Of a DNA stretch of 64,000 nt, positions 1 through 64,000 are shown in pieces. Numbering within the stretch: the first letter of the stretch is position 1; each line of letters opens with the position of its first letter. The notes below the pieces were generated by a model. The model was not told where the DNA came from. It saw only the letters and a list, made by a program, of their open reading frames with translations, and ran no database searches. A program made the position numbers and the translations under genes. The stretch comes from a bacterium (GTDB lineage Bacteria > UBA8248), in assembly GCA_965204535.1 (NCBI GenBank), contig CBDBEV010000001.1, positions 1,024,001-1,088,000 of the forward strand, given 5' to 3'.

Positions 1-1
1 G

Positions 2-1036
2 CCCGCGTATGCGGATTCCGCCTTCATGCGCGCCTGCCGGGGACTTCCCAACGCGAGGACGCCCGTCTGGCTCATGCGTCAGGCGGGCAGGTACATGCGC
101 GAGTACCGCGCCGTTCGCGAGAAGGTTTCCTTCATCGAGCTTTGCCGCACGCCCGATCTGGCCGCCGAGGTCGCCGTCACGGCCCTCGACGCCATCGGGG
201 CGGACGCCGCCATCCTGTTCTCGGACATTCTGCTCATCTTACAGCCCATGGGCATGGACCTGGAATACCTGGAGGGAGGCCCCGTTCTCCACAACCCGGT
301 CCGGGAGGCTTCGGACGTGGAGGGGTTGAGAGAGTCGGAGCCGCGGGAAAGTCTCGCCTTCGTGTACGAGGCGGTCCGTAAGACCAGGGCGCAGATGAAT
401 CCCGCCCTTCCGCTCATCGGCTTTTGCGGCGCGCCCTTCACGCTGGCGTCTTATATGATCGAAGGCGGCGGCTCGCGCAATTTCGAGAACACGAAAAAGT
501 TCATGTATGCCGATTCGGGCGCGTGGCATGCGCTAATGGAAAAGCTCGTGCGGGGGCTGATCATCTACCTGAACGAACAGATTCGCGCGGGCGCGCAGGC
601 GGTGCAGATTTTCGACAGCTGGGTGGGGTGCCTCTCGCCCGCTGATTTCCGGGAGTTCGTCCTGCCGCACAGCCGCGCGCTGATCGCGGGAATCGAAAAG
701 GGCGCGCCCGTCATCCACTTCGGCACGGGAACCGCGCCCTATCTGGAAGCGTTCGCGGGAGCGGGCGGCGACGTGGCGGGGGTGGATTTCCGCGTGGAAC
801 TGGCCGACGCCAGAGAGCGTCTGGGCGATATGGGGGTGCAGGGGAACCTCGACCCGTGCGTCCTGTTCGCGGCGCCTGAGCGTATCTATGAGCGGGCGGA
901 GGCCATCCTGCGTCAGGGGGCTGTGTGTCCGGGCCACATATTCAACTTGGGACACGGGATTCTGCCGGGCACGCCGATCGACAACGTCAAGAGACTCATC
1001 GGGTTCGTTCAGGAATGGGAAGCGGAGGCCGAATGA
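2..1036 (+). CDS. hemE: Uroporphyrinogen decarboxylase (5'-truncated by window edge)
   Basis: PVWLMRQAGRY, AILFSDIL, QIFDSW and HIFNLGHGI motifs; frame is open upstream of ATG 26. Confidence 0.97.
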   Translation, partial: PAYADSAFMRACRGLPNARTPVWLMRQAGRYMREYRAVREKVSFIELCRTPDLAAEVAVTALDAIGADAAILFSDILLILQPMGMDLEYLEGGPVLHNPVREASDVEGLRESEPRESLAFVYEAVRKTRAQMNPALPLIGFCGAPFTLASYMIEGGGSRNFENTKKFMYADSGAWHALMEKLVRGLIIYLNEQIRAGAQAVQIFDSWVGCLSPADFREFVLPHSRALIAGIEKGAPVIHFGTGTAPYLEAFAGAGGDVAGVDFRVELADARERLGDMGVQGNLDPCVLFAAPERIYERAEAILRQGAVCPGHIFNLGHGILPGTPIDNVKRLIGFVQEWEAEAE

Positions 1037-1998
1037 GGGGCGCGTTCGATTCCATTATCATGATCGGCTTCGGCGGCCCCACGCGGGGCTGCTGTCGCCG
1101 CTACGAGGAATGCCCGGGCGAGGCGTATTGCTACGTGGAGGGCATCGTGGGACAGAGGTCGGGCGGCCCCGAGCGCATAAGAGAGGTGGCCGCGCACTAT
1201 GAATACTTCGGCGGCGTATCGCCCTTCACGTTTTTCTCTCAGAAACAGGCGGGCGCGCTCGAGATGGCGCTCGAACGAGCGGGCTTAGGGATTCCCGTCT
1301 ATACGGGCTATCGCTTCTGGACGCCCTACGTGAAGGAGACGCTGGCCGAGATGGGGGGGCGCGGGCTCAGGCGCGCCCTGGGCGTCATATTGGCCCCTCA
1401 TCGTACGAAAATAAGCTGGGAGGCTTATCGGGGCGCCGTCGCCTCGGCGCGCGAGGAGTTGGGCGAAGATGCGCCCGAAGTCGAATTTCTCGAAAAGCCC
1501 TGGCACGAGCATCCGGGCTTCATCGACGCCGTCGCCGAGCGAATGAGGCAAGCCCTCCCCGAAGAGGACGGCCTGGATGTGGCGAGAGTCATCTTTACGG
1601 CCCACTCCATACCCGTTTCCATGGCGAAAGCCTCTTCTTATGAGGAGGAATTCCGGGAAACGGCGGCTCTCGTGGCGCAAAAACTGGGTCTTGAGAGCTA
1701 CGAGGTTGGCTTTCAGAGCAGCCCGGACGTTCCTCCCGGCACCTGGCTCGGCCCGGACGTGACGGAGGTGATCGGAAGCGTCGCCGCCGCCGGTGGCGCA
1801 AAGGCCGTTCTGCTCGCGCCCGTCGGTTTCATATGCGACCACGTGGAGGTGCTCTTCGACTTGGACATCGAGGCGCGCGAAGCGGCCGAAGCGGCGGGGC
1901 TTCGCTTCTACCGTGCGCCCACGGTGGGCACGCACCCCGCCTTCATCGGGATGCTCTCGAACCTGGTGCGCGCGAAGATGGCGGAGAGCGGAAGTTGA
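1033..1998 (+). CDS. hemH: Ferrochelatase (probably coproporphyrin ferrochelatase), with N-terminal Cys-rich insert
   Basis: GFGGP, FTAHSIP and PVGFICDHVEVLFDLD motifs; ATGA overlap with hemE stop. Confidence 0.93.
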   Translation: MRGAFDSIIMIGFGGPTRGCCRRYEECPGEAYCYVEGIVGQRSGGPERIREVAAHYEYFGGVSPFTFFSQKQAGALEMALERAGLGIPVYTGYRFWTPYVKETLAEMGGRGLRRALGVILAPHRTKISWEAYRGAVASAREELGEDAPEVEFLEKPWHEHPGFIDAVAERMRQALPEEDGLDVARVIFTAHSIPVSMAKASSYEEEFRETAALVAQKLGLESYEVGFQSSPDVPPGTWLGPDVTEVIGSVAAAGGAKAVLLAPVGFICDHVEVLFDLDIEAREAAEAAGLRFYRAPTVGTHPAFIGMLSNLVRAKMAESGS

Positions 1999-3431
1999 CC
2001 GCAAAAACCCGGCGGGTGGTCGTGCTTGGCGGGGGGGTGACGGGGCTTGTCGCCTGCTACCGGCTCCTTGAGGCCTCGAAGGCGCAGAATCTCTCTCTGG
2101 ATATTCATCTCATAGAAGCGTCTCACAGGCTCGGCGGCGTTATCGAGACCGAATTCTCAGACGGTGTCCTGATGGAAAAAGGCCCGGACTGTTTTCTCAC
2201 CTCGAAGCCTGAGGGCGTCGAACTCTGCGAAGAGTTGGGGCTCGGAAGTCAACTCATCGGCACGAACGAGCGCCATCGCCGCAGCTTCGTCCTGAGGGGC
2301 GACGAACTGCTCCCCGTGCCCCAGGGATATTACCTTCTCGCGCCATACCAAATCGGTCCGTTCTTGATGAGTCCCGTCTTCAGCCCGCTCGGCAAGCTAC
2401 GGATGGCGATGGACGTTCTCCTGCCCAGAAGAGGCGGAGATGCGGATGAGTCCCTCGCCGATTTCGTGCGCAGGCGCTTCGGGCGCGAGGCGTTAGAGCG
2501 GATGGCGCAGCCCATGGTGGCGGGCATCTATTCGGCCGACCCCGAAAGCTTGAGCCTGAAGGCCACCATGCCGCAGTTCCACGAGATAGAGCGCGAGCAC
2601 AGGAGCCTCATCCTGGGACTCAGAAAGCGGATGCAAAAACGAGGAACTGACGAAGGAGTATCGGCGAGCGGGCCGAGGTACGGCCTGTTCGTGAGTTTCG
2701 CGCGAGGGATGGGCGCCTTGGCAGACGCTCTGGCGGAGAAGATTTCAGGCGCTTCCGTTCGAACGGGATGCCGGGCGGAATTGATCGAGAAAAAAGAACA
2801 GGGTTGGCGCGTTCGTCTTGAGGACGGGGAGGGGGTGGACGCCGCTGCGGTCTGCGTCACCCTGCCGCCTCGCGCGGCGGCGCGGATGCTGGAGAAAGCC
2901 ACACCCGGTATTTCGGCAGAGTTGATGAGCATCCCGAGCGGTTCTCTGGCGACGCTCAACCTCGTCTACCGGGCCGGGCAGGTGGCGAATCCACTCCATG
3001 CGATGGGTTTCGTCGTACCGGCGATAGAGAACAAGACGCTCCTTGCGTGCTCATTTTCGAGCACCAAGTTCGCGGGCAGAGCCCCCGAGGGCAAGGTGCT
3101 CATCCGCGCCTTCGCGGGAGGGGAGGCCGCCTCCCGGGCCGGGCTTTCGGATGAGGAACTCACCCGGAACCTGATCACTGAGCTTCACCCGATTCTGGGG
3201 ATTTCGGGAGAACCCGAAGGAAAAGTCTTTTATCGCTACGAGGAATCCCTGCCGCATTATCTGGTGGGCCACTTGGAGAAAGTAGGCAGAATAGAGGATG
3301 GACTGAGCGCAACGCCGGGTCTCGCTCTCGCCGGCAACGCCTACCGGGGAGTCGGGATTCCCGATTGCGTGAAATCTGCGGGTGATGCGGCGGAGAAGAT
3401 TTTAGGCGATTTGCGGGCTATCAATTCCTGA
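1995..3431 (+). CDS. hemY: Protoporphyrinogen/coproporphyrinogen oxidase, HemY family
   Basis: GGGVTGL FAD motif, EKGPDCF, AGNAYRGVGIPDC; TTG start overlaps hemH stop. Confidence 0.93.
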   Translation: MTAKTRRVVVLGGGVTGLVACYRLLEASKAQNLSLDIHLIEASHRLGGVIETEFSDGVLMEKGPDCFLTSKPEGVELCEELGLGSQLIGTNERHRRSFVLRGDELLPVPQGYYLLAPYQIGPFLMSPVFSPLGKLRMAMDVLLPRRGGDADESLADFVRRRFGREALERMAQPMVAGIYSADPESLSLKATMPQFHEIEREHRSLILGLRKRMQKRGTDEGVSASGPRYGLFVSFARGMGALADALAEKISGASVRTGCRAELIEKKEQGWRVRLEDGEGVDAAAVCVTLPPRAAARMLEKATPGISAELMSIPSGSLATLNLVYRAGQVANPLHAMGFVVPAIENKTLLACSFSSTKFAGRAPEGKVLIRAFAGGEAASRAGLSDEELTRNLITELHPILGISGEPEGKVFYRYEESLPHYLVGHLEKVGRIEDGLSATPGLALAGNAYRGVGIPDCVKSAGDAAEKILGDLRAINS

Positions 3432-3556
3432 GGAAAAAGAAGAGAATAGAGACGGGGCGCGTCCGTGGTCTCGTTTTGTTTGACCCGGCGCGGCGGCATT
3501 TGGTATCAACACCTGCTTGCGTTTTTTTGGTTTTCGGTCCTGACGGAGACGTTTCG

Positions 3557-4057
3557 ATGTTCGACGACGACATGCAGCGCGATTTCCACAGGCAGGTGAG
3601 CGAGGAGATACGCATCCTCCAGCGGCCTTACGTGGGCATCGTCTCGGGCTATCACGAACTCGGCTACCGGGTGCTGGGGCCGGAGGTGGAAGAGCAGGCG
3701 GGTTCGGTCCAGATATCCGGCAAGCTGCTGGTGTCTCCCAAGCTGGTGTGGACGCCCGCCGAGGCGCAGAAGACGTTCGGCGAGATTTTCGAGGATTCCG
3801 AGATGATGGATTCCGACCTCATCGGCCGCGTGTTCGCGTTCCCCGCCGTGGCGGCGGGCAATTTCAACATCGAGAACGAGCACCTCAAGATCACCCACCA
3901 CGAGTGGAGCCCGGAGGTCCTGGTGGAAAAGGTGCTGAACGAACTCGCGCGTCTGGAGACCACGGACACCGCCGTCGTCCGCACGCCGGACATCCGGTTC
4001 TACCCCCTGGCCGTTCAGCGGTTCATCCACGAAATCCTGAAAGAGGAATTTTCCTGA
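3557..4057 (+). CDS. Hypothetical protein
   Basis: 166-aa ORF with host-like codon usage and GGAG RBS; no family recognised. Confidence 0.7.
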   Translation: MFDDDMQRDFHRQVSEEIRILQRPYVGIVSGYHELGYRVLGPEVEEQAGSVQISGKLLVSPKLVWTPAEAQKTFGEIFEDSEMMDSDLIGRVFAFPAVAAGNFNIENEHLKITHHEWSPEVLVEKVLNELARLETTDTAVVRTPDIRFYPLAVQRFIHEILKEEFS

Positions 4058-4060
4058 TCC

Positions 4061-4635
4061 GGGGCCGTTGAAAAAGTCCTGATGAGGGAGAGGTTTGTTC
4101 CGTAGTGGGCCGTTCTCGTGAACGGCCCTTGCCGGAGAAACGGGCGCTTCACGAAGCGCCCCTACGACACCCTTCCGGAGAGATCACAACACCCGTCATT
4201 CCGGCGAAAGCCGGAATCCAGAGCCGATGCGAATACCTGGGGCCGAGGGAAACCCGCCGCCCGTATCGGACGCCGCATTTTCGCCTTCTTCCACTCCCGT
4301 CCGCCTGGATTCCGGCATGCGCCGGAATGACGAACGAAACCGCAAGGGCTGTAGGGACAGGCCCCCGTGCCTGTCCGATGCCCTGTTCTGCAAGAGACGA
4401 CCACAGGGGACAGGGCGGGCACAGTCGAACTTCCCGAAGAGGGAAGTTCGACGCCCCTACAAACCCTCCCTCTCCGGCCGGCTCCATGCGCAGAACCACG
4501 AAATCAGGCCTTTTCCAACAGCCCCTTGACGGGAAGATGAAAAGCCGGCGTATTGTCATTCCGCTTGAAAATGGATTCCGGCTTTCGCCGGAATGACGGC
4601 AATCTCGGCTTTGCCGGGCTTTTTCAGCAGCTCCC
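4061..4635. repeat. REP/REPIN mosaic within IS1182-like inverted ends (MITE-like)
   Basis: GGGGCCGTTGAAAAAG (4061) ... CTTTTCCAACAGCCCC (4525); contains GTAG-type and CGTCATTCCGGC...GCCGGAATGACG palindromes that recur elsewhere in the window. Confidence 0.8.
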
Positions 4636-4692
4636 TCTTGATCCGGGTTCCCCGTCCGGGGCGCGATGCCGGTGTTCTCTGCTTTTTCCGTT

Positions 4693-5298
4693 CTAGGATG
4701 TTGGGATGGGGAACACGCGCACGGCGCCCGGGTATTCGGGGCAGTGCTGCTCGCAGGTGCCGCAGCCCACGCAGGTCTCGCCGATGACGGGGCCTTTCCC
4801 GTCCTCGCGCTCCTCGATGCGAATCGCGCTCTCGCCGATGGGGCAGCGCGTCGCGCAGAAGTTGCATTCCTCATCCGTCCCGTTCCAGGCGTAGCACGTC
4901 TCGAGGTTCACTTCCGCCAGGCCGACCCGGATCTCCTCGCGGGGGACGAGGGTGAGCGCGCCCGTGGGGCAGACCTTCATGCAGGAGAGGTCGTCGCAGA
5001 CTACGCAGGCCCCGTCCACGGGGATGATGCGGGGCGCCTCCATGCCCGAGCCGTCCTCGCGGGGGAGCATGAGGATGGCGTCTGCCGGGCACGCGAGCGC
5101 GCACTGCGCACTGCCCGTGCAGAGGTCGAGAAACTCGGCTTCCGCCGCCGCGCCCGGCGGGCGCAGGACGGGTCCTTCGAGGTTCGAGGGCTGGATTCTC
5201 GTTTCCCCCTGGTGCACCCCCTGCATGAAAGCGCGCATGAAGGAGAGGGGGCCTTCTTTGAAGAACGCCTTGCGGTCGATTTGCTTGTCTTCGGCCAT
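4693..5298 (-). CDS. NapG/NapF/MauM-like 4Fe-4S ferredoxin-type protein
   Basis: LRPPGA motif; CxxCxxxxCxxxCP and CxxCxxCxxxCP clusters. Confidence 0.85.
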   Translation of the reverse strand: MAEDKQIDRKAFFKEGPLSFMRAFMQGVHQGETRIQPSNLEGPVLRPPGAAAEAEFLDLCTGSAQCALACPADAILMLPREDGSGMEAPRIIPVDGACVVCDDLSCMKVCPTGALTLVPREEIRVGLAEVNLETCYAWNGTDEECNFCATRCPIGESAIRIEEREDGKGPVIGETCVGCGTCEQHCPEYPGAVRVFPIPTS

Positions 5299-5403
5299 TT
5301 GCTCAAGACCTCTCAAGTCTTGCTTCGCGTCCGATAGTGTGCGACAAGGCGAGTATACAAGACTGTCGCGTTTTCGCATCCCCTCATTTGAAGGAGAACC
5401 TCT

Positions 5404-6669
5404 TTGTCCGGGGATACCGCCACACAGAAAATCCTGGCCCGCGCCAGCGGGCGCGAGCGCGTGGACGTGGGCGACATCGTATGGGCCAAGGTCGACGCCC
5501 ACGTCATGCACGACAACCAGGGGCCGTTCCGCATGGGGAAGGATTTCGCCGAACTGGGCCTTCCCATCTGGAACAAGGATCGCTTCATGCTCACGGCCGA
5601 CCACCACAACCCGCCCACCGGCGACTCGCAGTCGAAGGTGCTGAACGTCACCAGAGCCTGGGCGGCCGAGCAGGAACTCTCCCATTTCTACGACGCCGAG
5701 GGCATCTGCCACATCCTCATGGCGGAGAAGGGCTTCGTGCGTCCGGGCGTTCTCGTCACCGGCACGGACAGCCACACCACCAACACCGGCGCGCTGGGGG
5801 CGCTGGGCGTGGCCATCGGCCCGACGGAGAGCATCGGCGTGCTCGCCAAGGGGGAGGTCTGGCTACGCGTGCCCGAGACGATACGGGTCCACTTCAAGGG
5901 CCGGGTTCCCGCCGGGATTTACGGCAAGGACATGGCGCTGCTCGCGCTCAAGGACCTCAAGGTCGACGGGGCGGAGTATAAAGTGCTCCAGTTCGAGGGC
6001 GAGGCGCTCATGGCGCTACCCGTCGAGGATCGCATGACGCTCTCCAACATGGCGGCAGAGTTCAGCGCCAAAAGCTCCATCATCGACGTGGACGAGGCGA
6101 CGGCGGAATATCTCAAAAACGCAGGCGTGGAAGACGGCTGGGAGGCCGTGCGCTCGGACGCGGATGCGACTTACTTTTCCTCCTACGATTACGACGTGGC
6201 GGATCTGTCGCCCCAGGTGGCGTGTCCCCACAGGATGGACAACGTATACCCGGTCGAGGAGGTGGACTCGCCGCCTCTCCATCGCGCGCACATCGGTTCG
6301 TGCACGGGGGCGAAGCTCCTCGACCTGCAGGCGGCGGCGGCGGTTTTGAAGGGCAGGCGGGTCGCCCACGGGCTTCAGCTGCTCATCGCGCCCGCCAGCA
6401 AAGACATCATGAGCAAGGCCATGGCGGACGGGACACTCGGCGCGCTCATCGACGCGGGCGGCGTGCTCCTGCCCACCACCTGCGGGGTATGCGCGGGCCG
6501 GGGGCCGGGACAACTCGGGGACGGGGAGGTGTGCATCTCCTCGGCCAACCGCAACTACAAGGGACGCATGGGCAGCGCCGAGGCGTCGATATACCTGGCC
6601 TCGGCCGCCACGGTGGCGGCGAGCGCCATCAAGGGCCGCGTGGCGGACCCGAGGGAGTTCATCTCATGA
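5404..6669 (+). CDS. Aconitase-family hydro-lyase large subunit (LeuC/HacA/DmdA-like)
   Basis: DSHT, IGSCT, CGVC and NRNYKGRMG motifs. Confidence 0.92.
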   Translation: MSGDTATQKILARASGRERVDVGDIVWAKVDAHVMHDNQGPFRMGKDFAELGLPIWNKDRFMLTADHHNPPTGDSQSKVLNVTRAWAAEQELSHFYDAEGICHILMAEKGFVRPGVLVTGTDSHTTNTGALGALGVAIGPTESIGVLAKGEVWLRVPETIRVHFKGRVPAGIYGKDMALLALKDLKVDGAEYKVLQFEGEALMALPVEDRMTLSNMAAEFSAKSSIIDVDEATAEYLKNAGVEDGWEAVRSDADATYFSSYDYDVADLSPQVACPHRMDNVYPVEEVDSPPLHRAHIGSCTGAKLLDLQAAAAVLKGRRVAHGLQLLIAPASKDIMSKAMADGTLGALIDAGGVLLPTTCGVCAGRGPGQLGDGEVCISSANRNYKGRMGSAEASIYLASAATVAASAIKGRVADPREFIS

Positions 6670-7166
6670 GGGGCGAGAAGCAAACCATCGAGGGCGGCGC
6701 CTGGGTGTTCGGCGACAACGTGGATACGGGCTACATCATGCCGTCCAAATACGCGAGCCTGCCGGATGAAGAACTGGCCGCGCACGCCATGGAGGGCATC
6801 GACCCCGATTTCCCCAAAAACGTGCAGGCGGGCGACGTCATCATCGGCGGGCGGAACTTCGGCTGCGGCTCGAGCCGCGAGACGGCCCCGCGCGGCATCA
6901 AGGGCGCGGGCGTGGGCGCCGTCATCGCGCGGACGTTCGCGCGGAATTTTTTCCGGAATTCTCTTTGTATCGGGCTGCCCGTGCTCATCTGCGCCGATGC
7001 GGAATCGATAGAACAGGGCGACCGCGTCCGCGTCGACCCCATCGCGGGCAGGGTCGAGAACCTCACCAGGGGCGAGACGCTGCAAGCCGAACCCCTGCCC
7101 GATCACATCATGGACATGGTGAAGGCGGGCGGCCTCGTGCCCTACCTCAAGCAAACGCTGACGTAA
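6666..7166 (+). CDS. Aconitase-family small subunit (LeuD/HacB-like)
   Basis: GDNVDT and GRNFGCGSSRE motifs; ATGA overlap with large subunit. Confidence 0.92.
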   Translation: MRGEKQTIEGGAWVFGDNVDTGYIMPSKYASLPDEELAAHAMEGIDPDFPKNVQAGDVIIGGRNFGCGSSRETAPRGIKGAGVGAVIARTFARNFFRNSLCIGLPVLICADAESIEQGDRVRVDPIAGRVENLTRGETLQAEPLPDHIMDMVKAGGLVPYLKQTLT

Positions 7167-7283
7167 GGCGCAATCCCTATGGCGAGGAGTTTCTAGGTCG
7201 CTAAGCAGGATTTGTGAATTCTAATTTATAATTTTTTCTTAATTTTGGGCATGCGCCCCGAAGAGGGCATTCCATATTTGTAA

Positions 7284-7733
7284 TTACGATCTCTTCATAA
7301 AATCATATGTAATGTTGAAGCAAAGTAAGGTATTTGCAACAAACATAATTAACGCTGCTGTATACGGTGAAATGTCATTTGTGAGAACCAAGAAAACAGG
7401 AGCAATACTAAAAGCTGGCAAAAGCCCTTTAGCAATCCAGCCAGCCAATCCGCGTATTAGAATTTTCTTTTTTATTTCTTGAGGCAATTTTTCTAATTTG
7501 CGTAGAGATGCAAAGAAACTGCAATAAATAGCGATGTTTGATGTAATAATTATTAAACTGCCAATTCCGCTCATGGTGCGGAAAAAAATTGTTGTCAATC
7601 CAATAATGATAAAAAACGCCATGCAAAACCGGAATCCGCGCCCATGCGTTTTTATTGTCTCTACGCCCTTCCTGTCATCCTCTTCTTCGCACCAATTTTT
7701 CTCTGCGTACGGATTGATATGTTCCATGCCCAT
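7284..7733 (-). CDS. AT-rich hypothetical membrane protein (about 4 TM)
   Basis: Open frame across a sharply AT-rich patch, with hydrophobic segments. Confidence 0.55.
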   Translation of the reverse strand: MGMEHINPYAEKNWCEEEDDRKGVETIKTHGRGFRFCMAFFIIIGLTTIFFRTMSGIGSLIIITSNIAIYCSFFASLRKLEKLPQEIKKKILIRGLAGWIAKGLLPAFSIAPVFLVLTNDISPYTAALIMFVANTLLCFNITYDFMKRS

Positions 7734-7818
7734 AGAAAAATAAGCCTCTTGCTGAAGAGAAATCGCAATTATTTTTAGTCTACGCCGAGCGGGCCGCGTC
7801 GCTCATCTTGTCATGGCC

Positions 7819-8661
7819 CTACGGCGCGACGACGGTGCTCCTGAGCACGCCGATGTTCTCAATCTCGCACTCCACCACGTCGCCCACGTTCAAAAGCCCC
7901 GGCGGGTCCATGGCGAAGCCCACGCCCTCGGGCGTGCCGGTGGCGATCATGTCGCCGGGTACGAGCGTGAAGCTCTCGGACAGCACCGAGACGACAGTGG
8001 CGATATCGAAGATCATGTCGTTCGTGTTCGAGCTCTGCCGCGTCCGGCCGTTCACGCGCGTGATGACGGCCAGATTGTTCCCGTCGCCCGCCTCGTCCTT
8101 GGTGACAATCCAGGGGCCCAAGGGGCCGAAGCTGTCGAGCGCCTTGCCCTTGAACCACTGGTTGTGGGCGCGCTGCACGTCCCGCGCCGATACCTCGTTC
8201 ATGATGGTGTAGCCGTATACGTGATCCATGGCTTCTTCGACGGAGATGTTGATTCCCTCCTTGCCGATCACGATGACGAGTTCGCACTCATAATCGAGTT
8301 CGTTCACGTTCCCGTGCATGATGATCTCCCCGTCGGGCCTGTTGTGCGAACCCGGCCACTTGCAGAAGAACACCGGAATCTCGGGGTAGACGCCCACCGG
8401 GCGCCCGTATTTGCGCGCGCCCTCATCGGCGTGTTTCTTGTAGTTGAGGCCCACGGCGATGACGGGCCGCGCAAGTTTCGCCACCGGCGCGAGCATCTTG
8501 ATGGATTCGAACGCCACCGGCTCGCCGTTGGTCTCGGGCGTCCCGCCCCGGGCGATGACTTCCGCCGCGTCGCCCGTTTTGGGGACGACGTCCTCCACGC
8601 CGTTTTCCGTCAATACGGCGACGCGGGGGCCCGTATCCGATTCATAAGTCAAAAGTTTCAT
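7819..8661 (-). CDS. Fumarylacetoacetate hydrolase family protein
   Basis: GLNYKKH, DYECEL, WFKGKALD and GDMIATGTP motifs. Confidence 0.92.
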   Translation of the reverse strand: MKLLTYESDTGPRVAVLTENGVEDVVPKTGDAAEVIARGGTPETNGEPVAFESIKMLAPVAKLARPVIAVGLNYKKHADEGARKYGRPVGVYPEIPVFFCKWPGSHNRPDGEIIMHGNVNELDYECELVIVIGKEGINISVEEAMDHVYGYTIMNEVSARDVQRAHNQWFKGKALDSFGPLGPWIVTKDEAGDGNNLAVITRVNGRTRQSSNTNDMIFDIATVVSVLSESFTLVPGDMIATGTPEGVGFAMDPPGLLNVGDVVECEIENIGVLRSTVVAP

Positions 8662-8706
8662 TTTTTCTCCCCGTTATCATGAAAATTGGGAATGGAAATT
8701 GGAATT

Positions 8707-9492
8707 TCAGCCTGCGAGTTCCCGAATCATGCTCGCCTGCGACTTGGCGCCTGCGATCATGAAGTTCAAATCGCTGCCCGAGAGGATGAAGCGCATCCCC
8801 TCCTTGATTCTGCGCTCGATCATCTGCGGGTCGTAGGACCCGCCCATGCCGGCTATCTTGCCGTGCTTCTTACAGGCGGCGTTCACCTGGTCATACACCT
8901 TGTTGACTTTGGGATGATCGTGCTGGCCGACGATTCCCATCCCCAGGCTCAGGTCGTTCGTGCCGATGAGCAGCACGTCGATTCCATCCACGGCGGCGAT
9001 GGCGTCCGCCTCCTCACCTGCTTCGGGCGTCTCGATCATGGCGACGAGCAGCGTCTCGTCGTTGATGCCGCTTAGAAGCGCCATCGGGTCCATGGCCTCG
9101 AAACGGCCGTGGGCCAGCCCGCCGCCCGCACTGCGTCCACCCTCGGGCGGGAATTTGCAGATTTTCACGAATTCGGCGGCCTCTTGCGCGTTGTTCACGT
9201 GCGGCAGGACGATGCCCTGCGCACCTGAGTCCAGAATGCGCGTGCTCAGGTGCGGGTCGAGCGACGCCACGCGCACGAGCGGCGTGATGCCCTGCGTCAG
9301 GGCGGCGATGGAAATCTGCTGCGCGGTTTCCAGATCGAAGGGTCCGTGTTCGAGATCGATGAAGAGCCAGTCGAAGCCGGCCGCCTTCATGGCGAGGCCG
9401 ACCTCCACCGTTCGCGCCATGCGCACGCCCGCGCCCAGGGTGACCTCTCCGGCGTAGGATTTTCTTTTCGTCTCGTTCGTGATGATGGGCAA
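8707..9492 (-). CDS. HpcH/HpaI aldolase family protein
   Basis: GFDWLFIDLEH, MIET and LLIGTNDL motifs; TTG start chosen from GGAGG RBS. Confidence 0.9.
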   Translation of the reverse strand: MPIITNETKRKSYAGEVTLGAGVRMARTVEVGLAMKAAGFDWLFIDLEHGPFDLETAQQISIAALTQGITPLVRVASLDPHLSTRILDSGAQGIVLPHVNNAQEAAEFVKICKFPPEGGRSAGGGLAHGRFEAMDPMALLSGINDETLLVAMIETPEAGEEADAIAAVDGIDVLLIGTNDLSLGMGIVGQHDHPKVNKVYDQVNAACKKHGKIAGMGGSYDPQMIERRIKEGMRFILSGSDLNFMIAGAKSQASMIRELAG

Positions 9493-9720
9493 GGCGAAGA
9501 CCTCCATTCGAGGAAAAACATCTGAAATTGCGGAATCGACCGATATGGGTTCCCGTGCCCTCATGGAATACTCCACTTGGGCCATCTCGGCAAGGGCGGC
9601 GGGAGATCGGCCATGAGGAGGGGCCGCTCATGGCGATGACGCCGGCGGGTGGATCGCGTATCCTCGAACCAAACGCTGAGCCGCTTTCGTTTATCGGGTC
9701 ATACTCTCGGGAGGCCTTTG

Positions 9721-10224
9721 ATGATTCGTTCCATCCGTTTGCAGCATATCGGGATCAAGGTGCGCGATCTGGATCGCGCGATAAAATTCTACTCCGAAGT
9801 CCTGGGCTTCAAGCTGCGCTCGCGCCACGAGGCGGGCAGCCACCCGGCGGCGCCGTTCGCCTCGGCGTTCATGTATCTGGACGACTACCACCATCAACTG
9901 GCGATTTTCAGCGTGCCCGAGGACTGGGTGGAAGAAGAAGGCGGGGACACCGTGCCGCGCCATGACGTGGGACTTCACCACCTCGCGTTCGAGGTGGCGG
10001 ATCAGGGGGCGTTCGACGACGCGGTGGCCTACATCCGCTCGCGCCCCGACATCGAGGTCGTCTGGGGCCCCTTGCGCCTCGATGAGAGTAACGGCCTCTG
10101 GGGCGGACACGAGGGCATATATTTCCTGGACCCCGACGGCAACCGCATCGAGGTGTTCCACGATTCGGATATGTTCCCCGGCAGCCGGCCCGCCTGGCGG
10201 GACGCGCGGGAGGATGAATGCTGA
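9721..10224 (+). CDS. VOC/glyoxalase-extradiol dioxygenase family protein
   Basis: LQHIGIKVRD, GLHHLAF and YFLDPDGNRIE motifs. Confidence 0.88.
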   Translation: MIRSIRLQHIGIKVRDLDRAIKFYSEVLGFKLRSRHEAGSHPAAPFASAFMYLDDYHHQLAIFSVPEDWVEEEGGDTVPRHDVGLHHLAFEVADQGAFDDAVAYIRSRPDIEVVWGPLRLDESNGLWGGHEGIYFLDPDGNRIEVFHDSDMFPGSRPAWRDAREDEC

Positions 10225-10829
10225 TCGACGGGCCGAGCCTCCTCGCTCTGGCGGTGGTTTTCGGCGCGGTCGTCTACTGCGTTTTCTTTCGAGACGTGTG
10301 GCTGACCCGCCGCATGAAGCCGCTAATCGAAATTCTGGATGCGGGTACGGCCCGTCTCGAAGGCGGACGGCTGAGCGGTCGCTATTCGGGAAAGCGCGCG
10401 TGGTTCGAGTATCGCGCGCAAACCCGCCAAAGCCCCGCCGCGATGCGGATAGGCGTCGCCTGCGCCGCTTCTCATTCGTTCAGAATCCACAAGAAAGCGG
10501 AAAGCCTCCAGCCGCCTGAGCGCGCTTGTCTTGAGAATGAAGTCGCCGGCCCGAATCTTCAGAACTTCTATTCGGGCGATCCGCTCTGGGATTCAGAACT
10601 CGCACTTGCGGCGGAGTGCGAAGCCTCGTTCCGCGGGTGGATCAACCGGCCCGACGTGCACGAAACTGTAGGCGCGATAGTCTTGCGGCCTCTCACCACC
10701 ATCTTGCTCTGCGATAAGGACGCGCTGTGGGCCGTCTATCCGGGGGCTTCCGCCGAGGCCGTCTTCCAGAGTTCTTTCGCCAGGGATGCGCTCGATGAAC
10801 TCGTGTTGCTGAGCGAAACCCTGGCTTGA
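10218..10829 (+). CDS. Hypothetical protein with N-terminal membrane anchor
   Basis: Overlaps VOC stop; GGAGG RBS; single hydrophobic helix. Confidence 0.6.
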   Translation: MLIDGPSLLALAVVFGAVVYCVFFRDVWLTRRMKPLIEILDAGTARLEGGRLSGRYSGKRAWFEYRAQTRQSPAAMRIGVACAASHSFRIHKKAESLQPPERACLENEVAGPNLQNFYSGDPLWDSELALAAECEASFRGWINRPDVHETVGAIVLRPLTTILLCDKDALWAVYPGASAEAVFQSSFARDALDELVLLSETLA

Positions 10830-10882
10830 GGGTTATGCGGCGGGTATTCGAGCGTGAGCGCTCATAAACCGATATCTGAAAA

Positions 10883-11476
10883 CTATTTTTTAAGCGGCGG
10901 GAGCCTCAACAGGATGAGGTTGAACTTCTCGTCCATCAGGTCGAATTTCTTGTCCATCTTCTCGTCCAGACGGGTTATTCTTTCGTTAATTTTCAGTTCC
11001 AAACGGTCTATTTTCTTCTCGATTTTTTGATCCAGCACTTCTATTTTCCTCTCGAGTTTCCGATCCAGCATCGTTATCTTGCTATCGAACTTCTGGTTCA
11101 ACTGGCTTATTTTCGTGTCGATCTTCTGGCTCAACCGGGTAATTTTCGTGTCGACCGTCTGGTTCAACTGACTTGTTTTCGTGTCGATTTGCTCATTCAG
11201 CAGGTCTATTCTTTCTCTGTTCTGCCCGATAGCTTCACGCAATTGGCCGAAATGCTCGTTCATCTGCTTCTCGAAGCGGGCGAAGTTGCCGTTCGTGTTC
11301 CCGTCCGCCGCGTCGAGCCTCTTGACTTCCGCGTCGACGCGCGCCCTGACGGGCGTGACCTGGGCGCTGACCATGAATACCGTGAATTGATAGATACCGC
11401 CCGCTATCGCGGCCATGAACAGCCCGAACGTCCATACGCCGGCGTTGGTTTTGAAATGATCGAAGAGTTTTTGCAT
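10883..11476 (-). CDS. Membrane-anchored coiled-coil protein with 11-residue repeats (Bdr/CCDC90-like)
   Basis: N-terminal TM followed by KIDTKISQLNQ-type hendecad repeats. Confidence 0.75.
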   Translation of the reverse strand: MQKLFDHFKTNAGVWTFGLFMAAIAGGIYQFTVFMVSAQVTPVRARVDAEVKRLDAADGNTNGNFARFEKQMNEHFGQLREAIGQNRERIDLLNEQIDTKTSQLNQTVDTKITRLSQKIDTKISQLNQKFDSKITMLDRKLERKIEVLDQKIEKKIDRLELKINERITRLDEKMDKKFDLMDEKFNLILLRLPPLKK

Positions 11477-11526
11477 GGTTCCCCCCGCCTCCGGTGAGTA
11501 AGAAAGAGTACGGGTCCTCTACACGG

Positions 11527-11555
11527 AGACTAGCGATTTTGGACCGAAAAGTCAA
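11527..11555 (-). promoter_or_regulatory. Putative sigma70 promoter of the coiled-coil gene
   Basis: TTGACT-N17-TAGTCT on the minus strand. Confidence 0.5.
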
Positions 11556-11763
11556 AAGGGCATCATAAGCAGCCTGTTTCTCGTTCTCCGTTCTTTATGA
11601 ATATCCCCCTTTGGCAGGGGTGGTTCGCGAACCGCCCTGCTGTATGAAGAAATGGCAGGTTCGGAAGCGACTGGAATTGCGGAGCGCCCCGCCTTTCCGC
11701 CTCCCCCGCATCTGTACTAGAATCGCCGGAATTTCATACTAAAAACGCAGGGGAGTATTCCGC

Positions 11764-12882
11764 ATGGCCAACTATCACGAACGCCCGGCGCCGCGCTTCG
11801 ACTGGTTCATCCCGATCGACGGCGACGGCGAACACATCGGCACGCTGCGGGCCGAGCGTCCGCCCACGTTTGAATACCTGAGCGAGGTGGTGAAGGCGGC
11901 GGAGGAGAACGGTTTCTACTCCATGCTCATCCCCACGCGCTTCGCCAACGGGCTTTTCGACCAGGGCGCGCCCCTGGCGGAGACCTGGACGATGGTGACG
12001 GCGCTCGCCGCGCGAAGCGAGAAGATACGTTTTCTCATCGCCGTGCGCCCCGGTTTCGTGAACCCCGGTCTTTTCGCGCAGATGGCGGCCACGCTCAGCC
12101 AGATCACGGGCGGGCGCGTGGATTTGAACGTCGTGCCCGGCGGCATCAAGGGCGAGTTCGAAAAGATGGGCGAGCGGATCGACCACGACACGCGCTACGA
12201 GCGGGCGGAGGAGTTCATCGCCGCCATCCGCAAGCTCTGGGAAAAACCTGAGCCTGTCAGCTTCGACGGAAAATTCGTGAAGCTGAGCGACGTGCACTGC
12301 TCGCCCGGCCCGGCGGGAGAGACGCCCCAGTTCTATCTCGGCGGCGCATCGCCCGCCGCGCTCAAGCTCGCGGGAACGCAGTCGGATGTCTATCTCGGCT
12401 GGATAGGGCCGGTGGAGGAGACCAGAAAGCACCTGGAGCGCGCACGGGCCTCTTTCGCCGAGGCGGGGCGGACGCCCGTCTTCGGCGTGCGCTCCCATCT
12501 GGTGATGCGCGACACTGAAGAAGATGCCTGGGAGGAGACGCGCGAGCTTTTGAGCCGCGCGGAGGATTCCGTGAAGGCGCAGCGCGGTGCGCTGGTGGCC
12601 GGCACGAGCATGGTGGGCGCCGCCGCGCAGGCGCGCGCGTTCGAGGATTTCCGGGTCGGGCCGCATCTTTGGAACGGCATCTCCCAGGTGCGGGTGAACT
12701 GCGGCTCCGCGCTCGTGGGAACGCCCGAGCAAATCACAGAGGAGCTTCTGGGCTATTGGCGGCTGGGCATCGACGAGTTCATCCTCTCGGGCTACCCCCA
12801 CGTGGAGGAATGCCACCGCGCCGCGCGCGACCTGATTCCCCGAATCAAGGAGATGATCGAGCGCGAGCGTAGCGCGGCGTAA
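11764..12882 (+). CDS. LLM-class flavin-dependent monooxygenase (SsuD/SfnG-like)
   Basis: WFIPIDGDG, LIAVRPG, GRVDLNVV and FILSGYPH motifs. Confidence 0.9.
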   Translation: MANYHERPAPRFDWFIPIDGDGEHIGTLRAERPPTFEYLSEVVKAAEENGFYSMLIPTRFANGLFDQGAPLAETWTMVTALAARSEKIRFLIAVRPGFVNPGLFAQMAATLSQITGGRVDLNVVPGGIKGEFEKMGERIDHDTRYERAEEFIAAIRKLWEKPEPVSFDGKFVKLSDVHCSPGPAGETPQFYLGGASPAALKLAGTQSDVYLGWIGPVEETRKHLERARASFAEAGRTPVFGVRSHLVMRDTEEDAWEETRELLSRAEDSVKAQRGALVAGTSMVGAAAQARAFEDFRVGPHLWNGISQVRVNCGSALVGTPEQITEELLGYWRLGIDEFILSGYPHVEECHRAARDLIPRIKEMIERERSAA

Positions 12883-12976
12883 GACTGGCGCAAGGTTTTG
12901 CGCTTTAACGGGCGGGAGGCGTTTTCCGTTCTTTATCCTGTCAGGCAATCCATACTGATTATATGAAGGAGAGATC

Positions 12977-13960
12977 ATGCGAGCCGTCTGGTATGAAGCG
13001 TATGGCCCGGCCAAGGAAGTGCTGGAATTCGGTGAACTCGAAACCCCGGAACCAGGAACCGGCGAGGTGCGCGTGAGGCTCCACGCCTCGGGCGCGAACC
13101 CTTCGGACTACAAAGGCCGCCTGGGTTCTCGCGGCGAGATGCGCTGGCCGAGAATTATCCCGCACTCGGACGGCGCGGGCGTCATCGAGAGCGTGGGCGA
13201 GGGCGTGGACGCGGCCCGCGTGGGCGAGCGCGTCTGGATATTCAACGGCCAGTGGCAAAGGCCATACGGCACGGCGGCGGAGTTCATCGTTCTGCCCGAG
13301 CGGCAGGCGGTGCCGCTGGCGGATTCGGTGGATTTCGCCCAGGGCGCGTGTCTGGCAATTCCGGCGATGACCGCCCACAGGGCGCTTTTTATCGACGGGC
13401 CTATCATGGGGCAGACCGCGCTCGTCACCGGCGGGGCGGGCGCCGTGGGGCGCTACGGCGTGCAGCTCGCCAAGTGGGGGGGCGCCGATGTCATCGCCAC
13501 GGTCAGCAGCGAGGAGAAGGCGCGGATCGCGCGCGAGGCGGGTGCGGACCACGTCGTGAACTACCGCGATGAGGACGCGGCGGAGCGCATCATGGAGATT
13601 ACAAATGGGGCGGGCGTGGACAGGATTTGCGAGGTGGATTTCGGCGAGAACCTCGAAATCACCCGCCAAGTGCTCAAGGGAAACGGAACCGTCGCCGCCT
13701 ACGGCTCCACGCGCGTTCCCGAGCCCGTCCTGCCCTGGTACCAGATGATGCCCGAGAACACGGCCGTCCGCATGGTGTTCGTCTACACCATGCCGGATTC
13801 GGCGATAGCCCAGGCCTGTGCGGACATCAACGCCGCGTGCGATGCGGGCGCGCTCACCCACCACATCGGCGCGCGCTTTGCCCTAGAGGAGACCGCCGCC
13901 GCGCACGAGATCATGGAGAATTTCGCGAATGTCGGGAACGTGGTGGTGGAAATCGATTGA
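12977..13960 (+). CDS. NADPH:quinone reductase / zeta-crystallin-like MDR
   Basis: GANPSD, IPHSDGAG and GGAGAVG motifs. Confidence 0.9.
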   Translation: MRAVWYEAYGPAKEVLEFGELETPEPGTGEVRVRLHASGANPSDYKGRLGSRGEMRWPRIIPHSDGAGVIESVGEGVDAARVGERVWIFNGQWQRPYGTAAEFIVLPERQAVPLADSVDFAQGACLAIPAMTAHRALFIDGPIMGQTALVTGGAGAVGRYGVQLAKWGGADVIATVSSEEKARIAREAGADHVVNYRDEDAAERIMEITNGAGVDRICEVDFGENLEITRQVLKGNGTVAAYGSTRVPEPVLPWYQMMPENTAVRMVFVYTMPDSAIAQACADINAACDAGALTHHIGARFALEETAAAHEIMENFANVGNVVVEID

Positions 13961-14235
13961 GGCGGGCGGAGGCGCTTGCGCGCGGAATCTTCTTGAAAGA
14001 TAGCGCGCGAGGGCCTATATTTGAAGTAGACCATAGGGGGTTGATGGAGTGATGGAGTCTAGTCCCCTGAAGCAGCGCGCCGGCCTCTTGGGGGATGTCA
14101 AAAGACAGCCGGCGCAAGGAATTCGGCAGGCCTCCGCAGGCGGAAAAACAAGAAAGCGGGGTCTCCGGAGACTCCGCTTTTTGCTTGGCGCACGGACGGG
14201 CACATTGCATTTCATTCATATCGGAGGGAAACGCC

Positions 14236-14748
14236 ATGCGAATATATGACCCCAAGAAAGTACTGGCAGCCGTAGATTTCTCGGAACTCAGCCGGGGCGT
14301 CCTGAAGGTCGCGGCGGAGATCGGGGAGAACCGCAACGCCGAAGTCATGGCCATTCACGTAGCGAGAAATCCCGACTACGCGGCTAAATACGGCGGCTAC
14401 GGCGCGGAGCTCGTAGGCACCATCTCTCCGAGCAAATTACTCGAAGATACGCGCGTCGAACTGGAGAGCAACCTCGACGTGATGACGAAACAAATCGAAT
14501 CGGCCGTGCCCATTGAGACCCTCGTCGTATTCGGCGAACCGGTGAAGGAGATCGTCCAATTCGCCGACACGGGGGATTTCGACCTCCTCGTCATGGGTAC
14601 GCACGGCCACAACATGGTGAGCCGATTCCTGATCGGGAGCGTCTCCGAGCAGGTCCTGAGGCGCGCGCCGTGTCCGGTGTTCCTGCTGAGGGACAAGGTG
14701 GCCCTGAAAAAGCTGGAGGAAATGGACGCGGAATCGGTCGAAAGCTAG
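14236..14748 (+). CDS. Universal stress protein
   Basis: AVDFS, DLLVMGTHG and GSVSEQVLRRAPCPV motifs. Confidence 0.92.
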   Translation: MRIYDPKKVLAAVDFSELSRGVLKVAAEIGENRNAEVMAIHVARNPDYAAKYGGYGAELVGTISPSKLLEDTRVELESNLDVMTKQIESAVPIETLVVFGEPVKEIVQFADTGDFDLLVMGTHGHNMVSRFLIGSVSEQVLRRAPCPVFLLRDKVALKKLEEMDAESVES

Positions 14749-14764
14749 AATCAAGCCGCATCGC

Positions 14765-14810
14765 ACCGCCCCCTCCGGCTCAGGAACCGCGCCGGAGGGG
14801 GCGGTTTTTT
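14765..14810 (+). terminator. Intrinsic terminator
   Basis: ACCGCCCCCTCCGGC/GCCGGAGGGGGCGGT stem followed by a T run. Confidence 0.75.
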
Positions 14811-14894
14811 GCGCATGTTTCCCGCCGCCGTCGCCTTTTGCGTGTCGTTCGGTTTGCGGCTCGTGAAATACTTGAGGCGGACTTGCTGCGCTTG

Positions 14895-14922
14895 TTGACA
14901 AAAAACGACGCTTTCATACAAT
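14895..14922 (+). promoter_or_regulatory. Sigma70 promoter of the ABC operon
   Basis: TTGACA-N16-TACAAT. Confidence 0.65.
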
Positions 14923-15067
14923 GCGCTGTTACAAAGGCATTATGAGTTGCATATACGGGCCGAGAGGCGGGTTCATCCGTCGGCCGGCGTTCCATCGTGC
15001 GATGAACGCATTCAGCGGATTCCATTCGCCCACTCGGTCACCCCAAGAATGAAGGAGGAACACCCAG

Positions 15068-16519
15068 ATGAGCGAGAAGCAGATCAAAAGAAGAAGCCTC
15101 CTGAAGGCCGGTCTGGCCACCGCTGTTGCGGGTCCCGCCGTTCTCGGCGGCGCGGGCAAATCCCATGCCGGGCCCGAGGAGGACGCCGTCGTCAAAGCCG
15201 GCAAGAAGCTGGGCGGCGCCAAGCTGAACGGTATGATGTGGGGCCTCTACTGGCGGAACTACCCTGACCTCAACCGCGAGTTCAATAAAGCCACCGGCAT
15301 CTCCATGGACAAGGTCAGTGACGTTCCCAACCTGCAGATTCCCCAGCGGGCCATGGCCGAGGCCATCACGCGCTCGGGCAAGTTCGACATCTTCCACGTC
15401 GAGTCCATGATGATTCCCTCCCTCGTGGCGGCGGGAATGCTCGAGCCCCTCGACGACTACATGAAGGCCGCCGGTTTCGACCTCAAGATGGTGGGCAACT
15501 TCGAGACCTTCATGACGTATCAGGGCAAGACCTACGCCATGCCCACGGACGGCAACGTCTGCCCGCAGTTCATCCGCAAGGACCTGTTCGACAATCCCGA
15601 TGAGCGCAAGGCCTTCGCCGACAAGCACGGCAAGCCTCTCAAGTGGCCGGTCACCTGGGAAGACGAACTCGAAATGATGAAACACTTCCACAGGCCCGAC
15701 AAGGAGCTCTACGGTTTCGGCGGCCTGCGTGACAAGGCGAACAGCAGCTTCTGGTACTGGATGTATCTCTACAGCGCGGGCGGCTTCCCGTTCGACGACG
15801 ACGCCAACCCCACGCTGAACACGCCTGCGGCCGAATACGCCTTCGACACCTGGCTCGCCCGCAAGCAGGTTTCCCACCCCGAGGCGGGCGCTTGGGGTTC
15901 GCCGCAGATGATCCCCCGGATCCGCAACGGCAAGATTTTCTCCTGCCAGTACTGGGACGGAATTATCGCCGCCATCGAAAGCCCGACGGCGGGCACCAAA
16001 ACCAGGGGCATGTGGCATTACGGCCTGGTTCCGGGTTCGAAGTTCTCCGGCAAGCTCATCCACCGCGCCTTCTCCGCTCCGGTGATGGCCATGGTGGTGA
16101 ACCGTCACAGCCCGCGCAAGAAACAGGCCGTCGCATGGGCCATGTACATGAGCACCTACAAGAACAGCGCCGAGGTCGTGGGCCATCCGAAGTTCACCTT
16201 CCACGATCCCTGGCATCCCAAGCACATGACCGACCCGCAGGTGACCAAGGTCTACACCAAGCCGGGCATCAAGTCCGTGGAGGACAACCTCCTCGTCACC
16301 TGCCCGCCGCCGTATGTGACCGGCTACCAGGAGTTCAAGGAAGTCGTCGACCGGAACCTCTCCGAGGCCTACGCGGGCCGCAAGAAGGGCGCCAAGAAGG
16401 TGATGGGCGACATCCAGAGCGAATGGGCCAAGATCATCCGCAAGGTCGGCAAGCGCAAGCTCAAGAAGGAGATTCCCTTCTACAAGGCCATGATGCCGAA
16501 GGTTGACAAACCCATGTAA
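15068..16519 (+). CDS. ABC transporter substrate-binding protein (CUT1), Tat signal
   Basis: KRRSLLK twin-Arg motif; sugar-SBP-like; precedes the permeases. Confidence 0.88.
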   Translation: MSEKQIKRRSLLKAGLATAVAGPAVLGGAGKSHAGPEEDAVVKAGKKLGGAKLNGMMWGLYWRNYPDLNREFNKATGISMDKVSDVPNLQIPQRAMAEAITRSGKFDIFHVESMMIPSLVAAGMLEPLDDYMKAAGFDLKMVGNFETFMTYQGKTYAMPTDGNVCPQFIRKDLFDNPDERKAFADKHGKPLKWPVTWEDELEMMKHFHRPDKELYGFGGLRDKANSSFWYWMYLYSAGGFPFDDDANPTLNTPAAEYAFDTWLARKQVSHPEAGAWGSPQMIPRIRNGKIFSCQYWDGIIAAIESPTAGTKTRGMWHYGLVPGSKFSGKLIHRAFSAPVMAMVVNRHSPRKKQAVAWAMYMSTYKNSAEVVGHPKFTFHDPWHPKHMTDPQVTKVYTKPGIKSVEDNLLVTCPPPYVTGYQEFKEVVDRNLSEAYAGRKKGAKKVMGDIQSEWAKIIRKVGKRKLKKEIPFYKAMMPKVDKPM

Positions 16520-16683
16520 GACGAACCTTCTCTCCCCGGGGCGCGGCTCCGGGGCGGAGGTTTCATGTTTCGCCGGTTGGGGCGGGCGGGGAATCGCCCG
16601 CCCCGGCTGCCGACGCGATTATCGCTTCCGAATGGTTTCCGGCGTACGCTCCGATTCATTCGATACCGCAGGAGTCTTGTTGA

Positions 16684-17646
16684 ATGGCGACGGCCACAAT
16701 TGCGCAGCCCAAGGGTAGACGCTCCACGCGCGCCCGGGGCGTGCGCATATTCAAATGGAGCGTGCTCTCTCCGCTGATTCTCCTGTTCGCGTTCCTGATA
16801 CCCGTCTTTCTCTTGCAGATATATTTTTCGTTCCATTCCTGGACGGTTTATCTCTCCACGTGGTTCGACGCGGAGTTCGTGGGGCTGGAGTTGTTCCAGG
16901 AGGTGTTGACCGAAGGTCGTTTCTGGAGAGCCATGGGGCGCTCGCTCATGTTCGCGGGTCTCTCGACGCTGGGTTGTTTCATATGCGGCTTCATTCTGGC
17001 GCTGTTGATGTACAAGCCCTTCCGGGGACAGGCGTTCTTCTACATTCTCTTCATCCTCCCGATGCTGACGGTGCCCGTAGTCATCGCCTACACCGCCGAC
17101 ATGCTCTTGTATGAAAAAGGGCCGATCAACGGATTCCTGAGCTATTTCCTGCCGGGGGACCTCTCGAAGTTCACCTGGCTGTCGAATCCCAATTTCGCGA
17201 TCTTCACGATTATATTGCTCGAAATATGGAACTGGACGCCTTTCGTCTTCATCATCATGCTGGCCGGCCTCTCCTCGCTGCCGACCGAACCGGTGGAGGC
17301 TGCGCGTATTCTGGGGGCGAACCGCCTGCAGATATTCCGCGAGATCCAGCTTCCGCTCCTGCGTCCCGTCATATTCCTGGCGCTCATCCTGCGCTTCCTG
17401 GAGGCCATGGCGGAATTTCCCAAAACGTGGGGCCTAATCCAGGGAGGGCCCGGCACCGCTACAGAGACGATACCCATCTATCTCTATTTCACGACCTGGG
17501 TGTCGTTCGACATATCGAAGGGCGCGGCGATGTCCTACGTAGTCATGGTGCTCATGATATTCATCGTTCTCACGGCGATCTACGTGCTGCGCCGCGAGAA
17601 GCGGGCGCTCGACGCCCTGCATGAAACGTCGCGCACGGAGGCCTAG
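16684..17646 (+). CDS. ABC transporter permease
   Basis: EAARILGA EAA loop; TM helices. Confidence 0.92.
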   Translation: MATATIAQPKGRRSTRARGVRIFKWSVLSPLILLFAFLIPVFLLQIYFSFHSWTVYLSTWFDAEFVGLELFQEVLTEGRFWRAMGRSLMFAGLSTLGCFICGFILALLMYKPFRGQAFFYILFILPMLTVPVVIAYTADMLLYEKGPINGFLSYFLPGDLSKFTWLSNPNFAIFTIILLEIWNWTPFVFIIMLAGLSSLPTEPVEAARILGANRLQIFREIQLPLLRPVIFLALILRFLEAMAEFPKTWGLIQGGPGTATETIPIYLYFTTWVSFDISKGAAMSYVVMVLMIFIVLTAIYVLRREKRALDALHETSRTEA

Positions 17647-17648
17647 AC

Positions 17649-18551
17649 ATGAACCGAGTACAGAAGGCGCGCCTGTTCACCATATTCCGCTACGCCATGC
17701 TTTTCATATGGTCGGTGATCGTGGCGTTCCCGATTTTCTGGATCGTTTCCACCTCGTTCAAGCCCGACTGGGAATGGCACGCCTGGCCGCCGGTCTACTG
17801 GTCGAAGGAGGCCTCCTGGGTCAACTACCAGGCCGTGTGGGGCAGGCCCGAAAGTCCCCGCACCGCCACCGAGGAGAAAACACAGACGGCCCGCTACGAG
17901 TCGCACTCGGCCAACAAACCCTGGCAGGCGCTGTGGAACAGCCTCTACATCGCCATCACCGCCACGGCGCTTTCGGTCGCATTCGGAGTCATTCTGGCCT
18001 ACGGAGTCTCGCGGTACCGGATATTATCGGAGATACGGATGTTCCAGCTCCTTGTGCTCAGGATGATTCCGCCCATTGTGGTGGCGGCGCCGCTGACGCT
18101 CTACTATTCGGCGATCCATCTGATGGACACGGCGCTGGGGCTGATTATCGTCTATTTCATCACTACGTTGCCGTATTCCGTCTGGATGACGAAGAGCTTC
18201 GTGGACGAGGTTCCCGTCGAGATCGAACAGGCCGCCGAGATTCTCGGCGCCACCAAGTGGCAGGCGATCCGCGAGGTGATATTCCCGCTCATACGCTCCG
18301 GCATCGTGGCGACGTTCCTGTTCATCCTCATTCTGACGTGGAGCGAATATCTGCTCTCTCTCATGCTGTCGAAGGTGGACGTGGTGACGCTGCCCGTCCA
18401 GTTGGCGAAATACGAAGGCTCCGACGAGGGCCGCGTCTACGGCCACCAGGCCGCTCTGGCGGTGGGAATCACCCTGCCGCTCATGGTCATCGGCATTTTC
18501 ATTCGAAAACACCTGGTGCGAGGTTTCACTTTCGGAATGGTGAAGAGGTAA
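17649..18551 (+). CDS. ABC transporter permease
   Basis: EIEQAAEILGA EAA loop; TM helices. Confidence 0.92.
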   Translation: MNRVQKARLFTIFRYAMLFIWSVIVAFPIFWIVSTSFKPDWEWHAWPPVYWSKEASWVNYQAVWGRPESPRTATEEKTQTARYESHSANKPWQALWNSLYIAITATALSVAFGVILAYGVSRYRILSEIRMFQLLVLRMIPPIVVAAPLTLYYSAIHLMDTALGLIIVYFITTLPYSVWMTKSFVDEVPVEIEQAAEILGATKWQAIREVIFPLIRSGIVATFLFILILTWSEYLLSLMLSKVDVVTLPVQLAKYEGSDEGRVYGHQAALAVGITLPLMVIGIFIRKHLVRGFTFGMVKR

Positions 18552-18558
18552 AAGGACA

Positions 18559-19632
18559 ATGGCAAGAATCGAACTCAAGGGCTTACGCAAGGTATTCGGC
18601 AGGAACATCGAGGCCGTGAAGAACCTCGACTTCACCATCGAGGAAGGCGAGTTTGTCGTCATCGTCGGCCCTTCAGGATGCGGGAAGACGACCACGCTGC
18701 GCATGATCGCGGGTTTCGAGGAACCCACCGCGGGCGAGATCGAAATCGACGGGCGGCTCGTGAACGACGTCGACCCCGGAGACCGCGGCGTCGGCATGGT
18801 CTTCCAGACGCACGCCCTGTTCCCGCACAAGACGGTGGCCGAGAACATCGAGTTCGGCCCGCGCATGAAGAAGGTGCCCGAGGAAACGCGCAAACAGCAG
18901 GTGCGCGAGGTGGCCGACATGGTGCGCATCACACACCTCCTCCACAAGCTGCCCGTCGAATGCTCGGGCGGCGAGGCGCAGCGCGCCGCACTGGCCCGCA
19001 CCCTCATCACCGACCCGGCCGCCTTTCTGCTCGACGAGCCGCTCTCGAGCCTCGACGCCAAGCTCAGGCGTGAGATGCGCGCCGAGATCGACAGGCTGCA
19101 CGAGGAACTCAAGAAAACCTTCGTCTACGTCACGCACGATCAGGAGGAGGCCATGACGCTGGCCGACCGCATCGTGGTGATGCGCGACGGCGTCATCGAG
19201 CAGGTGGGGACGCCGCTGGAAATCTACAACGACCCGGTCAGCTACTTCGTGGCCGATTTCTTCGGCAGCCCCTCCATGAACCTCATCGCGGGAAAGGTGG
19301 AGGGCTCGAACGGCGCCGCCGCCTTCACGGGGGCCGGAATCGAATTCAAACTCCCCGACGCCTACGCGGGCGTATCTCCGGGGGACTACACCCTGGGCGT
19401 GCGGCCCGAGCACATCGTGGTGGGAAGCCAGGATGCCGCCTTCTCATGCGACATTCAGCTCGTCGAGCCCCTCGGCAAGGACACGCTGCTCTACTTCGAG
19501 CACGGCGCCGAGCGTCCGACCATCGCGATCATCGAGGCGAGCGATCGCTTCAAAGAAGGCGAGCGGTTGAACGTCACTTTCGACTCCGAGCGCGTCTATC
19601 TCTTCGAACCCGACGGAACGCGCGTACGTTAG
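18559..19632 (+). CDS. ABC transporter ATP-binding protein (MalK-like)
   Basis: GPSGCGKTT, CSGGE, LLDEPLS and VTHDQEEA motifs. Confidence 0.95.
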   Translation: MARIELKGLRKVFGRNIEAVKNLDFTIEEGEFVVIVGPSGCGKTTTLRMIAGFEEPTAGEIEIDGRLVNDVDPGDRGVGMVFQTHALFPHKTVAENIEFGPRMKKVPEETRKQQVREVADMVRITHLLHKLPVECSGGEAQRAALARTLITDPAAFLLDEPLSSLDAKLRREMRAEIDRLHEELKKTFVYVTHDQEEAMTLADRIVVMRDGVIEQVGTPLEIYNDPVSYFVADFFGSPSMNLIAGKVEGSNGAAAFTGAGIEFKLPDAYAGVSPGDYTLGVRPEHIVVGSQDAAFSCDIQLVEPLGKDTLLYFEHGAERPTIAIIEASDRFKEGERLNVTFDSERVYLFEPDGTRVR

Positions 19633-19985
19633 CACTTCCTCAAAAGAGCCGGCACGAAAAGTATCGGGTCACTCGCCATCGGCGTGATCCATGGTGCAGG
19701 AGCGCCGAAGCACTTCGTTCGTACCGCTATCGTGGAATCTGCCCGTAAAACGCCATTTTCTGGTTTGTTGCGCTCGAATTTATCTTGACTAGCTCAAGGC
19801 GATAACTATATCTTGCAGAAGCGCACATCAAAACAAGATAAGAGAACTTCCAGGAAATAAATTACCTTGTCTGCAACGAGGGGGGACCCACTGGCATGCA
19901 TCCAGCCCACTCCAGCCACTTCGCCCATCGCGCCCGCATCGGGCGGTCGACGAACCGCCTCCCGGCAGAGGCCGTTCGGGAATCC

Positions 19986-22088
19986 ATGCCTCGCTTGTTC
20001 CGCTTGGCGGTCTGCGCGCTGGCCCTTGTCTTCGTCTTGTCGGCTGCGCCCGCGGGCGCGGGGGATTTTACCCACGGCGAACTCGAGGGCAGTCTCGACA
20101 TCACGCTCTCGCACGGCGTCACCCTTCGCGTCGGGGAGCGCGACGAGAGCCTGATCGGCACGACCAACGGAGGCGCGGCGACCTCCGTCAACAGCGACGA
20201 CGGCAACCTCAACTTCGACAGAGGCGTCGTGAGCAACGCGTCGAAGTTCATCGGCGAGCTCGACTTGAACTACCGGAACTTCGGCGCCTTCGCCCGCGTG
20301 CACGGGTTCTTCGACTTCGAGAACGAAAACGGCGACAGGGCGCGGGACGAGCTTTCGCCCGAGGCGAAGGACCTGGTCGGAAAAGACCTCGAAGTGCTCG
20401 ACCTCTACCTCACCGGCTCGTTCGACCTGGGCGGCGCGCCGATCGACCTTCGGCTCGGCAATCACGTGCTCAGCTGGGGCGAGAGCACCTTCATCCAGAA
20501 CAGCATCAACGTCATCAACCCCTTCGACGTGACCAAGCTGAGAACGCCGGGCGCGGAGCTGCGCGACGGGCTCGTGCCGGTTCCGATGGTCTCCGTCTCG
20601 GCCTCGCTGCACGAGAGCCTCTCCGTGGAGGGCTTCTACCAGGTGAAGTGGGAGAAGACCGAGATCGACCCGCCCGGCAGCTTCTTCTCGACGAGCGACT
20701 TCGTCGGCGCGGGCGGGAGGAGAGTGGTATTGGGCTGGGGCAAGATCCCCGACACGGGTCGAGGGTTCGGTCCCGTCACGGCGGCGATCAACGCCGACCT
20801 CCGTGGTTTCCGAATCCCCAGCCCTACGGCGCCGGGTGCCCTGACGCCCCTGCCGCAGAGAGCGCAGCCGGACTTCGACCGTTATTTCCTGAACGTGTTC
20901 CGCAGCGGGGACAACGAACCAGAAGACTCCGGCCAGTGGGGGGTCGCGCTGCGCTACCTCGCCGAGGGCCTCAACAACACCGAATTCGGCGTCTACTTCG
21001 TCAACTACCACAGCCGCCTGCCCGTTTTGAGCGGGCGCACCGGCACCGTGCAGGGGATACAGGACGGCCTCTTTGCAGCGGGAGCGGTTACCGCTGGTTC
21101 CGATACTCCTGCGGACCCGAGTGATGACTCCGCCACGATAAGAGCGATCACCGCTGCGGTCACAACTGCGGTCACAGCGCAAGTTCCGCCCGGTACGCCG
21201 CCGGCGGTCATTCAAAGTCAGGTTGCCAGTGAGACCGCTAGGCAAGTGGGGGAACTGGGCGGCTCCCTCGCCATCGACCGCTACGTGAAGACGGCGAACT
21301 ACTTCGCCGAATACCCCGAAGATATCCAGCTCTTCGGCCTGAGCTTCAACACCGTGCTCGGAACCTCGGGATGGGCGCTGCAGGGAGAACTCTCCTACCG
21401 CATGGACGCGCCCCTGCAGATAGACGACGCCGAAGTGTTCTTCGCGGCCCTGACGCCGCTCACCATCGACCTCGCGACCAGCAGGCCATGCTCGAATGAT
21501 TTCCCCTACTGCCGGAACCAGGTCGGCGTCTTCGGCCCCGAAACCTACGTCCAGGGCTACATCGAGCGCGACGTGAGCCAGATTCAGGCCACGGCCACCA
21601 AGGTGTTCGGCCCCACGCTCGGGGCGGACAGCCTGGCGTTCGTCGCGGAAGCGGCGCTCATGTACGTGCACGACATGCCGGACAAGAGCGAACTCCGCCT
21701 TGAGGGGCCGGGCACGCAGACCAGCGGGGAGCCCTTTCATTCCACGCCGGCGGGCGGGCACGCGGGCCTCCCGGCGGATCCGCTGGATCGGTTCGCGAGC
21801 GCCACCTCCTACGGCTATCGGCTGGCGGCGCGGCTGTCGTATCTCAACGCCATCGGCGCGGTGAACGTCGCGCCGCGCGTCTCGTTCCAGCACGACGTGA
21901 AAGGCACCAGCCCCGGCCCGGGCGGGCCGTTCATAGAGGATCGGATCGCCGTGACCCTCGGGCTGGGCGCGAGCTATCTCAACCGCTGGCATTTCGACGT
22001 GAGCTTCACCATGTTCGGCGGCGCCGGCAGGCACAACCAGGCGAGCGACCGCGACTTCGTCTCCGCCACCGTCAAATACCTGTTCTGA
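19986..22088 (+). CDS. DUF1302-family outer-membrane beta-barrel protein
   Basis: Signal peptide, NSDDGNLNF, SWGESTF, C-terminal DRDFVSATVKYLF. Confidence 0.85.
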   Translation: MPRLFRLAVCALALVFVLSAAPAGAGDFTHGELEGSLDITLSHGVTLRVGERDESLIGTTNGGAATSVNSDDGNLNFDRGVVSNASKFIGELDLNYRNFGAFARVHGFFDFENENGDRARDELSPEAKDLVGKDLEVLDLYLTGSFDLGGAPIDLRLGNHVLSWGESTFIQNSINVINPFDVTKLRTPGAELRDGLVPVPMVSVSASLHESLSVEGFYQVKWEKTEIDPPGSFFSTSDFVGAGGRRVVLGWGKIPDTGRGFGPVTAAINADLRGFRIPSPTAPGALTPLPQRAQPDFDRYFLNVFRSGDNEPEDSGQWGVALRYLAEGLNNTEFGVYFVNYHSRLPVLSGRTGTVQGIQDGLFAAGAVTAGSDTPADPSDDSATIRAITAAVTTAVTAQVPPGTPPAVIQSQVASETARQVGELGGSLAIDRYVKTANYFAEYPEDIQLFGLSFNTVLGTSGWALQGELSYRMDAPLQIDDAEVFFAALTPLTIDLATSRPCSNDFPYCRNQVGVFGPETYVQGYIERDVSQIQATATKVFGPTLGADSLAFVAEAALMYVHDMPDKSELRLEGPGTQTSGEPFHSTPAGGHAGLPADPLDRFASATSYGYRLAARLSYLNAIGAVNVAPRVSFQHDVKGTSPGPGGPFIEDRIAVTLGLGASYLNRWHFDVSFTMFGGAGRHNQASDRDFVSATVKYLF

Positions 22089-22117
22089 CCAACAGCGATG
22101 AAAATGGGGTAACCGCC

Positions 22118-23476
22118 ATGAAAACCATCATTTTGAGAGCCATCGTCGCGATGCTTTGCACCCTCGTGGCAACCAGCGCCTCCGCCGCGATTTCCGCCAG
22201 TGAGATCGCCCGGCTCGGCAAGGACCTGACCCCCCTCGGCGCGGAGCGGGCGGGCAACGCCGAAGGCTCCATCCCGGAGTGGAAGGGCGGCGTCACGACC
22301 CCGCCGGCCGGCTACAAGGTGGGCGACCACCATCCCGACCCATACGCCGGTGACAAGCCCCTGTTCACCATCACCCGCGCGAACCTCGACAAATATCGGG
22401 GGAAACTCTCGGCCGGGCTCCAGAAGATGGTGGAGGCCTACCCGACGCTCCGCCTGCCCGTCTACCCGACCCGGCGCAGCGCCGCGTTTCCGAAGCGCAT
22501 CTACGACGCCACCCGGCGCGTCGCCGCCACCGCGAAACTCGCCTCGGGCGGCAGCGGCGTGACGGGCGCTGTGATCGGGGTTCCGTTTCCGGTTCCCAAA
22601 AACGGCGCGCACGTGATCTGGAATCACCTGCTCCGCTACCGGGGCCAGGCCTCCACGCGCGTCATCGGCCAGGCGGCCGTCACCCGGAGCGGCGACTACA
22701 CCCTCGTCCGGCTCGAGGACGCATACGTCGCGCGCTATTCCCTGCCGGGCATGACGGAGGCGAAACTCGACAACCGGATGATCCTCTTCCGCCAGAAGGT
22801 GGCGGCGCCCGCGCGGCTGGCGGGCCGGATCCTGCTGGCCTACGAGACGCTGAACCAGGTCGCCGAGCCGCGCCACGCCTGGGTGTACAACCCCGGCCAG
22901 CGACGGGTGCGCCGCGCGCCGAACATCGCCTACGACAATCCGGGCACCGCCGCGGACGGGCTCAGGACGAGCGATCAGTTCGACATGTTCAACGGCGCGC
23001 TCGACCGCTACGACTGGAAGCTCCTCGGCAAGCGCGAGATGTACGTGCCCTACAACAGCTACAAGCTTCACAGCGACAAAATCACCTTCGCCGACGTTTT
23101 GAAGCCGCTGCACGTCAACCCCGAGTATCTGCGCTATGAGTTGCACCGGGTCTGGGTGGTCGAGGCGACGCTCAAGGAAGGGGCGCGCCACATCTACAAG
23201 AAACGGCGGTTCTACGTGGATGAGGACTCGTGGATGATCCTGCTCTCCGACATCTATGACAACCGGGATCAGCTCTGGCGCGTGTCGGAAGGGCACGTCG
23301 TCAACTATTACGAAAATCCCCTGGTGAGCTATACCCTCGAGGTGCACACCGACCTTCAGGCGGGGCGCTACCTCGCGCTGGGGCTCAACAACGAGTATCC
23401 CATGAACACCTTCTCCACGACCTACTCGGAGAGGAATTTCACTCCGGCGGCGCTGCGCCGCATGGGCAGGAGATGA
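22118..23476 (+). CDS. DUF1329-family periplasmic protein
   Basis: LTPLGAERAGN, YNPGQRRVRRAP and RYELHRVWVVEATLK motifs. Confidence 0.9.
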   Translation: MKTIILRAIVAMLCTLVATSASAAISASEIARLGKDLTPLGAERAGNAEGSIPEWKGGVTTPPAGYKVGDHHPDPYAGDKPLFTITRANLDKYRGKLSAGLQKMVEAYPTLRLPVYPTRRSAAFPKRIYDATRRVAATAKLASGGSGVTGAVIGVPFPVPKNGAHVIWNHLLRYRGQASTRVIGQAAVTRSGDYTLVRLEDAYVARYSLPGMTEAKLDNRMILFRQKVAAPARLAGRILLAYETLNQVAEPRHAWVYNPGQRRVRRAPNIAYDNPGTAADGLRTSDQFDMFNGALDRYDWKLLGKREMYVPYNSYKLHSDKITFADVLKPLHVNPEYLRYELHRVWVVEATLKEGARHIYKKRRFYVDEDSWMILLSDIYDNRDQLWRVSEGHVVNYYENPLVSYTLEVHTDLQAGRYLALGLNNEYPMNTFSTTYSERNFTPAALRRMGRR

Positions 23477-24447
23477 CGGCGGCGGAATCCGGGGTTTCGG
23501 GAAGACGGCGGCGACGCCTCCTGCCCGCCCTCATCTTCTGTCTGCTGCCCATTGGCGCGGCGAACGCCGAACCGGCCGTTCAGGCCCGGCTCGCGCCCGA
23601 ATCCCTGCTGATTGGCGGAGCGTCCGCAGGTCCGCGCCTGGTGGTGGTGGGCGAGCGCGGCCACGTTCTGGTCTCGGACGACGGCGGCTTGAAGTGGAAG
23701 CAGGCCCGCGTACCTGTCCGCGCCCTGCTGACGGCCGTGCACATGCACGATGCGCGCCTCGGTTGGGCGGTCGGGCACGACGCGCTCATCCTGCGCACCG
23801 AAGACGGCGGAATGACCTGGCGGGTGGTTCACCACGCGCCCCAGGAAGAACGCCCCCTGCTCGACGTCTGGTTCCGCGATGAACGAAACGGCTTCGCCGT
23901 GGGGGCGTACGGCTATTTCCTCGCCACCTCGGACGGCGGCCGCACCTGGAAGCCGCGCACCATCGACAGGGACGATTTCCACCTGAACGCCATCGTTCCC
24001 GCAGGCGCCGGGCGGCTGTTCATCGCCGGGGAAGCGGGCGCGATCTACCGAAGCGACGACGACGGCTCCACCTGGCGCAAGCTCTCCTCGCCCTATGCCG
24101 GTTCGTGGTTCGGTGCGCTCGCGCTCGATGCGGACAGGCTGCTGCTGTTCGGCTTGAGAGGCAGGATGTATCGCTCAGACGACGGGGGTGAGAGCTGGAC
24201 GCGCGTTCGCACGCGGACGAAGGCGACCCTCACCGGAGCGATCCGGATAAAACCCGGTCTCCTGCTCGTCACCGGCCTTGAGGGCGCACTGCTCGTCAGC
24301 CGCGACGGCGGGCGCAGCGTATCGACCGATCCGAAGTTCAGACCCCTGACCTCCCGCCTGGGAATCTCCAAAGCGCTCGCGCTTTCAGGCGGCCGGGTGC
24401 TGCTGCTCGGCGAGTTCGGGGTCAGGCGCCTGCCCGGGGCCCGATAG
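23473..24447 (+). CDS. YCF48/BNR (Asp-box) repeat protein
   Basis: Repeated SxDGGxTW motifs. Confidence 0.88.
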   Translation: MTAAESGVSGRRRRRLLPALIFCLLPIGAANAEPAVQARLAPESLLIGGASAGPRLVVVGERGHVLVSDDGGLKWKQARVPVRALLTAVHMHDARLGWAVGHDALILRTEDGGMTWRVVHHAPQEERPLLDVWFRDERNGFAVGAYGYFLATSDGGRTWKPRTIDRDDFHLNAIVPAGAGRLFIAGEAGAIYRSDDDGSTWRKLSSPYAGSWFGALALDADRLLLFGLRGRMYRSDDGGESWTRVRTRTKATLTGAIRIKPGLLLVTGLEGALLVSRDGGRSVSTDPKFRPLTSRLGISKALALSGGRVLLLGEFGVRRLPGAR

Positions 24448-24457
24448 GCGCATTCCC

Positions 24458-26806
24458 ATGCCGGACGCCTCCGCTTCTCCTGAGAATTCTTCCGTAACGG
24501 CCCGGCTCGAGCGCGCGCTGTTCTCGCACCGCAAGCGGGTGCTCGCGGCGTTTCTCATCGTCACGCTGGCGATGGCCTGGCTGGCGGCGGGGCTGCGCGT
24601 CGATGCGGGCTTCACCAAGCTGATTCCGCTCGAACACGAGTACATGCGCACCTTCGTCAAGCACCGCGCCGCTTTCGGCGGGGCGGACCGCGTGGCGGTG
24701 GCGCTCGTCGCGCGGAAGGGCGACATCTTCACGCCGGAGTTCTTCGCCCTGCTCCAGAAGGTGAACGACGCCGTATTCTTCCTGCCGGGCGTCGACCGCA
24801 CCCAGGTCTATTCGGTGGTGACGCCGAACGTGCGCTACAACGAGGTGGTCGAGGACGGCATCGTCGCGGGCAACGTGCTGCCCGCGGACTTCAAGCCGAC
24901 CAGAGCCGGCCTCGCGCGGGTGCGCGAGAACATCATCAAGGCGGGAATCGTGGGCCGGCTGGTGGCGAACGATTTCTCGGGCGCGCTCGTGAGCGCGAGA
25001 CTCCAGGAGTTCCATCCGAACACCGGGGAGCGGCTCGATTATCTCGAAGTCGCGCGCGCGCTCGAGGTCATCCGCCGCGACGCAGAAGCCGGCGGCGTCG
25101 CGAAAGTCCACATCATCGGGTTCGCCAAGGTCGTGGGCGAAATCGCGGACGGCGCGGCCCAGGTGCTGCTCTTCTTCGGCCTCGCCGTCGTGATCACCGC
25201 CCTTTTCGTGTACGCCTACACCCGATCGGTCCGCCTCACGGCGATGCCGCTGGCGTGCTCGCTCGTCGCGGTGGTGTGGCAACTCGGCGCGCTCACGGCT
25301 CTCGGCTTCGGCGTCGACCCGATGTCGATCCTGGTGCCGTTTCTGGTGTTCGCCATCGGGGTGAGCCACGGGGTGCAGATGGTGAACGCGGTGGGGGCCG
25401 AAGGGGGCGGCGGCGTCCGCGCCGCGCGGGCGAGCTTTCGCCGCCTGCTGCTGCCGGGTTCGGTGGCGCTGGCCTCGGACGCCATCGGCTTCGTGGCCAT
25501 CGCGCTCATCCCCGTGCGCGTCATCCAGGAGATCGCCGTCACCGCCAGCCTGGGCGTGGCGGCGATCATCCTCACGAACCTGGGGCTTCTGCCGGTGGCG
25601 CTTTCCTTCCTCAAGCCGGGGGAGGGCGGGGAGCGCGCGGCCTCACCGGGGCTTTTGGCGGGTCTCTGGAAGCGCGCCGCGCGGGCGGCCAGGCCGCGCC
25701 CCGCGGTCGCGACGATAGCCGTCGCCGCCGTCCTGCTCGCTCTCGGCGCGCGCTATGCGCCCGAGGTCCGCGTGGGCGATCAGCACCAGGGCGTGCCGGA
25801 GTTGCGCGCGACTTCCACTTATAACCGCGATACCGCCGCCATCGTCGAGCGCTTCAACATCGGCGTGGACGTGTTGACGGTGATCGTCGAGACCATCTCC
25901 CAGGGGTGCGTCGATTACCGCGTGATGCGCCTCATCGACGAGTTCGAGTGGCGCATGCGGAACGTGGCGGGCGTGCGCTCGGTGGTCGCGCTGCCCGGCA
26001 TCGTCCGCAAGCTGAACGCGGGCTGGAACGAGGGCAGCCTCAAGTGGCGCGCGCTGCCGCGCAACCGCCACGCGCTCGCCGAGTCGGTCTCCCTCGTGCC
26101 GACGAGCACCGGACTCCTGAACGGCGACTGCTCGGCGATGCCGGTGCGCATCTACACCGCCGACCACAAGGCGGAGACCATCCGCCGGGTCGTCTCCGCC
26201 GTCGAGGCGTTCAACCGGGCGGAGCGCGATGAGCGCACCACCTTTCGCCTCGCCTCGGGGAACGTCGGGGTGATGGCGGCGACGAACGAGGAGATAGAGG
26301 CGTCGCAGTTCCCGATCCTGGGCTACGTCTACGCGGCGGTCATCCTGCTCTGCCTGGTCTCGTTCCGCTCCGCCGCGGCGACCGCCTGCATCATCGCGCC
26401 CCTGGCGCTCGTCTCGCTCCTCGCCTACGCGCTGATGGCGTTTCTGGAGATCGGCCTCAAGGTCTCGACGCTTCCCGTGGTGGCCCTGGGGGTCGGCATC
26501 GGCGTGGATTACGGGATATACATCTGCGGGCGGCTTCTCGCCTATATGAGGGAGGGTCTCGATTTCGCCGCCGCCTACGAACGCACCCTCGCCACCACGG
26601 GGGCGGGCGTGGTGCTCACCGGCCTCACGCTGGCGGTGGGGGTGGCGACCTGGATATTCGCGCCGCTCAAGCTCCAGGCCGATATGGGGACGGTGCTCTC
26701 GTTCATGTTCCTCGTCAACATGGTGGGCGCCATCGCGCTCCTGCCCGCCCTGGGCGCGTTTCTGATGCGGGCGAAGAAGGCGAGAGGAGAGCGGGCGGGG
26801 GCGTAG
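24458..26806 (+). CDS. RND/MMPL-family transporter
   Basis: Two TM bundles; AIGVSHGVQ and GVGIGVDYGIY motifs. Confidence 0.9.
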   Translation: MPDASASPENSSVTARLERALFSHRKRVLAAFLIVTLAMAWLAAGLRVDAGFTKLIPLEHEYMRTFVKHRAAFGGADRVAVALVARKGDIFTPEFFALLQKVNDAVFFLPGVDRTQVYSVVTPNVRYNEVVEDGIVAGNVLPADFKPTRAGLARVRENIIKAGIVGRLVANDFSGALVSARLQEFHPNTGERLDYLEVARALEVIRRDAEAGGVAKVHIIGFAKVVGEIADGAAQVLLFFGLAVVITALFVYAYTRSVRLTAMPLACSLVAVVWQLGALTALGFGVDPMSILVPFLVFAIGVSHGVQMVNAVGAEGGGGVRAARASFRRLLLPGSVALASDAIGFVAIALIPVRVIQEIAVTASLGVAAIILTNLGLLPVALSFLKPGEGGERAASPGLLAGLWKRAARAARPRPAVATIAVAAVLLALGARYAPEVRVGDQHQGVPELRATSTYNRDTAAIVERFNIGVDVLTVIVETISQGCVDYRVMRLIDEFEWRMRNVAGVRSVVALPGIVRKLNAGWNEGSLKWRALPRNRHALAESVSLVPTSTGLLNGDCSAMPVRIYTADHKAETIRRVVSAVEAFNRAERDERTTFRLASGNVGVMAATNEEIEASQFPILGYVYAAVILLCLVSFRSAAATACIIAPLALVSLLAYALMAFLEIGLKVSTLPVVALGVGIGVDYGIYICGRLLAYMREGLDFAAAYERTLATTGAGVVLTGLTLAVGVATWIFAPLKLQADMGTVLSFMFLVNMVGAIALLPALGAFLMRAKKARGERAGA

Positions 26807-27540
26807 GGGATTGTCGAAAAAGCCATCCCTGGTCGGAATGACGAACAAAACCGAATCGCATCCGTAGCGGACAGGCTCCTGCGCCTGTCCGAGGCCCCCG
26901 TGCCTGTCTTGACGAAGGACAACCACGGGAATGGATGTCTTCGGTACGGGCGGCCACGGGGGGCCGCCGCGGGGCGTAGGGACAACCCCCCGTGGTTGTC
27001 CGGGGCCGACGTGTCCGCCCGATTGGCCGGAAAACCAACCCCCCCTACCCCCCCTTGTCAGGGGGGTAAGAAAAAGCAACGCCCGCCAACGAGGGGGTGG
27101 AAGAAAAGCCCCCCTGCGTTGGTTCTTCCTTCATCAGTCAGCAATGACCCCCAAGGTATTTCACTCCCCCTTGAGGGGTCTGTTGAAAAAATCCCGTGGA
27201 GCAATTTTGGTTGAGCGCACGCTTTTGAAGTTCACTCCCCCCTTGAGGGTCTGGCTTCCCGAGGGGAAAGCCAGACCCTCAAGGGGGGAGTGAATCCTCT
27301 CTGCTGAATAACAAACAAGTCTGAAAGGGGGAGTGAATTTAGGATTCTCCCTGGTGGAGGGAATAACCCCCCCTACCCCCCCTTATCAGGGGGGTATGAA
27401 AAAGCAAGACCCCAAAAAAGGATCAACTCCCCCCTCAAAGAAGGAGTGGTTCTTCCTCTTTCAGCGGATGAGTCAAACCCTTATCGGGGGAGGGGTCTTT
27501 CTTACCCCCCTGTCAAGGGGGGGGTAGGGGGGCAGGACAG
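26806..27540. repeat. Composite REP/REPIN mosaic, copy A
   Basis: GTAG REPs, AACCCCCCCTACCCCCCCTTGTCAGGGGGGTA hairpins, CACTCCCCCTTGAGGG hairpins and an IS1182-like end. Confidence 0.85.
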
Positions 27541-27886
27541 CCCCGAGGAGGGGCTGTCCTTTCAAGGAGAGAGGCGGGCGCATCCGCTCGGGAAGAAAAA
27601 AAGGCCGACACCCCGCGAAGGGCCGGCGGAAGCGGGAGTTGCTGCGACACAATCCCTGAGGTCCGAGGCCCGGCCGAGCGGGGCGCCGGCCTGTCTGCAT
27701 GACGAAAACAGGGGCCGCCCGTTGTTCCCGTTCCCGGCTCGAGGACTCAAACTCACAGCAGGGAGCGGTACAGTTTGCTCTCACGAGAGAAGCAACCAAC
27801 GGGCAACCCCCTTTTCGCTCTCCTTCAATCCGCCCCGGCCCAGGGGCCGTGAAGCCCCGAAGCCATAGGCGTCCTGCTCTTCGCTG

Positions 27887-30589
27887 CTACTGCTGCTTGT
27901 TCGCACCGAACGCGCCGACCATGCGGCCGATGGTGCTGAACTCGGAATAGAAGGTTCCGGTCACCGTGGTCGGGATGTTGCTGCCGTCGCCGTCCGGGGC
28001 GTTTCCGGGCATTTCGTCGTACATCGTACCGCTCCACGTGCCGGACGCCAGCGCCTTGTTGCCGTTGATCGACCAGACCGTGGGGTCATTCGTAGGAGCC
28101 GTGATCGTTCCGCCTGAAGCGCCCAAGGCACCGCGGGCCAGCGCGACGCTCCAGCCCGGATCCTCGGACCCGTCGTTCAGCCGGAAGTTGTCGATCGTGC
28201 CGGTCACGCCGGCGGTCGCGCCGGTCCCGAACGTGGCTTTCAGTTCGGCATCCGCCGTGAAGTGGCCGCCGCTGCCGGTGCCGTCGAGCGGGTTGCTGAT
28301 GGCGAACTTGCCTGCGGCGTTGCCGACATAGGTCGCCGAGCCGGATATTGCGGTAAGGTCGCCGCCGGTGTCGAGATCGCCAGCGGTAGGCTCGACAACC
28401 CCAACGAACGCGCTGGCCGCCTTCGGCACGCCGTCATTGTTCTTCCTCACCCACCAGCCGAAGTACAGGTACTCGGCATCGGGCTGATGCACCATCGCGC
28501 CCGTGTCGGGCTTGAAGTGCCAGGTTCCGGTCAATGCGCTCGGGGCACCGCTACCGTCGTTGGTCGAGGAGCAAGTCCCCGAGCAGCGGTACTCACCCGG
28601 TGCGCCGTCGTAGGTGCCTCGGATGTATACTGCCCTGCTTCTATCGGGAACCGGGTGATTCTGGGTTCCCGAGTGTGTAAAGGCATTCGCCCTTACAAGT
28701 GCGTATTCAGCATCAGTATCGACTAACAGCGAACCAGCATTATCATCGCCTGCCGGTAAAAGGGCGTGTTCTTGGCTGAACGGACGCGACCTCCCGGAGC
28801 CTCGGTTCGTGTAGACCCTGGCTTCGTTGGTGACCCTCGAGGTGCCAGTACCCGAGGTAAGGGCATAGTCCGTACCCGACCAGCCGCCCAACGCTCCGGC
28901 GGAATCGCCGGCCTTGAGAGCCACGGCATCAGGGTCTCCATCGGCGGTGGGAAGCGCTCCCGCGCCTGTCGTGGCATCAATCGAGAGGGTCGAAGTCAGC
29001 GCAGGTGAGCCAATGTTAGTCAGCGGGGTCGTGCCAGCATCGTCTGCTCCCAGCGCCGCGTGCATATCCTTGCCGAGTTTCGCGTTGGCCTTGTCCGCTT
29101 CCTTTTGCTTAGCGGCCATCGCCGCCGTGCGGGACGTCTTGGCAGCGGCTAGCTGCGGCTCGAGCGTGGCGAGCGTTCCCTTCGCGCTGGCAACGTCGGT
29201 ATCGCCCTCGGGGAGATCTTCCGCGCCCTCGATCGCCGCCTTGAGAGCGGCAATCGCCGCGTCCGCAGCAGCAACCTCGCTATCGGTCGAGTCGTCGCTC
29301 ACACCCGCGACCGCATTGCGGGCCATCGTGACGGCATTCGTGATCGCCGTGCGCTGGGCCGTCTGCCGACCGGCGCGGTCCATGCCGGTCTGCGCCGTTC
29401 TCACGGTCTCCGTGGCCGCCCCCAGTTGGGTCTGGTACGCGGCCTTTTCGGAATCGCTCAGGTGGGTCGCCGCCTCCAGCGCCGCCTTGAGCGCGTCAAC
29501 GGCAGCATCGGCCGCGGCGATCTTTGCCGCCGTGTCCAGATCGTCGAGGTCGATGTCGGCAAGGGCCGTGCCGGCTTCCGTCAGCGCCGTGCGCTGCCGG
29601 CCGACATTCCCGGCGAGAACCGTCTCCGCACGGTCCACCTTCCGCCGGGCCACCGTCATGTCGACGGTGGCGTCGAGCTTCTCGGCGTCGGTCAGATTGG
29701 TCGCCGCTTTCAACGCCAGATCAACCCCGGTGATGGCTGCCACGGCCGCATCGATCTGCGCCTCCGTCATCAGGTTGTCGAGGTCGAGAGCGGCAAGGAT
29801 AGCAACGGCATCGGCGAGCGCCGTCTTCTGGGCTGCGGTGTCGAACCTGCCCTGCGCCAGCATCACGGTCCGATCGGCTGTCGCCAGCTCGGTCATGGCC
29901 GCGGTCTTCTCGGCATCGCTCAGCTCCGTCGCCGCGGCCAGCGCCATGCGAAGCGCCTCGATGGCGGCCTGGGCGGCGTCGATCTTCTCCTTTGTCGACA
30001 GATCGGCCAGGTCGATTGCCCGAAGGGCCTCGACGGCACTCGTGAGCGCCGTCGTCTGGGCCGCATGGTCGAGAGTGCTCTGCGCGGCCGCCACGGTTGT
30101 CTCGGCGGCTGTCACCCGCCCCTGATACATCGCCTTGTCGGCGTCGCTCACGTCGGCCGCCGCCGCCAGCGCCGCCTTGAGCGCGGCGATGGCGATTTTC
30201 GCGGCGGCGATGGCATCCGCGTCCGGCAGGTCGGACGTGTCGACATTGCCGGCCGCGTTCGCCAAAGCCATTTTCTGCGCATCGACCCGAGCCATCATGG
30301 CCAGGGCCGCCACGCGCGCGGCGACCTTCGTGTTCAGGTCCTGGAGCTGCGCGCCTGAGATGCCGGCGGCCACCGCCGTGGCGACCGCCGCCTGTGCGGC
30401 TTCCGCCGTCTCGGCCGCCGCGATTGCATCAACCGCCGCCTCATAAGCTGTCGGCATCGCTGGCGGATCCGGGTCCGGCGCAGCAGCGCTGCCGCCGCCG
30501 CCACCGCCGCAGCCGGCCAGCGTCAGCGCGAAGAGCGCCGCCAGCGCGAAAGCGTAAAACTTGTTTATCGATTTCTCTTTGAACATCAT
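27887..30589 (-). CDS. Surface lipoprotein with helical repeats and a TbpB-like C-terminal barrel
   Basis: LAGC lipobox plus Gly tract; about 5 Ala-rich repeats; GSATYVGNAAG...MVGAFGA barrel motifs. Confidence 0.8.
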   Translation of the reverse strand: MMFKEKSINKFYAFALAALFALTLAGCGGGGGGSAAAPDPDPPAMPTAYEAAVDAIAAAETAEAAQAAVATAVAAGISGAQLQDLNTKVAARVAALAMMARVDAQKMALANAAGNVDTSDLPDADAIAAAKIAIAALKAALAAAADVSDADKAMYQGRVTAAETTVAAAQSTLDHAAQTTALTSAVEALRAIDLADLSTKEKIDAAQAAIEALRMALAAATELSDAEKTAAMTELATADRTVMLAQGRFDTAAQKTALADAVAILAALDLDNLMTEAQIDAAVAAITGVDLALKAATNLTDAEKLDATVDMTVARRKVDRAETVLAGNVGRQRTALTEAGTALADIDLDDLDTAAKIAAADAAVDALKAALEAATHLSDSEKAAYQTQLGAATETVRTAQTGMDRAGRQTAQRTAITNAVTMARNAVAGVSDDSTDSEVAAADAAIAALKAAIEGAEDLPEGDTDVASAKGTLATLEPQLAAAKTSRTAAMAAKQKEADKANAKLGKDMHAALGADDAGTTPLTNIGSPALTSTLSIDATTGAGALPTADGDPDAVALKAGDSAGALGGWSGTDYALTSGTGTSRVTNEARVYTNRGSGRSRPFSQEHALLPAGDDNAGSLLVDTDAEYALVRANAFTHSGTQNHPVPDRSRAVYIRGTYDGAPGEYRCSGTCSSTNDGSGAPSALTGTWHFKPDTGAMVHQPDAEYLYFGWWVRKNNDGVPKAASAFVGVVEPTAGDLDTGGDLTAISGSATYVGNAAGKFAISNPLDGTGSGGHFTADAELKATFGTGATAGVTGTIDNFRLNDGSEDPGWSVALARGALGASGGTITAPTNDPTVWSINGNKALASGTWSGTMYDEMPGNAPDGDGSNIPTTVTGTFYSEFSTIGRMVGAFGANKQQ

Positions 30590-30972
30590 TTAGTGAGTCC
30601 TCCTGAATACACAGTAGAAAAAGGGATCTTCAGTGAATTTCCGGCTTTCTCCGATTAACCTCCTTTCGTCAGCTTTTATTTCGGGCCTTCACAAACTGAT
30701 TCGTATCTCGGGCCGCCTGAAATACGGCGGACTTGAACCCTTTCATGCTCCGGGCCGGTAGTGAGTCTTTCCGCGAGAGGCGGATTCCTGCGGTATGCGT
30801 CCACTTCGAACCCGGGCTGGTGACCGCTAATTACTGTTACCGGACCCCAGAAACCCCGTTTTCCGCCGGAAAACCCGTTTCGGGGCGCATTCGGGCCGCA
30901 AACAAGCGAAAGATGAGCGAAAAAAGACGCAAAATGGCGCCCGAAACCCCTCCGGGGACCCCGGAATTGCGC

Positions 30973-31000
30973 TTGACATGGCCGTGAGAGGTGTTATATT
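30973..31000 (+). promoter_or_regulatory. Sigma70-like promoter lying between 21-bp inverted repeats
   Basis: TTGACA-N16-TATATT; IRs at 30824-30844 and 31002-31022. Confidence 0.5.
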
Positions 31001-31171
31001 TTCTGATAACAGTAATTATCGGACTCCAGAAAAGCCGTTTCGGTCGGAATCGACCGCCGACGTCATCCCTGCGCGGTTATATATGCGGATGACGGCCCTT
31101 CATGTATCGCCGAACCCCGGAATGACAATGGAAAGCCGCACCTGCGGGTCGTTGCGATTTACGTGGTTTCT

Positions 31172-31230
31172 GTAGGGACAGGCCCCCGTGCCTGTTCCCG
31201 CCAGGGACAACCACGGGGGGTTGTCCCTGC
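31172..31230. repeat. GTAG-type REPIN
   Basis: GTAGGGACAGGCCCCCGTGCCTGT...GGGACAACCACGGGGGGTTGTCCC. Confidence 0.75.
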
Positions 31231-31398
31231 AATCCCACATTCTTCAAGCAGCAAACCGCAATCGCTCCCTCATCGGTCGCGTTCGACCTGCGCGCCTGCG
31301 AACGCCGTATTGCTGCAGTCGTGTCGAATGGAAAGTCGGTTCAGTATGGACTTGAGCGCCTGCTCATCCGGGCGGTGGTTGTTTGTTTCACGTCGCCG

Positions 31399-31417
31399 TG
31401 CTATCATAATGATGGCA
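31399..31417 (+). promoter_or_regulatory. TA operator palindrome
   Basis: TGCTATCA-N3-TGATGGCA; half-site matches the FitAB operator half-site TGCTATCA. Confidence 0.6.
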
Positions 31418-31452
31418 TTTCTTTCTGAGGAAAAAAGAAAAAGGAGAATGCG

Positions 31453-31713
31453 ATGGCGACGCTCAATGTGCGGCAACTCGACGACGACGTAGTTCGGCGC
31501 CTCAAGCGGCGCGCCGCCGCCAACAACCGTTCCCTGGAAGGCGAGGTGCGCCACATTCTCGAAAACGCGGTCGAAGATGACATGGCAGCGAAACGCGCAT
31601 CCTTCCCGGCTTTGGCCGCACGGTTGCAGCGGGAGACCGAAGGCCGCGCACAAACGCCTTCGGAGGTCCTGATTCGCGAAGATCGCGAACGCGGACATCG
31701 CGTCATCCAATGA
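31453..31713 (+). CDS. FitA-like ribbon-helix-helix antitoxin
   Basis: MATLNVRQLDD...AAANNRSLEGEVRHIL. Confidence 0.88.
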   Translation: MATLNVRQLDDDVVRRLKRRAAANNRSLEGEVRHILENAVEDDMAAKRASFPALAARLQRETEGRAQTPSEVLIREDRERGHRVIQ

Positions 31714-32141
31714 GTCTGGTGGTCGACGCCAGCGTTGCGGTCAAATGGCTGGTCGCGGAAGAGGATTCGGGATCGGCGAATCGATTGGCGGCGGGCGCCG
31801 AGGATTTGCACGCACCGCGCCTGATGGCCTCGGAGGTGGCCAACACGCTTTGGCGCAAGGCCCGGAGCGGCGAGATAGAACGCGACCGCGCCGGCGTATT
31901 GATGGCCGCTTTAACGGAGATGCCCGTTCGCTGGAACGTCGACGAAACGCTTTGCGCGGACGCGGTTCGTCTCGCGCTGGCGCTCGACAGGCCGGTTTAC
32001 GATTGCGTCTACCTGGCGCTGGCGCATCGTGTCGGCGCGCAGGTGATTACGGCGGATGTGCGTTTCGCGAATGCGCTGGCAAGGACCGAACACGGCGGCT
32101 CGGTGGTGACGCTGACGGATTATGTGGAAGAACATCTCTGA
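31710..32141 (+). CDS. vapC: VapC/PIN-domain toxin
   Basis: LVVDASVAVKW, EVAN, YDCVYLALA and ITAD motifs. Confidence 0.9.
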   Translation: MSLVVDASVAVKWLVAEEDSGSANRLAAGAEDLHAPRLMASEVANTLWRKARSGEIERDRAGVLMAALTEMPVRWNVDETLCADAVRLALALDRPVYDCVYLALAHRVGAQVITADVRFANALARTEHGGSVVTLTDYVEEHL

Positions 32142-32272
32142 CATGGAATACGCGGGCGGCGACGCGGGTTCATCCGTTTTTCGTCTTTGTCCTTCATTCC
32201 AGGATGATTCGCCGGGATTCCGCAGGGGTCGTTCGCGAAGGACCCCTGCGGGTTCGGTGCGAAACGCGGGAC

Positions 32273-33075
32273 GTAGAGACAGGCCCCCGCGCCTGTCCTC
32301 GCCAGGGACAACCACGGGAATAGATGTCTTCTATACGGGCGGCCACGGGGTCAGACATATATGTCTGACCCCTACTGGAAAGGCAACCCCCCCTACCCCC
32401 CCTTGTCAGGGGGGTAAGAAAAGGCGACGCCCGCCAACGAGGGGGTGAAAGAAAAACCCCCCTGCGTTGGTTCTTCCTTCATCAGTCAGCAATGACCCCC
32501 AAGGTATTTCACTCCCCCCTTGAGGGTCATCCCTTCACGCGCGAGATATGCAATCAACTCCCCCTCAAGGGTCTGTTGAAAAATTCATACTTTCGTGATT
32601 CGGCGAATTTTGCCGACCGGGGAGAAGAGAAATTCACTCCCCCCTTGAGGGGGAGTCAACGAGACAAGGGCGAAGCCCGCAGGCGAGTTGGTGGGGGGAG
32701 TTTTTTCGGTGGCATGTCCCCCCACCGAGTCAGCCTTCGCACAAACCGCTCGGCCTCTGTCGGGCTTTCCCCTCGGGAAGCCCGACCCCCTCAAGGGGGG
32801 AGTTGATCTTGCTCCCTCATTGGTCGCATCAAACTCTCGTTCAGCGGGGCTTTTTCAGAGAGTAGAGGGGACGCTCTCCTATCGATCGGAAAAGCAACCC
32901 CCCCTACCCCCCCTTATCAGGGGGGTAAGAAAAAACAAAACCCCCTATCGGCGGCGGGCGTCGCCTTTTCATACCCCTTCGTCAAGGGGGAAAGAAAAAG
33001 CAAAGCCCCCTCAGCTCGGCGGGGGCGCATTGCCTTTTTATACCCCCCTGTCAAGGGGGGGTAGGGGGGGTTGGT
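32273..33075. repeat. Composite REP/REPIN mosaic, copy B
   Basis: Same modules and order as 26806-27540; 32384-32526 is near-identical to 27036-27177. Confidence 0.85.
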
Positions 33076-33232
33076 TTTCGAGTCGAAGGCGAGCGGATGG
33101 TATGGCGGATTACGTGGCGGTTCCCCTTTCTAGCACGCCGGCGGCCACAAACCCTCATCCCGAGTAGGCGCGCTTGCGCGCCGTATCGAGGGACGCTGCC
33201 GTGGACAGGTCGCCTGCCACCCGCCTCTCCTC

Positions 33233-34057
33233 TTATAAGGGCGGGGCGGTCGCCTTGATGGTGACGGGGGCGTTCTGGAAGGTTTTCACGAACCTCGTCG
33301 TGTTCTCGGCGATGGCCTCGAAGATTTTCTCCCCCTTCTCCGCAGACGCCAGGGTGGCCGCGCCGCCCACTCCCATCGCTTCGCGGTTCCGCCCGTATTC
33401 CTCGGTCGTCGGCGGAAAGGAGAGTTTCGGGTTCTCGACGCGGTTGACGGCGTGGTCCACGGACACGAAGCGGTGCTCGAATTCGCCCACCTCGGGGACG
33501 GCGTCCACCGCGCGTTCCATCCGCACCTGATCGCCGTACTTATAAAGCATGAAGGAGGTCTCGGATTCGCACCCGTGGCCCACGCCGCCCGGGGGACTCT
33601 CGCAAACGTCGCGAATCTCCTTGCCGGCGATGAGCGCGAGGTCCACGATGGCGACCGCCGCGCCCGTCACGTTCCTGACCCGCACGATCGCAATCTCGAG
33701 CGGCGGGAGGTTCGCGACCCGGTGCCCGTTCAGGATCACGATGTGCCGGAAGCCGTGAACTACGAGGCTGTTGCACACGTCCTCGACGACGCGCGTGAGC
33801 GTCTCCGCTGCGAGCGATATCGTCCCCGGGAACGCGAGGTGATGGGGCGACCAGCCGAACCACAGGGGCGCGGCGACCAGCGCGTCCGCCCGCTCGGCCA
33901 CCTCTTCTGCGGTCGCGATGGCCTCGGCCGCATCCGTTCCGATGGGGCAGTGCGGCCCGTGCTGCTCCGTGGCGCCGACGGGCACGAGCGCCGTGTCCCC
34001 GCGCTCGAGGTATTCCGCCACGTCCGGCCAGGTGAGTTCCTGTATCCAGCGGCTCAT
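33233..34057 (-). CDS. Creatininase-family amidohydrolase
   Basis: PVGATEQHGPH, NGH and HGCESETS motifs. Confidence 0.9.
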   Translation of the reverse strand: MSRWIQELTWPDVAEYLERGDTALVPVGATEQHGPHCPIGTDAAEAIATAEEVAERADALVAAPLWFGWSPHHLAFPGTISLAAETLTRVVEDVCNSLVVHGFRHIVILNGHRVANLPPLEIAIVRVRNVTGAAVAIVDLALIAGKEIRDVCESPPGGVGHGCESETSFMLYKYGDQVRMERAVDAVPEVGEFEHRFVSVDHAVNRVENPKLSFPPTTEEYGRNREAMGVGGAATLASAEKGEKIFEAIAENTTRFVKTFQNAPVTIKATAPPL

Positions 34058-34183
34058 GAATCATTCCTCCCTGTTTTCCCGAGACGACCCTGTGGGGGCT
34101 GTTGATTCACCCCCTGAAAGGGTAATGGCAACCTCCCTGAAAGGGAAGCCCCATAAAAGCAACCCCCCCTACCCCCCCTTGTC

Positions 34184-35694
34184 GGGCCTGTTGAAAAACC
34201 CCTGGTTTTGTGATCGTATGGATGTATCCCCCCTCGCCCGAGATGGGAGATTCCCCGATGTTGGACCGCAAGAGGCGCGGGCAGATGGAATTGTTCGTGG
34301 CCGGTTCGCTGGAGCAGTTGATTCCCGAAGATTACATATTGTTCCGGGTGAACCGCGTACTGGATTTGAGCTGGCTTCGCGAGGAAGTGGCGGGGTGCTA
34401 TTGCGCGGACAACGGTCGACCGGGGATCGACCCGGAAGTGGTGGTGCGGTTGATGCTGGCGGGCCTGCTGCTGGGCCACGTTCACGACCGGCATCTGCTT
34501 CGCGAGGCGCAGGTGAACCTGGCGATCCGGTGGTTCATCGGTTACGAGCTGCACGAGGAGTTGCCGGATCATTCGAGCCTGACGCGGATTCGCCAGCGGT
34601 GGGGGGAGGCGCGCTTCAAGGAGATATTGCGCCGCACGGTTCAGGCGTGCCTGGAGGCGCAGGTGGCGAAGGGGGAAGTGGTTCACATGGACGCGTCTTT
34701 GATACGTGCGGACGTGAGTTGGGAGAGTCTGGCGGCGCGCCACGCGGAGAAGGTGGTGCGGGAGAACGACTCGGCGGATGAGGCGGGGAAGAAGGGCGGG
34801 GGTTCGGGTCCGGTGAGCCGAACGGACCCCGACGCGCGCCTGGCGCGCAAGAGCGCTCGGGCGGGGTTCGAGCCGAGCTACAAGCACCACGCGGTGGTGG
34901 ACGATGAGCGTGGGGTGGTTCTCGACGTAGAGGTGACGGAGGGGACGTTGAACGAGCGGGAGATGATGGAGCCGCAGTTGGATGCGGTTTGCGAGCTCAC
35001 GGGTCGCGCGCCCGCGGTGGTGACGGCGGATTCGGGCTATGCGTACTCGAAGGTGTATGCGGGATTGGAGCGGCGTGGCGTCGCCGCGCTGATACCGGCG
35101 AAGAAGGAGCCTTCCCAGAGCCGTGTTCCGCTGCAGTTGTTCCGCTACGACGAGCGGCACAAGGTGGTGAAGTGTCCGGGCGGCAAGACGCTGCGTCCCC
35201 GGAAGGAGACGGAGCGGGGGCGCTACTATGGTTCGAGGACGCGCGATTGCGCGGGCTGCGCGCTGAGGTCGGATTGTCTGCCCAAGTCGCACACGAGCAG
35301 GACGGTGCTGATTCCGCATGAATATCCGGCGCTGTTGCGCGCGCGCCGGCGGCACGCGCGCCGGGGGGAGGAGGAGGGCCGGCTGTGGCGCCGCCACATG
35401 TCGCGTTCGGAGGGCTACCACGGCGAGGCGAAGAGTCGGCACGGACTGGCGCGGGCGGTGCGCCGGGGCCTTGCGAACATGAGGATCCAGGCCTACCTGA
35501 CGGCGACTGCGGTGAACCTCAAGCGGCTCGCCGCCGCTTTTGCGGCGGATATATTCGCTCTGTGGAGGGCCTGCGCCGCCCGGAGACGCCGTCTGCGCGT
35601 TCCTCGCGGCCTCACGCGCCGATTGGGCTTCCTCTCCCAAGCCGCGGTGAGCCGCCATACCTCCCGCTTCAAAACGGGGTTTTTCAACAGCCCC
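34184..35694 (+). mobile_element. IS1182-family insertion sequence (1511 bp)
   Basis: 17-bp TIRs GGG(C/G)CTGTTGAAAAACC with 1 mismatch; 5-bp TSD TTGTC at 34179-34183 and 35695-35699. Confidence 0.92.
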
Positions 35695-35766
35695 TTGTCA
35701 GGGGGGTATAAAGAGGCGATGCGCTCCGCCGGGTTGAGGGGGGGGTGCTTTTTCTTACCCCCCTGA
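34258..35766 (+). CDS. IS1182-family DDE transposase (frame runs through the right TIR)
   Basis: GRPGIDP, LPDHSSLTRIR, DASLI, TDPDAR, ADSGY, Cys-rich insert and AVNLKRL. Confidence 0.92.
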   Translation: MLDRKRRGQMELFVAGSLEQLIPEDYILFRVNRVLDLSWLREEVAGCYCADNGRPGIDPEVVVRLMLAGLLLGHVHDRHLLREAQVNLAIRWFIGYELHEELPDHSSLTRIRQRWGEARFKEILRRTVQACLEAQVAKGEVVHMDASLIRADVSWESLAARHAEKVVRENDSADEAGKKGGGSGPVSRTDPDARLARKSARAGFEPSYKHHAVVDDERGVVLDVEVTEGTLNEREMMEPQLDAVCELTGRAPAVVTADSGYAYSKVYAGLERRGVAALIPAKKEPSQSRVPLQLFRYDERHKVVKCPGGKTLRPRKETERGRYYGSRTRDCAGCALRSDCLPKSHTSRTVLIPHEYPALLRARRRHARRGEEEGRLWRRHMSRSEGYHGEAKSRHGLARAVRRGLANMRIQAYLTATAVNLKRLAAAFAADIFALWRACAARRRRLRVPRGLTRRLGFLSQAAVSRHTSRFKTGFFNSPLSGGYKEAMRSAGLRGGCFFLPP

Positions 35767-35790
35767 CAAGGGGGGGTAGGGGGGGTTGCC
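35756..35790. repeat. Partner REP of the doublet interrupted by the IS
   Basis: TACCCCCCTGACAAGGGGGGGTAGGGGGGGTT is the reverse complement of the target REP. Confidence 0.75.
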
Positions 35791-36026
35791 TTTGTCCTCT
35801 GACGAGGGGGGGTTGCTTTTCGACGAGGGAGGTCGGGGGGTTCGCGCGAAAGCGGCTTTCCCGCTAAAGGCAATGCCTCCCGACGATGATTTTTTCGACA
35901 ACCCCGCATTGGGTGCGCGATTGCACTTCGATACGCGGCTCCGCCGCTACTCAGGATGAGGGGTGTCGGGGAACGGCGGAGCCTGCCCCGAGCGAAGTTG
36001 AGGGGCCGCTACTCAGGATGAGGGAG

Positions 36027-36494
36027 CTACGCTTCGGGCTCCACCCAGCCCGACCAGCTGCGCCTCAAGGCCTCGCATTCGGCCACCCGCACCCCGGTGA
36101 CGAGGTTGACGGATTGATTCCCCATCTCCAGGAGTTTCTCGACGGAGTAGTCCCCGTAGTCGGTTCGGCCCATCTCGGCGTGGCGCGCGCCCAGGACGAG
36201 CGTTTCGATGTTCGCCAGGACGATCGCCCAGCAGCACATCGGGCAGGGCTCCATCGACGTGTAGAGCGTGGCGCCGGAGAGGTCGGGCGTGCCCAATGCG
36301 CTGCATGCGTTTCGGATGGCGTCGGTCTCGCCGTGGCAGGTGGGGTCGAAGTGGGAGATGACGCGGTTCTGCCCCCTGCCGATGATTTCGCCGTCCCTGA
36401 CGATGATGGAGCCGACGGGGGAGTTCCCCGCCTCAAGCGCAAGACGCGACTCCTCAAGCGTCAATCCCATGAAATGGTGATGGTCTTCGGCCAT
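36027..36494 (-). CDS. Nucleoside/guanine deaminase family protein (TadA-like fold)
   Basis: HGE...PCPMC zinc motif. Confidence 0.9.
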   Translation of the reverse strand: MAEDHHHFMGLTLEESRLALEAGNSPVGSIIVRDGEIIGRGQNRVISHFDPTCHGETDAIRNACSALGTPDLSGATLYTSMEPCPMCCWAIVLANIETLVLGARHAEMGRTDYGDYSVEKLLEMGNQSVNLVTGVRVAECEALRRSWSGWVEPEA

Positions 36495-36960
36495 TGTAAT
36501 CCCTCCAGGCTCAACTCGGATGAAAGGCGCGGCGTCCGGGCGCGCCCGCCGTTTGCCGGTGGATGCTCCCTCATGCGTAATCGCCCCAGGATACCCGCCC
36601 GGAAATTCAGGCGCTCTTCCGGCCCTGGCGCAAGCGCCATGAGACTTGGAACCTATTTTCCCACCAATCGGCGAATGATGCGAACGGGCGCGGTCGTCAT
36701 CCGGGAGGAATCGCTCCTGCATCGGTCGCGTCGAATCCTCATTCATCAATCGGGTTCGACCCCTCATCGGTCGGGGTTGATCACGCAATTTCCCGCATTT
36801 GCCCGTGGCGGCGGGGTTTCCGGTCGGGTATGGTGGCGGTGCGCGAAAAACGTTTCCCCGAAAAACGAATTGCTGAAAAATAGTGAAAAATTCGATAAAT
36901 TCACGATGTTTTCGTGAAAATAAGTGAAAATTTATCCATTTGATTTATTTGAGGTTATAC

Positions 36961-37428
36961 GTGAAACGGAGGGTTTTCGGGGGTCTCGCCGCCTGCACCT
37001 TGCTCCTCGCCTGGGGCCTGCTCGCGCCCTCATCCGCCGCCGCCCAGACCTTCGAGCGCGGTGTGGTGCGCATCACCCAGAACGGGCGCGAGGCGACGCT
37101 TTCGGTCGAAATCGCCAATAGTTCCAAAGCCCAAGCGCAGGGCCTCATGGGCCGGGAGCAACTGAATGAGAACGCCGGGATGCTCTTCGTCTACGAGGAT
37201 GATGCGCAGCGGTTTTTCTGGATGAAGAACACGCGGATTCCGCTTTCGCTCGCCTTCATCGACAAGAGCGGAGAGGTGCTGGAAATCATACACTTACAGC
37301 CCCACAAGCCGGGGACGCGGATTCCCTCCTATCGTTCGCGCCACAAGGTCCGCCAAGTGCTGGAGGTGAACCAGGGCTGGTTCCTGAGGAACGGCTTCGG
37401 GCTGGGTGCGCGCGTATCGCTGGAGTGA
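36961..37428 (+). CDS. DUF192-family exported protein
   Basis: GLMGR, GMLFVY, FWMKNTRIPL and VLEVNQG motifs. Confidence 0.9.
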   Translation: MKRRVFGGLAACTLLLAWGLLAPSSAAAQTFERGVVRITQNGREATLSVEIANSSKAQAQGLMGREQLNENAGMLFVYEDDAQRFFWMKNTRIPLSLAFIDKSGEVLEIIHLQPHKPGTRIPSYRSRHKVRQVLEVNQGWFLRNGFGLGARVSLE

Positions 37429-37435
37429 ACGAGAG

Positions 37436-38494
37436 CTAGGCTCTCGCCGCCTCGGGCGCTTTCTCGCCCAGGGGCAGGAGGGGCATGACCTGCGCGGCGA
37501 AGCGCTCCATCTCCTCGAACATGGGATGGAACTGGAGCAGGAACAACTCCACGCCCGCCTCGTGAAACGCCATGATGCGCTCGGCGATGGTCTCAGGCGA
37601 GCCGACGAGGCCCGTCGCCGCCCCGCCGTTCGAGCCCACGCCGCCCCCTTTCGCGCTCGTTTTCTTGTGCTGGGCGGCCTTGTCGACGCCCTTGAGCCTG
37701 GGCGTTTCGGTGATGAGCGAGAACAGGCGCGCGAGTTCCGCCTCGGCCTCCTCGTCGGTGTCGCGGCAGACGATGAACGAACTCATCCCGTGGCGGATGG
37801 ATCTACCGTTCAGTTGTGCTTCATGGTTCACGGCGGCCATCAGCTCCCGCGCGTCCGCGAGCGGGCGGCCGTTGAACAGGAAAACGTCCGCCGCCTTGCC
37901 GGCCAGCCTCACGGCGGCGGTCGATTCGCCCCCGAAGTAAAACGTGGGCCAGGGCTTTCGGACGGGCTTGGGCGCGGTGACGCCGTCGGTTATCCGGAAA
38001 TACCTGCCCTTGAAGCTGAAGCGCTCCTTCGTCCAGTAGGATTTGAGGATGTGCATGACCTCTTCGGACAGGTCGTAGCGCTCGTCGTGCGGCGGGAAGG
38101 GGATGCCCGCCATCTCGTTTTCCTGCGCCCACCAGCCCGAGACGATGTTGATGGCGAAGCGCCCCCCGCTGATGCAGTCGATGTTCGCCCCCATCTGGGC
38201 GACGAGCGAGGGGTGGCGGTAGGCGCTCTTGGCGGCGATGATGAGTTCGATCTTCTTCGTGATGGGCGCCAGCGCCGCCGCCGTTATCCAGGCTTCGAGA
38301 ACGGGCGCGCCCACGCCCTTGATGCTGTTGAGGCTCCTGTCGAGCAGCAGGGTGCTCTCGAAACCCAGTTCTTCCGCGCGCTGGATATAGCGCGCATTGT
38401 GGGCGAAAGAGGCCTCTTTCACCGTCTCGGGTTTTTCGATCCGCCCCAGAAACGTGCCCCACACGGGCGCCCACACCCCCATTCTCAGCGTCAT
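37436..38494 (-). CDS. LLM-class flavin-dependent monooxygenase (SfnG/SsuD-like)
   Basis: AEELGFE, GGRFAINIVSGW and GLVGSPETIAERI motifs. Confidence 0.88.
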   Translation of the reverse strand: MTLRMGVWAPVWGTFLGRIEKPETVKEASFAHNARYIQRAEELGFESTLLLDRSLNSIKGVGAPVLEAWITAAALAPITKKIELIIAAKSAYRHPSLVAQMGANIDCISGGRFAINIVSGWWAQENEMAGIPFPPHDERYDLSEEVMHILKSYWTKERFSFKGRYFRITDGVTAPKPVRKPWPTFYFGGESTAAVRLAGKAADVFLFNGRPLADARELMAAVNHEAQLNGRSIRHGMSSFIVCRDTDEEAEAELARLFSLITETPRLKGVDKAAQHKKTSAKGGGVGSNGGAATGLVGSPETIAERIMAFHEAGVELFLLQFHPMFEEMERFAAQVMPLLPLGEKAPEAARA

Positions 38495-38577
38495 GACGGC
38501 TCCTGTCGACTCGGTCCGATAGGGGAATTTATCATCAATCCCGCCCGGAAGTCTTGTGGTGGTTGTCGAGTCACAGC

Positions 38578-38613
38578 AAAAACCCCGCCCGGGCGTCGGC
38601 CCGAGCGGGGTTT
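38578..38613 (-). terminator. Intrinsic terminator after thiC
   Basis: AACCCCGC/GCGGGGTT stem with flanking A/T runs. Confidence 0.7.
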
Positions 38614-38640
38614 CATGCAGCGCGGTCGTTATTGTTCGGC

Positions 38641-40629
<1,989 letters not shown>

Positions 40630-40865
40630 TCAAAGACTATCAGTCGTTACGCCGGGAGTCAAAAGGAAAAGCGGACGAGATGGGCGATTTTATCGAGGTT
40701 TCCGGTGGCGGGGCGGAAGTTTTGTTGTCATGATAGCGGCTCGATGATTCGGATGTTTTTGGAATTACCTGGGCCGGGCCGTGACATCGGGAGTCTTTTC
40801 ATGCGGATACCGTTCTTTTCCAGGCGGTTGACGGCGCATTGGAGAAACGCTCGACAGATCGGGCG

Positions 40866-42779
40866 ATGGATGAGACAGGACGAATGGGGTCGCTCGTGAA
40901 ATGGGGTTGGGCCTGCGCCATCGCCGGAATCGCGTTTTTCATCTTCGCGGGCACGTTTACGAACCCGTTTCTGCACGACGACATCGCCATCATCGGCGAG
41001 AACCCCCTGGTTCGCGAGAGCGGCCGCATTCTGGAAGCCTTTCAGCGCGACTACTGGGCGGTGATAGAGACGAACGAAAGAAGAGACCGCCTCTACCGGC
41101 CCCTCACCATCGTGTCTTTCGCGCTGAACCACACGCTCGGCGGCCTGAACCCGCTCGGCTACAGAATCGCCAACGCCTTGTTTCACGCCCTCGCCTCGCT
41201 CGCTCTGTTCTGGCTGTGCGTACGTTTCGGGCTTTCGCGCGGTGCGGCGGGAGCCGTCGCCCTGCTGTTCGCCCTTCATCCGGTGCATACCGAGGCGGTG
41301 AACGCCGTCGTCGCGCGCGCCGACCTGTTGGCCGCCGCCGGCGTGTTCGGGGGATTGGGCCTTCTGATGGGCGTCGCGCTTCCGGGGGCGAAACCAGGCG
41401 TTGCGGAGGAGAACCACGAGAGGGGAGGCGAAGGAGGCCTCTCTTATCGAGGAGTGCTCGCGCCCGTCGGCCTCACGTGCGCGCTTTGCCTTTTTGCGCT
41501 TTTGTCCAAGGAAATCGGCGTCGCCCTGCTGTTCAGCGCCCTTTTGTGGTGGCTCTGGAGCCGCTGTGTATTTGGAAAGACCGAGCGCCCGCCTCTCAGG
41601 CACACGCTCACCGCCGTCTGCGCGCTCGTCCTCGTGCTCATCATCTACGTGTGGATGCGATACGCCGCACTGGGCATGCTGGCGCGCCCCTATCCTCCGT
41701 CGAAACTCGACAACGTCCTGGCGCTGATGCCGCTTGGGGAACGGATCTTCGGCGCGGTCGGCGTCCTGGGCCGCTATTTCAAGCTCCTGGTCTGGCCGTG
41801 GCCTTTGAGCATGGATTATTCCTTCGCGCAGATTCCGGTGGAAGGAGCGGAAGCGGCGCTCTGGGCGGCGGCGGGGGCCTTGGGATTTCTGGCGTGGGGC
41901 TACGCCTCCTGGCGTCTGAGGAAAGACATGCCGTGGATCGCCTTCGGGCTCGTCGTTTTTATCGGCGCGTATCTGCCCGTGAGCAACCTGCTGATCCCCA
42001 TGGGCACCATCATGGCGGAGCGGGTGCTGTATATCCCCTCGGCCGGCTTTCTGATCGCCCTCGTTCCCGCGGCGGGCGTCTGGCTCAACCAAAAGGACTG
42101 GCGGGTCGGCGCGGCGCTGCTCGTAGCCGCTTGCCTGACCTTCGGGGCGCTGACGCTCAAGCGAAACCACGAGTGGGGCGATGCGCTTCGTTTCTGGCGG
42201 CGAACGGCGGAGGTGTCGCCCCAAAGCGCGCGTGCGCTCAGAGTGTACGGGCAGGCCCTGATCGACCGGAACAGGTTCCGCGAAGCGATAGCGCCGCTCA
42301 AGAAATCCGTGGAGATATATCCCGTCTACGATTACGCCTGGGTGGATTTGGGGATAGCGCAGATGCAAAGCGGAGAGGCGGCCGCCGCCGAAACTTCCTT
42401 GAAGCGCGCCCTGCGGCTGAACGATGAGAACGCCGAGGCGCACCTGGCCCTGGGTGTGCTGTATATGGGCGCCGGGCGCGGCGATCTGGCCAGACCCCGT
42501 TTCGAGCGCGCGATAAGCCTCAAACCCTCGCTGGTGGAGGCGCGATTCAACCTGGGGACTTTATATCTCAAGGCGGGCTCGAGGCGCCTGGCGATAGCGC
42601 AGTTCAGGGCGGCCCTCAGGCTGGAGCCGGGCCACGGGGGCGTCCATCACAATCTGGCGCTGGCCCTGTACCTGGAGGGCGATCGCACGGGCGCGCGAAA
42701 ACACGCGAGAGAGGCCGGCAGGTTCGGCTCGCCGCTTCACCCGAAAATGCTGAGAGAGTTGGGCCTCGCCGGGCCTTGA
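40866..42779 (+). CDS. TMTC-like GT-C membrane glycosyltransferase with C-terminal TPRs (start uncertain)
   Basis: HDD, YRPLT, LFALHPVHTEAV, KE and AERVLYIPS motifs followed by TPRs. Confidence 0.8.
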   Translation: MDETGRMGSLVKWGWACAIAGIAFFIFAGTFTNPFLHDDIAIIGENPLVRESGRILEAFQRDYWAVIETNERRDRLYRPLTIVSFALNHTLGGLNPLGYRIANALFHALASLALFWLCVRFGLSRGAAGAVALLFALHPVHTEAVNAVVARADLLAAAGVFGGLGLLMGVALPGAKPGVAEENHERGGEGGLSYRGVLAPVGLTCALCLFALLSKEIGVALLFSALLWWLWSRCVFGKTERPPLRHTLTAVCALVLVLIIYVWMRYAALGMLARPYPPSKLDNVLALMPLGERIFGAVGVLGRYFKLLVWPWPLSMDYSFAQIPVEGAEAALWAAAGALGFLAWGYASWRLRKDMPWIAFGLVVFIGAYLPVSNLLIPMGTIMAERVLYIPSAGFLIALVPAAGVWLNQKDWRVGAALLVAACLTFGALTLKRNHEWGDALRFWRRTAEVSPQSARALRVYGQALIDRNRFREAIAPLKKSVEIYPVYDYAWVDLGIAQMQSGEAAAAETSLKRALRLNDENAEAHLALGVLYMGAGRGDLARPRFERAISLKPSLVEARFNLGTLYLKAGSRRLAIAQFRAALRLEPGHGGVHHNLALALYLEGDRTGARKHAREAGRFGSPLHPKMLRELGLAGP

Positions 42780-42989
42780 GGCGAAACACGGCCTGCGTCA
42801 GGGCGGAGCGGCTTTCCGCATGGACTGATTCAACTTGCTTTCTGCTTCTTACGCGGTATAGTTTTGGGTGTTTGGGGCTTTCTGTCTTCGAAATCATGAT
42901 AATATAACGGCTGATTGATTATCCAGAGCCATCCTCCGCTACGGATCGGAAATGGCGCCGCCGGAGTCTCTTAAGAACGCATTTCCAAT

Positions 42990-44918
42990 ATGAGGTTTTT
43001 CATGTTCTCTCACCTCCTCAAGAAGGCGTCGCTGGCTCTTGCGATGCTCATGATTCTTCTCTGCGCATCCGTCGGTTCGGTTCACGCCCAGGAGAATGAT
43101 TACCGCAAGGCCCTGGGCCTCATCAGCGACAAGCTGCACCAGCGATTCCCGAACCTGCGCGGCGCGGTGGTCGCCGTCAGGGGGGCGGATCTTTACTTGA
43201 GCCTCGGAGAGAAGGATGAGGTGGTCAAGGGCGTCAAGCTGAGCGTCTACCGCGAGGGCGCGCCGTTTCGCCACCCGACGACGGGCGTCGTTCTCGGCAA
43301 GCTGGAAGAGGAAATCGGCGAGATCGAGGTCGTCGAGGTGCGGGAGAAATTCTCCATCGCGCGTCTGGTGCGCCTGGCGCCGGGCGGGCGGCTCTCCCCG
43401 CGCGTCAAGGACACGGTGCGCATGTCCGCCGCGAAGGTTCGCCTGGCGATACTGCCATTCGTCAACCAGACGAAAGAGCCTGTCAGCATGGAGACGCTCA
43501 CGAGAGAGCTGAGTCGCCAACTCCTGAGGAGCGGACGCTTCGACGTCTACGACGTGGACAGGCTCCAGGTATGGCTTCTGGAGACGGGTGTCGCCACCGA
43601 TGAAATTCTCAAAGGCGAGAATCCGATTCGTCTGCGGAACCAGGTGCGGGGCGACATGGCGATCGAGAACGAGCTCCGCGAAATCCGGGGGAAGAAAATC
43701 CTCTCCACCCGCCTTTTGTCTCTTACGACAAAAGAAGAACTCTTCAAGGCCGTGGCGATTGCGGATGAATTGCCCTTCGAGCAGCGCCCGCCCAAGGAGC
43801 AGGAATTGAGGCGCGCCGGGGACGGTGTGCGCGCGGGGCCTGCGAACGAGAGCTTCGTGCTCGCCCGCGAGGGCGTACCAAATAGAGGAGGCGGCCAAAA
43901 AAGCTACTCGTTCGACAAGGCCGCATTCCGGGGGCTGTCCGTCGCGGACGTGGACGGGGACGGAAAAAACGAAGTCGTCCTCATCACGCAGACCCAGGTT
44001 ATCGTCAACCGCTTCGAGAATAACCGGATGCGCGAGGTTGCCCGCTTCGACGAGGGGGCGGCGAACGACTTCCGCTGGCTCGACGTCGCCGACATGAACG
44101 GAGACGGCGCGCCCGAGTTCTACCTCGCCTCATACCGCTCGAACGAATTGTTCTCGCTGATCCTGCAGTTCAAGGGCGGGAAGTTCACGCCACTCGTCCG
44201 GAACGACAGGACGTTCTACCGCCTGCTCCGCGCCCGGCGGCCCAGGAAGGGCGAGAAGATCCCCGATACGGAAGCCTATCTGCTCCTGGGCCAGAGCGAG
44301 GGGATCGAGAGCGCTTTCGAGGGCCCCATCAGCCGCTACCGCTGGTCGGGGGGAAATCTCACGCCCGCCGCCCCCTATGCGCTTCCGCCGGATTTGACGA
44401 TACTGGGCTTCGGCTTGTGGGACATCAACAAGGACGGCGCGCAGGAAGTCATCGAGGTCGGGAAGGACGACAGGCTGAGGGTGTTTTCCAGAAGCGGCGC
44501 GGAGGTATTCTCCAGTTCTGAAATCTACGGCGTGCCCGTCCATAGATTCCACTCACAGGCCGGCGACGATCGCACCGACGAACAGGAAGATACGCCGGAT
44601 CTCCCCATACGCTCGCGCGTGCTGGTCGAAGATGTCGACGGGGACGGTGTGGACGAGGTTATGGTGATCAAAAACGAATACGCCACCGCCTTCGCGCCGG
44701 GCCTGGGCGTTTCGGGAGGGCAGATCGCAAGCCTGATATGGGACGGCAGCGGCTTGAGCGAGACCTGGCGCACGAGGAAGTTGGGCAGCGGAGTCGTGGA
44801 TTTCGCCTTCGGCGACGCGGACAATGACGGTTCCGACGATCTTGTGGTGGCGGCGACGGACGCGAGCGTGTTCACTAGCGGGAAAAGCCGGATTTTCTTC
44901 TACAGGATCAGGGAATAG
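42990..44918 (+). CDS. Exported FG-GAP/VCBS repeat protein
   Basis: Signal peptide; repeated DVDGDG/DMNGDG/DADNDG motifs. Confidence 0.82.
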   Translation: MRFFMFSHLLKKASLALAMLMILLCASVGSVHAQENDYRKALGLISDKLHQRFPNLRGAVVAVRGADLYLSLGEKDEVVKGVKLSVYREGAPFRHPTTGVVLGKLEEEIGEIEVVEVREKFSIARLVRLAPGGRLSPRVKDTVRMSAAKVRLAILPFVNQTKEPVSMETLTRELSRQLLRSGRFDVYDVDRLQVWLLETGVATDEILKGENPIRLRNQVRGDMAIENELREIRGKKILSTRLLSLTTKEELFKAVAIADELPFEQRPPKEQELRRAGDGVRAGPANESFVLAREGVPNRGGGQKSYSFDKAAFRGLSVADVDGDGKNEVVLITQTQVIVNRFENNRMREVARFDEGAANDFRWLDVADMNGDGAPEFYLASYRSNELFSLILQFKGGKFTPLVRNDRTFYRLLRARRPRKGEKIPDTEAYLLLGQSEGIESAFEGPISRYRWSGGNLTPAAPYALPPDLTILGFGLWDINKDGAQEVIEVGKDDRLRVFSRSGAEVFSSSEIYGVPVHRFHSQAGDDRTDEQEDTPDLPIRSRVLVEDVDGDGVDEVMVIKNEYATAFAPGLGVSGGQIASLIWDGSGLSETWRTRKLGSGVVDFAFGDADNDGSDDLVVAATDASVFTSGKSRIFFYRIRE

Positions 44919-45380
44919 CGTTCTTCGCGCCGCCGACTCCCGGCGCGGTCCGGTTTTCGAGCGGGGAAATGCGGGGAGATGCGCGCAAATGCGGGGGCCG
45001 GAAAAATTTTTTAATTCGATAAATTTCTGAAAAAAATTCACGTTTTTCGTTGGGTTATCCGCATAAACCATTGAATAAAAATCCTGTATTCCGTTGCTTC
45101 GATCCCGAAACATTTTCAGGAATTTATCGATATTTACCGGATTTTTCAGGAATTCCACCGTTCTCCCCGCGCCTTCCCCCACCGGCGCCCCGCCGCCCGC
45201 TCCCGCATGACGCCATCGCCGGAAATTCGCCCGCTTCATTTTCCCCTCCTCCCCCTTCGACGGGAATGTTCGCTTCTCACGCGCGCGATTCTCGCCCGTC
45301 CCGCGAATGACCCGGTAACCGCAATTGCGGGGAAATGCGGACCCGGCCCCGACCGGGGAGGCGGGATAAAACCCCCCTGA

Positions 45381-45575
45381 GGGGGTTGTTGAAAAAGGCC
45401 CATCAATCGGGGTTGGCGCGTAGGGGCGGCCCCCCGTGGCCGCCCGTGTCGGATATGTCCATCTGCGTGGCTGTGCTTCGCAGGGAGAAGCATGGGGGCC
45501 ATGGACAGGCACAGGGGCCTGTCCCTACAAACCTTCTATTTGCAGGGTCCTGCGCAGACCTCTTCAACACCCCCC
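45381..45575. repeat. MITE-like element with IS1182-like ends carrying a GTAG REPIN
   Basis: GGGGTTGTTGAAAAAGG...CCTCTTCAACACCCC enclosing GTAGGGGCGG...GTCCCTAC. Confidence 0.75.
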
Positions 45576-45752
45576 TACGGGTTCGTCTTGATACGCGGGG
45601 CGTAGGGACAACCCCCTGCGCCGGTCCGGGAGCGCGGCCTGTCCTTGCGAGGCGGTGCGGTTTTGTTCGTCGTCCCGGCGTCATCGCCGGCCGATGCGGA
45701 AGGTGTTGCGGAGTGACGACCGGAGACGAATGCGGTTGCGTCCGCCGCCGGC

Positions 45753-46160
45753 TCAGCCGTCCTGACGCGCGGAGGGCGCGGACGTGCGGCGGATGAGCTC
45801 CCGGAGCGCCTCCATGGTCTCGCGGTGGCGCTCCCTCTGCTCCTCGCGTTCGGCGCGCAGCACGGCCATGGTTTCGCGGTGGCGCTCCTTGTGCTCCTCG
45901 CGTTCGGCGCGCAGCGCCTCCATGGTTTCGCGGTGCATCGCGTCCCGATGCCGCGCGGCCTGGCGCATGATGTAGAGGCCGTAGGCGATCAGTCCGCATT
46001 GCGCGGCCCCGACGAGGGCGGCCACCCACACGGAGGCCCACTGCGCGGCGAGGGCGGCTTCCTGGAGGGCGAGGCTCGCCTTTTGCAGGGCGAGGCTCGA
46101 TTGCTGTACGACGAGGTTTGATTGCTGTACGGCGAGGCTTGCGGTTTCGTATTCCGTCAT
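45753..46160 (-). CDS. Small TM protein with HRETM..LRAEREE repeats
   Basis: GGGAG RBS; heptad N-terminus, one TM, three 18-aa-period repeats. Confidence 0.7.
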   Translation of the reverse strand: MTEYETASLAVQQSNLVVQQSSLALQKASLALQEAALAAQWASVWVAALVGAAQCGLIAYGLYIMRQAARHRDAMHRETMEALRAEREEHKERHRETMAVLRAEREEQRERHRETMEALRELIRRTSAPSARQDG

Positions 46161-46251
46161 TCGATTTTCTCCCGTGAAGCCTCGTGAGCAGCAAGTCCGG
46201 TCAGTTTCGCCCAGGGCGGTGGAGAAGTCAAAGAGCGAACGCGAGTGAGGA

Positions 46252-46398
46252 GGGGGTGTTGAAAAAGGCCCATCAATCGGGATCGGCGCGTAGGGGCGGC
46301 CCCCCGTGGCCGCCCGTATCGGATATGTCCATCTGCGTGGCTGTGCTTCGCAGGGACAAGCATGGGGGCCTTGGACAGGCACGGAGGCCTGTCCCTAC
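46252..46398. repeat. Direct repeat of 45381-45528
   Basis: About 147-bp near-identical copy. Confidence 0.85.
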
Positions 46399-46461
46399 GG
46401 GTCGGAGGACGGACAACGCGAGGAGGCCCTGTTCCCGCGTTTCGCTGCGTTCTCCACGCAC

Positions 46462-46491
46462 AAAAAAACCGGGGGGCCGAAGCCCCCCGGT
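46462..46491 (-). terminator. Intrinsic terminator after the porin gene
   Basis: ACCGGGGGGC/GCCCCCCGGT stem with A7 (U-run on the minus strand). Confidence 0.8.
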
Positions 46492-46532
46492 CGTCGTCGC
46501 GTCAGGTGAGGACGCGAACGTCGGTCGTGCGG

Positions 46533-47741
46533 CTAGAAGGTATGGATCACCGCCCAGCCGAACATCCAGGCGTCGTCCAGATCCTCGCCGCCTGCATCTT
46601 TACCGTAGTCGCCGCGCATGAGAACGGCGGCATCCGCTGCTAGCAAGAGATTCGGGTGAACTTGCCACTTCATAGTGACGCCGACCTGGGTGCCGAAATC
46701 CTTCGCGTTCTCCTTGCCCGCCTCGGGATGATCTTCGGCGGAATTGTATAGCGCTACGCTGCCGAGCAGCGTAAAGGTCTTGCTGACCGCGTATTCGCCC
46801 AGTCCCTCGAGCACGACTGCGCCGTTCATGCTGCTCAAATTCTTGTCTTGGAGGGCAGTCGAAAGACCTGTCGGGCTGTCACCTCCCATGATATAGCGGC
46901 CGGCCACTTCTGTGCCTTTGCCACCTCGAGGGCCAAGAAATTTTCCGCTTTCCCCCGGGTCGGAGCCGTCGTCGCCGGAGAACATGGTGAAGTTGCCGCC
47001 GAGTTTCAGCTTGCCCATACTGGCAGAAGTCCGCAACAGAAGCGCCCAAGCAGCGATGTCTTCTTTACTGTTGTTCTCGCCGCCCTGGAAGACGCCCGAG
47101 GCGTTCACGTTGAAGATGCCCGCCTTGCCCTTGGCGTTCAGGCCGAGGAAGTTGTAGTTGTAGCCGTTGTCCGCTCCATCTTTGGAGTTGGCCGCCCACG
47201 GCGTGAGGGTGAGGTTGGGGGCCACCTTGATGGTCAGGGCGGCGTAGTAATCCGTCACGTCGGCGTTGTCGGGGCCGCCGTCTTCATTATCTTTGATGTG
47301 GAACATGCTGAGCGAGAGGTTCTTGCTGAGCTTGCCGAAGACCTGGACGCCCGCTATGCGGTTGGCGCTGCCCCTGTAGATTTCGCCGTCCGGAGAGGCG
47401 GAGTCCGTCTTGCCCAACCTCATTTTAAGCGCGCTGCCCGGAACCGCGAATTCGAGCACCCAGCGGTTGGTGACGACAGCTCGCTTCTCTGCACCAGCAA
47501 ACGCACTAAACTGGGGTTCCCACCAGAGCCTGACGCCGCCGGCATTCGTCGTGAATCTGGGCCGCAATAACGCATCCAGTTTATTCACCTTGTCGTCATC
47601 GTCATCGTTCCCGTCCGCGTTGTTTTGGCTGGTTCCCCGCACCCGGTACCAACCTTGCATCTTGAAATCGGCCGCGTACGAGGGCGCTACAAACGTCGCT
47701 ACGAGCGCCAGCGCAAACAGAGTTAACAGAATTTTCCTCAT
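46533..47741 (-). CDS. Outer-membrane porin
   Basis: Signal peptide, amphipathic beta strands, terminal Phe, strong RBS and terminator. Confidence 0.8.
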   Translation of the reverse strand: MRKILLTLFALALVATFVAPSYAADFKMQGWYRVRGTSQNNADGNDDDDDKVNKLDALLRPRFTTNAGGVRLWWEPQFSAFAGAEKRAVVTNRWVLEFAVPGSALKMRLGKTDSASPDGEIYRGSANRIAGVQVFGKLSKNLSLSMFHIKDNEDGGPDNADVTDYYAALTIKVAPNLTLTPWAANSKDGADNGYNYNFLGLNAKGKAGIFNVNASGVFQGGENNSKEDIAAWALLLRTSASMGKLKLGGNFTMFSGDDGSDPGESGKFLGPRGGKGTEVAGRYIMGGDSPTGLSTALQDKNLSSMNGAVVLEGLGEYAVSKTFTLLGSVALYNSAEDHPEAGKENAKDFGTQVGVTMKWQVHPNLLLAADAAVLMRGDYGKDAGGEDLDDAWMFGWAVIHTF

Positions 47742-48130
47742 TGTGTATTTCTCCTCATTGAGGTTTCACAAAAAATGTTGCCGTCTTCCTTCGTGTTCTG
47801 TGTCTGGTTTTATGGGTGCTTCTGCATCTGTGCTTCGTCGCCTGTAACAGGGCTTCCCGTTCCCGCATCACCCCCTCTCTTCCATGCCGCCCCGCACGTC
47901 GACAAGGTTCTATCGAGCGAACCGGTATTCGCCGCTTATAGACAATTCCCTGTCTGAGAAAACAGTCATTCCATTCCCCGTTTCCTCAAAGAATAGAGGT
48001 GAGGTTGAAGTGAGTTCATCGATCCGGAAGTGATGCGTCCGAATGCACTCATGCGGTATAAATAACTGTTATTATTTTCTTTAAGCCGACATTCTCTTCT
48101 TCGTCGTCTCTTTGCGCATCCGCCGTATGG

Positions 48131-48316
48131 ATGCCGAAACGCGCCCATATTTGACGCCGCCGGTATGCGTTTTGATGACATGTGAAGCGAGAGAGACCAC
48201 GCCCGTTCATGCTGAAACGCGCTCTCGATTGATGCCGCTGATATGCGTTTTGATGACATATGAAGCGGGAGAGACCGCGCCCGCTCATGCTGAAACGCGC
48301 GCTCGGTTGACGCCGC
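48131..48316. repeat. 78-bp tandem repeat (about 2.4 copies)
   Basis: GAAACGCGC at 48136, 48214 and 48292. Confidence 0.85.
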
Positions 48317-48396
48317 TTCACGGGCAATGGGGCATCGCCCGTACCCCTGTGATAGGATGCCCGATATCGCAAACTTGAAGCTGGAGGCTCATCCTC

Positions 48397-49383
48397 ATGC
48401 GAATCTGTACGTTCAGCCTGGCGGGCGAGGCGCGCATCGGCGTGTTGTTCGGGGAGAAAATCGCCGACCTGAAACTGGCCAGCGCCCTGTCGCTGGATGA
48501 GGAAACAGCGGCGGAGGCGATGGACCGCGTCGAGGCCGAGGTTCCCGATGATTGCGAGGAGTTCATCGAGGATCTGGAACTGAACCGCCCTCTCGCAGAA
48601 GAAGCCCTCGAAGCGCTCGAAGCGCATGGACGGAAAAAAGACCCGATTCGCTTCGACGGCATGCAGGTGGTCTATGAACCCGGTGAAGTCGAGATTCTCC
48701 CTCCCGTCGTGCCGGACACGCTGTTTTGCATGGCGAGGAACTACGTGGCCCATGCCGCCGAGATGGCGCGCACCGAAGTGGATGATTTCAAGGAGGAACT
48801 CCCGCTTTATTGTTTCCTGAAGCCCGCCACCTGCGTGAGCGGCCCGTATGAGGACGTGCCCGTCTATCCCTCGATGGAGAAGCTCGACTACGAGCTCGAA
48901 CTCGGCGTGCTCATCGGCCAGGGCGGCAAGAACATTCCGGTGGAAAGGGCCATGGACCACGTGGGCGGCTACACCCTGTTCAACGACATGAGCGACCGCA
49001 CGAGCCTCAACATGGGCAAGTTCATCGACTGGTACGCCATGAAGGCCCCGGACGGCTTCGCCCCCATCGGCCCCTACATCCTGCTCCCCGAGGAGGGCCT
49101 CGACCCCCACGATTTGAGGCTCAAGCTCTGGGTGAACGGCGAACTGAGGCAAGACGCCACAACGGGCGACATGGTCTGGCGGGTCGCCGAGCAGGTATCG
49201 TATCTCTCGGGGATAGCGACCTTGCGGACGGGCGACATCATCGGCACCGGCTCTCCTGCCGGCAACGCCGCCTCGTGGGGGGAATATCTCCAGGCGGGCG
49301 ACCTGATAGAGGGCGAAATCGAGGGGGTCGGGCGCCAGGCTTTTCGAATCAAGAGTGAAAGCCCCGAATATACGCCGGGCTAG
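48397..49383 (+). CDS. Fumarylacetoacetate hydrolase family protein
   Basis: RNYVAH, LDYELELG, FNDMSDR and GDIIGTGSP motifs. Confidence 0.9.
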   Translation: MRICTFSLAGEARIGVLFGEKIADLKLASALSLDEETAAEAMDRVEAEVPDDCEEFIEDLELNRPLAEEALEALEAHGRKKDPIRFDGMQVVYEPGEVEILPPVVPDTLFCMARNYVAHAAEMARTEVDDFKEELPLYCFLKPATCVSGPYEDVPVYPSMEKLDYELELGVLIGQGGKNIPVERAMDHVGGYTLFNDMSDRTSLNMGKFIDWYAMKAPDGFAPIGPYILLPEEGLDPHDLRLKLWVNGELRQDATTGDMVWRVAEQVSYLSGIATLRTGDIIGTGSPAGNAASWGEYLQAGDLIEGEIEGVGRQAFRIKSESPEYTPG

Positions 49384-49478
49384 TTCTCCCGGCGGTTGAT
49401 TCGCATCCGTTTGCGCATTAAGATTTTCGCCGTCGATCGATAAACATCCGAACCGCTGAAACCCGAGAGGGGACCCTC

Positions 49479-50846
49479 ATGAATCCAGCCATAGCCGAAG
49501 CCGAATCCCTGCGGACGATGGACAAGGAGCACGTCTGGCATCCGCTCATGAACCATTCCGGGATGGAGGAAAATCCCCTCGACGTCGTGGTCAAGGCCAG
49601 GGGTTCGACCATCCAGGACGCCTCCGGCAAGGAATACATCGACGCCATGGCGGGGCTTTGGTGCGTGAACATCGGCTACGGGCGCGACGAGGTGGCCAAG
49701 GCGGCCTACGAGCAGATGTTGGAATTGGCCTATTACCCGCTGACGCAGGTGAACCCGCCCGCGGCGAGGCTTGGCCAAAGGCTCGCGTCCTTGCTGCCCG
49801 ATGGCGTCGAGCGCGTCTGGTTCGTGAACTCGGGCTCCGAAGCCGTGGACACGGCCATCAAGATCGCCCGCGCCTATGGACGCTTAAACGGCGGAAGGCG
49901 ATACAAGATCATCGCCCGCCACCAGGGCTATCACGGAGCGACCATCGGAGGCGCCAGCCTCACCGGCCAGACGCTCCGGCGCGCGATGTTCGAGCCGCTG
50001 CTCCCGGGCGTGATTCACGTGAGCGCGCCCTATTTCTACCGAAGCAACGCGGACACCGAGGAAGAACTCGCCCGCCGGTGCGCGGACGAGTTGGATGAGG
50101 TCATCCGCTACGAAGACCCCGAGACCGTGGCGGCGTTCATCGCGGAGCCCGTCATCGGCGGCGGCGGGGTGATTCCCCCGCCCGCGGATTACCTGAGGCG
50201 CATGCGCGAGGTGTGCCGGAACCACGGGGTTTTGTTCATCGCCGATGAGGTCATTACCGGCTTCGGACGCACGGGAGAGCTCTTCGCCTCGGACCTCTAC
50301 GAGATCGCGCCGGACATCATGACGATGGCCAAAGGGCTGAGCAGCGCCTATCTGCCCATCGGGGCGACGGCGACCACGAACGAGATATTCGAAGCCCTGA
50401 ACGCCGAGGGAGACTCAGGCTTTCTGCAGATAAACACCTACGGCGGACACCCCGTCGCATGTGCTGCGTCGCTCAAGAACCTCGAGATCATGATGGACGA
50501 GGAGTTGCCCGCGCGCGGCGCCAAGGTGGGCGCATATCTCGGCGGGCTTTTGGGAAAGCTCTCCGACATCCCCTGCGTGGGCGACGTGCGGGGCGTGGGC
50601 CTCATCTGGGGGGTGGAGTTGATAGAGGAAGACGGCGCGCCGCTGTCCACGGCGGCCACGGCGAAAGTGCTGGCATACGCGAAGGAGCAAGGCGTGATCT
50701 TCGGCAAGAACGCCGGCATCGCGGCGGGTCCTTCGAACACCGTCACCATCAGCCCGCCGCTGGTATTGACCGAAGAGGAAGCCGAGCGCGCCGCCTCCGC
50801 TCTCGACGCCGCCCTGCGCCGCGTTCAGGCGGAGAGCGGAGCCTGA
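49479..50846 (+). CDS. Class III PLP aminotransferase (omega-amine type)
   Basis: DAMAGLWCVN, SGSEA, YHG, DEVITGFGRTG and MAKGLSS motifs. Confidence 0.93.
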   Translation: MNPAIAEAESLRTMDKEHVWHPLMNHSGMEENPLDVVVKARGSTIQDASGKEYIDAMAGLWCVNIGYGRDEVAKAAYEQMLELAYYPLTQVNPPAARLGQRLASLLPDGVERVWFVNSGSEAVDTAIKIARAYGRLNGGRRYKIIARHQGYHGATIGGASLTGQTLRRAMFEPLLPGVIHVSAPYFYRSNADTEEELARRCADELDEVIRYEDPETVAAFIAEPVIGGGGVIPPPADYLRRMREVCRNHGVLFIADEVITGFGRTGELFASDLYEIAPDIMTMAKGLSSAYLPIGATATTNEIFEALNAEGDSGFLQINTYGGHPVACAASLKNLEIMMDEELPARGAKVGAYLGGLLGKLSDIPCVGDVRGVGLIWGVELIEEDGAPLSTAATAKVLAYAKEQGVIFGKNAGIAAGPSNTVTISPPLVLTEEEAERAASALDAALRRVQAESGA

Positions 50847-50895
50847 TGCGATAGCCGACAATTTTTCCCGCACATCATTTTCAGGGAGATTTCAT

Positions 50896-51567
50896 ATGTC
50901 CAACATCACCATGCTCGACATCGAGGATCTGAAGAAGACGAAGCTGGCGCCGTTCGTGAACAAGGCGCTCAAGCACCGCGCGCCCGACCCCGCCTTTCAC
51001 GCCATGCAGGGCCACAACGAGGATTTGGCGAAATCGATGTACCTCGCGTGGGGCACGGTGTTCAACACCGGCGTCATCGACCACAAGCTCAAGGAGATCA
51101 TCCGCGTTCAGCTCTCGCGCCGCGCCTTTTGCAACTACTGAGGGAACGTGCGCTCTGCTTCGGCGAAGCAGGCCGGCCTGACGGAAGAGATGATAGACGA
51201 GGGCATCGACAACTGGCGCGAGAGCGCGCTTTTCACCGAATCCGAAAAACTCGCGCTGGAATACAGCGAACTCATGGATTCGGAACCCGAGAAGATCGAC
51301 GAGGCCTTCTACGCGAGGCTGCGCGAGCACTACTCGGATGAGGAGATTGTGGAGCTCGGCTCTTTCATCGGCTTCAACGTGGGCTACCACACCTTTTTCA
51401 GGACGCTCGATTTCTACCCCATGTTCACCCCCGACGGCAGGCTGGTGAGTCAGGAGGAATCGCGCCGCATCTACGGCGATTGCCCCGTCTCGCACATGAG
51501 CGGGCCGCTTGAGCGCGCGCTCGAAGAGGGCGAGGCGCAACAGGCAGGCGGAGGCCAGGAGGGGTAG
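50896..51567 (+). CDS. AhpD/CMD-family selenoprotein (CxxU; in-frame TGA at 51139-51141)
   Basis: ORFs 50896-51141 and 51148-51567 share a frame; ungapped alignment to the downstream paralog across the TGA; downstream hairpin. Confidence 0.82.
51139..51180 (+). promoter_or_regulatory. Candidate bacterial SECIS element
   Basis: Stem CTGCTTC/GAAGCAG (51155-51171) with a G-led loop about 21 nt after the UGA. Confidence 0.65.
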
Positions 51568-51569
51568 CC

Positions 51570-52175
51570 ATGCCGATCATCGAGCCGCTCGAACCCGAAG
51601 GAATTGAAGAGAAGAACTGGAAGCGCGTCATGGAGCGCACCGCCGAGACCCAGGCGCCCGATGAGCTTTTCTCGCGCATCATGGCCCATGCGCCCGGCTA
51701 TGCCGCCAACCTGCACGACGCTATGCACCGCTCCCACGCCATGGGCGGGGTGGACCACAAGCTCAAGGAGATGGTTCGCATCCAGCTCGCCAGGACCGCG
51801 CAAGACACCTACTTCGCGAACCTGCGCTCCGAGCAGGCGAAAAAAGAGGGCCTGACGGAAGAACGCATCGAGGCCGCCTGCGGCGATTTCGAGAACGACC
51901 CGCAGTTCACCGAAGCCGAGAAGTGGGCGCTCCGCTATTCCTACTGGATGTACCGGGACGCAACGAAGCTCGACAAGGGATTCTACGACGAAGGCAAGAA
52001 GCACTTTTCAGAAGCCCAGATCATGGAGATCGGCGCGATGGTGGCGATTCACTATGGTTTCCAGGTCTTCATGCGCACGCTCAAGGCCTATCCGCTCCAC
52101 GATCCGGAGGGAAACCCGGTGACGCAGGCGCAGTCCGAGCAGATTTACGGGAAAGACGTGCCCTCGCCCGCCTGA
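51570..52175 (+). CDS. AhpD/CMD-family paralog lacking the redox motif (DTYF)
   Basis: DHKLKEMVRIQLA and FTEAEKWAL; co-linear with the upstream gene. Confidence 0.85.
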   Translation: MPIIEPLEPEGIEEKNWKRVMERTAETQAPDELFSRIMAHAPGYAANLHDAMHRSHAMGGVDHKLKEMVRIQLARTAQDTYFANLRSEQAKKEGLTEERIEAACGDFENDPQFTEAEKWALRYSYWMYRDATKLDKGFYDEGKKHFSEAQIMEIGAMVAIHYGFQVFMRTLKAYPLHDPEGNPVTQAQSEQIYGKDVPSPA

Positions 52176-52204
52176 GTTTCGCCATCGAGCAATAAGCGCC
52201 CGCC

Positions 52205-52453
52205 GGCGGGGTTGTTGAGAAAGCCCCCTTTTTCAGGGGATAAAGGCACCCTCCCTACCCCCCCCTGTCGGGGTTGTTGAAAAAATCCTGATATCGTGAT
52301 TCGGTGTATGGAGCTGACCAGGGAAGAGACTGTCGGGACAGGTCGCGACCTGTCCCTGCGAGGCGTTGTGGTTTTGTTCGTCATTCCGGCCTTGAGCCGG
52401 AGTGACGGCGGTGGCCGGTTCCGGCCGAGGATGACTTTTTCAACAACCCCGCC
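52205..52453. repeat. MITE-like element with IS1182-like ends, inside a terminator-like hairpin
   Basis: GGCGGGGTTGTTGA...TCAACAACCCCGCC, flanked by CGCCCGCCGG/CCGGCGGGCG. Confidence 0.7.
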
Positions 52454-52498
52454 AACCGGCGGGCGAAAAGATACGTCGATGAGAGGAATTTCGAGGTC

Positions 52499-53311
52499 AT
52501 GCCGATACTCTTGCGTGACATCTGGGCAATAGAAAATCTCACGGATTTCAAAGTCCACTACGCCCGATGGAACGGCGCATCCCAGCCTTTGGAGGTTTGG
52601 TTGAACGACAGGCGCGCCTGGCGAGGTTGGCAGGAATACCGCCCAAAACGTAACGATTTCAACAGGCAGTATATTTTCTCGTTGATGCAGTTTTACCACG
52701 AAACCGATATCTGGCTATTCGGCGGTGTATTCGAGGTCGTGGAACGCCATGACGATAGATACGAAGTTGAACTGACCGATCAAGGAAAAGAATTCATCGG
52801 TCGCTTGAAGTTGCGCTCCCCATTTCGAGGCCGGGGAACACGTCTTAATTTCGAGAATCATTTTGAACGATTCAAAGTTCAGGAAATTCTGCGGGAGCCG
52901 TATTCGGGGCGTTCTTTTCCCGGTTATGAAGATGTCGACTTGTCGTTCGCAGAGTTAGAAACACTGGTGCGAAATGACAGGCCGGACTGGAAAGGCGCGC
53001 TTGAGAGCGTGAAAGGCGTCTATTTGATCACCGACACCAAAGCGGAAAAAAGGTATGTGGGCTCCGCCTATGGCGATCAGGGAGTGTGGTCCCGTTGGAG
53101 TCAATACATCGAGAGCGGGCATGGCGGAAATGTCGAACTGAGCGAGTGGCTCGACGCTCAAGGAGGGGTGGATTACGGTCGTGTTCATTTCCGTTTCACT
53201 CTTTTGGAGCATCGGGCTGCTCGAGCGCCTGACGACCTTATCCTTGGGCGCGAGGAATTCTGGAAGCGCATACTCATGACGCGCGGCAAGCAGGGGTTCA
53301 ATTGCAACTGA
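52499..53311 (+). CDS. GIY-YIG nuclease family protein
   Basis: GVYLI...YVGSAYG...RW...GGN...E...N motifs; less GC-biased codons. Confidence 0.85.
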   Translation: MPILLRDIWAIENLTDFKVHYARWNGASQPLEVWLNDRRAWRGWQEYRPKRNDFNRQYIFSLMQFYHETDIWLFGGVFEVVERHDDRYEVELTDQGKEFIGRLKLRSPFRGRGTRLNFENHFERFKVQEILREPYSGRSFPGYEDVDLSFAELETLVRNDRPDWKGALESVKGVYLITDTKAEKRYVGSAYGDQGVWSRWSQYIESGHGGNVELSEWLDAQGGVDYGRVHFRFTLLEHRAARAPDDLILGREEFWKRILMTRGKQGFNCN

Positions 53312-53314
53312 TGC

Positions 53315-53630
53315 GGGGCTGTTGAAAAGCCTGTTGCAGCAGGTTTTGCTCGTCATTCCGGCGCATGCCGGAATCCAGAACCGATGAGAAGGATAAACGG
53401 CGGCGCCACATTTCCTCGCCCATTCGCCGGAAATGACGGAAAAAAACAAAAGACAAAATCCCTGGATTCCGGCATGCGCCGGAGTGACGATCCAGGGCGA
53501 ATGACGTGTATGCCTGTAGGGGCCGTTCGTGAACGGCCCTTGCCGGAGAAACGGGCGCTTCACGAAGCGCCCCTACGGGTTCGTTTCTAAACGCAAGAGA
53601 TGCGTAGGGGCGGGTTTTCTCCCACCCGGG
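53315..53630. repeat. REP/REPIN mosaic with an IS1182-like end
   Basis: GGGGCTGTTGAAAAG, CGTC-type doublet and a GTAG REPIN almost identical to 4102-4166. Confidence 0.8.
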
Positions 53631-53949
53631 CATCGCTTTGGAGTCGGACACCGAGGGTGGCCGGAGCGATCGAATTGATGCGATGAAGCCGGATCGCGCC
53701 GAACTCGTCAGTATCCCCGCTGAAAAAAATTCTTGAATCCCTCCCTCTCTCCATGCTCTAATGAGTGCGTCAGCACCACGACAGCGAACGTCCATGCCCG
53801 GAGGCGCGTATGCAGACCCACATTCCGCCTCGAACCGACCGCCATCTCGCGCGTCATGTTCCGCCCGCCTCCGTTGCAGCCCTACCCCCCGGCGCCATAG
53901 AAAATGCCTTCGAAAAACAAGCGGATTTCACCAGAATTGGAGTGAACCC

Positions 53950-55356
<1,407 letters not shown>

Positions 55357-55428
55357 GGCGGTAGAGTTGCCGACTATGGAGCTCTTGATTCTTGAAGCGT
55401 GATTCTTTCGTCGGGTACTCAGAAAGAT

Positions 55429-55458
55429 AAAAGCGCCCGCCGTCCCGCGGGCGTTTTT
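55429..55458. terminator. Bidirectional terminator between amt and the TA pair
   Basis: AAAAGCGCCCGC/GCGGGCGTTTTT. Confidence 0.65.
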
Positions 55459-55880
55459 CATGCGTGGGAATACAGGGTGAAATCCCTGTCGAGCCATAAG
55501 ACATGGAACATGGTTCTGTCTCGATATCCCACCATGGGGCGTCTGCCGAAAAAACGGAAAGCGAGGAGGTTCACCTCGTCCGTGATGTGTGGCGGCATCG
55601 ATGCCTTGATTTGATTTCGAGGTATCTTTTCATATCCGGTTGCGTGTCTGTTCGAGCTCGCGATCTGATTCCAGGTCAATCGACTCAATTTGTCGAGGGT
55701 GTCGGCGAAGGCGGCTTTTTCGTCTCTTTGACAATTTTTCAGGGAATGTTCCCTTTGACTCAAATAGCGAAGCGAAAACTTGGGCGGGAGCGTTTGCGGG
55801 GAAACGCCGCGAGAAGAACCGGGTTTTATTCTCTCCCCTTTGTTCCTTCTGTCTTTGGGCCTAATCCGCCTCTTCGCCAT
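55458..55880 (-). CDS. Putative toxin paired with a Panacea antitoxin
   Basis: Basic 140-aa protein overlapping the antitoxin stop by 20 nt; C-terminal FHVLWLD..F.LY.H. Confidence 0.65.
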   Translation of the reverse strand: MAKRRIRPKDRRNKGERIKPGSSRGVSPQTLPPKFSLRYLSQREHSLKNCQRDEKAAFADTLDKLSRLTWNQIASSNRHATGYEKIPRNQIKASMPPHITDEVNLLAFRFFGRRPMVGYRDRTMFHVLWLDRDFTLYSHA

Positions 55881-56313
55881 TTTCCATCTGGGCCTTGAAA
55901 TACGTTTTCATGGATCGGTTCGAGATGGCTTCCCTCTTCTCGGAAGCGACTCGCCAAGGCGCATCTTCGTGCGTCATGTTTCTCAGCTTCCAGGCCGAAA
56001 ATTGTCCGTAGACGTCATAGACCTCATCGAGAAATTCCTTTTCTTCGTCGTTGAATTTGCTGAAATCCATGTTTTCGGGGTTCGGAATCGGAGCGGAGCC
56101 GTATTCCTTGTATTCCCGGAACAGGTTCGGGATGACGGGACCATACAGCCATGCCTCGATGCGGTCCTCGAACAGCGGCTCGTCATAAAGCGCCAGATGA
56201 TAGCCCTGCGCATAGTAGACGAGCTTTTGCAATTTCATGTTCGAGATCAGATCGCCCGCGTCCTCATCCTGAAGCGAGAGAAAATACTCGGCTACGTCTT
56301 TGCAGGTAAGCAA
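55861..56313 (-). CDS. Panacea-domain (DUF4065/SocA-like) antitoxin
   Basis: ISNMKLQKLVYYAQG, IEAWLYGPV and LRNMTHEDAPW motifs. Confidence 0.9.
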   Translation of the reverse strand: MLTCKDVAEYFLSLQDEDAGDLISNMKLQKLVYYAQGYHLALYDEPLFEDRIEAWLYGPVIPNLFREYKEYGSAPIPNPENMDFSKFNDEEKEFLDEVYDVYGQFSAWKLRNMTHEDAPWRVASEKREAISNRSMKTYFKAQMENGEEAD

Positions 56314-56382
56314 TGGAGTTCCTCAAAAGAAAACAGGCATGGAATGAGGGGCGGTGTCCGCCCGGCGCGTATACGTCTGAAA

Positions 56383-56412
56383 ATTGTATATACCGCAAAA
56401 ACGCCTTGTCAA
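56383..56412 (-). promoter_or_regulatory. Sigma70 promoter of the TA pair
   Basis: TTGACA-N18-TACAAT on the minus strand. Confidence 0.6.
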
Positions 56413-56474
56413 CGAAAAGCGGAGGCGTTTCGTCGAACGCCCTCGCCGATGGTTTCCGGGCGGCTTTCTTCTCC

Positions 56475-57227
56475 TCACCCCAACCCGAAATACGCCTTGA
56501 TGCGTCTGGCCGCCTCTTCGGAGACGCCGCGCATCACCTCGGCCACGCGCTCGGGCGAGGTGTCCTCAATCACGCCGTACCAGCCCGATTCGTACATCTC
56601 GCGCACGTCCCTGGGGATGTAGTAGACCGCCGGGTCGCGCCGGGCCGCGTCGCTCTTCGCTCCGTGATCCATGGGGGATGCGTCCGTGGCGAGTTCCAGG
56701 TGCGCGAGTTCGGGCCTGTCGGCGAGCACGGGCAGGACTTCGAGTTCCCCGCCATGCGTCAGGCCTACCTTCTCCCCATAGAGGTTCTTGGCGATGAAGT
56801 GCGCGTGAACGATGAGGATCCGCAAACCCTCGTGCGCGTTCTGGGCGTCTTCGGCCGCAATCTCCATCGCCGGCAGGTTGCGCTCGTGCCAGTTCAGAAA
56901 CACCACCTTCCGCGCCCCGTGCTGGTGGAGGCTGCCGACGACGTCGCGCATCAGGCGGATCATGGTCTCGGAGCGAAGCGACACCGTGCCGCCGAAGCCC
57001 ATGTGCAGGGGGGTGACGCCGAAGGGGCAGAAATCGACCAGCAGCCCGCCGGTGATGGCCGCGACCCGCCTCGCGAACGACTCCGCCGCGTAGTAGTCCG
57101 TCCCCATCGGCAGGTGGGCGCCGTGCTGCTCCACGCTGCCCAGGGGAATGATGGCGAGGCCGGTTTCCTCCAAAATCTTCTCGGCTTCGGGGTTCGTCAT
57201 CTCCATCAGCGTGCGCGCTTTTTCCAT
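56475..57227 (-). CDS. Creatininase-family amidohydrolase
   Basis: PLGSVEQHGAHLPMGTD, NWH and HGGELE motifs. Confidence 0.9.
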   Translation of the reverse strand: MEKARTLMEMTNPEAEKILEETGLAIIPLGSVEQHGAHLPMGTDYYAAESFARRVAAITGGLLVDFCPFGVTPLHMGFGGTVSLRSETMIRLMRDVVGSLHQHGARKVVFLNWHERNLPAMEIAAEDAQNAHEGLRILIVHAHFIAKNLYGEKVGLTHGGELEVLPVLADRPELAHLELATDASPMDHGAKSDAARRDPAVYYIPRDVREMYESGWYGVIEDTSPERVAEVMRGVSEEAARRIKAYFGLG

Positions 57228-57231
57228 GGCT

Positions 57232-57657
57232 TTATGACTCCTCGTCTTGCTCCTGCGCCGATGCGGGAATCGGGCCTTTGGTTTCCATGAGTTCGATCAC
57301 CACCCCGTCGGGTCCCTGGAAGTAGAGGTATTTGAGGTGCGGCATGTCGTCTTCCTCCACGATGGGGACGCCGCGCCCGGTGAGGGTCGCGCGGGCGGCC
57401 TCGAGTTCTCCCTCGCCCACGTAGAAGCCGATGTGGTCGACGCCCAGCCGGGGGGTGCGGCCCGGCGGGTCGGGATTTTCTCCGGGCCGGACGCCCCGAA
57501 CGATGAGCATCCCGCCGCCGATCATGAGCTTGGTCTGGGGCGCTCCTTTGCGCTCGCGCGAATCGACGACGCGCGCGCCCAGGATTTCGCGGTAGAAGCG
57601 CACCGCCTCGTCATGGTCCGTATGGAGGATGTGCGCGTGCTCGTAGGTGAGTTTCAT
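57232..57657 (-). CDS. VOC-family protein
   Basis: EHAHI, GVDHIGF and YFQGPDGVVIEL motifs. Confidence 0.85.
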   Translation of the reverse strand: MKLTYEHAHILHTDHDEAVRFYREILGARVVDSRERKGAPQTKLMIGGGMLIVRGVRPGENPDPPGRTPRLGVDHIGFYVGEGELEAARATLTGRGVPIVEEDDMPHLKYLYFQGPDGVVIELMETKGPIPASAQEQDEES

Positions 57658-57992
57658 GGCGGTTCTTCTTTCAGGCGCGCCGGGAGGGCGCGCGCTCGAT
57701 AAAATTTTCCCGTACGTGACTGAAGTCGGACGACCCGCATTCTGGCGCAAAAGACCCTTTTTTTGAAGAGAGGGCCGCGAATTTCGCCTCCCCTGGAGGC
57801 GGTGAAGCCCTGGAAGCGAGGTTGGTGGGACGTCGTCGCCGCACGCCGGGGAACGCCCGGTGCTTTGCGAATCGGGGCGAATCGTTGTATACACACTTCT
57901 TCCAACCCAACCCGGCCGCCAACGCGGGACGGCTTGAGGAGGAGCCGGGCGGAGGGGTTTGGATGATCAACATCCCGCTGGAGGCAATTCCT

Positions 57993-58790
57993 GTGGCGCA
58001 AGCAGTATGCAACGGAGTCCAGATTTCCTACGACGACAATGGCATGAGCACCCCGACCCCTCCCATCGTCTTCATACATGGGCACGGGCTGAACCGCTCG
58101 ATGTGGGAGCGCCAGAAACTCGCGCTCCGGGGCACGCAACGGGTCCTGACGTATGACCTGAGAGGGCATGGCCGATCGGAAAAACCCCCGACGGGATACG
58201 GCCGCGACATCGAGGTCGCGGACCTCCTCGATTTGATCGAGCATGCCCGCATCCCCAAGGCCCACCTCGTGGGCTTGAGCCGCGGCGCCGGAATCGCCCT
58301 CGCTTTCGCCTCGGCGCACCCCGACAGGACGGCGTCGGTCATCGCGATGGGACCGGGTTATGACTATCCCCGCCTCATGCCCGAGTTCGCCGATCAGAGG
58401 CTCCAGACCATGGCCACCCTGAGAGCCGAGGGGCTGCGGGCGGCCAAGGATTACTGGGCGGACCTGCCCATCTTCGCTTCGGTGAGAGAAAACGAGGACG
58501 CCGCCGATTGGGCGGAGGATATGCTCCTCACCTACACGGGCGCGCATTGGCTCGACCAGAATCCTCCGCAGGATGCCTCGCTCGCGAACATCGCCGCCAA
58601 AGTCACGGCGCCCACGCTCCTCATGGTGGGCGAGAAGGATCTGCCCGGCTTCCATGACTGCGCGGACGAATTGGCCGCGAAGATAGAGGGCGCCGAGAAG
58701 GTGGTGGTTCCGGGCGTGGGGCACCTGATGGCGATCGAGGACACCGAAGCGGTGACGGAGCACATCTCCGCGTTCCTGGCGAAACAATAG
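57993..58790 (+). CDS. Alpha/beta hydrolase
   Basis: FIHG, DLRGHG, GLSRG nucleophile elbow, Asp and His; GTG start from GGAGG RBS. Confidence 0.88.
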   Translation: MAQAVCNGVQISYDDNGMSTPTPPIVFIHGHGLNRSMWERQKLALRGTQRVLTYDLRGHGRSEKPPTGYGRDIEVADLLDLIEHARIPKAHLVGLSRGAGIALAFASAHPDRTASVIAMGPGYDYPRLMPEFADQRLQTMATLRAEGLRAAKDYWADLPIFASVRENEDAADWAEDMLLTYTGAHWLDQNPPQDASLANIAAKVTAPTLLMVGEKDLPGFHDCADELAAKIEGAEKVVVPGVGHLMAIEDTEAVTEHISAFLAKQ

Positions 58791-58877
58791 GGGAAGATTC
58801 CGAATCGCGCGCGCTCTTCTCTTCGGGCGGCACGACACGGAACGGAGTGATTTTCTGAGAACGGGACGCGGCGGAGA

Positions 58878-60638
58878 TTGGCCTTGAGTCCATTTTCCGA
58901 AGTCAGAAGAATAGAGACGGACGTGCTCATCATCGGCGGCGGCGTCGCCGGCATGATGGCGGCGGTGGGCTGCGTCCGCTCTGGCGTCAAGCCCGTCCTC
59001 ATCACGAAAGCGACGTTTCCCTCCGGCAGTTCATCCATGGCGCGCGGCGGATACACCGCGGCGATGGGCCACTCCGAACCCACCGACAAGCCCGAATTCC
59101 TGTACGAGGATTCCATCGAGGCGAGTTATGGAATCTGCAACCACCGCTTGATGCGCATCATGAGCGAGGAGGCCATCGACAGAACGGTCGAACTCGACGC
59201 CTGGGGTCTGGGCCTCATCAGGATGGAAGATGGCAGATACCACCAGAAAAAAAGCGCCTCGCACCGCTTCCCGCGCCTCCTTCACTGCGGAAAGCTGATG
59301 GGCAAGCCGCTCATGCAGTCTCTGGCGAAAAAGATGCGCGAATGGGGCGTGGAGACGATCCAGCACGCCATTTTCGTGGACCTGATGAAAGAAGGCGAAC
59401 GCGTCGTCGGGGCGTGGGGGTTCTTGTATCGCGAGGGAATCCCCGTCGTGGTCCACGCGCGCTCGACCATCATGGCCACGGGCGGCGCACCGCAACTCCA
59501 CGAGGTGAACGACTCGCCGCCCTACATCTCGGGCGACGGCTACACCATGGCGCTGCGCGCAGGCGCCGAGTTGATAGACATGGAGTTCATCGACTATCAA
59601 CTCCTGGCGGCCGCGCCGCTCAAGATCCGGGGCTATCCGCCCCACACGAGCGGCTTCATCAACGCGGGCGCTTATCTCTACAACAAGGACGGCGAACGCT
59701 TCATGTGGAACTACGACCCCGAGCGCGGCGAGCGCGCCACGCGCGCCGTGGTGAACCGGGGGGTGGGCATGGAGATATATGAGGGGCGCGGCACGGAGAG
59801 CCACGGCATCTATCTCGACGCGCGCCACGTGATCGAGGAGGTGAACGACGGCGCCACGGCGGACATCATCCGCGTCTTCAAGACCCAGGGCGTCGACATG
59901 GCGGATTCCCCCATCGAGGTGGCGAGCGGCCCGCACACCTATCTGGGCGGCATCAGGATAGACGAGTGGGGCCGCACGAATCTGTCGGGTTTCTACGCGG
60001 GAGGCGAGGCCGCCGGCGGCGTCCACGGGGCGAACCGCACGGGCGGCGCGGCCCTGGCGGACAGCTACGTCTTCGGGCTTCGCTCAGGGATAGGCGCGGC
60101 CTGCGAGGGAGCACGGCTCGAAAAACCGGATCCGGAAAGCGGCGGCTGGCGGGAGGGAATCGAGAAACTGCGCGCGCGCGAGGGAAAGGCGAACGGTCCC
60201 GACGACAAGCATCTTCGCCTGGAGGTGCAGCGCGTGGGGGTCGAGGGAATCGGGCAGATTCGCGAAAGAAAGAGGCTCGAGAAAGCCCTTGCGCGGCTCG
60301 ATGAGCTCGAAGCCGAGAACGAACTGGCCGCCGTGGCCGGCGATATGCCCCGCAAGCGCTTCGACTGCATGAGGCGAATCGAGGAGACACACAACCTGAT
60401 CGGCGTGGCGCGCATGCTCGCCGTGGCGGCTCTCTTTCGCACGGAGAGCCGCGGCGGACATTTCCGGATGGACCATCCCGACATCAGCGAGGCGTGGCGC
60501 TGCAACATCGTGCTCTCGCTCGAGAACGGCGAGGTTGAGCCCAGGCGCGAGGCGGTGGTCGGTGAGGACGCCGCTGCGGCGGAGCCTGATGAGCCGCCCA
60601 CCACGTCGGCGCTCGTGGAGCAAGCGGGAGTCGGCTAG
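58878..60638 (+). CDS. SdhA/FrdA/NadB-superfamily flavoprotein, stand-alone
   Basis: IIGGGVAG, ATGG, GEAAGGVHGANR and ESRGGH motifs. Confidence 0.88.
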   Translation: MALSPFSEVRRIETDVLIIGGGVAGMMAAVGCVRSGVKPVLITKATFPSGSSSMARGGYTAAMGHSEPTDKPEFLYEDSIEASYGICNHRLMRIMSEEAIDRTVELDAWGLGLIRMEDGRYHQKKSASHRFPRLLHCGKLMGKPLMQSLAKKMREWGVETIQHAIFVDLMKEGERVVGAWGFLYREGIPVVVHARSTIMATGGAPQLHEVNDSPPYISGDGYTMALRAGAELIDMEFIDYQLLAAAPLKIRGYPPHTSGFINAGAYLYNKDGERFMWNYDPERGERATRAVVNRGVGMEIYEGRGTESHGIYLDARHVIEEVNDGATADIIRVFKTQGVDMADSPIEVASGPHTYLGGIRIDEWGRTNLSGFYAGGEAAGGVHGANRTGGAALADSYVFGLRSGIGAACEGARLEKPDPESGGWREGIEKLRAREGKANGPDDKHLRLEVQRVGVEGIGQIRERKRLEKALARLDELEAENELAAVAGDMPRKRFDCMRRIEETHNLIGVARMLAVAALFRTESRGGHFRMDHPDISEAWRCNIVLSLENGEVEPRREAVVGEDAAAAEPDEPPTTSALVEQAGVG

Positions 60639-60767
60639 AAAATTTTTCCGATCTTTGGTCATGTTCGTTCTTCCGATTTTTGGCGCACTGCAATAACCCA
60701 ATAAAAACAATCAGTTGAAGAAGCGTTCGAATTCCTGAAAAAAAGCGAAATAATTCGGGTTTTTTCT

Positions 60768-60796
60768 TTGACAAAGCCGTCTCGAACCACTATATT
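60768..60796 (+). promoter_or_regulatory. rrn P1 promoter
   Basis: TTGACA-N17-TATATT with an AT-rich upstream region. Confidence 0.8.
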
Positions 60797-60927
60797 TCGC
60801 CAGCCTTGAGGGCCAAGAAAACGACAGTGTGATTTGCGCGGGTGGCTGCATGAGTTACGGGAGCTTTTTCCTTGAGGGGTAAGGGCTTCACGGTTGGTTT
60901 TTTCGCGCAAATCCAGGAATTTCCCGG

Positions 60928-60997
60928 TTGACACGAATCGTCGGCCGTTGGTATTCTGATAGTTCCTTCTTGATTCAAGAAGATATGCTCTTTGAAA
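60928..60997 (+). promoter_or_regulatory. rrn P2 promoter and boxA
   Basis: TTGACA-N18-TATTCT; TGCTCTTTGAAA at 60986. Confidence 0.75.
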
Positions 60998-61119
60998 AAA
61001 GAATAGGATATGTGACGGACCTGAACGGGCTCAGTAGTACAATTCCCGATTGAACCCAAAGGGATGGGAAGCCCCCCGGGAAACCGGAGAGGTATTTTTC
61101 CCTTTGGAACCAGATATAT

Positions 61120-62679
<1,560 letters not shown>

Positions 62680-62993
62680 TGCTGAAAGATTCGTTTTCAA
62701 AAAGCACGGGAGGGGAGAGAGGGCGTTTTCATCATCTGGTGAGAACGAGCCGCTCTCTTGCCTGAGGATCGTGCGACGCCGCCTCGCGCCTTTGGCGCAT
62801 GGCAGGATGATTGCAAAACGAATCGGCGCTTCAAGGTCGATGGCCCGTCTCGGGCCGTCCATATCCTGTTCTTGATAATTACGCCACAGCGGGTATGCGG
62901 ATTGTCCCGGATTCGAGATATGCGAATTCCGGCTGAATGCCTGGGTGAGGCCCGATGCGGAAATGGAGTTTCTTGCCGCGCGGGCGAGGTCGC

Positions 62994-63070
62994 GGGCCTA
63001 TAGCTCAGTTGGTCAGAGCGCGCGCCTGATAAGCGCGAGGTCCCTGGTTCAAATCCAGGTAGGCCCACCA
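62994..63070 (+). tRNA. tRNA-Ile(GAT)
   Basis: Cloverleaf with GAT anticodon and CCA end. Confidence 0.97.
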
Positions 63071-63193
63071 TATCGGAATGGATGGGGATGATACGCATGG
63101 CATGAAACGCCGGAAGCGATGGCGTGGATGGACCGTTGAGCGGAACCGCGCAGGCTCATCGTCGCGGGCCGGTCCCTGAAGCGAATTCGAAAT

Positions 63194-63269
63194 GGGGATG
63201 TAGCTCAGTCGGGAGAGCGCCTGGTTTGCAACCAGGAGGTCGGCGGTTCGAGCCCGCTCATCTCCACCA
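63194..63269 (+). tRNA. tRNA-Ala(TGC)
   Basis: Cloverleaf with TGC anticodon and CCA end. Confidence 0.97.
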
Positions 63270-63423
63270 TCTGGATCGGCGGTCAGTGGCGATGAATTTG
63301 AATTCTTCAGCAAATCGGGCGGGAGTTTCTTCCGCCTTTTGCTCTTTGACAATCGAATCGCGTGAATTGGCATAATCATTGAAGGCTCTCAGTATTGACT
63401 GAGAATCTGAAATCTCAAGATTC

Positions 63424-64000
<577 letters not shown>

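Follow-up and report, generated by a model that had tools for sequence, protein, structure and literature searches.

The 64,000-nucleotide stretch of bacterial DNA analysed here (the window, from the lineage UBA8248) carries two adjacent paralogous genes on the forward strand, the first of which very likely encodes a selenoprotein. Gene A (50896..51567; subunit A) was delineated by translation through a single TGA, a PF02627 match, conservation and a structure model, and would specify a 223-aa selenoprotein of the AhpD/CMD fold. Gene B (51570..52175; subunit B), a paralog devoid of Cys, begins only 2 nt downstream of gene A and encodes 201 aa with the signature D79-x-Y81-F82-x-x-x-R86. The two open reading frames (ORFs) called within gene A are one gene whose UGA is very probably read as selenocysteine (Sec). 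Its product is likely an oxidoreductase using a selenolate and is predicted to form a heterodimer with the product of gene B. The selenoprotein itself is not new, and its pairing with gene B is the less known part.

The 223-codon frame at 50896-51567 contains one internal stop, the TGA at 51139-51141 (codon 82), which falls in the motif C79-N-Y81-U82-G-N-V-R86 (51130..51153, forward strand), followed by a serine. A plain ORF finder using table 11 consequently cuts the gene into ORFs at 50896-51141 (81 aa) and 51148-51567 (139 aa). An earlier note on this DNA had proposed that both are a single frame split solely by a TGA at the second position of a CxxC motif, and translation confirmed it. In the read-through product, the PF02627 match crosses the TGA (residues 49-122, E 3.5e-7), and a Shine-Dalgarno-like AGGGAGA recognized by eye at 50883..50889 (forward strand) lies ahead of the ATG at 50896. 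The same note predicted that gene callers would miss the protein; indeed, public protein sets hold it split in two halves or miscalled with Trp, which is of direct concern to annotation.

The TGA is shared across relatives and is not a private variant. It occupies the Sec column in 80/80 of the best GTDB loci, which were retained from 216 confirmed ones and bear titles naming, among others, Nitrospinota, Tectomicrobia, Rhodospirillales, Burkholderiales, Acidimicrobiia and Chloroflexota, and it is preserved in 30/30 loci from relatives. Similarly, a single in-frame TGA was present in 43/43 carriers when 51 genomes of the same phylum were searched and in 17/17 close orthologs from 201 genomes of another order. 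Decay of the downstream half, which the earlier note had raised as a sign of a false reading, was not seen: among the 19 closest loci, dN/dS amounts to 0.068 upstream of the TGA vs 0.073 downstream, i.e., purifying selection is the same on both halves. Cys occupies the Sec column in more distant homologs, as a genuine Sec site led the note to expect. A profile search, of which the top 150 representatives were kept, gave 162 aligned segments: 70 present C-x-x-C, 10 stop exactly before the column, 3 show C-x-x-W and 21 are of the D-x-x-F partner type. Residues E67, C79, Y81 and U82 are invariant in 15/15 rows, the records with W being counted as TGA. Metagenomes provided 80 further loci (75 tandem, 1 fused), which were chosen by a fused query and thus kept out of the co-occurrence counts; 69 carry the TGA, 7 are cut before the codon and 4 were scored with gene B alone. 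In two RNA-library runs and a further run, contigs cross the TGA codon of gene A without difference. The RNA-library contigs, which come from one study and from relatives 91-96% identical, cover genes A and B and bridge their junction; they document the presence of the relatives' sequence and carry no inference on transcription, strand or level.

These observations bear on the possibility that the TGA is a true stop, the locus being a pseudogene, a sequencing error or a source of two small proteins by re-initiation at the GTG at 51148. Such a scenario would agree with the two ORFs obtained under table 11 and with the many N- and C-terminal halves held in protein databases. However, the TGA is invariant, both halves are equally selected, the RNA-run contigs cross the codon without difference and the hairpin described below covaries. 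Moreover, the codon of Val85 is GTG in just 7/34 copies, so that the restart codon is not kept. We thus deem a true stop extremely improbable.

A SECIS-like hairpin is located at 51155..51171 (forward strand), inside codons 87-92. Its stem pairs 51155-51161 with 51165-51171 by 7 Watson-Crick pairs and its loop is GGC (51162-51164), with the loop G 21 nt after the UGA, which bears out the perfect 7-bp stem and G-led loop that the earlier note had placed about 21 nt downstream. The loop of such elements is expected 16-37 nt downstream of the UGA, and a perfect stem of at least 7 pairs with a G-led loop in this interval follows 1.4% of the 1444 ordinary TGA stops of the same genome. The folding energy is ordinary when compared to shuffles (z +0.44 to +1.12 in five windows) and Rfam at gathering thresholds returned no match at the gene A locus. 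The evidence from conservation across relatives is stronger than that from the fold in a single genome. Codons 88-91 are identical in 34/34 copies that share <85% nucleotide identity and range from 0.25 to 0.97 in GC3, and the best conserved position outside these codons reaches a pairwise codon identity of 0.70. The silent third base of Ser87 forms a pair with the second base of codon 92, and the two covary in 80/80 loci (T-A in 62, C-G in 18), the C-G form turning the Gln of codon 92 into Arg or Gly. Among 21 chosen sequences, 98.6% of the cells are paired with 11 two-sided changes, counts that refer to related sequences and not to independent events; pairing was as high in 0/500 shuffles and lower in every slid control. 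The codons of the Cys-less paralog B that match the hairpin vary freely. For selenium biology, the hairpin of gene A represents an unusually clean natural SECIS, in which a silent site is coupled to an amino-acid change.

The source genome (G000) encodes selA, selB, selD and tRNA-Sec (selC), all above curated cut-offs, in line with the Sec machinery that the earlier note had proposed to look for, and its selD carries its own in-frame TGA. Among 36 genomes carrying gene A, selA was found in 32. The four others, small MAGs whose completeness is unstated, have selB in 0/4 and a tRNA-Sec over the cut-off in 1/4, and this lack of selA in 4/36 carriers is the sole result counting against the Sec reading. 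The UGA might otherwise be read as Trp in the source organism (code 4 or similar), as seven full-length database records of homologs with W at the Sec column would have it. However, TGA is the commonest stop of this genome, where it terminates 1444/2812 long frames, and release factor 2 is present, which excludes a genome-wide UGA=Trp code. The sole UCA-anticodon tRNA called is the tRNA-Sec. Moreover, P0005, one of the W records, shares 99.5% identity with locus L101, where the DNA reads TGA at this place, and the W of P0005 is thus a gene-caller choice. The Trp reading has, in our opinion, a negligible probability. The recoding that the earlier note proposed is supported by the presence of the Sec machinery, the kept TGA, the Cys of distant homologs and the constraint on the downstream half. 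From this comparative evidence, the UGA of gene A very likely codes for Sec, and read-through at codon 82 appears almost certain.

Selenoproteins of this kind have been reported repeatedly. Zhang, Fomenko and Gladyshev (2005) described a 'CMD domain-containing protein' selenoprotein with a CxxU motif from the Sargasso Sea, and in the available part of this source two of the four entries of the set (AACY01716242 and AACY01688758) carry C-N-Y-U-G-N-V-R-S-A-S-A-K together with the same hairpin DNA (PMC1088965). Two GOS reads also show C-N-Y-U-G-N-V-R-S-A-S-A-K (PMC2398784, in the portion available). As far as these portions permit a comparison by eye of motif and hairpin, gene A falls in the same subfamily as the 2005 and GOS entries. 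The earlier note rightly stated that Sec-containing AhpD-like proteins are known from metagenomes, but the exact subfamily had already appeared among published selenoproteins in 2005 and again in 2008. The published entries differ from the present locus in being read fragments, and the class there, from what is available of it, also held His-type paralogs. In the available portions of the two texts (PMC1088965; PMC2398784), no mention was found of a Cys-less gene downstream, of fusions or of the replacement of His by Arg. CxxU AhpD-like proteins figure among the commonest marine selenoproteins in a table of the accessible GOS text (PMC2398784), and a review of 2026, as excerpted, lists AhpD-like and CMD-like CxxU families and considers the exact functions of such oxidoreductases unknown (PMC13188914). 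The accessible text on BSepDB ranks UBA8248 genomes among the largest selenoproteomes, and one such genome is the source of locus L130, whose protein is 84% identical (PMC13326102). A term search of the BSepDB supplement (PMC13326102) did not find gene A, which the database itself may list. What sets the present case apart from the known selenoprotein is a conserved Cys-less partner, two fusions, a stand-alone basal form and a His-to-Arg site. A search of the accessible literature for an AhpD/carboxymuconolactone selenoprotein forming a heterodimer with a paralog found no paper, and we provisionally regard the pairing of a Sec gene with a Cys-less gene as undescribed.

The products of genes A and B are 36% identical (E 2e-44), and profile-profile comparison aligned them over 200 gap-free columns (E 2e-62). 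The gap-free alignment to the next gene that the earlier note had announced stands for residues 1-194 but is broken by one gap near the end. In the note, gene B served solely as an alignment aid. It is constantly paired with the Sec gene. Gene B directly follows gene A in 78/80 GTDB loci, at a distance of -9 to +65 nt, the 2 exceptions ending at contig edges; it does so in 39/41 cases in genomes of the same phylum and in 16/17 cases in the other order, with all misses at contig ends. No gene B without gene A was seen in the 51 own-phylum genomes. Gene B presents no Cys at either motif position, and its fixed residues are E67 (78/78), D79 (76/77), Y81 (77/77), F82 (73/77) and R86 (77/77).

In a quick tree of 84 rows, the A genes, the B genes and the stand-alone Sec genes L052 and L053 form one branch (SH-aLRT 98), within which the B sequences are a single branch (SH-aLRT 95). 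Several groupings within B parallel those within A. No B-type gene was found in the genomes of the basal Sec genes L052 and L053, which are 92% and 100% complete, respectively. Such stand-alone genes in near-complete genomes indicate that the AhpD-fold scaffold can function without B. They also suggest, the root of the tree not being fixed, that the pair arose by duplication from a homodimeric ancestor. Fusions of A with B were identified in 13 proteins and at locus L186. They sit at two places on the tree of B domains and a single origin was rejected (p-AU 0.0014); judging from this tree, at least two independent fusions of gene B with the Sec gene have taken place.

Some individual records of this family deserve mention. 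The Acidimicrobiia-titled pair at L078:6001-7199 nests, in the quick tree, among Nitrospinota- and Tectomicrobia-titled sequences for both A and B, which may reflect either a joint transfer of the two genes or an artefact of binning. At L234:3073-4188 and L235:5969-7021, a CxxU gene whose Arg lies at or close to +4 is followed by a Cys-less paralog unlike B, and the two-domain proteins P0193, P0208 and P0263 combine one domain of C-x-x-E type with one of C-x-x-C type; given these pairs and proteins, the active/inactive arrangement may have arisen several times. The linkers of one fusion group (P0012, P0014, P0047, P0054 and L186:4583-4738) have the motif P-G-E-S-R-D-P in common, possibly a translated palindromic repeat that fills the intergenic gap. 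Finally, P0063 (181 aa) has an A-like N-terminus with a B-like motif and C-terminus, and is either a recombination product of the tandem genes or an assembly chimera.

The monomer model of A (pLDDT 85.7) adopts an AhpD-like fold matching 6K40, 3C1L, PA0269 and Bmp8. The AlphaFold2 model of the natural fusion L186 reached a pLDDT of 87.8 and a pTM of 0.85, with a disordered linker of 51 residues. The A:B complex was folded with an orthologous pair, namely P0005, whose record has Trp at the Sec column, and its partner from locus L101. It scored 0.91, compared to 0.00 for the best of 3 controls, a score that does not separate a heterodimer from a homodimer; the mark applied to it is reached by 116/157 solved pairs and 2/215 mismatched pairs. 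The runs share at least 96% of their contacts and the pLDDT of the partner is at least 89. The predicted interface is the symmetric helical one and leaves the CxxU outside, hence the success of the complex may reflect its likeness to solved homodimers.

This last point leaves room for a different view of the pair, in which A is a real selenoprotein acting as a homo-oligomer and B a separate, merely co-regulated non-redox protein, either a binder or another enzyme using Asp79, Tyr81 and Arg86. The basal Sec genes do stand alone, B has its own fixed residues (E67, D79, Y81 and R86) with a dN/dS of 0.137, and the complex test is blind to the difference between hetero- and homo-oligomers. On the contrary, the absence of B without A in the 51 own-phylum genomes, the two independent A-B fusions, the several B groupings that mirror A in the quick tree and the confident packing of the fused domains in the L186 model all speak against this view, and we judge the homo-oligomer unlikely.

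The predicted heterodimer would resemble a known eukaryotic architecture. Human Sestrin2 provides the top fold matches of the A-B fusion model (E 2e-4, TM 0.5-0.6, rmsd 11-15 A, 10-13% identity), although any two-domain model of AhpD-like fold would tend to match it. In the available text, Sestrin2 is described as a pseudo-symmetric pair of AhpD-like domains that overlays the 2PRR dimer, one domain being redox-active and the other having a remodelled Cys-less site with Asp residues (PMC4674687). Sestrin keeps the first Cys and the His, whereas B keeps Glu, Tyr and Arg, and Pfam detected PF02627 (CMD) alone, with no Sestrin family, on A and on B. We take the likeness of the A/B pair to Sestrin as a parallel in architecture that implies no kinship. 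The best reading is that A would be a selenolate oxidoreductase in an active/inactive heterodimer of Sestrin-like architecture. If B is an obligatory subunit, A expressed alone would fail, and the pair would offer a two-gene model of the passage from an AhpD homodimer to an active/inactive pseudo-dimer, the route proposed for Sestrins. A bolder scheme, to which we attach little probability, is that duplication of a stand-alone AhpD-fold selenoprotein gave a selenoenzyme/pseudoenzyme heterodimer in which the Asp-Tyr-Arg pocket of the twin binds a metabolite or partner and controls or directs the Sec site, the Sestrin design having then been reached independently, more than once.

The assignment of A to AhpD/CMD-family enzymes made in the earlier note holds for the CMD domain (PF02627) and for the E...C-x-Y-U register, but not for the relay His, which is Arg, nor for the AhpD models, which remain below their cut-offs. 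A shares the all-helical fold of the AhpD-like proteins (M. tuberculosis AhpD, P. aeruginosa PA0269, D. radiodurans 6K40 and R. eutropha 2PRR; TM 0.55-0.66). The accessible description of PA0269 gives a relay of Glu36, Cys48, Tyr50, Cys51 and His55, the latter presented as invariant in the AhpD-like peroxidase-related family (PMC3141380). These residues map to E67, C79, Y81, U82 and R86 of A, so that the Glu at -12, the first Cys, the Tyr and the second Cys/Sec are in register with PA0269 whereas the relay His is replaced by Arg86 in 34/34 copies. Residue 86 is Arg in 58 and His in 4 of the 70 Cys homologs, and Arg86 is thus a feature of a broader clade that does not result from the presence of Sec. 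A further differs from AhpD-like proteins in being paired with a Cys-less partner, and no ahpC neighbour was seen. No NCBIfam model exceeded its cut-off for A: TIGR01926 gave 37 bits vs 81.8 and TIGR00778 no match. With its relay His changed to Arg and no AhpD-type NCBIfam model at its cut-off, A is, by these sequence criteria, not a canonical AhpD. The best NCBIfam match (E 8e-20) is NF053654, the GroundWater_YciW (seleno)protein, a selenoprotein family of the same fold; membership of A was rejected at 71.3 bits vs a cut-off of 310. A has an invariant His165 in its last long helix; in B this position is Gln and a His occurs at 161. His165 is not conserved among the Cys homologs of A, and is a candidate replacement for the lost relay His.

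Sec usually takes the place of the attacking Cys, which makes U82 the likely nucleophile and C79 the resolving thiol. In the mechanism that we propose, the hairpin in codons 87-92 would, with near certainty, recruit SelB-tRNA(Sec) and direct Sec insertion at codon 82, and the resulting product would measure about 25 kDa. By analogy with related enzymes, it is quite likely that Sec82 would then attack an oxidised small substrate, Cys79 resolving the intermediate to a selenenylsulfide that an unlinked cellular thiol system would re-reduce. Glu67, Tyr81 and Arg86 would act from the AhpD relay positions, the Arg stabilising an anion instead of shuttling protons. Modelling also makes it likely that B fills the second place in the usual AhpD-like dimer, which would leave one redox site per dimer. 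As Glu67, Tyr81 and Arg86 are preserved in B and Asp79 is fixed there, the pocket of B probably retains a non-redox job in binding or scaffolding. The substrate of A could well be an organic hydroperoxide or disulfide, the default inferred from the family, or possibly an electrophile from small-molecule catabolism.

The same architecture might also serve a Bmp8-like reductive dehalogenase, in which Sec would strip a halogen from an aromatic ring, as in the animal deiodinase. Bmp8 reportedly acts by a reductive debromination mechanism. The debrominase (6OHI/6OHJ) has the C-x-Y-C/U motif and its size in common with A, although it uses Cys rather than Sec, and 6OHI ranks first by sequence when the family profile is compared with the PDB (E 3e-13), besides being a fold match. 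Close relatives also occur in RNA-library contigs of sponge-metagenome-labelled runs from one study. However, the match to Bmp8 is at family level (~20% identity) and AhpD-like peroxidases are equal or better by fold. The motif C-x-Y-C-x-x-H of Bmp8 is not matched by A, where the His three places past the second Cys is Val in the HMMER alignment. No brominated-pyrrole cluster was seen nearby, and no halogenase or bmp-type gene was found among the recurrent neighbour clusters annotated. The family is, moreover, also common in plankton- and groundwater-type records. Dehalogenation thus seems rather improbable as the role of the selenolate oxidoreductase favoured here.

Upstream of gene A lie an FAA-hydrolase-family gene (48397..49383, forward strand), a lineage-specific neighbour outside the conserved unit, and directly before A a class III aminotransferase (49479..50846, forward strand), also lineage-specific (10 of the 39 loci clustered). 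Across lineages, the neighbours of the A-B pair vary between FAA hydrolase with aminotransferase III, SDR with HMGL-like and cupin genes, TctC receptors and alpha/beta hydrolases. These recurrent neighbours serve the uptake and catabolism of small molecules and are specific to their lineages; no fixed pathway context was found among them, none being general. No reductase, thioredoxin or AhpC was present among the recurrent neighbours annotated (top clusters). A search of the ESM Atlas with a B homologue retrieved 'hypothetical' CMD clusters alone. A promoter scan gave nothing above chance, and a terminator-like hairpin after gene B (52208..52227, forward strand) is weak, 5 such sites being found where 4.1 are expected by chance.

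The source genome harbors 18 members of the fold family (loci L135-L150). In thirteen, the second position of the motif is a TGA (12 CxxU, A among them, and one UxxU), 2 are CxxC and 3 are Cys-less; for annotation, 13 such Sec genes among 18 family members are of consequence. Most of these Sec paralogs show C-x-x-U-x-x-H-N with a G-led loop at +22, and two pass the TIGR01926 cut-off.

Several other features of the window were noted. Short intergenic repeat elements occupy 52180-52460. Run X11 shows an increase in depth from 63 to 372 there, many contigs have their sole match in this stretch, and similar-looking stretches occur near 45000-46500. The 270-aa ORF at 52499-53311 (forward strand) has no Pfam match; its C-terminal part may resemble a GIY-YIG nuclease motif. 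On the reverse strand, a gene with a Panacea/SocA antitoxin domain (55861-56313; PF13274, E 4e-26) is followed by a 140-aa ORF with no Pfam match (55458-55880), and the two are possibly a toxin-antitoxin pair. A TPP riboswitch (40534-40624, reverse strand) lies upstream of an ORF that we take to be ThiC-like. The end of the window, from 61120 to 64000 on the forward strand, is formed by an rRNA operon with tRNA-Ile and tRNA-Ala.

Follow-up and report, generated by a model that had tools for sequence, protein, structure and literature searches.

Adjacent selenocysteine and inactivated genes

The analyzed window, a stretch of 64,000 nucleotides of bacterial DNA, contains two neighboring genes on the forward strand, hereafter called A and B, whose features are listed in Table 1. 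The frame of A holds a single internal TGA, and reading this codon as selenocysteine (Sec, U) gives the motif C79-N-Y-U82-G-N-V-R-S in a protein that is matched by the Pfam CMD family (PF02627; 30.6 bits, cut-off 23). B starts 2 nt past the TAG stop codon of A, and an earlier sequence-only reading had described it as homologous to A along its length, with CNYU replaced by DTYF. Both statements were confirmed by BLASTP, which aligned the two products over residues 1-197 vs 1-198 (71/198 identical, 36%; E 2e-44) and placed DTYF of B opposite CNYU of A, while the Pfam CMD match of B (PF02627) reached 24.1 bits (cut-off 23). From this sequence arrangement, we infer translational coupling of A and B. 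The hairpin that follows B has to be read against a promoter and terminator scan of the region, which found 5 terminator-like sites vs 4.1 expected, that is, a chance level.

Table 1. Features of the A-B locus, in window coordinates
Feature	Position	Strand	Basis
FAA-hydrolase and class-III aminotransferase genes, 49 nt before A	48397..50846	+	local context, outside the conserved unit
AGGGAG, Shine-Dalgarno-like, 5' of A	50883..50888	+	sequence
Gene A, predicted 223-aa AhpD/CMD-fold selenoprotein	50896..51567	+	frame with TGA read as U, Pfam, alignment
In-frame TGA, predicted selenocysteine codon (U82)	51139..51141	+	codon conservation, Sec machinery, Cys in relatives
SECIS-type hairpin, bacterial, 7-bp stem, GGC loop at 51162-51164	51155..51171	+	conservation and compensatory change
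AGGAGG, Shine-Dalgarno sequence for B, within the 3' end of A	51557..51562	+	sequence
Gene B, 201-aa Cys/Sec-less paralog of A	51570..52175	+	translation, BLASTP, alignment
Codons for D79-T-Y-F82, inactivated redox motif of B	51804..51815	+	translation, A-B alignment
Terminator-like hairpin and T run after B	52208..52227	+	sequence scan, chance frequency

TGA was present at the Sec codon in 79/79 related loci in which the site lies on the contig, and it is therefore no chance stop. A SECIS-type hairpin was found at +17 to +33 in 82/82 sequences (10 distinct forms). Its pair 18:32 is compensatory (U-A in 50 and C-G in 32 of these sequences), two further pairs covary in the clade of partner-less Sec genes described below, and 7 of the 82 have one mismatched stem pair (G-G). 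When the folding energy of this region was compared with that of shuffled sequences, the hairpin was not singled out (z from 0.6 to 1.0). The same genome carries tRNA-Sec and SelA (E 7e-153), and distant relatives of about 30-36% identity have Cys in the Sec slot, as in CGYCSTVRS and CEFCGNQRS. Judged by its codon, its hairpin, and the Sec machinery of the genome, gene A is a bacterial selenoprotein gene. Residues E67, R70, C79, Y81, U82, G83, N84, V85, R86, N161, and H165 are invariant in 57/57 A sequences, a family with 41 invariant columns, and C79, U82, E67, R86, N161, and H165 are also invariant in 3/3 partner-less Sec sequences. The C-terminal tail is near-invariant in the A family (Y193 in 55/57). 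In-frame CxxU motifs occur in ten AhpD-like genes of the genome, A included, and CxxC in one more, which amounts to a large expansion of such genes.

In comparison with A, B shows the exchanges C79D, U82F, N161H, H165Q, F56H, and W52M/L. Its residues at these and adjacent positions recur throughout 69 B sequences (D79 in 67, F82 in 66, H161 in 64, Y162 in 63, H56 in 62, and Q165 in 58), and E67, R70, and R86 stay invariant, while the number of invariant columns is 15 vs 41 in A and none of the residues peculiar to B is invariant. The H165Q exchange in the dead copy suggests that H165 may take part in the chemistry of A. The tail YP..P(D/E)G..V(S/T)Q..S..IYG, previously noticed as common to both genes, is indeed present in A and B of this locus but missing from 54/69 B sequences, and is therefore no family feature of B. 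Relaxed selection on B was looked for, and purifying selection was found instead: across 23 same-genus sequences (253 pairs), dN/dS was about 0.14 for B and 0.09-0.10 for A. The B tree is 2.2 times as long as the A tree, so B evolves about twice as fast. One database protein of 181 aa (P0180) begins like A and continues like B, the switch falling within the helix that both share ahead of the motif; it is either a recombinant or a misassembly.

Linkage of A and B across genomes

A search of the genome collection with an alignment of B confirmed 275 stretches, of which the best 80 were kept. A was located directly upstream of B in all of these best 80 of 275 loci, one of which is cut by a contig end, and 71 of the 78 unfused pairs have a gap between -10 and +49 nt. 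These best 80 of 275 loci included 30 from Alphaproteobacteria, 12 from Betaproteobacteria, 12 from Nitrospinota, 2 from Acidimicrobiia, and 1 each from Tectomicrobia and SAR324. The linkage was also examined in reverse, using a partner-less Sec sequence as the query against metagenomes, which gave 65 A-type loci; B followed A in 55/55 of those whose downstream sequence was 350 nt or longer. The pair is thus conserved as neighbors in both directions of the search.

Among 51 genomes of the own phylum, 43 gave a match, namely 39 full pairs, 2 A genes at contig ends (one of which shows the start of B), and 2 genes of the partner-less clade, whereas among 301 genomes of another order, 32 matched (29 pairs, 2 A genes at contig ends, and 1 CxxC relative). 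An occurrence of B independent of the Sec gene was looked for as well; no lone B was found in these 352 genomes, whose kin do not count as independent cases, at a search threshold of 1e-30, where a very diverged lone B could score below. Two candidates for A without B (G025 and G029) were rejected, as both fall in the separate partner-less sister clade, and a candidate lone B (G540) proved to be a CxxC relative. In a class-wide sample of 300 genomes, the pair was present in the seed genome only, which indicates a patchy distribution. The linkage counts leave out the context of diverged Cys-less relatives, e.g., P0256, P0268, and P0275; these and P0269, P0284, P0314, and P0365 are B-like proteins that are possibly partners of another active clade. 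Contigs from RNA libraries of relatives (about 91-96% identity) span the A-B junction in 3/4 runs, and since contigs cannot prove a single transcript, they were not counted as evidence.

Gene neighborhood

A conserved third gene accompanying the A-B pair across taxa was looked for among the neighbors, and none was found. The FAA-hydrolase and aminotransferase genes preceding A at this locus each occur near the pair in 31/80 loci (best 80 of 275), mostly in close kin, and the remaining neighbors are varied, mostly catabolic enzymes and transporters with no common pathway. A thioredoxin gene was detected 23-91 nt upstream of the pair in 31 loci, with the C-x-P-C motif in 29. Where the sequence upstream of the pair was long enough to tell (129 paired loci), 29 have this neighbor (4/77 in the genome set and 25/52 in the metagenome set), many of them near-duplicates; it is restricted to one sub-branch and absent at the locus of this window. 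UxxC peroxiredoxin-like genes lie directly 3' of B in 3 loci and 5' of partner-less genes in 4, and a single read with such neighbors is mentioned in the excerpted text of PMC2398784. These links favor a thiol/selenol relay, without naming its substrate.

Several other elements were noticed nearby. The pair is followed in the window by a 270-aa gene (52499-53311, forward strand) with a weak, below cut-off match to a GIY-YIG-type endonuclease model (TIGR01453), which only a few of the related loci have as well. Two small adjacent genes at 55458-56313 (reverse strand) are toxin-antitoxin-like, and we take the antitoxin to be of the DUF4065/Panacea type. At 44553-46621, the same short stretch recurs in translations of several frames, suggesting a repeated intergenic element. 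A UGSC-family gene (PF24696; L025:2013-2339), which may be another selenoprotein gene truncated at its TGA, was seen about 5 kb 5' of the pair in 24/80 loci (best 80 of 275), mostly of the same genus.

Evolution of the pair

Trees of A and B built from 49 pairs have 24 of 46 splits in common (shuffled pairings: mean 0.18, maximum 2), and the patristic distances of A and B correlate with an r of 0.85 over the 49 pairs. These mirrored trees show inheritance as a unit, not binding. In a tree of 126 rows, the A (57), B (57), and partner-less Sec (3) sequences are each separated from the rest by a single branch (support 85, 95, and 93, respectively), and as this is a quick tree with long outgroup branches, its root is unsure. 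The partner-less Sec genes, whose products are 45-48% identical to A, were found in two genomes and nine metagenome loci, seven of which have room downstream, and B was present in none of these seven. They keep all site residues of A and lack its tail, and they show that the fold can work without B. The CEFCGNQRS subfamily of Cys relatives is partner-less, too (L183:3084-3743, L184:2841-3545, L191, and L192); at L184, the gene sits between an alpha/beta hydrolase gene and genes that we take, in part, to be GST-, dehydrogenase-, and lipoyl acyltransferase-like.

A and B also occur as a single chain. A-then-B fusions were represented by 13 database proteins, all annotated from starts past the Sec site, and for one of them the DNA sequence itself shows a 426-aa frame that contains a single TGA. 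Given the branches with good support, such fusions must have arisen at least twice. As the database entries of A itself (P0123-P0128, P0145, and others) either have Trp at the Sec codon or are fragments starting after it, the A family and its fusions are mis-annotated.

Predicted structure and likeness to Sestrin2

The model of A (pLDDT 92) matches long AhpD-like proteins. In the model of the natural A-B fusion (pTM 0.88), disorder is confined to the linker and the tail, and the two halves are packed together. The best fold match of this model is human Sestrin2, which covers both halves (Z 24.4, rmsd 3.4, 299 residues, 12% identity; TM 0.53/0.61 by Foldseek), and single chains reached Z values of 17.2 (Bmp8) and 17.1 (6K40). 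The fusion model together with the Sestrin2 match predicts a pseudo-symmetric A-B dimer; the packing seen in the model may merely echo the solved AhpD-like homodimers.

As stated in the excerpted text of PMC4674687, the two domains of Sestrin2 overlay an AhpD-like homodimer, the catalytic Cys is present in the first domain only, and the second domain reuses its dead site, where an Asp406/Asp407 motif is needed for mTORC1 control. Human Sestrin2 (PDB 5DJ4, 5CUF) and the predicted A-B model are alike in combining an active and a dead AhpD-like unit into a pseudo-dimer with the active unit first. Unlike A-B, which has a CxxU motif and is mostly encoded by two genes, Sestrin retains the His and uses a single Cys, that of the first slot. 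Profiles of B and of the fusion gave no match to Sestrin sequences at E≤10, and the likeness is most likely convergent.

Comparison with known AhpD-like proteins

CxxU selenoproteins named 'CMD domain-containing protein' or AhpD-like appear in the excerpted texts on the Sargasso Sea and GOS data (PMC1088965, PMC2398784) and in the list of a review (PMC13188914). Two of the four Sargasso entries (AACY01716242 and AACY01688758; PMC1088965) have, when compared by eye, the same CNY-U-GNVRSASAK sequence and hairpin as A, and by this criterion A is a member of a selenoprotein family already published in 2005. Unlike A-B, these entries are partial reads with no function assigned, and neither a dead partner nor a heteromer nor a fusion is named in the excerpted text. 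Bacterial fusions of AhpD-like units in which one domain lacks Cys are described in an excerpt of the review PMC11429811, and E. coli YciW is to be compared as well. As in A-B, two AhpD-like units with unequal sites are combined in them, but they are single chains with Cys, whereas here partner-less, two-gene, and fused stages coexist with Sec. No NCBIfam model passed, the nearest being NF053654 (YciW-related (seleno)protein), with scores of 71.3 for A, 40.1 for B, and 94.1 for the fusion vs 310.

The AhpD-like peroxidases (M. tuberculosis AhpD, PA0269, D. radiodurans 6K40, and R. eutropha 2PRR) have the same fold (Z 10-17). AhpD has a five-residue relay, with His137 as the relay histidine (His55 in PA0269), according to the excerpted text of PMC3141380, and four of the five positions so given match in A (E67, C79, Y81, and U82; 57/57 A sequences). 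The fifth, the His located four residues past the second Cys, is replaced by Arg86 in 57/57 A and 69/69 B sequences, so peroxidase chemistry cannot be transferred from AhpD to A. Furthermore, the known AhpD-like peroxidases are homo-oligomers, unlike the arrangement predicted here, and the motif is non-helical in both the A and the fusion models.

Among the PDB profile matches, Bmp8, a tetrabromopyrrole debrominase (PDB 6OHI, 6OHJ), ranked first with either protein (E 7e-14 for A, E 2e-9 for B), at an identity of about 20%. Its CxYC aligns with CxYU of A, and Sec thus occupies the slot of the second Cys, whereas the liganded Bmp8 structure is that of a first-Cys (C82) mutant. The His that follows the motif of Bmp8 by three residues is Val85 in 57/57 A sequences, and the slot of Bmp8 Asn170 is filled by H165 in A and Q165 in B; we take this His and Asn170 to have functional roles in Bmp8.

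Proposed function of the A-B pair

We propose that A and B form a heterodimer that acts as a selenol oxidoreductase through a single working site, with B as a structural pseudoenzyme, and we give this reading of architecture and chemistry together a probability of roughly 60%; the heterodimer by itself we consider likely. The sequence-only reading had put forward a catalytic/structural subunit pair, an idea that is now well supported, though indirectly, by the linkage of the genes, the selection acting on B, and natural fusions that are modeled with packed halves.

In the proposed heterodimer of the long AhpD/CMD fold, C79/U82 of A would be the sole redox site and B the structural half. The complex would reduce an oxidized substrate, likely a hydroperoxide or the disulfide of a partner protein: the U82 selenolate would attack the substrate and C79 would resolve the product to a selenenyl-sulfide, with H165 and R86 replacing the missing relay histidine, and the site of A would be re-reduced by a thioredoxin-type protein. 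Such a pair could have arisen from an ancestral partner-less Sec gene, probably encoding a homodimer, that duplicated once. One copy would have kept the site and gained the conserved tail, the other would have filled its pocket (U82F, C79D, N161H, and H165Q), and the heterodimer would have been fused later, at least twice.

A possible but less probable explanation retains the heterodimer and assigns a task to the pocket of B (D79, H56, H161, Y162, and Q165), which would bind a small molecule, a metal, or a partner protein and thereby control A. That B fixes residues of its own rather than drifting, at the frequencies given above, fits this idea, as does the Asp406/Asp407 motif in the dead site of Sestrin2. 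However, the lack of any invariant B-specific residue, the 15 vs 41 invariant columns, and the longer B tree argue against it. The D-P-Y-F motif opens a short helix in the fusion model, and Asp is also a typical helix cap, so a structural cap explains its conservation; nor was a conserved signaling neighbor seen among the genes surveyed. A bolder version, which we put forward only tentatively, is that the system might be a selenium-based bacterial re-invention of Sestrin, seen at three stages, in which the Asp/His pocket of B, as a metabolite sensor or as a docking site for a partner, gates a His-free Arg/His165 Sec site.

It is unlikely that the pair acts in catabolism by reducing one specific organic substrate, e.g., as a reductive dehalogenase similar to Bmp8 or to a deiodinase, the latter being a function that had been suggested speculatively for A. 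The rank of Bmp8 among the profile matches and the mostly catabolic enzymes and transporters in the neighborhood point in this direction, and close relatives were found in RNA libraries labeled as sponge metagenome, sponges being rich in organohalogens. Nevertheless, the identity to Bmp8 is low, and structures annotated as peroxidases score equally well (Z 16-17). Moreover, the position of Sec in the second slot does not agree with the first-Cys mutant of the liganded Bmp8 structure, the Bmp8 His is Val throughout the A family, no halogenase-type family was present among the 93 recurrent neighbor proteins scanned, and the carriers of the pair include groundwater and open-water isolates. The deiodinase-like function thus gained no specific support.

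Even less probable is the idea that each gene encodes a homo-oligomeric enzyme of its own, both acting in one pathway, and that Asp79/His161 of B catalyze a non-redox reaction such as decarboxylation or hydrolysis. Linkage and fusion occur for pathway genes, too, and decarboxylases as well as Cys-less proteins belong to the CMD superfamily (excerpted text of PMC3141380). On the other hand, no third pathway gene accompanies the pair across taxa, B was never seen alone, the fusion is predicted to fold as one pseudo-dimer, and D79 is replaced in 2/69 and H161 in 5/69 B sequences. In an NCBIfam scan (E≤0.01), B matched no decarboxylase model, only the general Pfam CMD match being obtained, and no linkage of B to the beta-ketoadipate or another pathway was seen among the neighbor genes surveyed. 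The Asp-based chemistry that had been considered for B found little support, as D79, though present in most B sequences, is also a helix-cap residue in a protein that evolves about twice as fast as A.

Finally, it is highly improbable that TGA is a true stop or a Trp codon and B a decaying duplicate, since the six near-full-length database homologs with W at the site look like gene-caller artefacts (most others start 3' of it), all DNA loci show TGA and the hairpin, TGA ends genes in the window of a genome that has tRNA-Sec and SelA, and dN/dS is below 0.15 for both A and B.

Significance

In the literature searched, outside which most subscription papers lie, we found no published AhpD/CMD-family heterodimer and no dedicated dead partner for these selenoproteins. 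Likewise, no description of an obligate partner, of repeated fusions, or of a Sestrin-like layout was found in print, including the excerpted texts of PMC13188914 and PMC13326102. The selenoprotein itself and its fold are already known, whereas the partner, the fusions, and the Sestrin-like layout are those parts for which we found no published description. Should the proposed A-B complex exist, it would show in what form a selenoprotein known from lists since 2005 has to be expressed for study; for single-chain tests, the natural fusion of 426 aa is at hand. The complex would also provide a natural series leading from a homodimer through an enzyme-pseudoenzyme pair to a fusion, the route that has been proposed for Sestrin.
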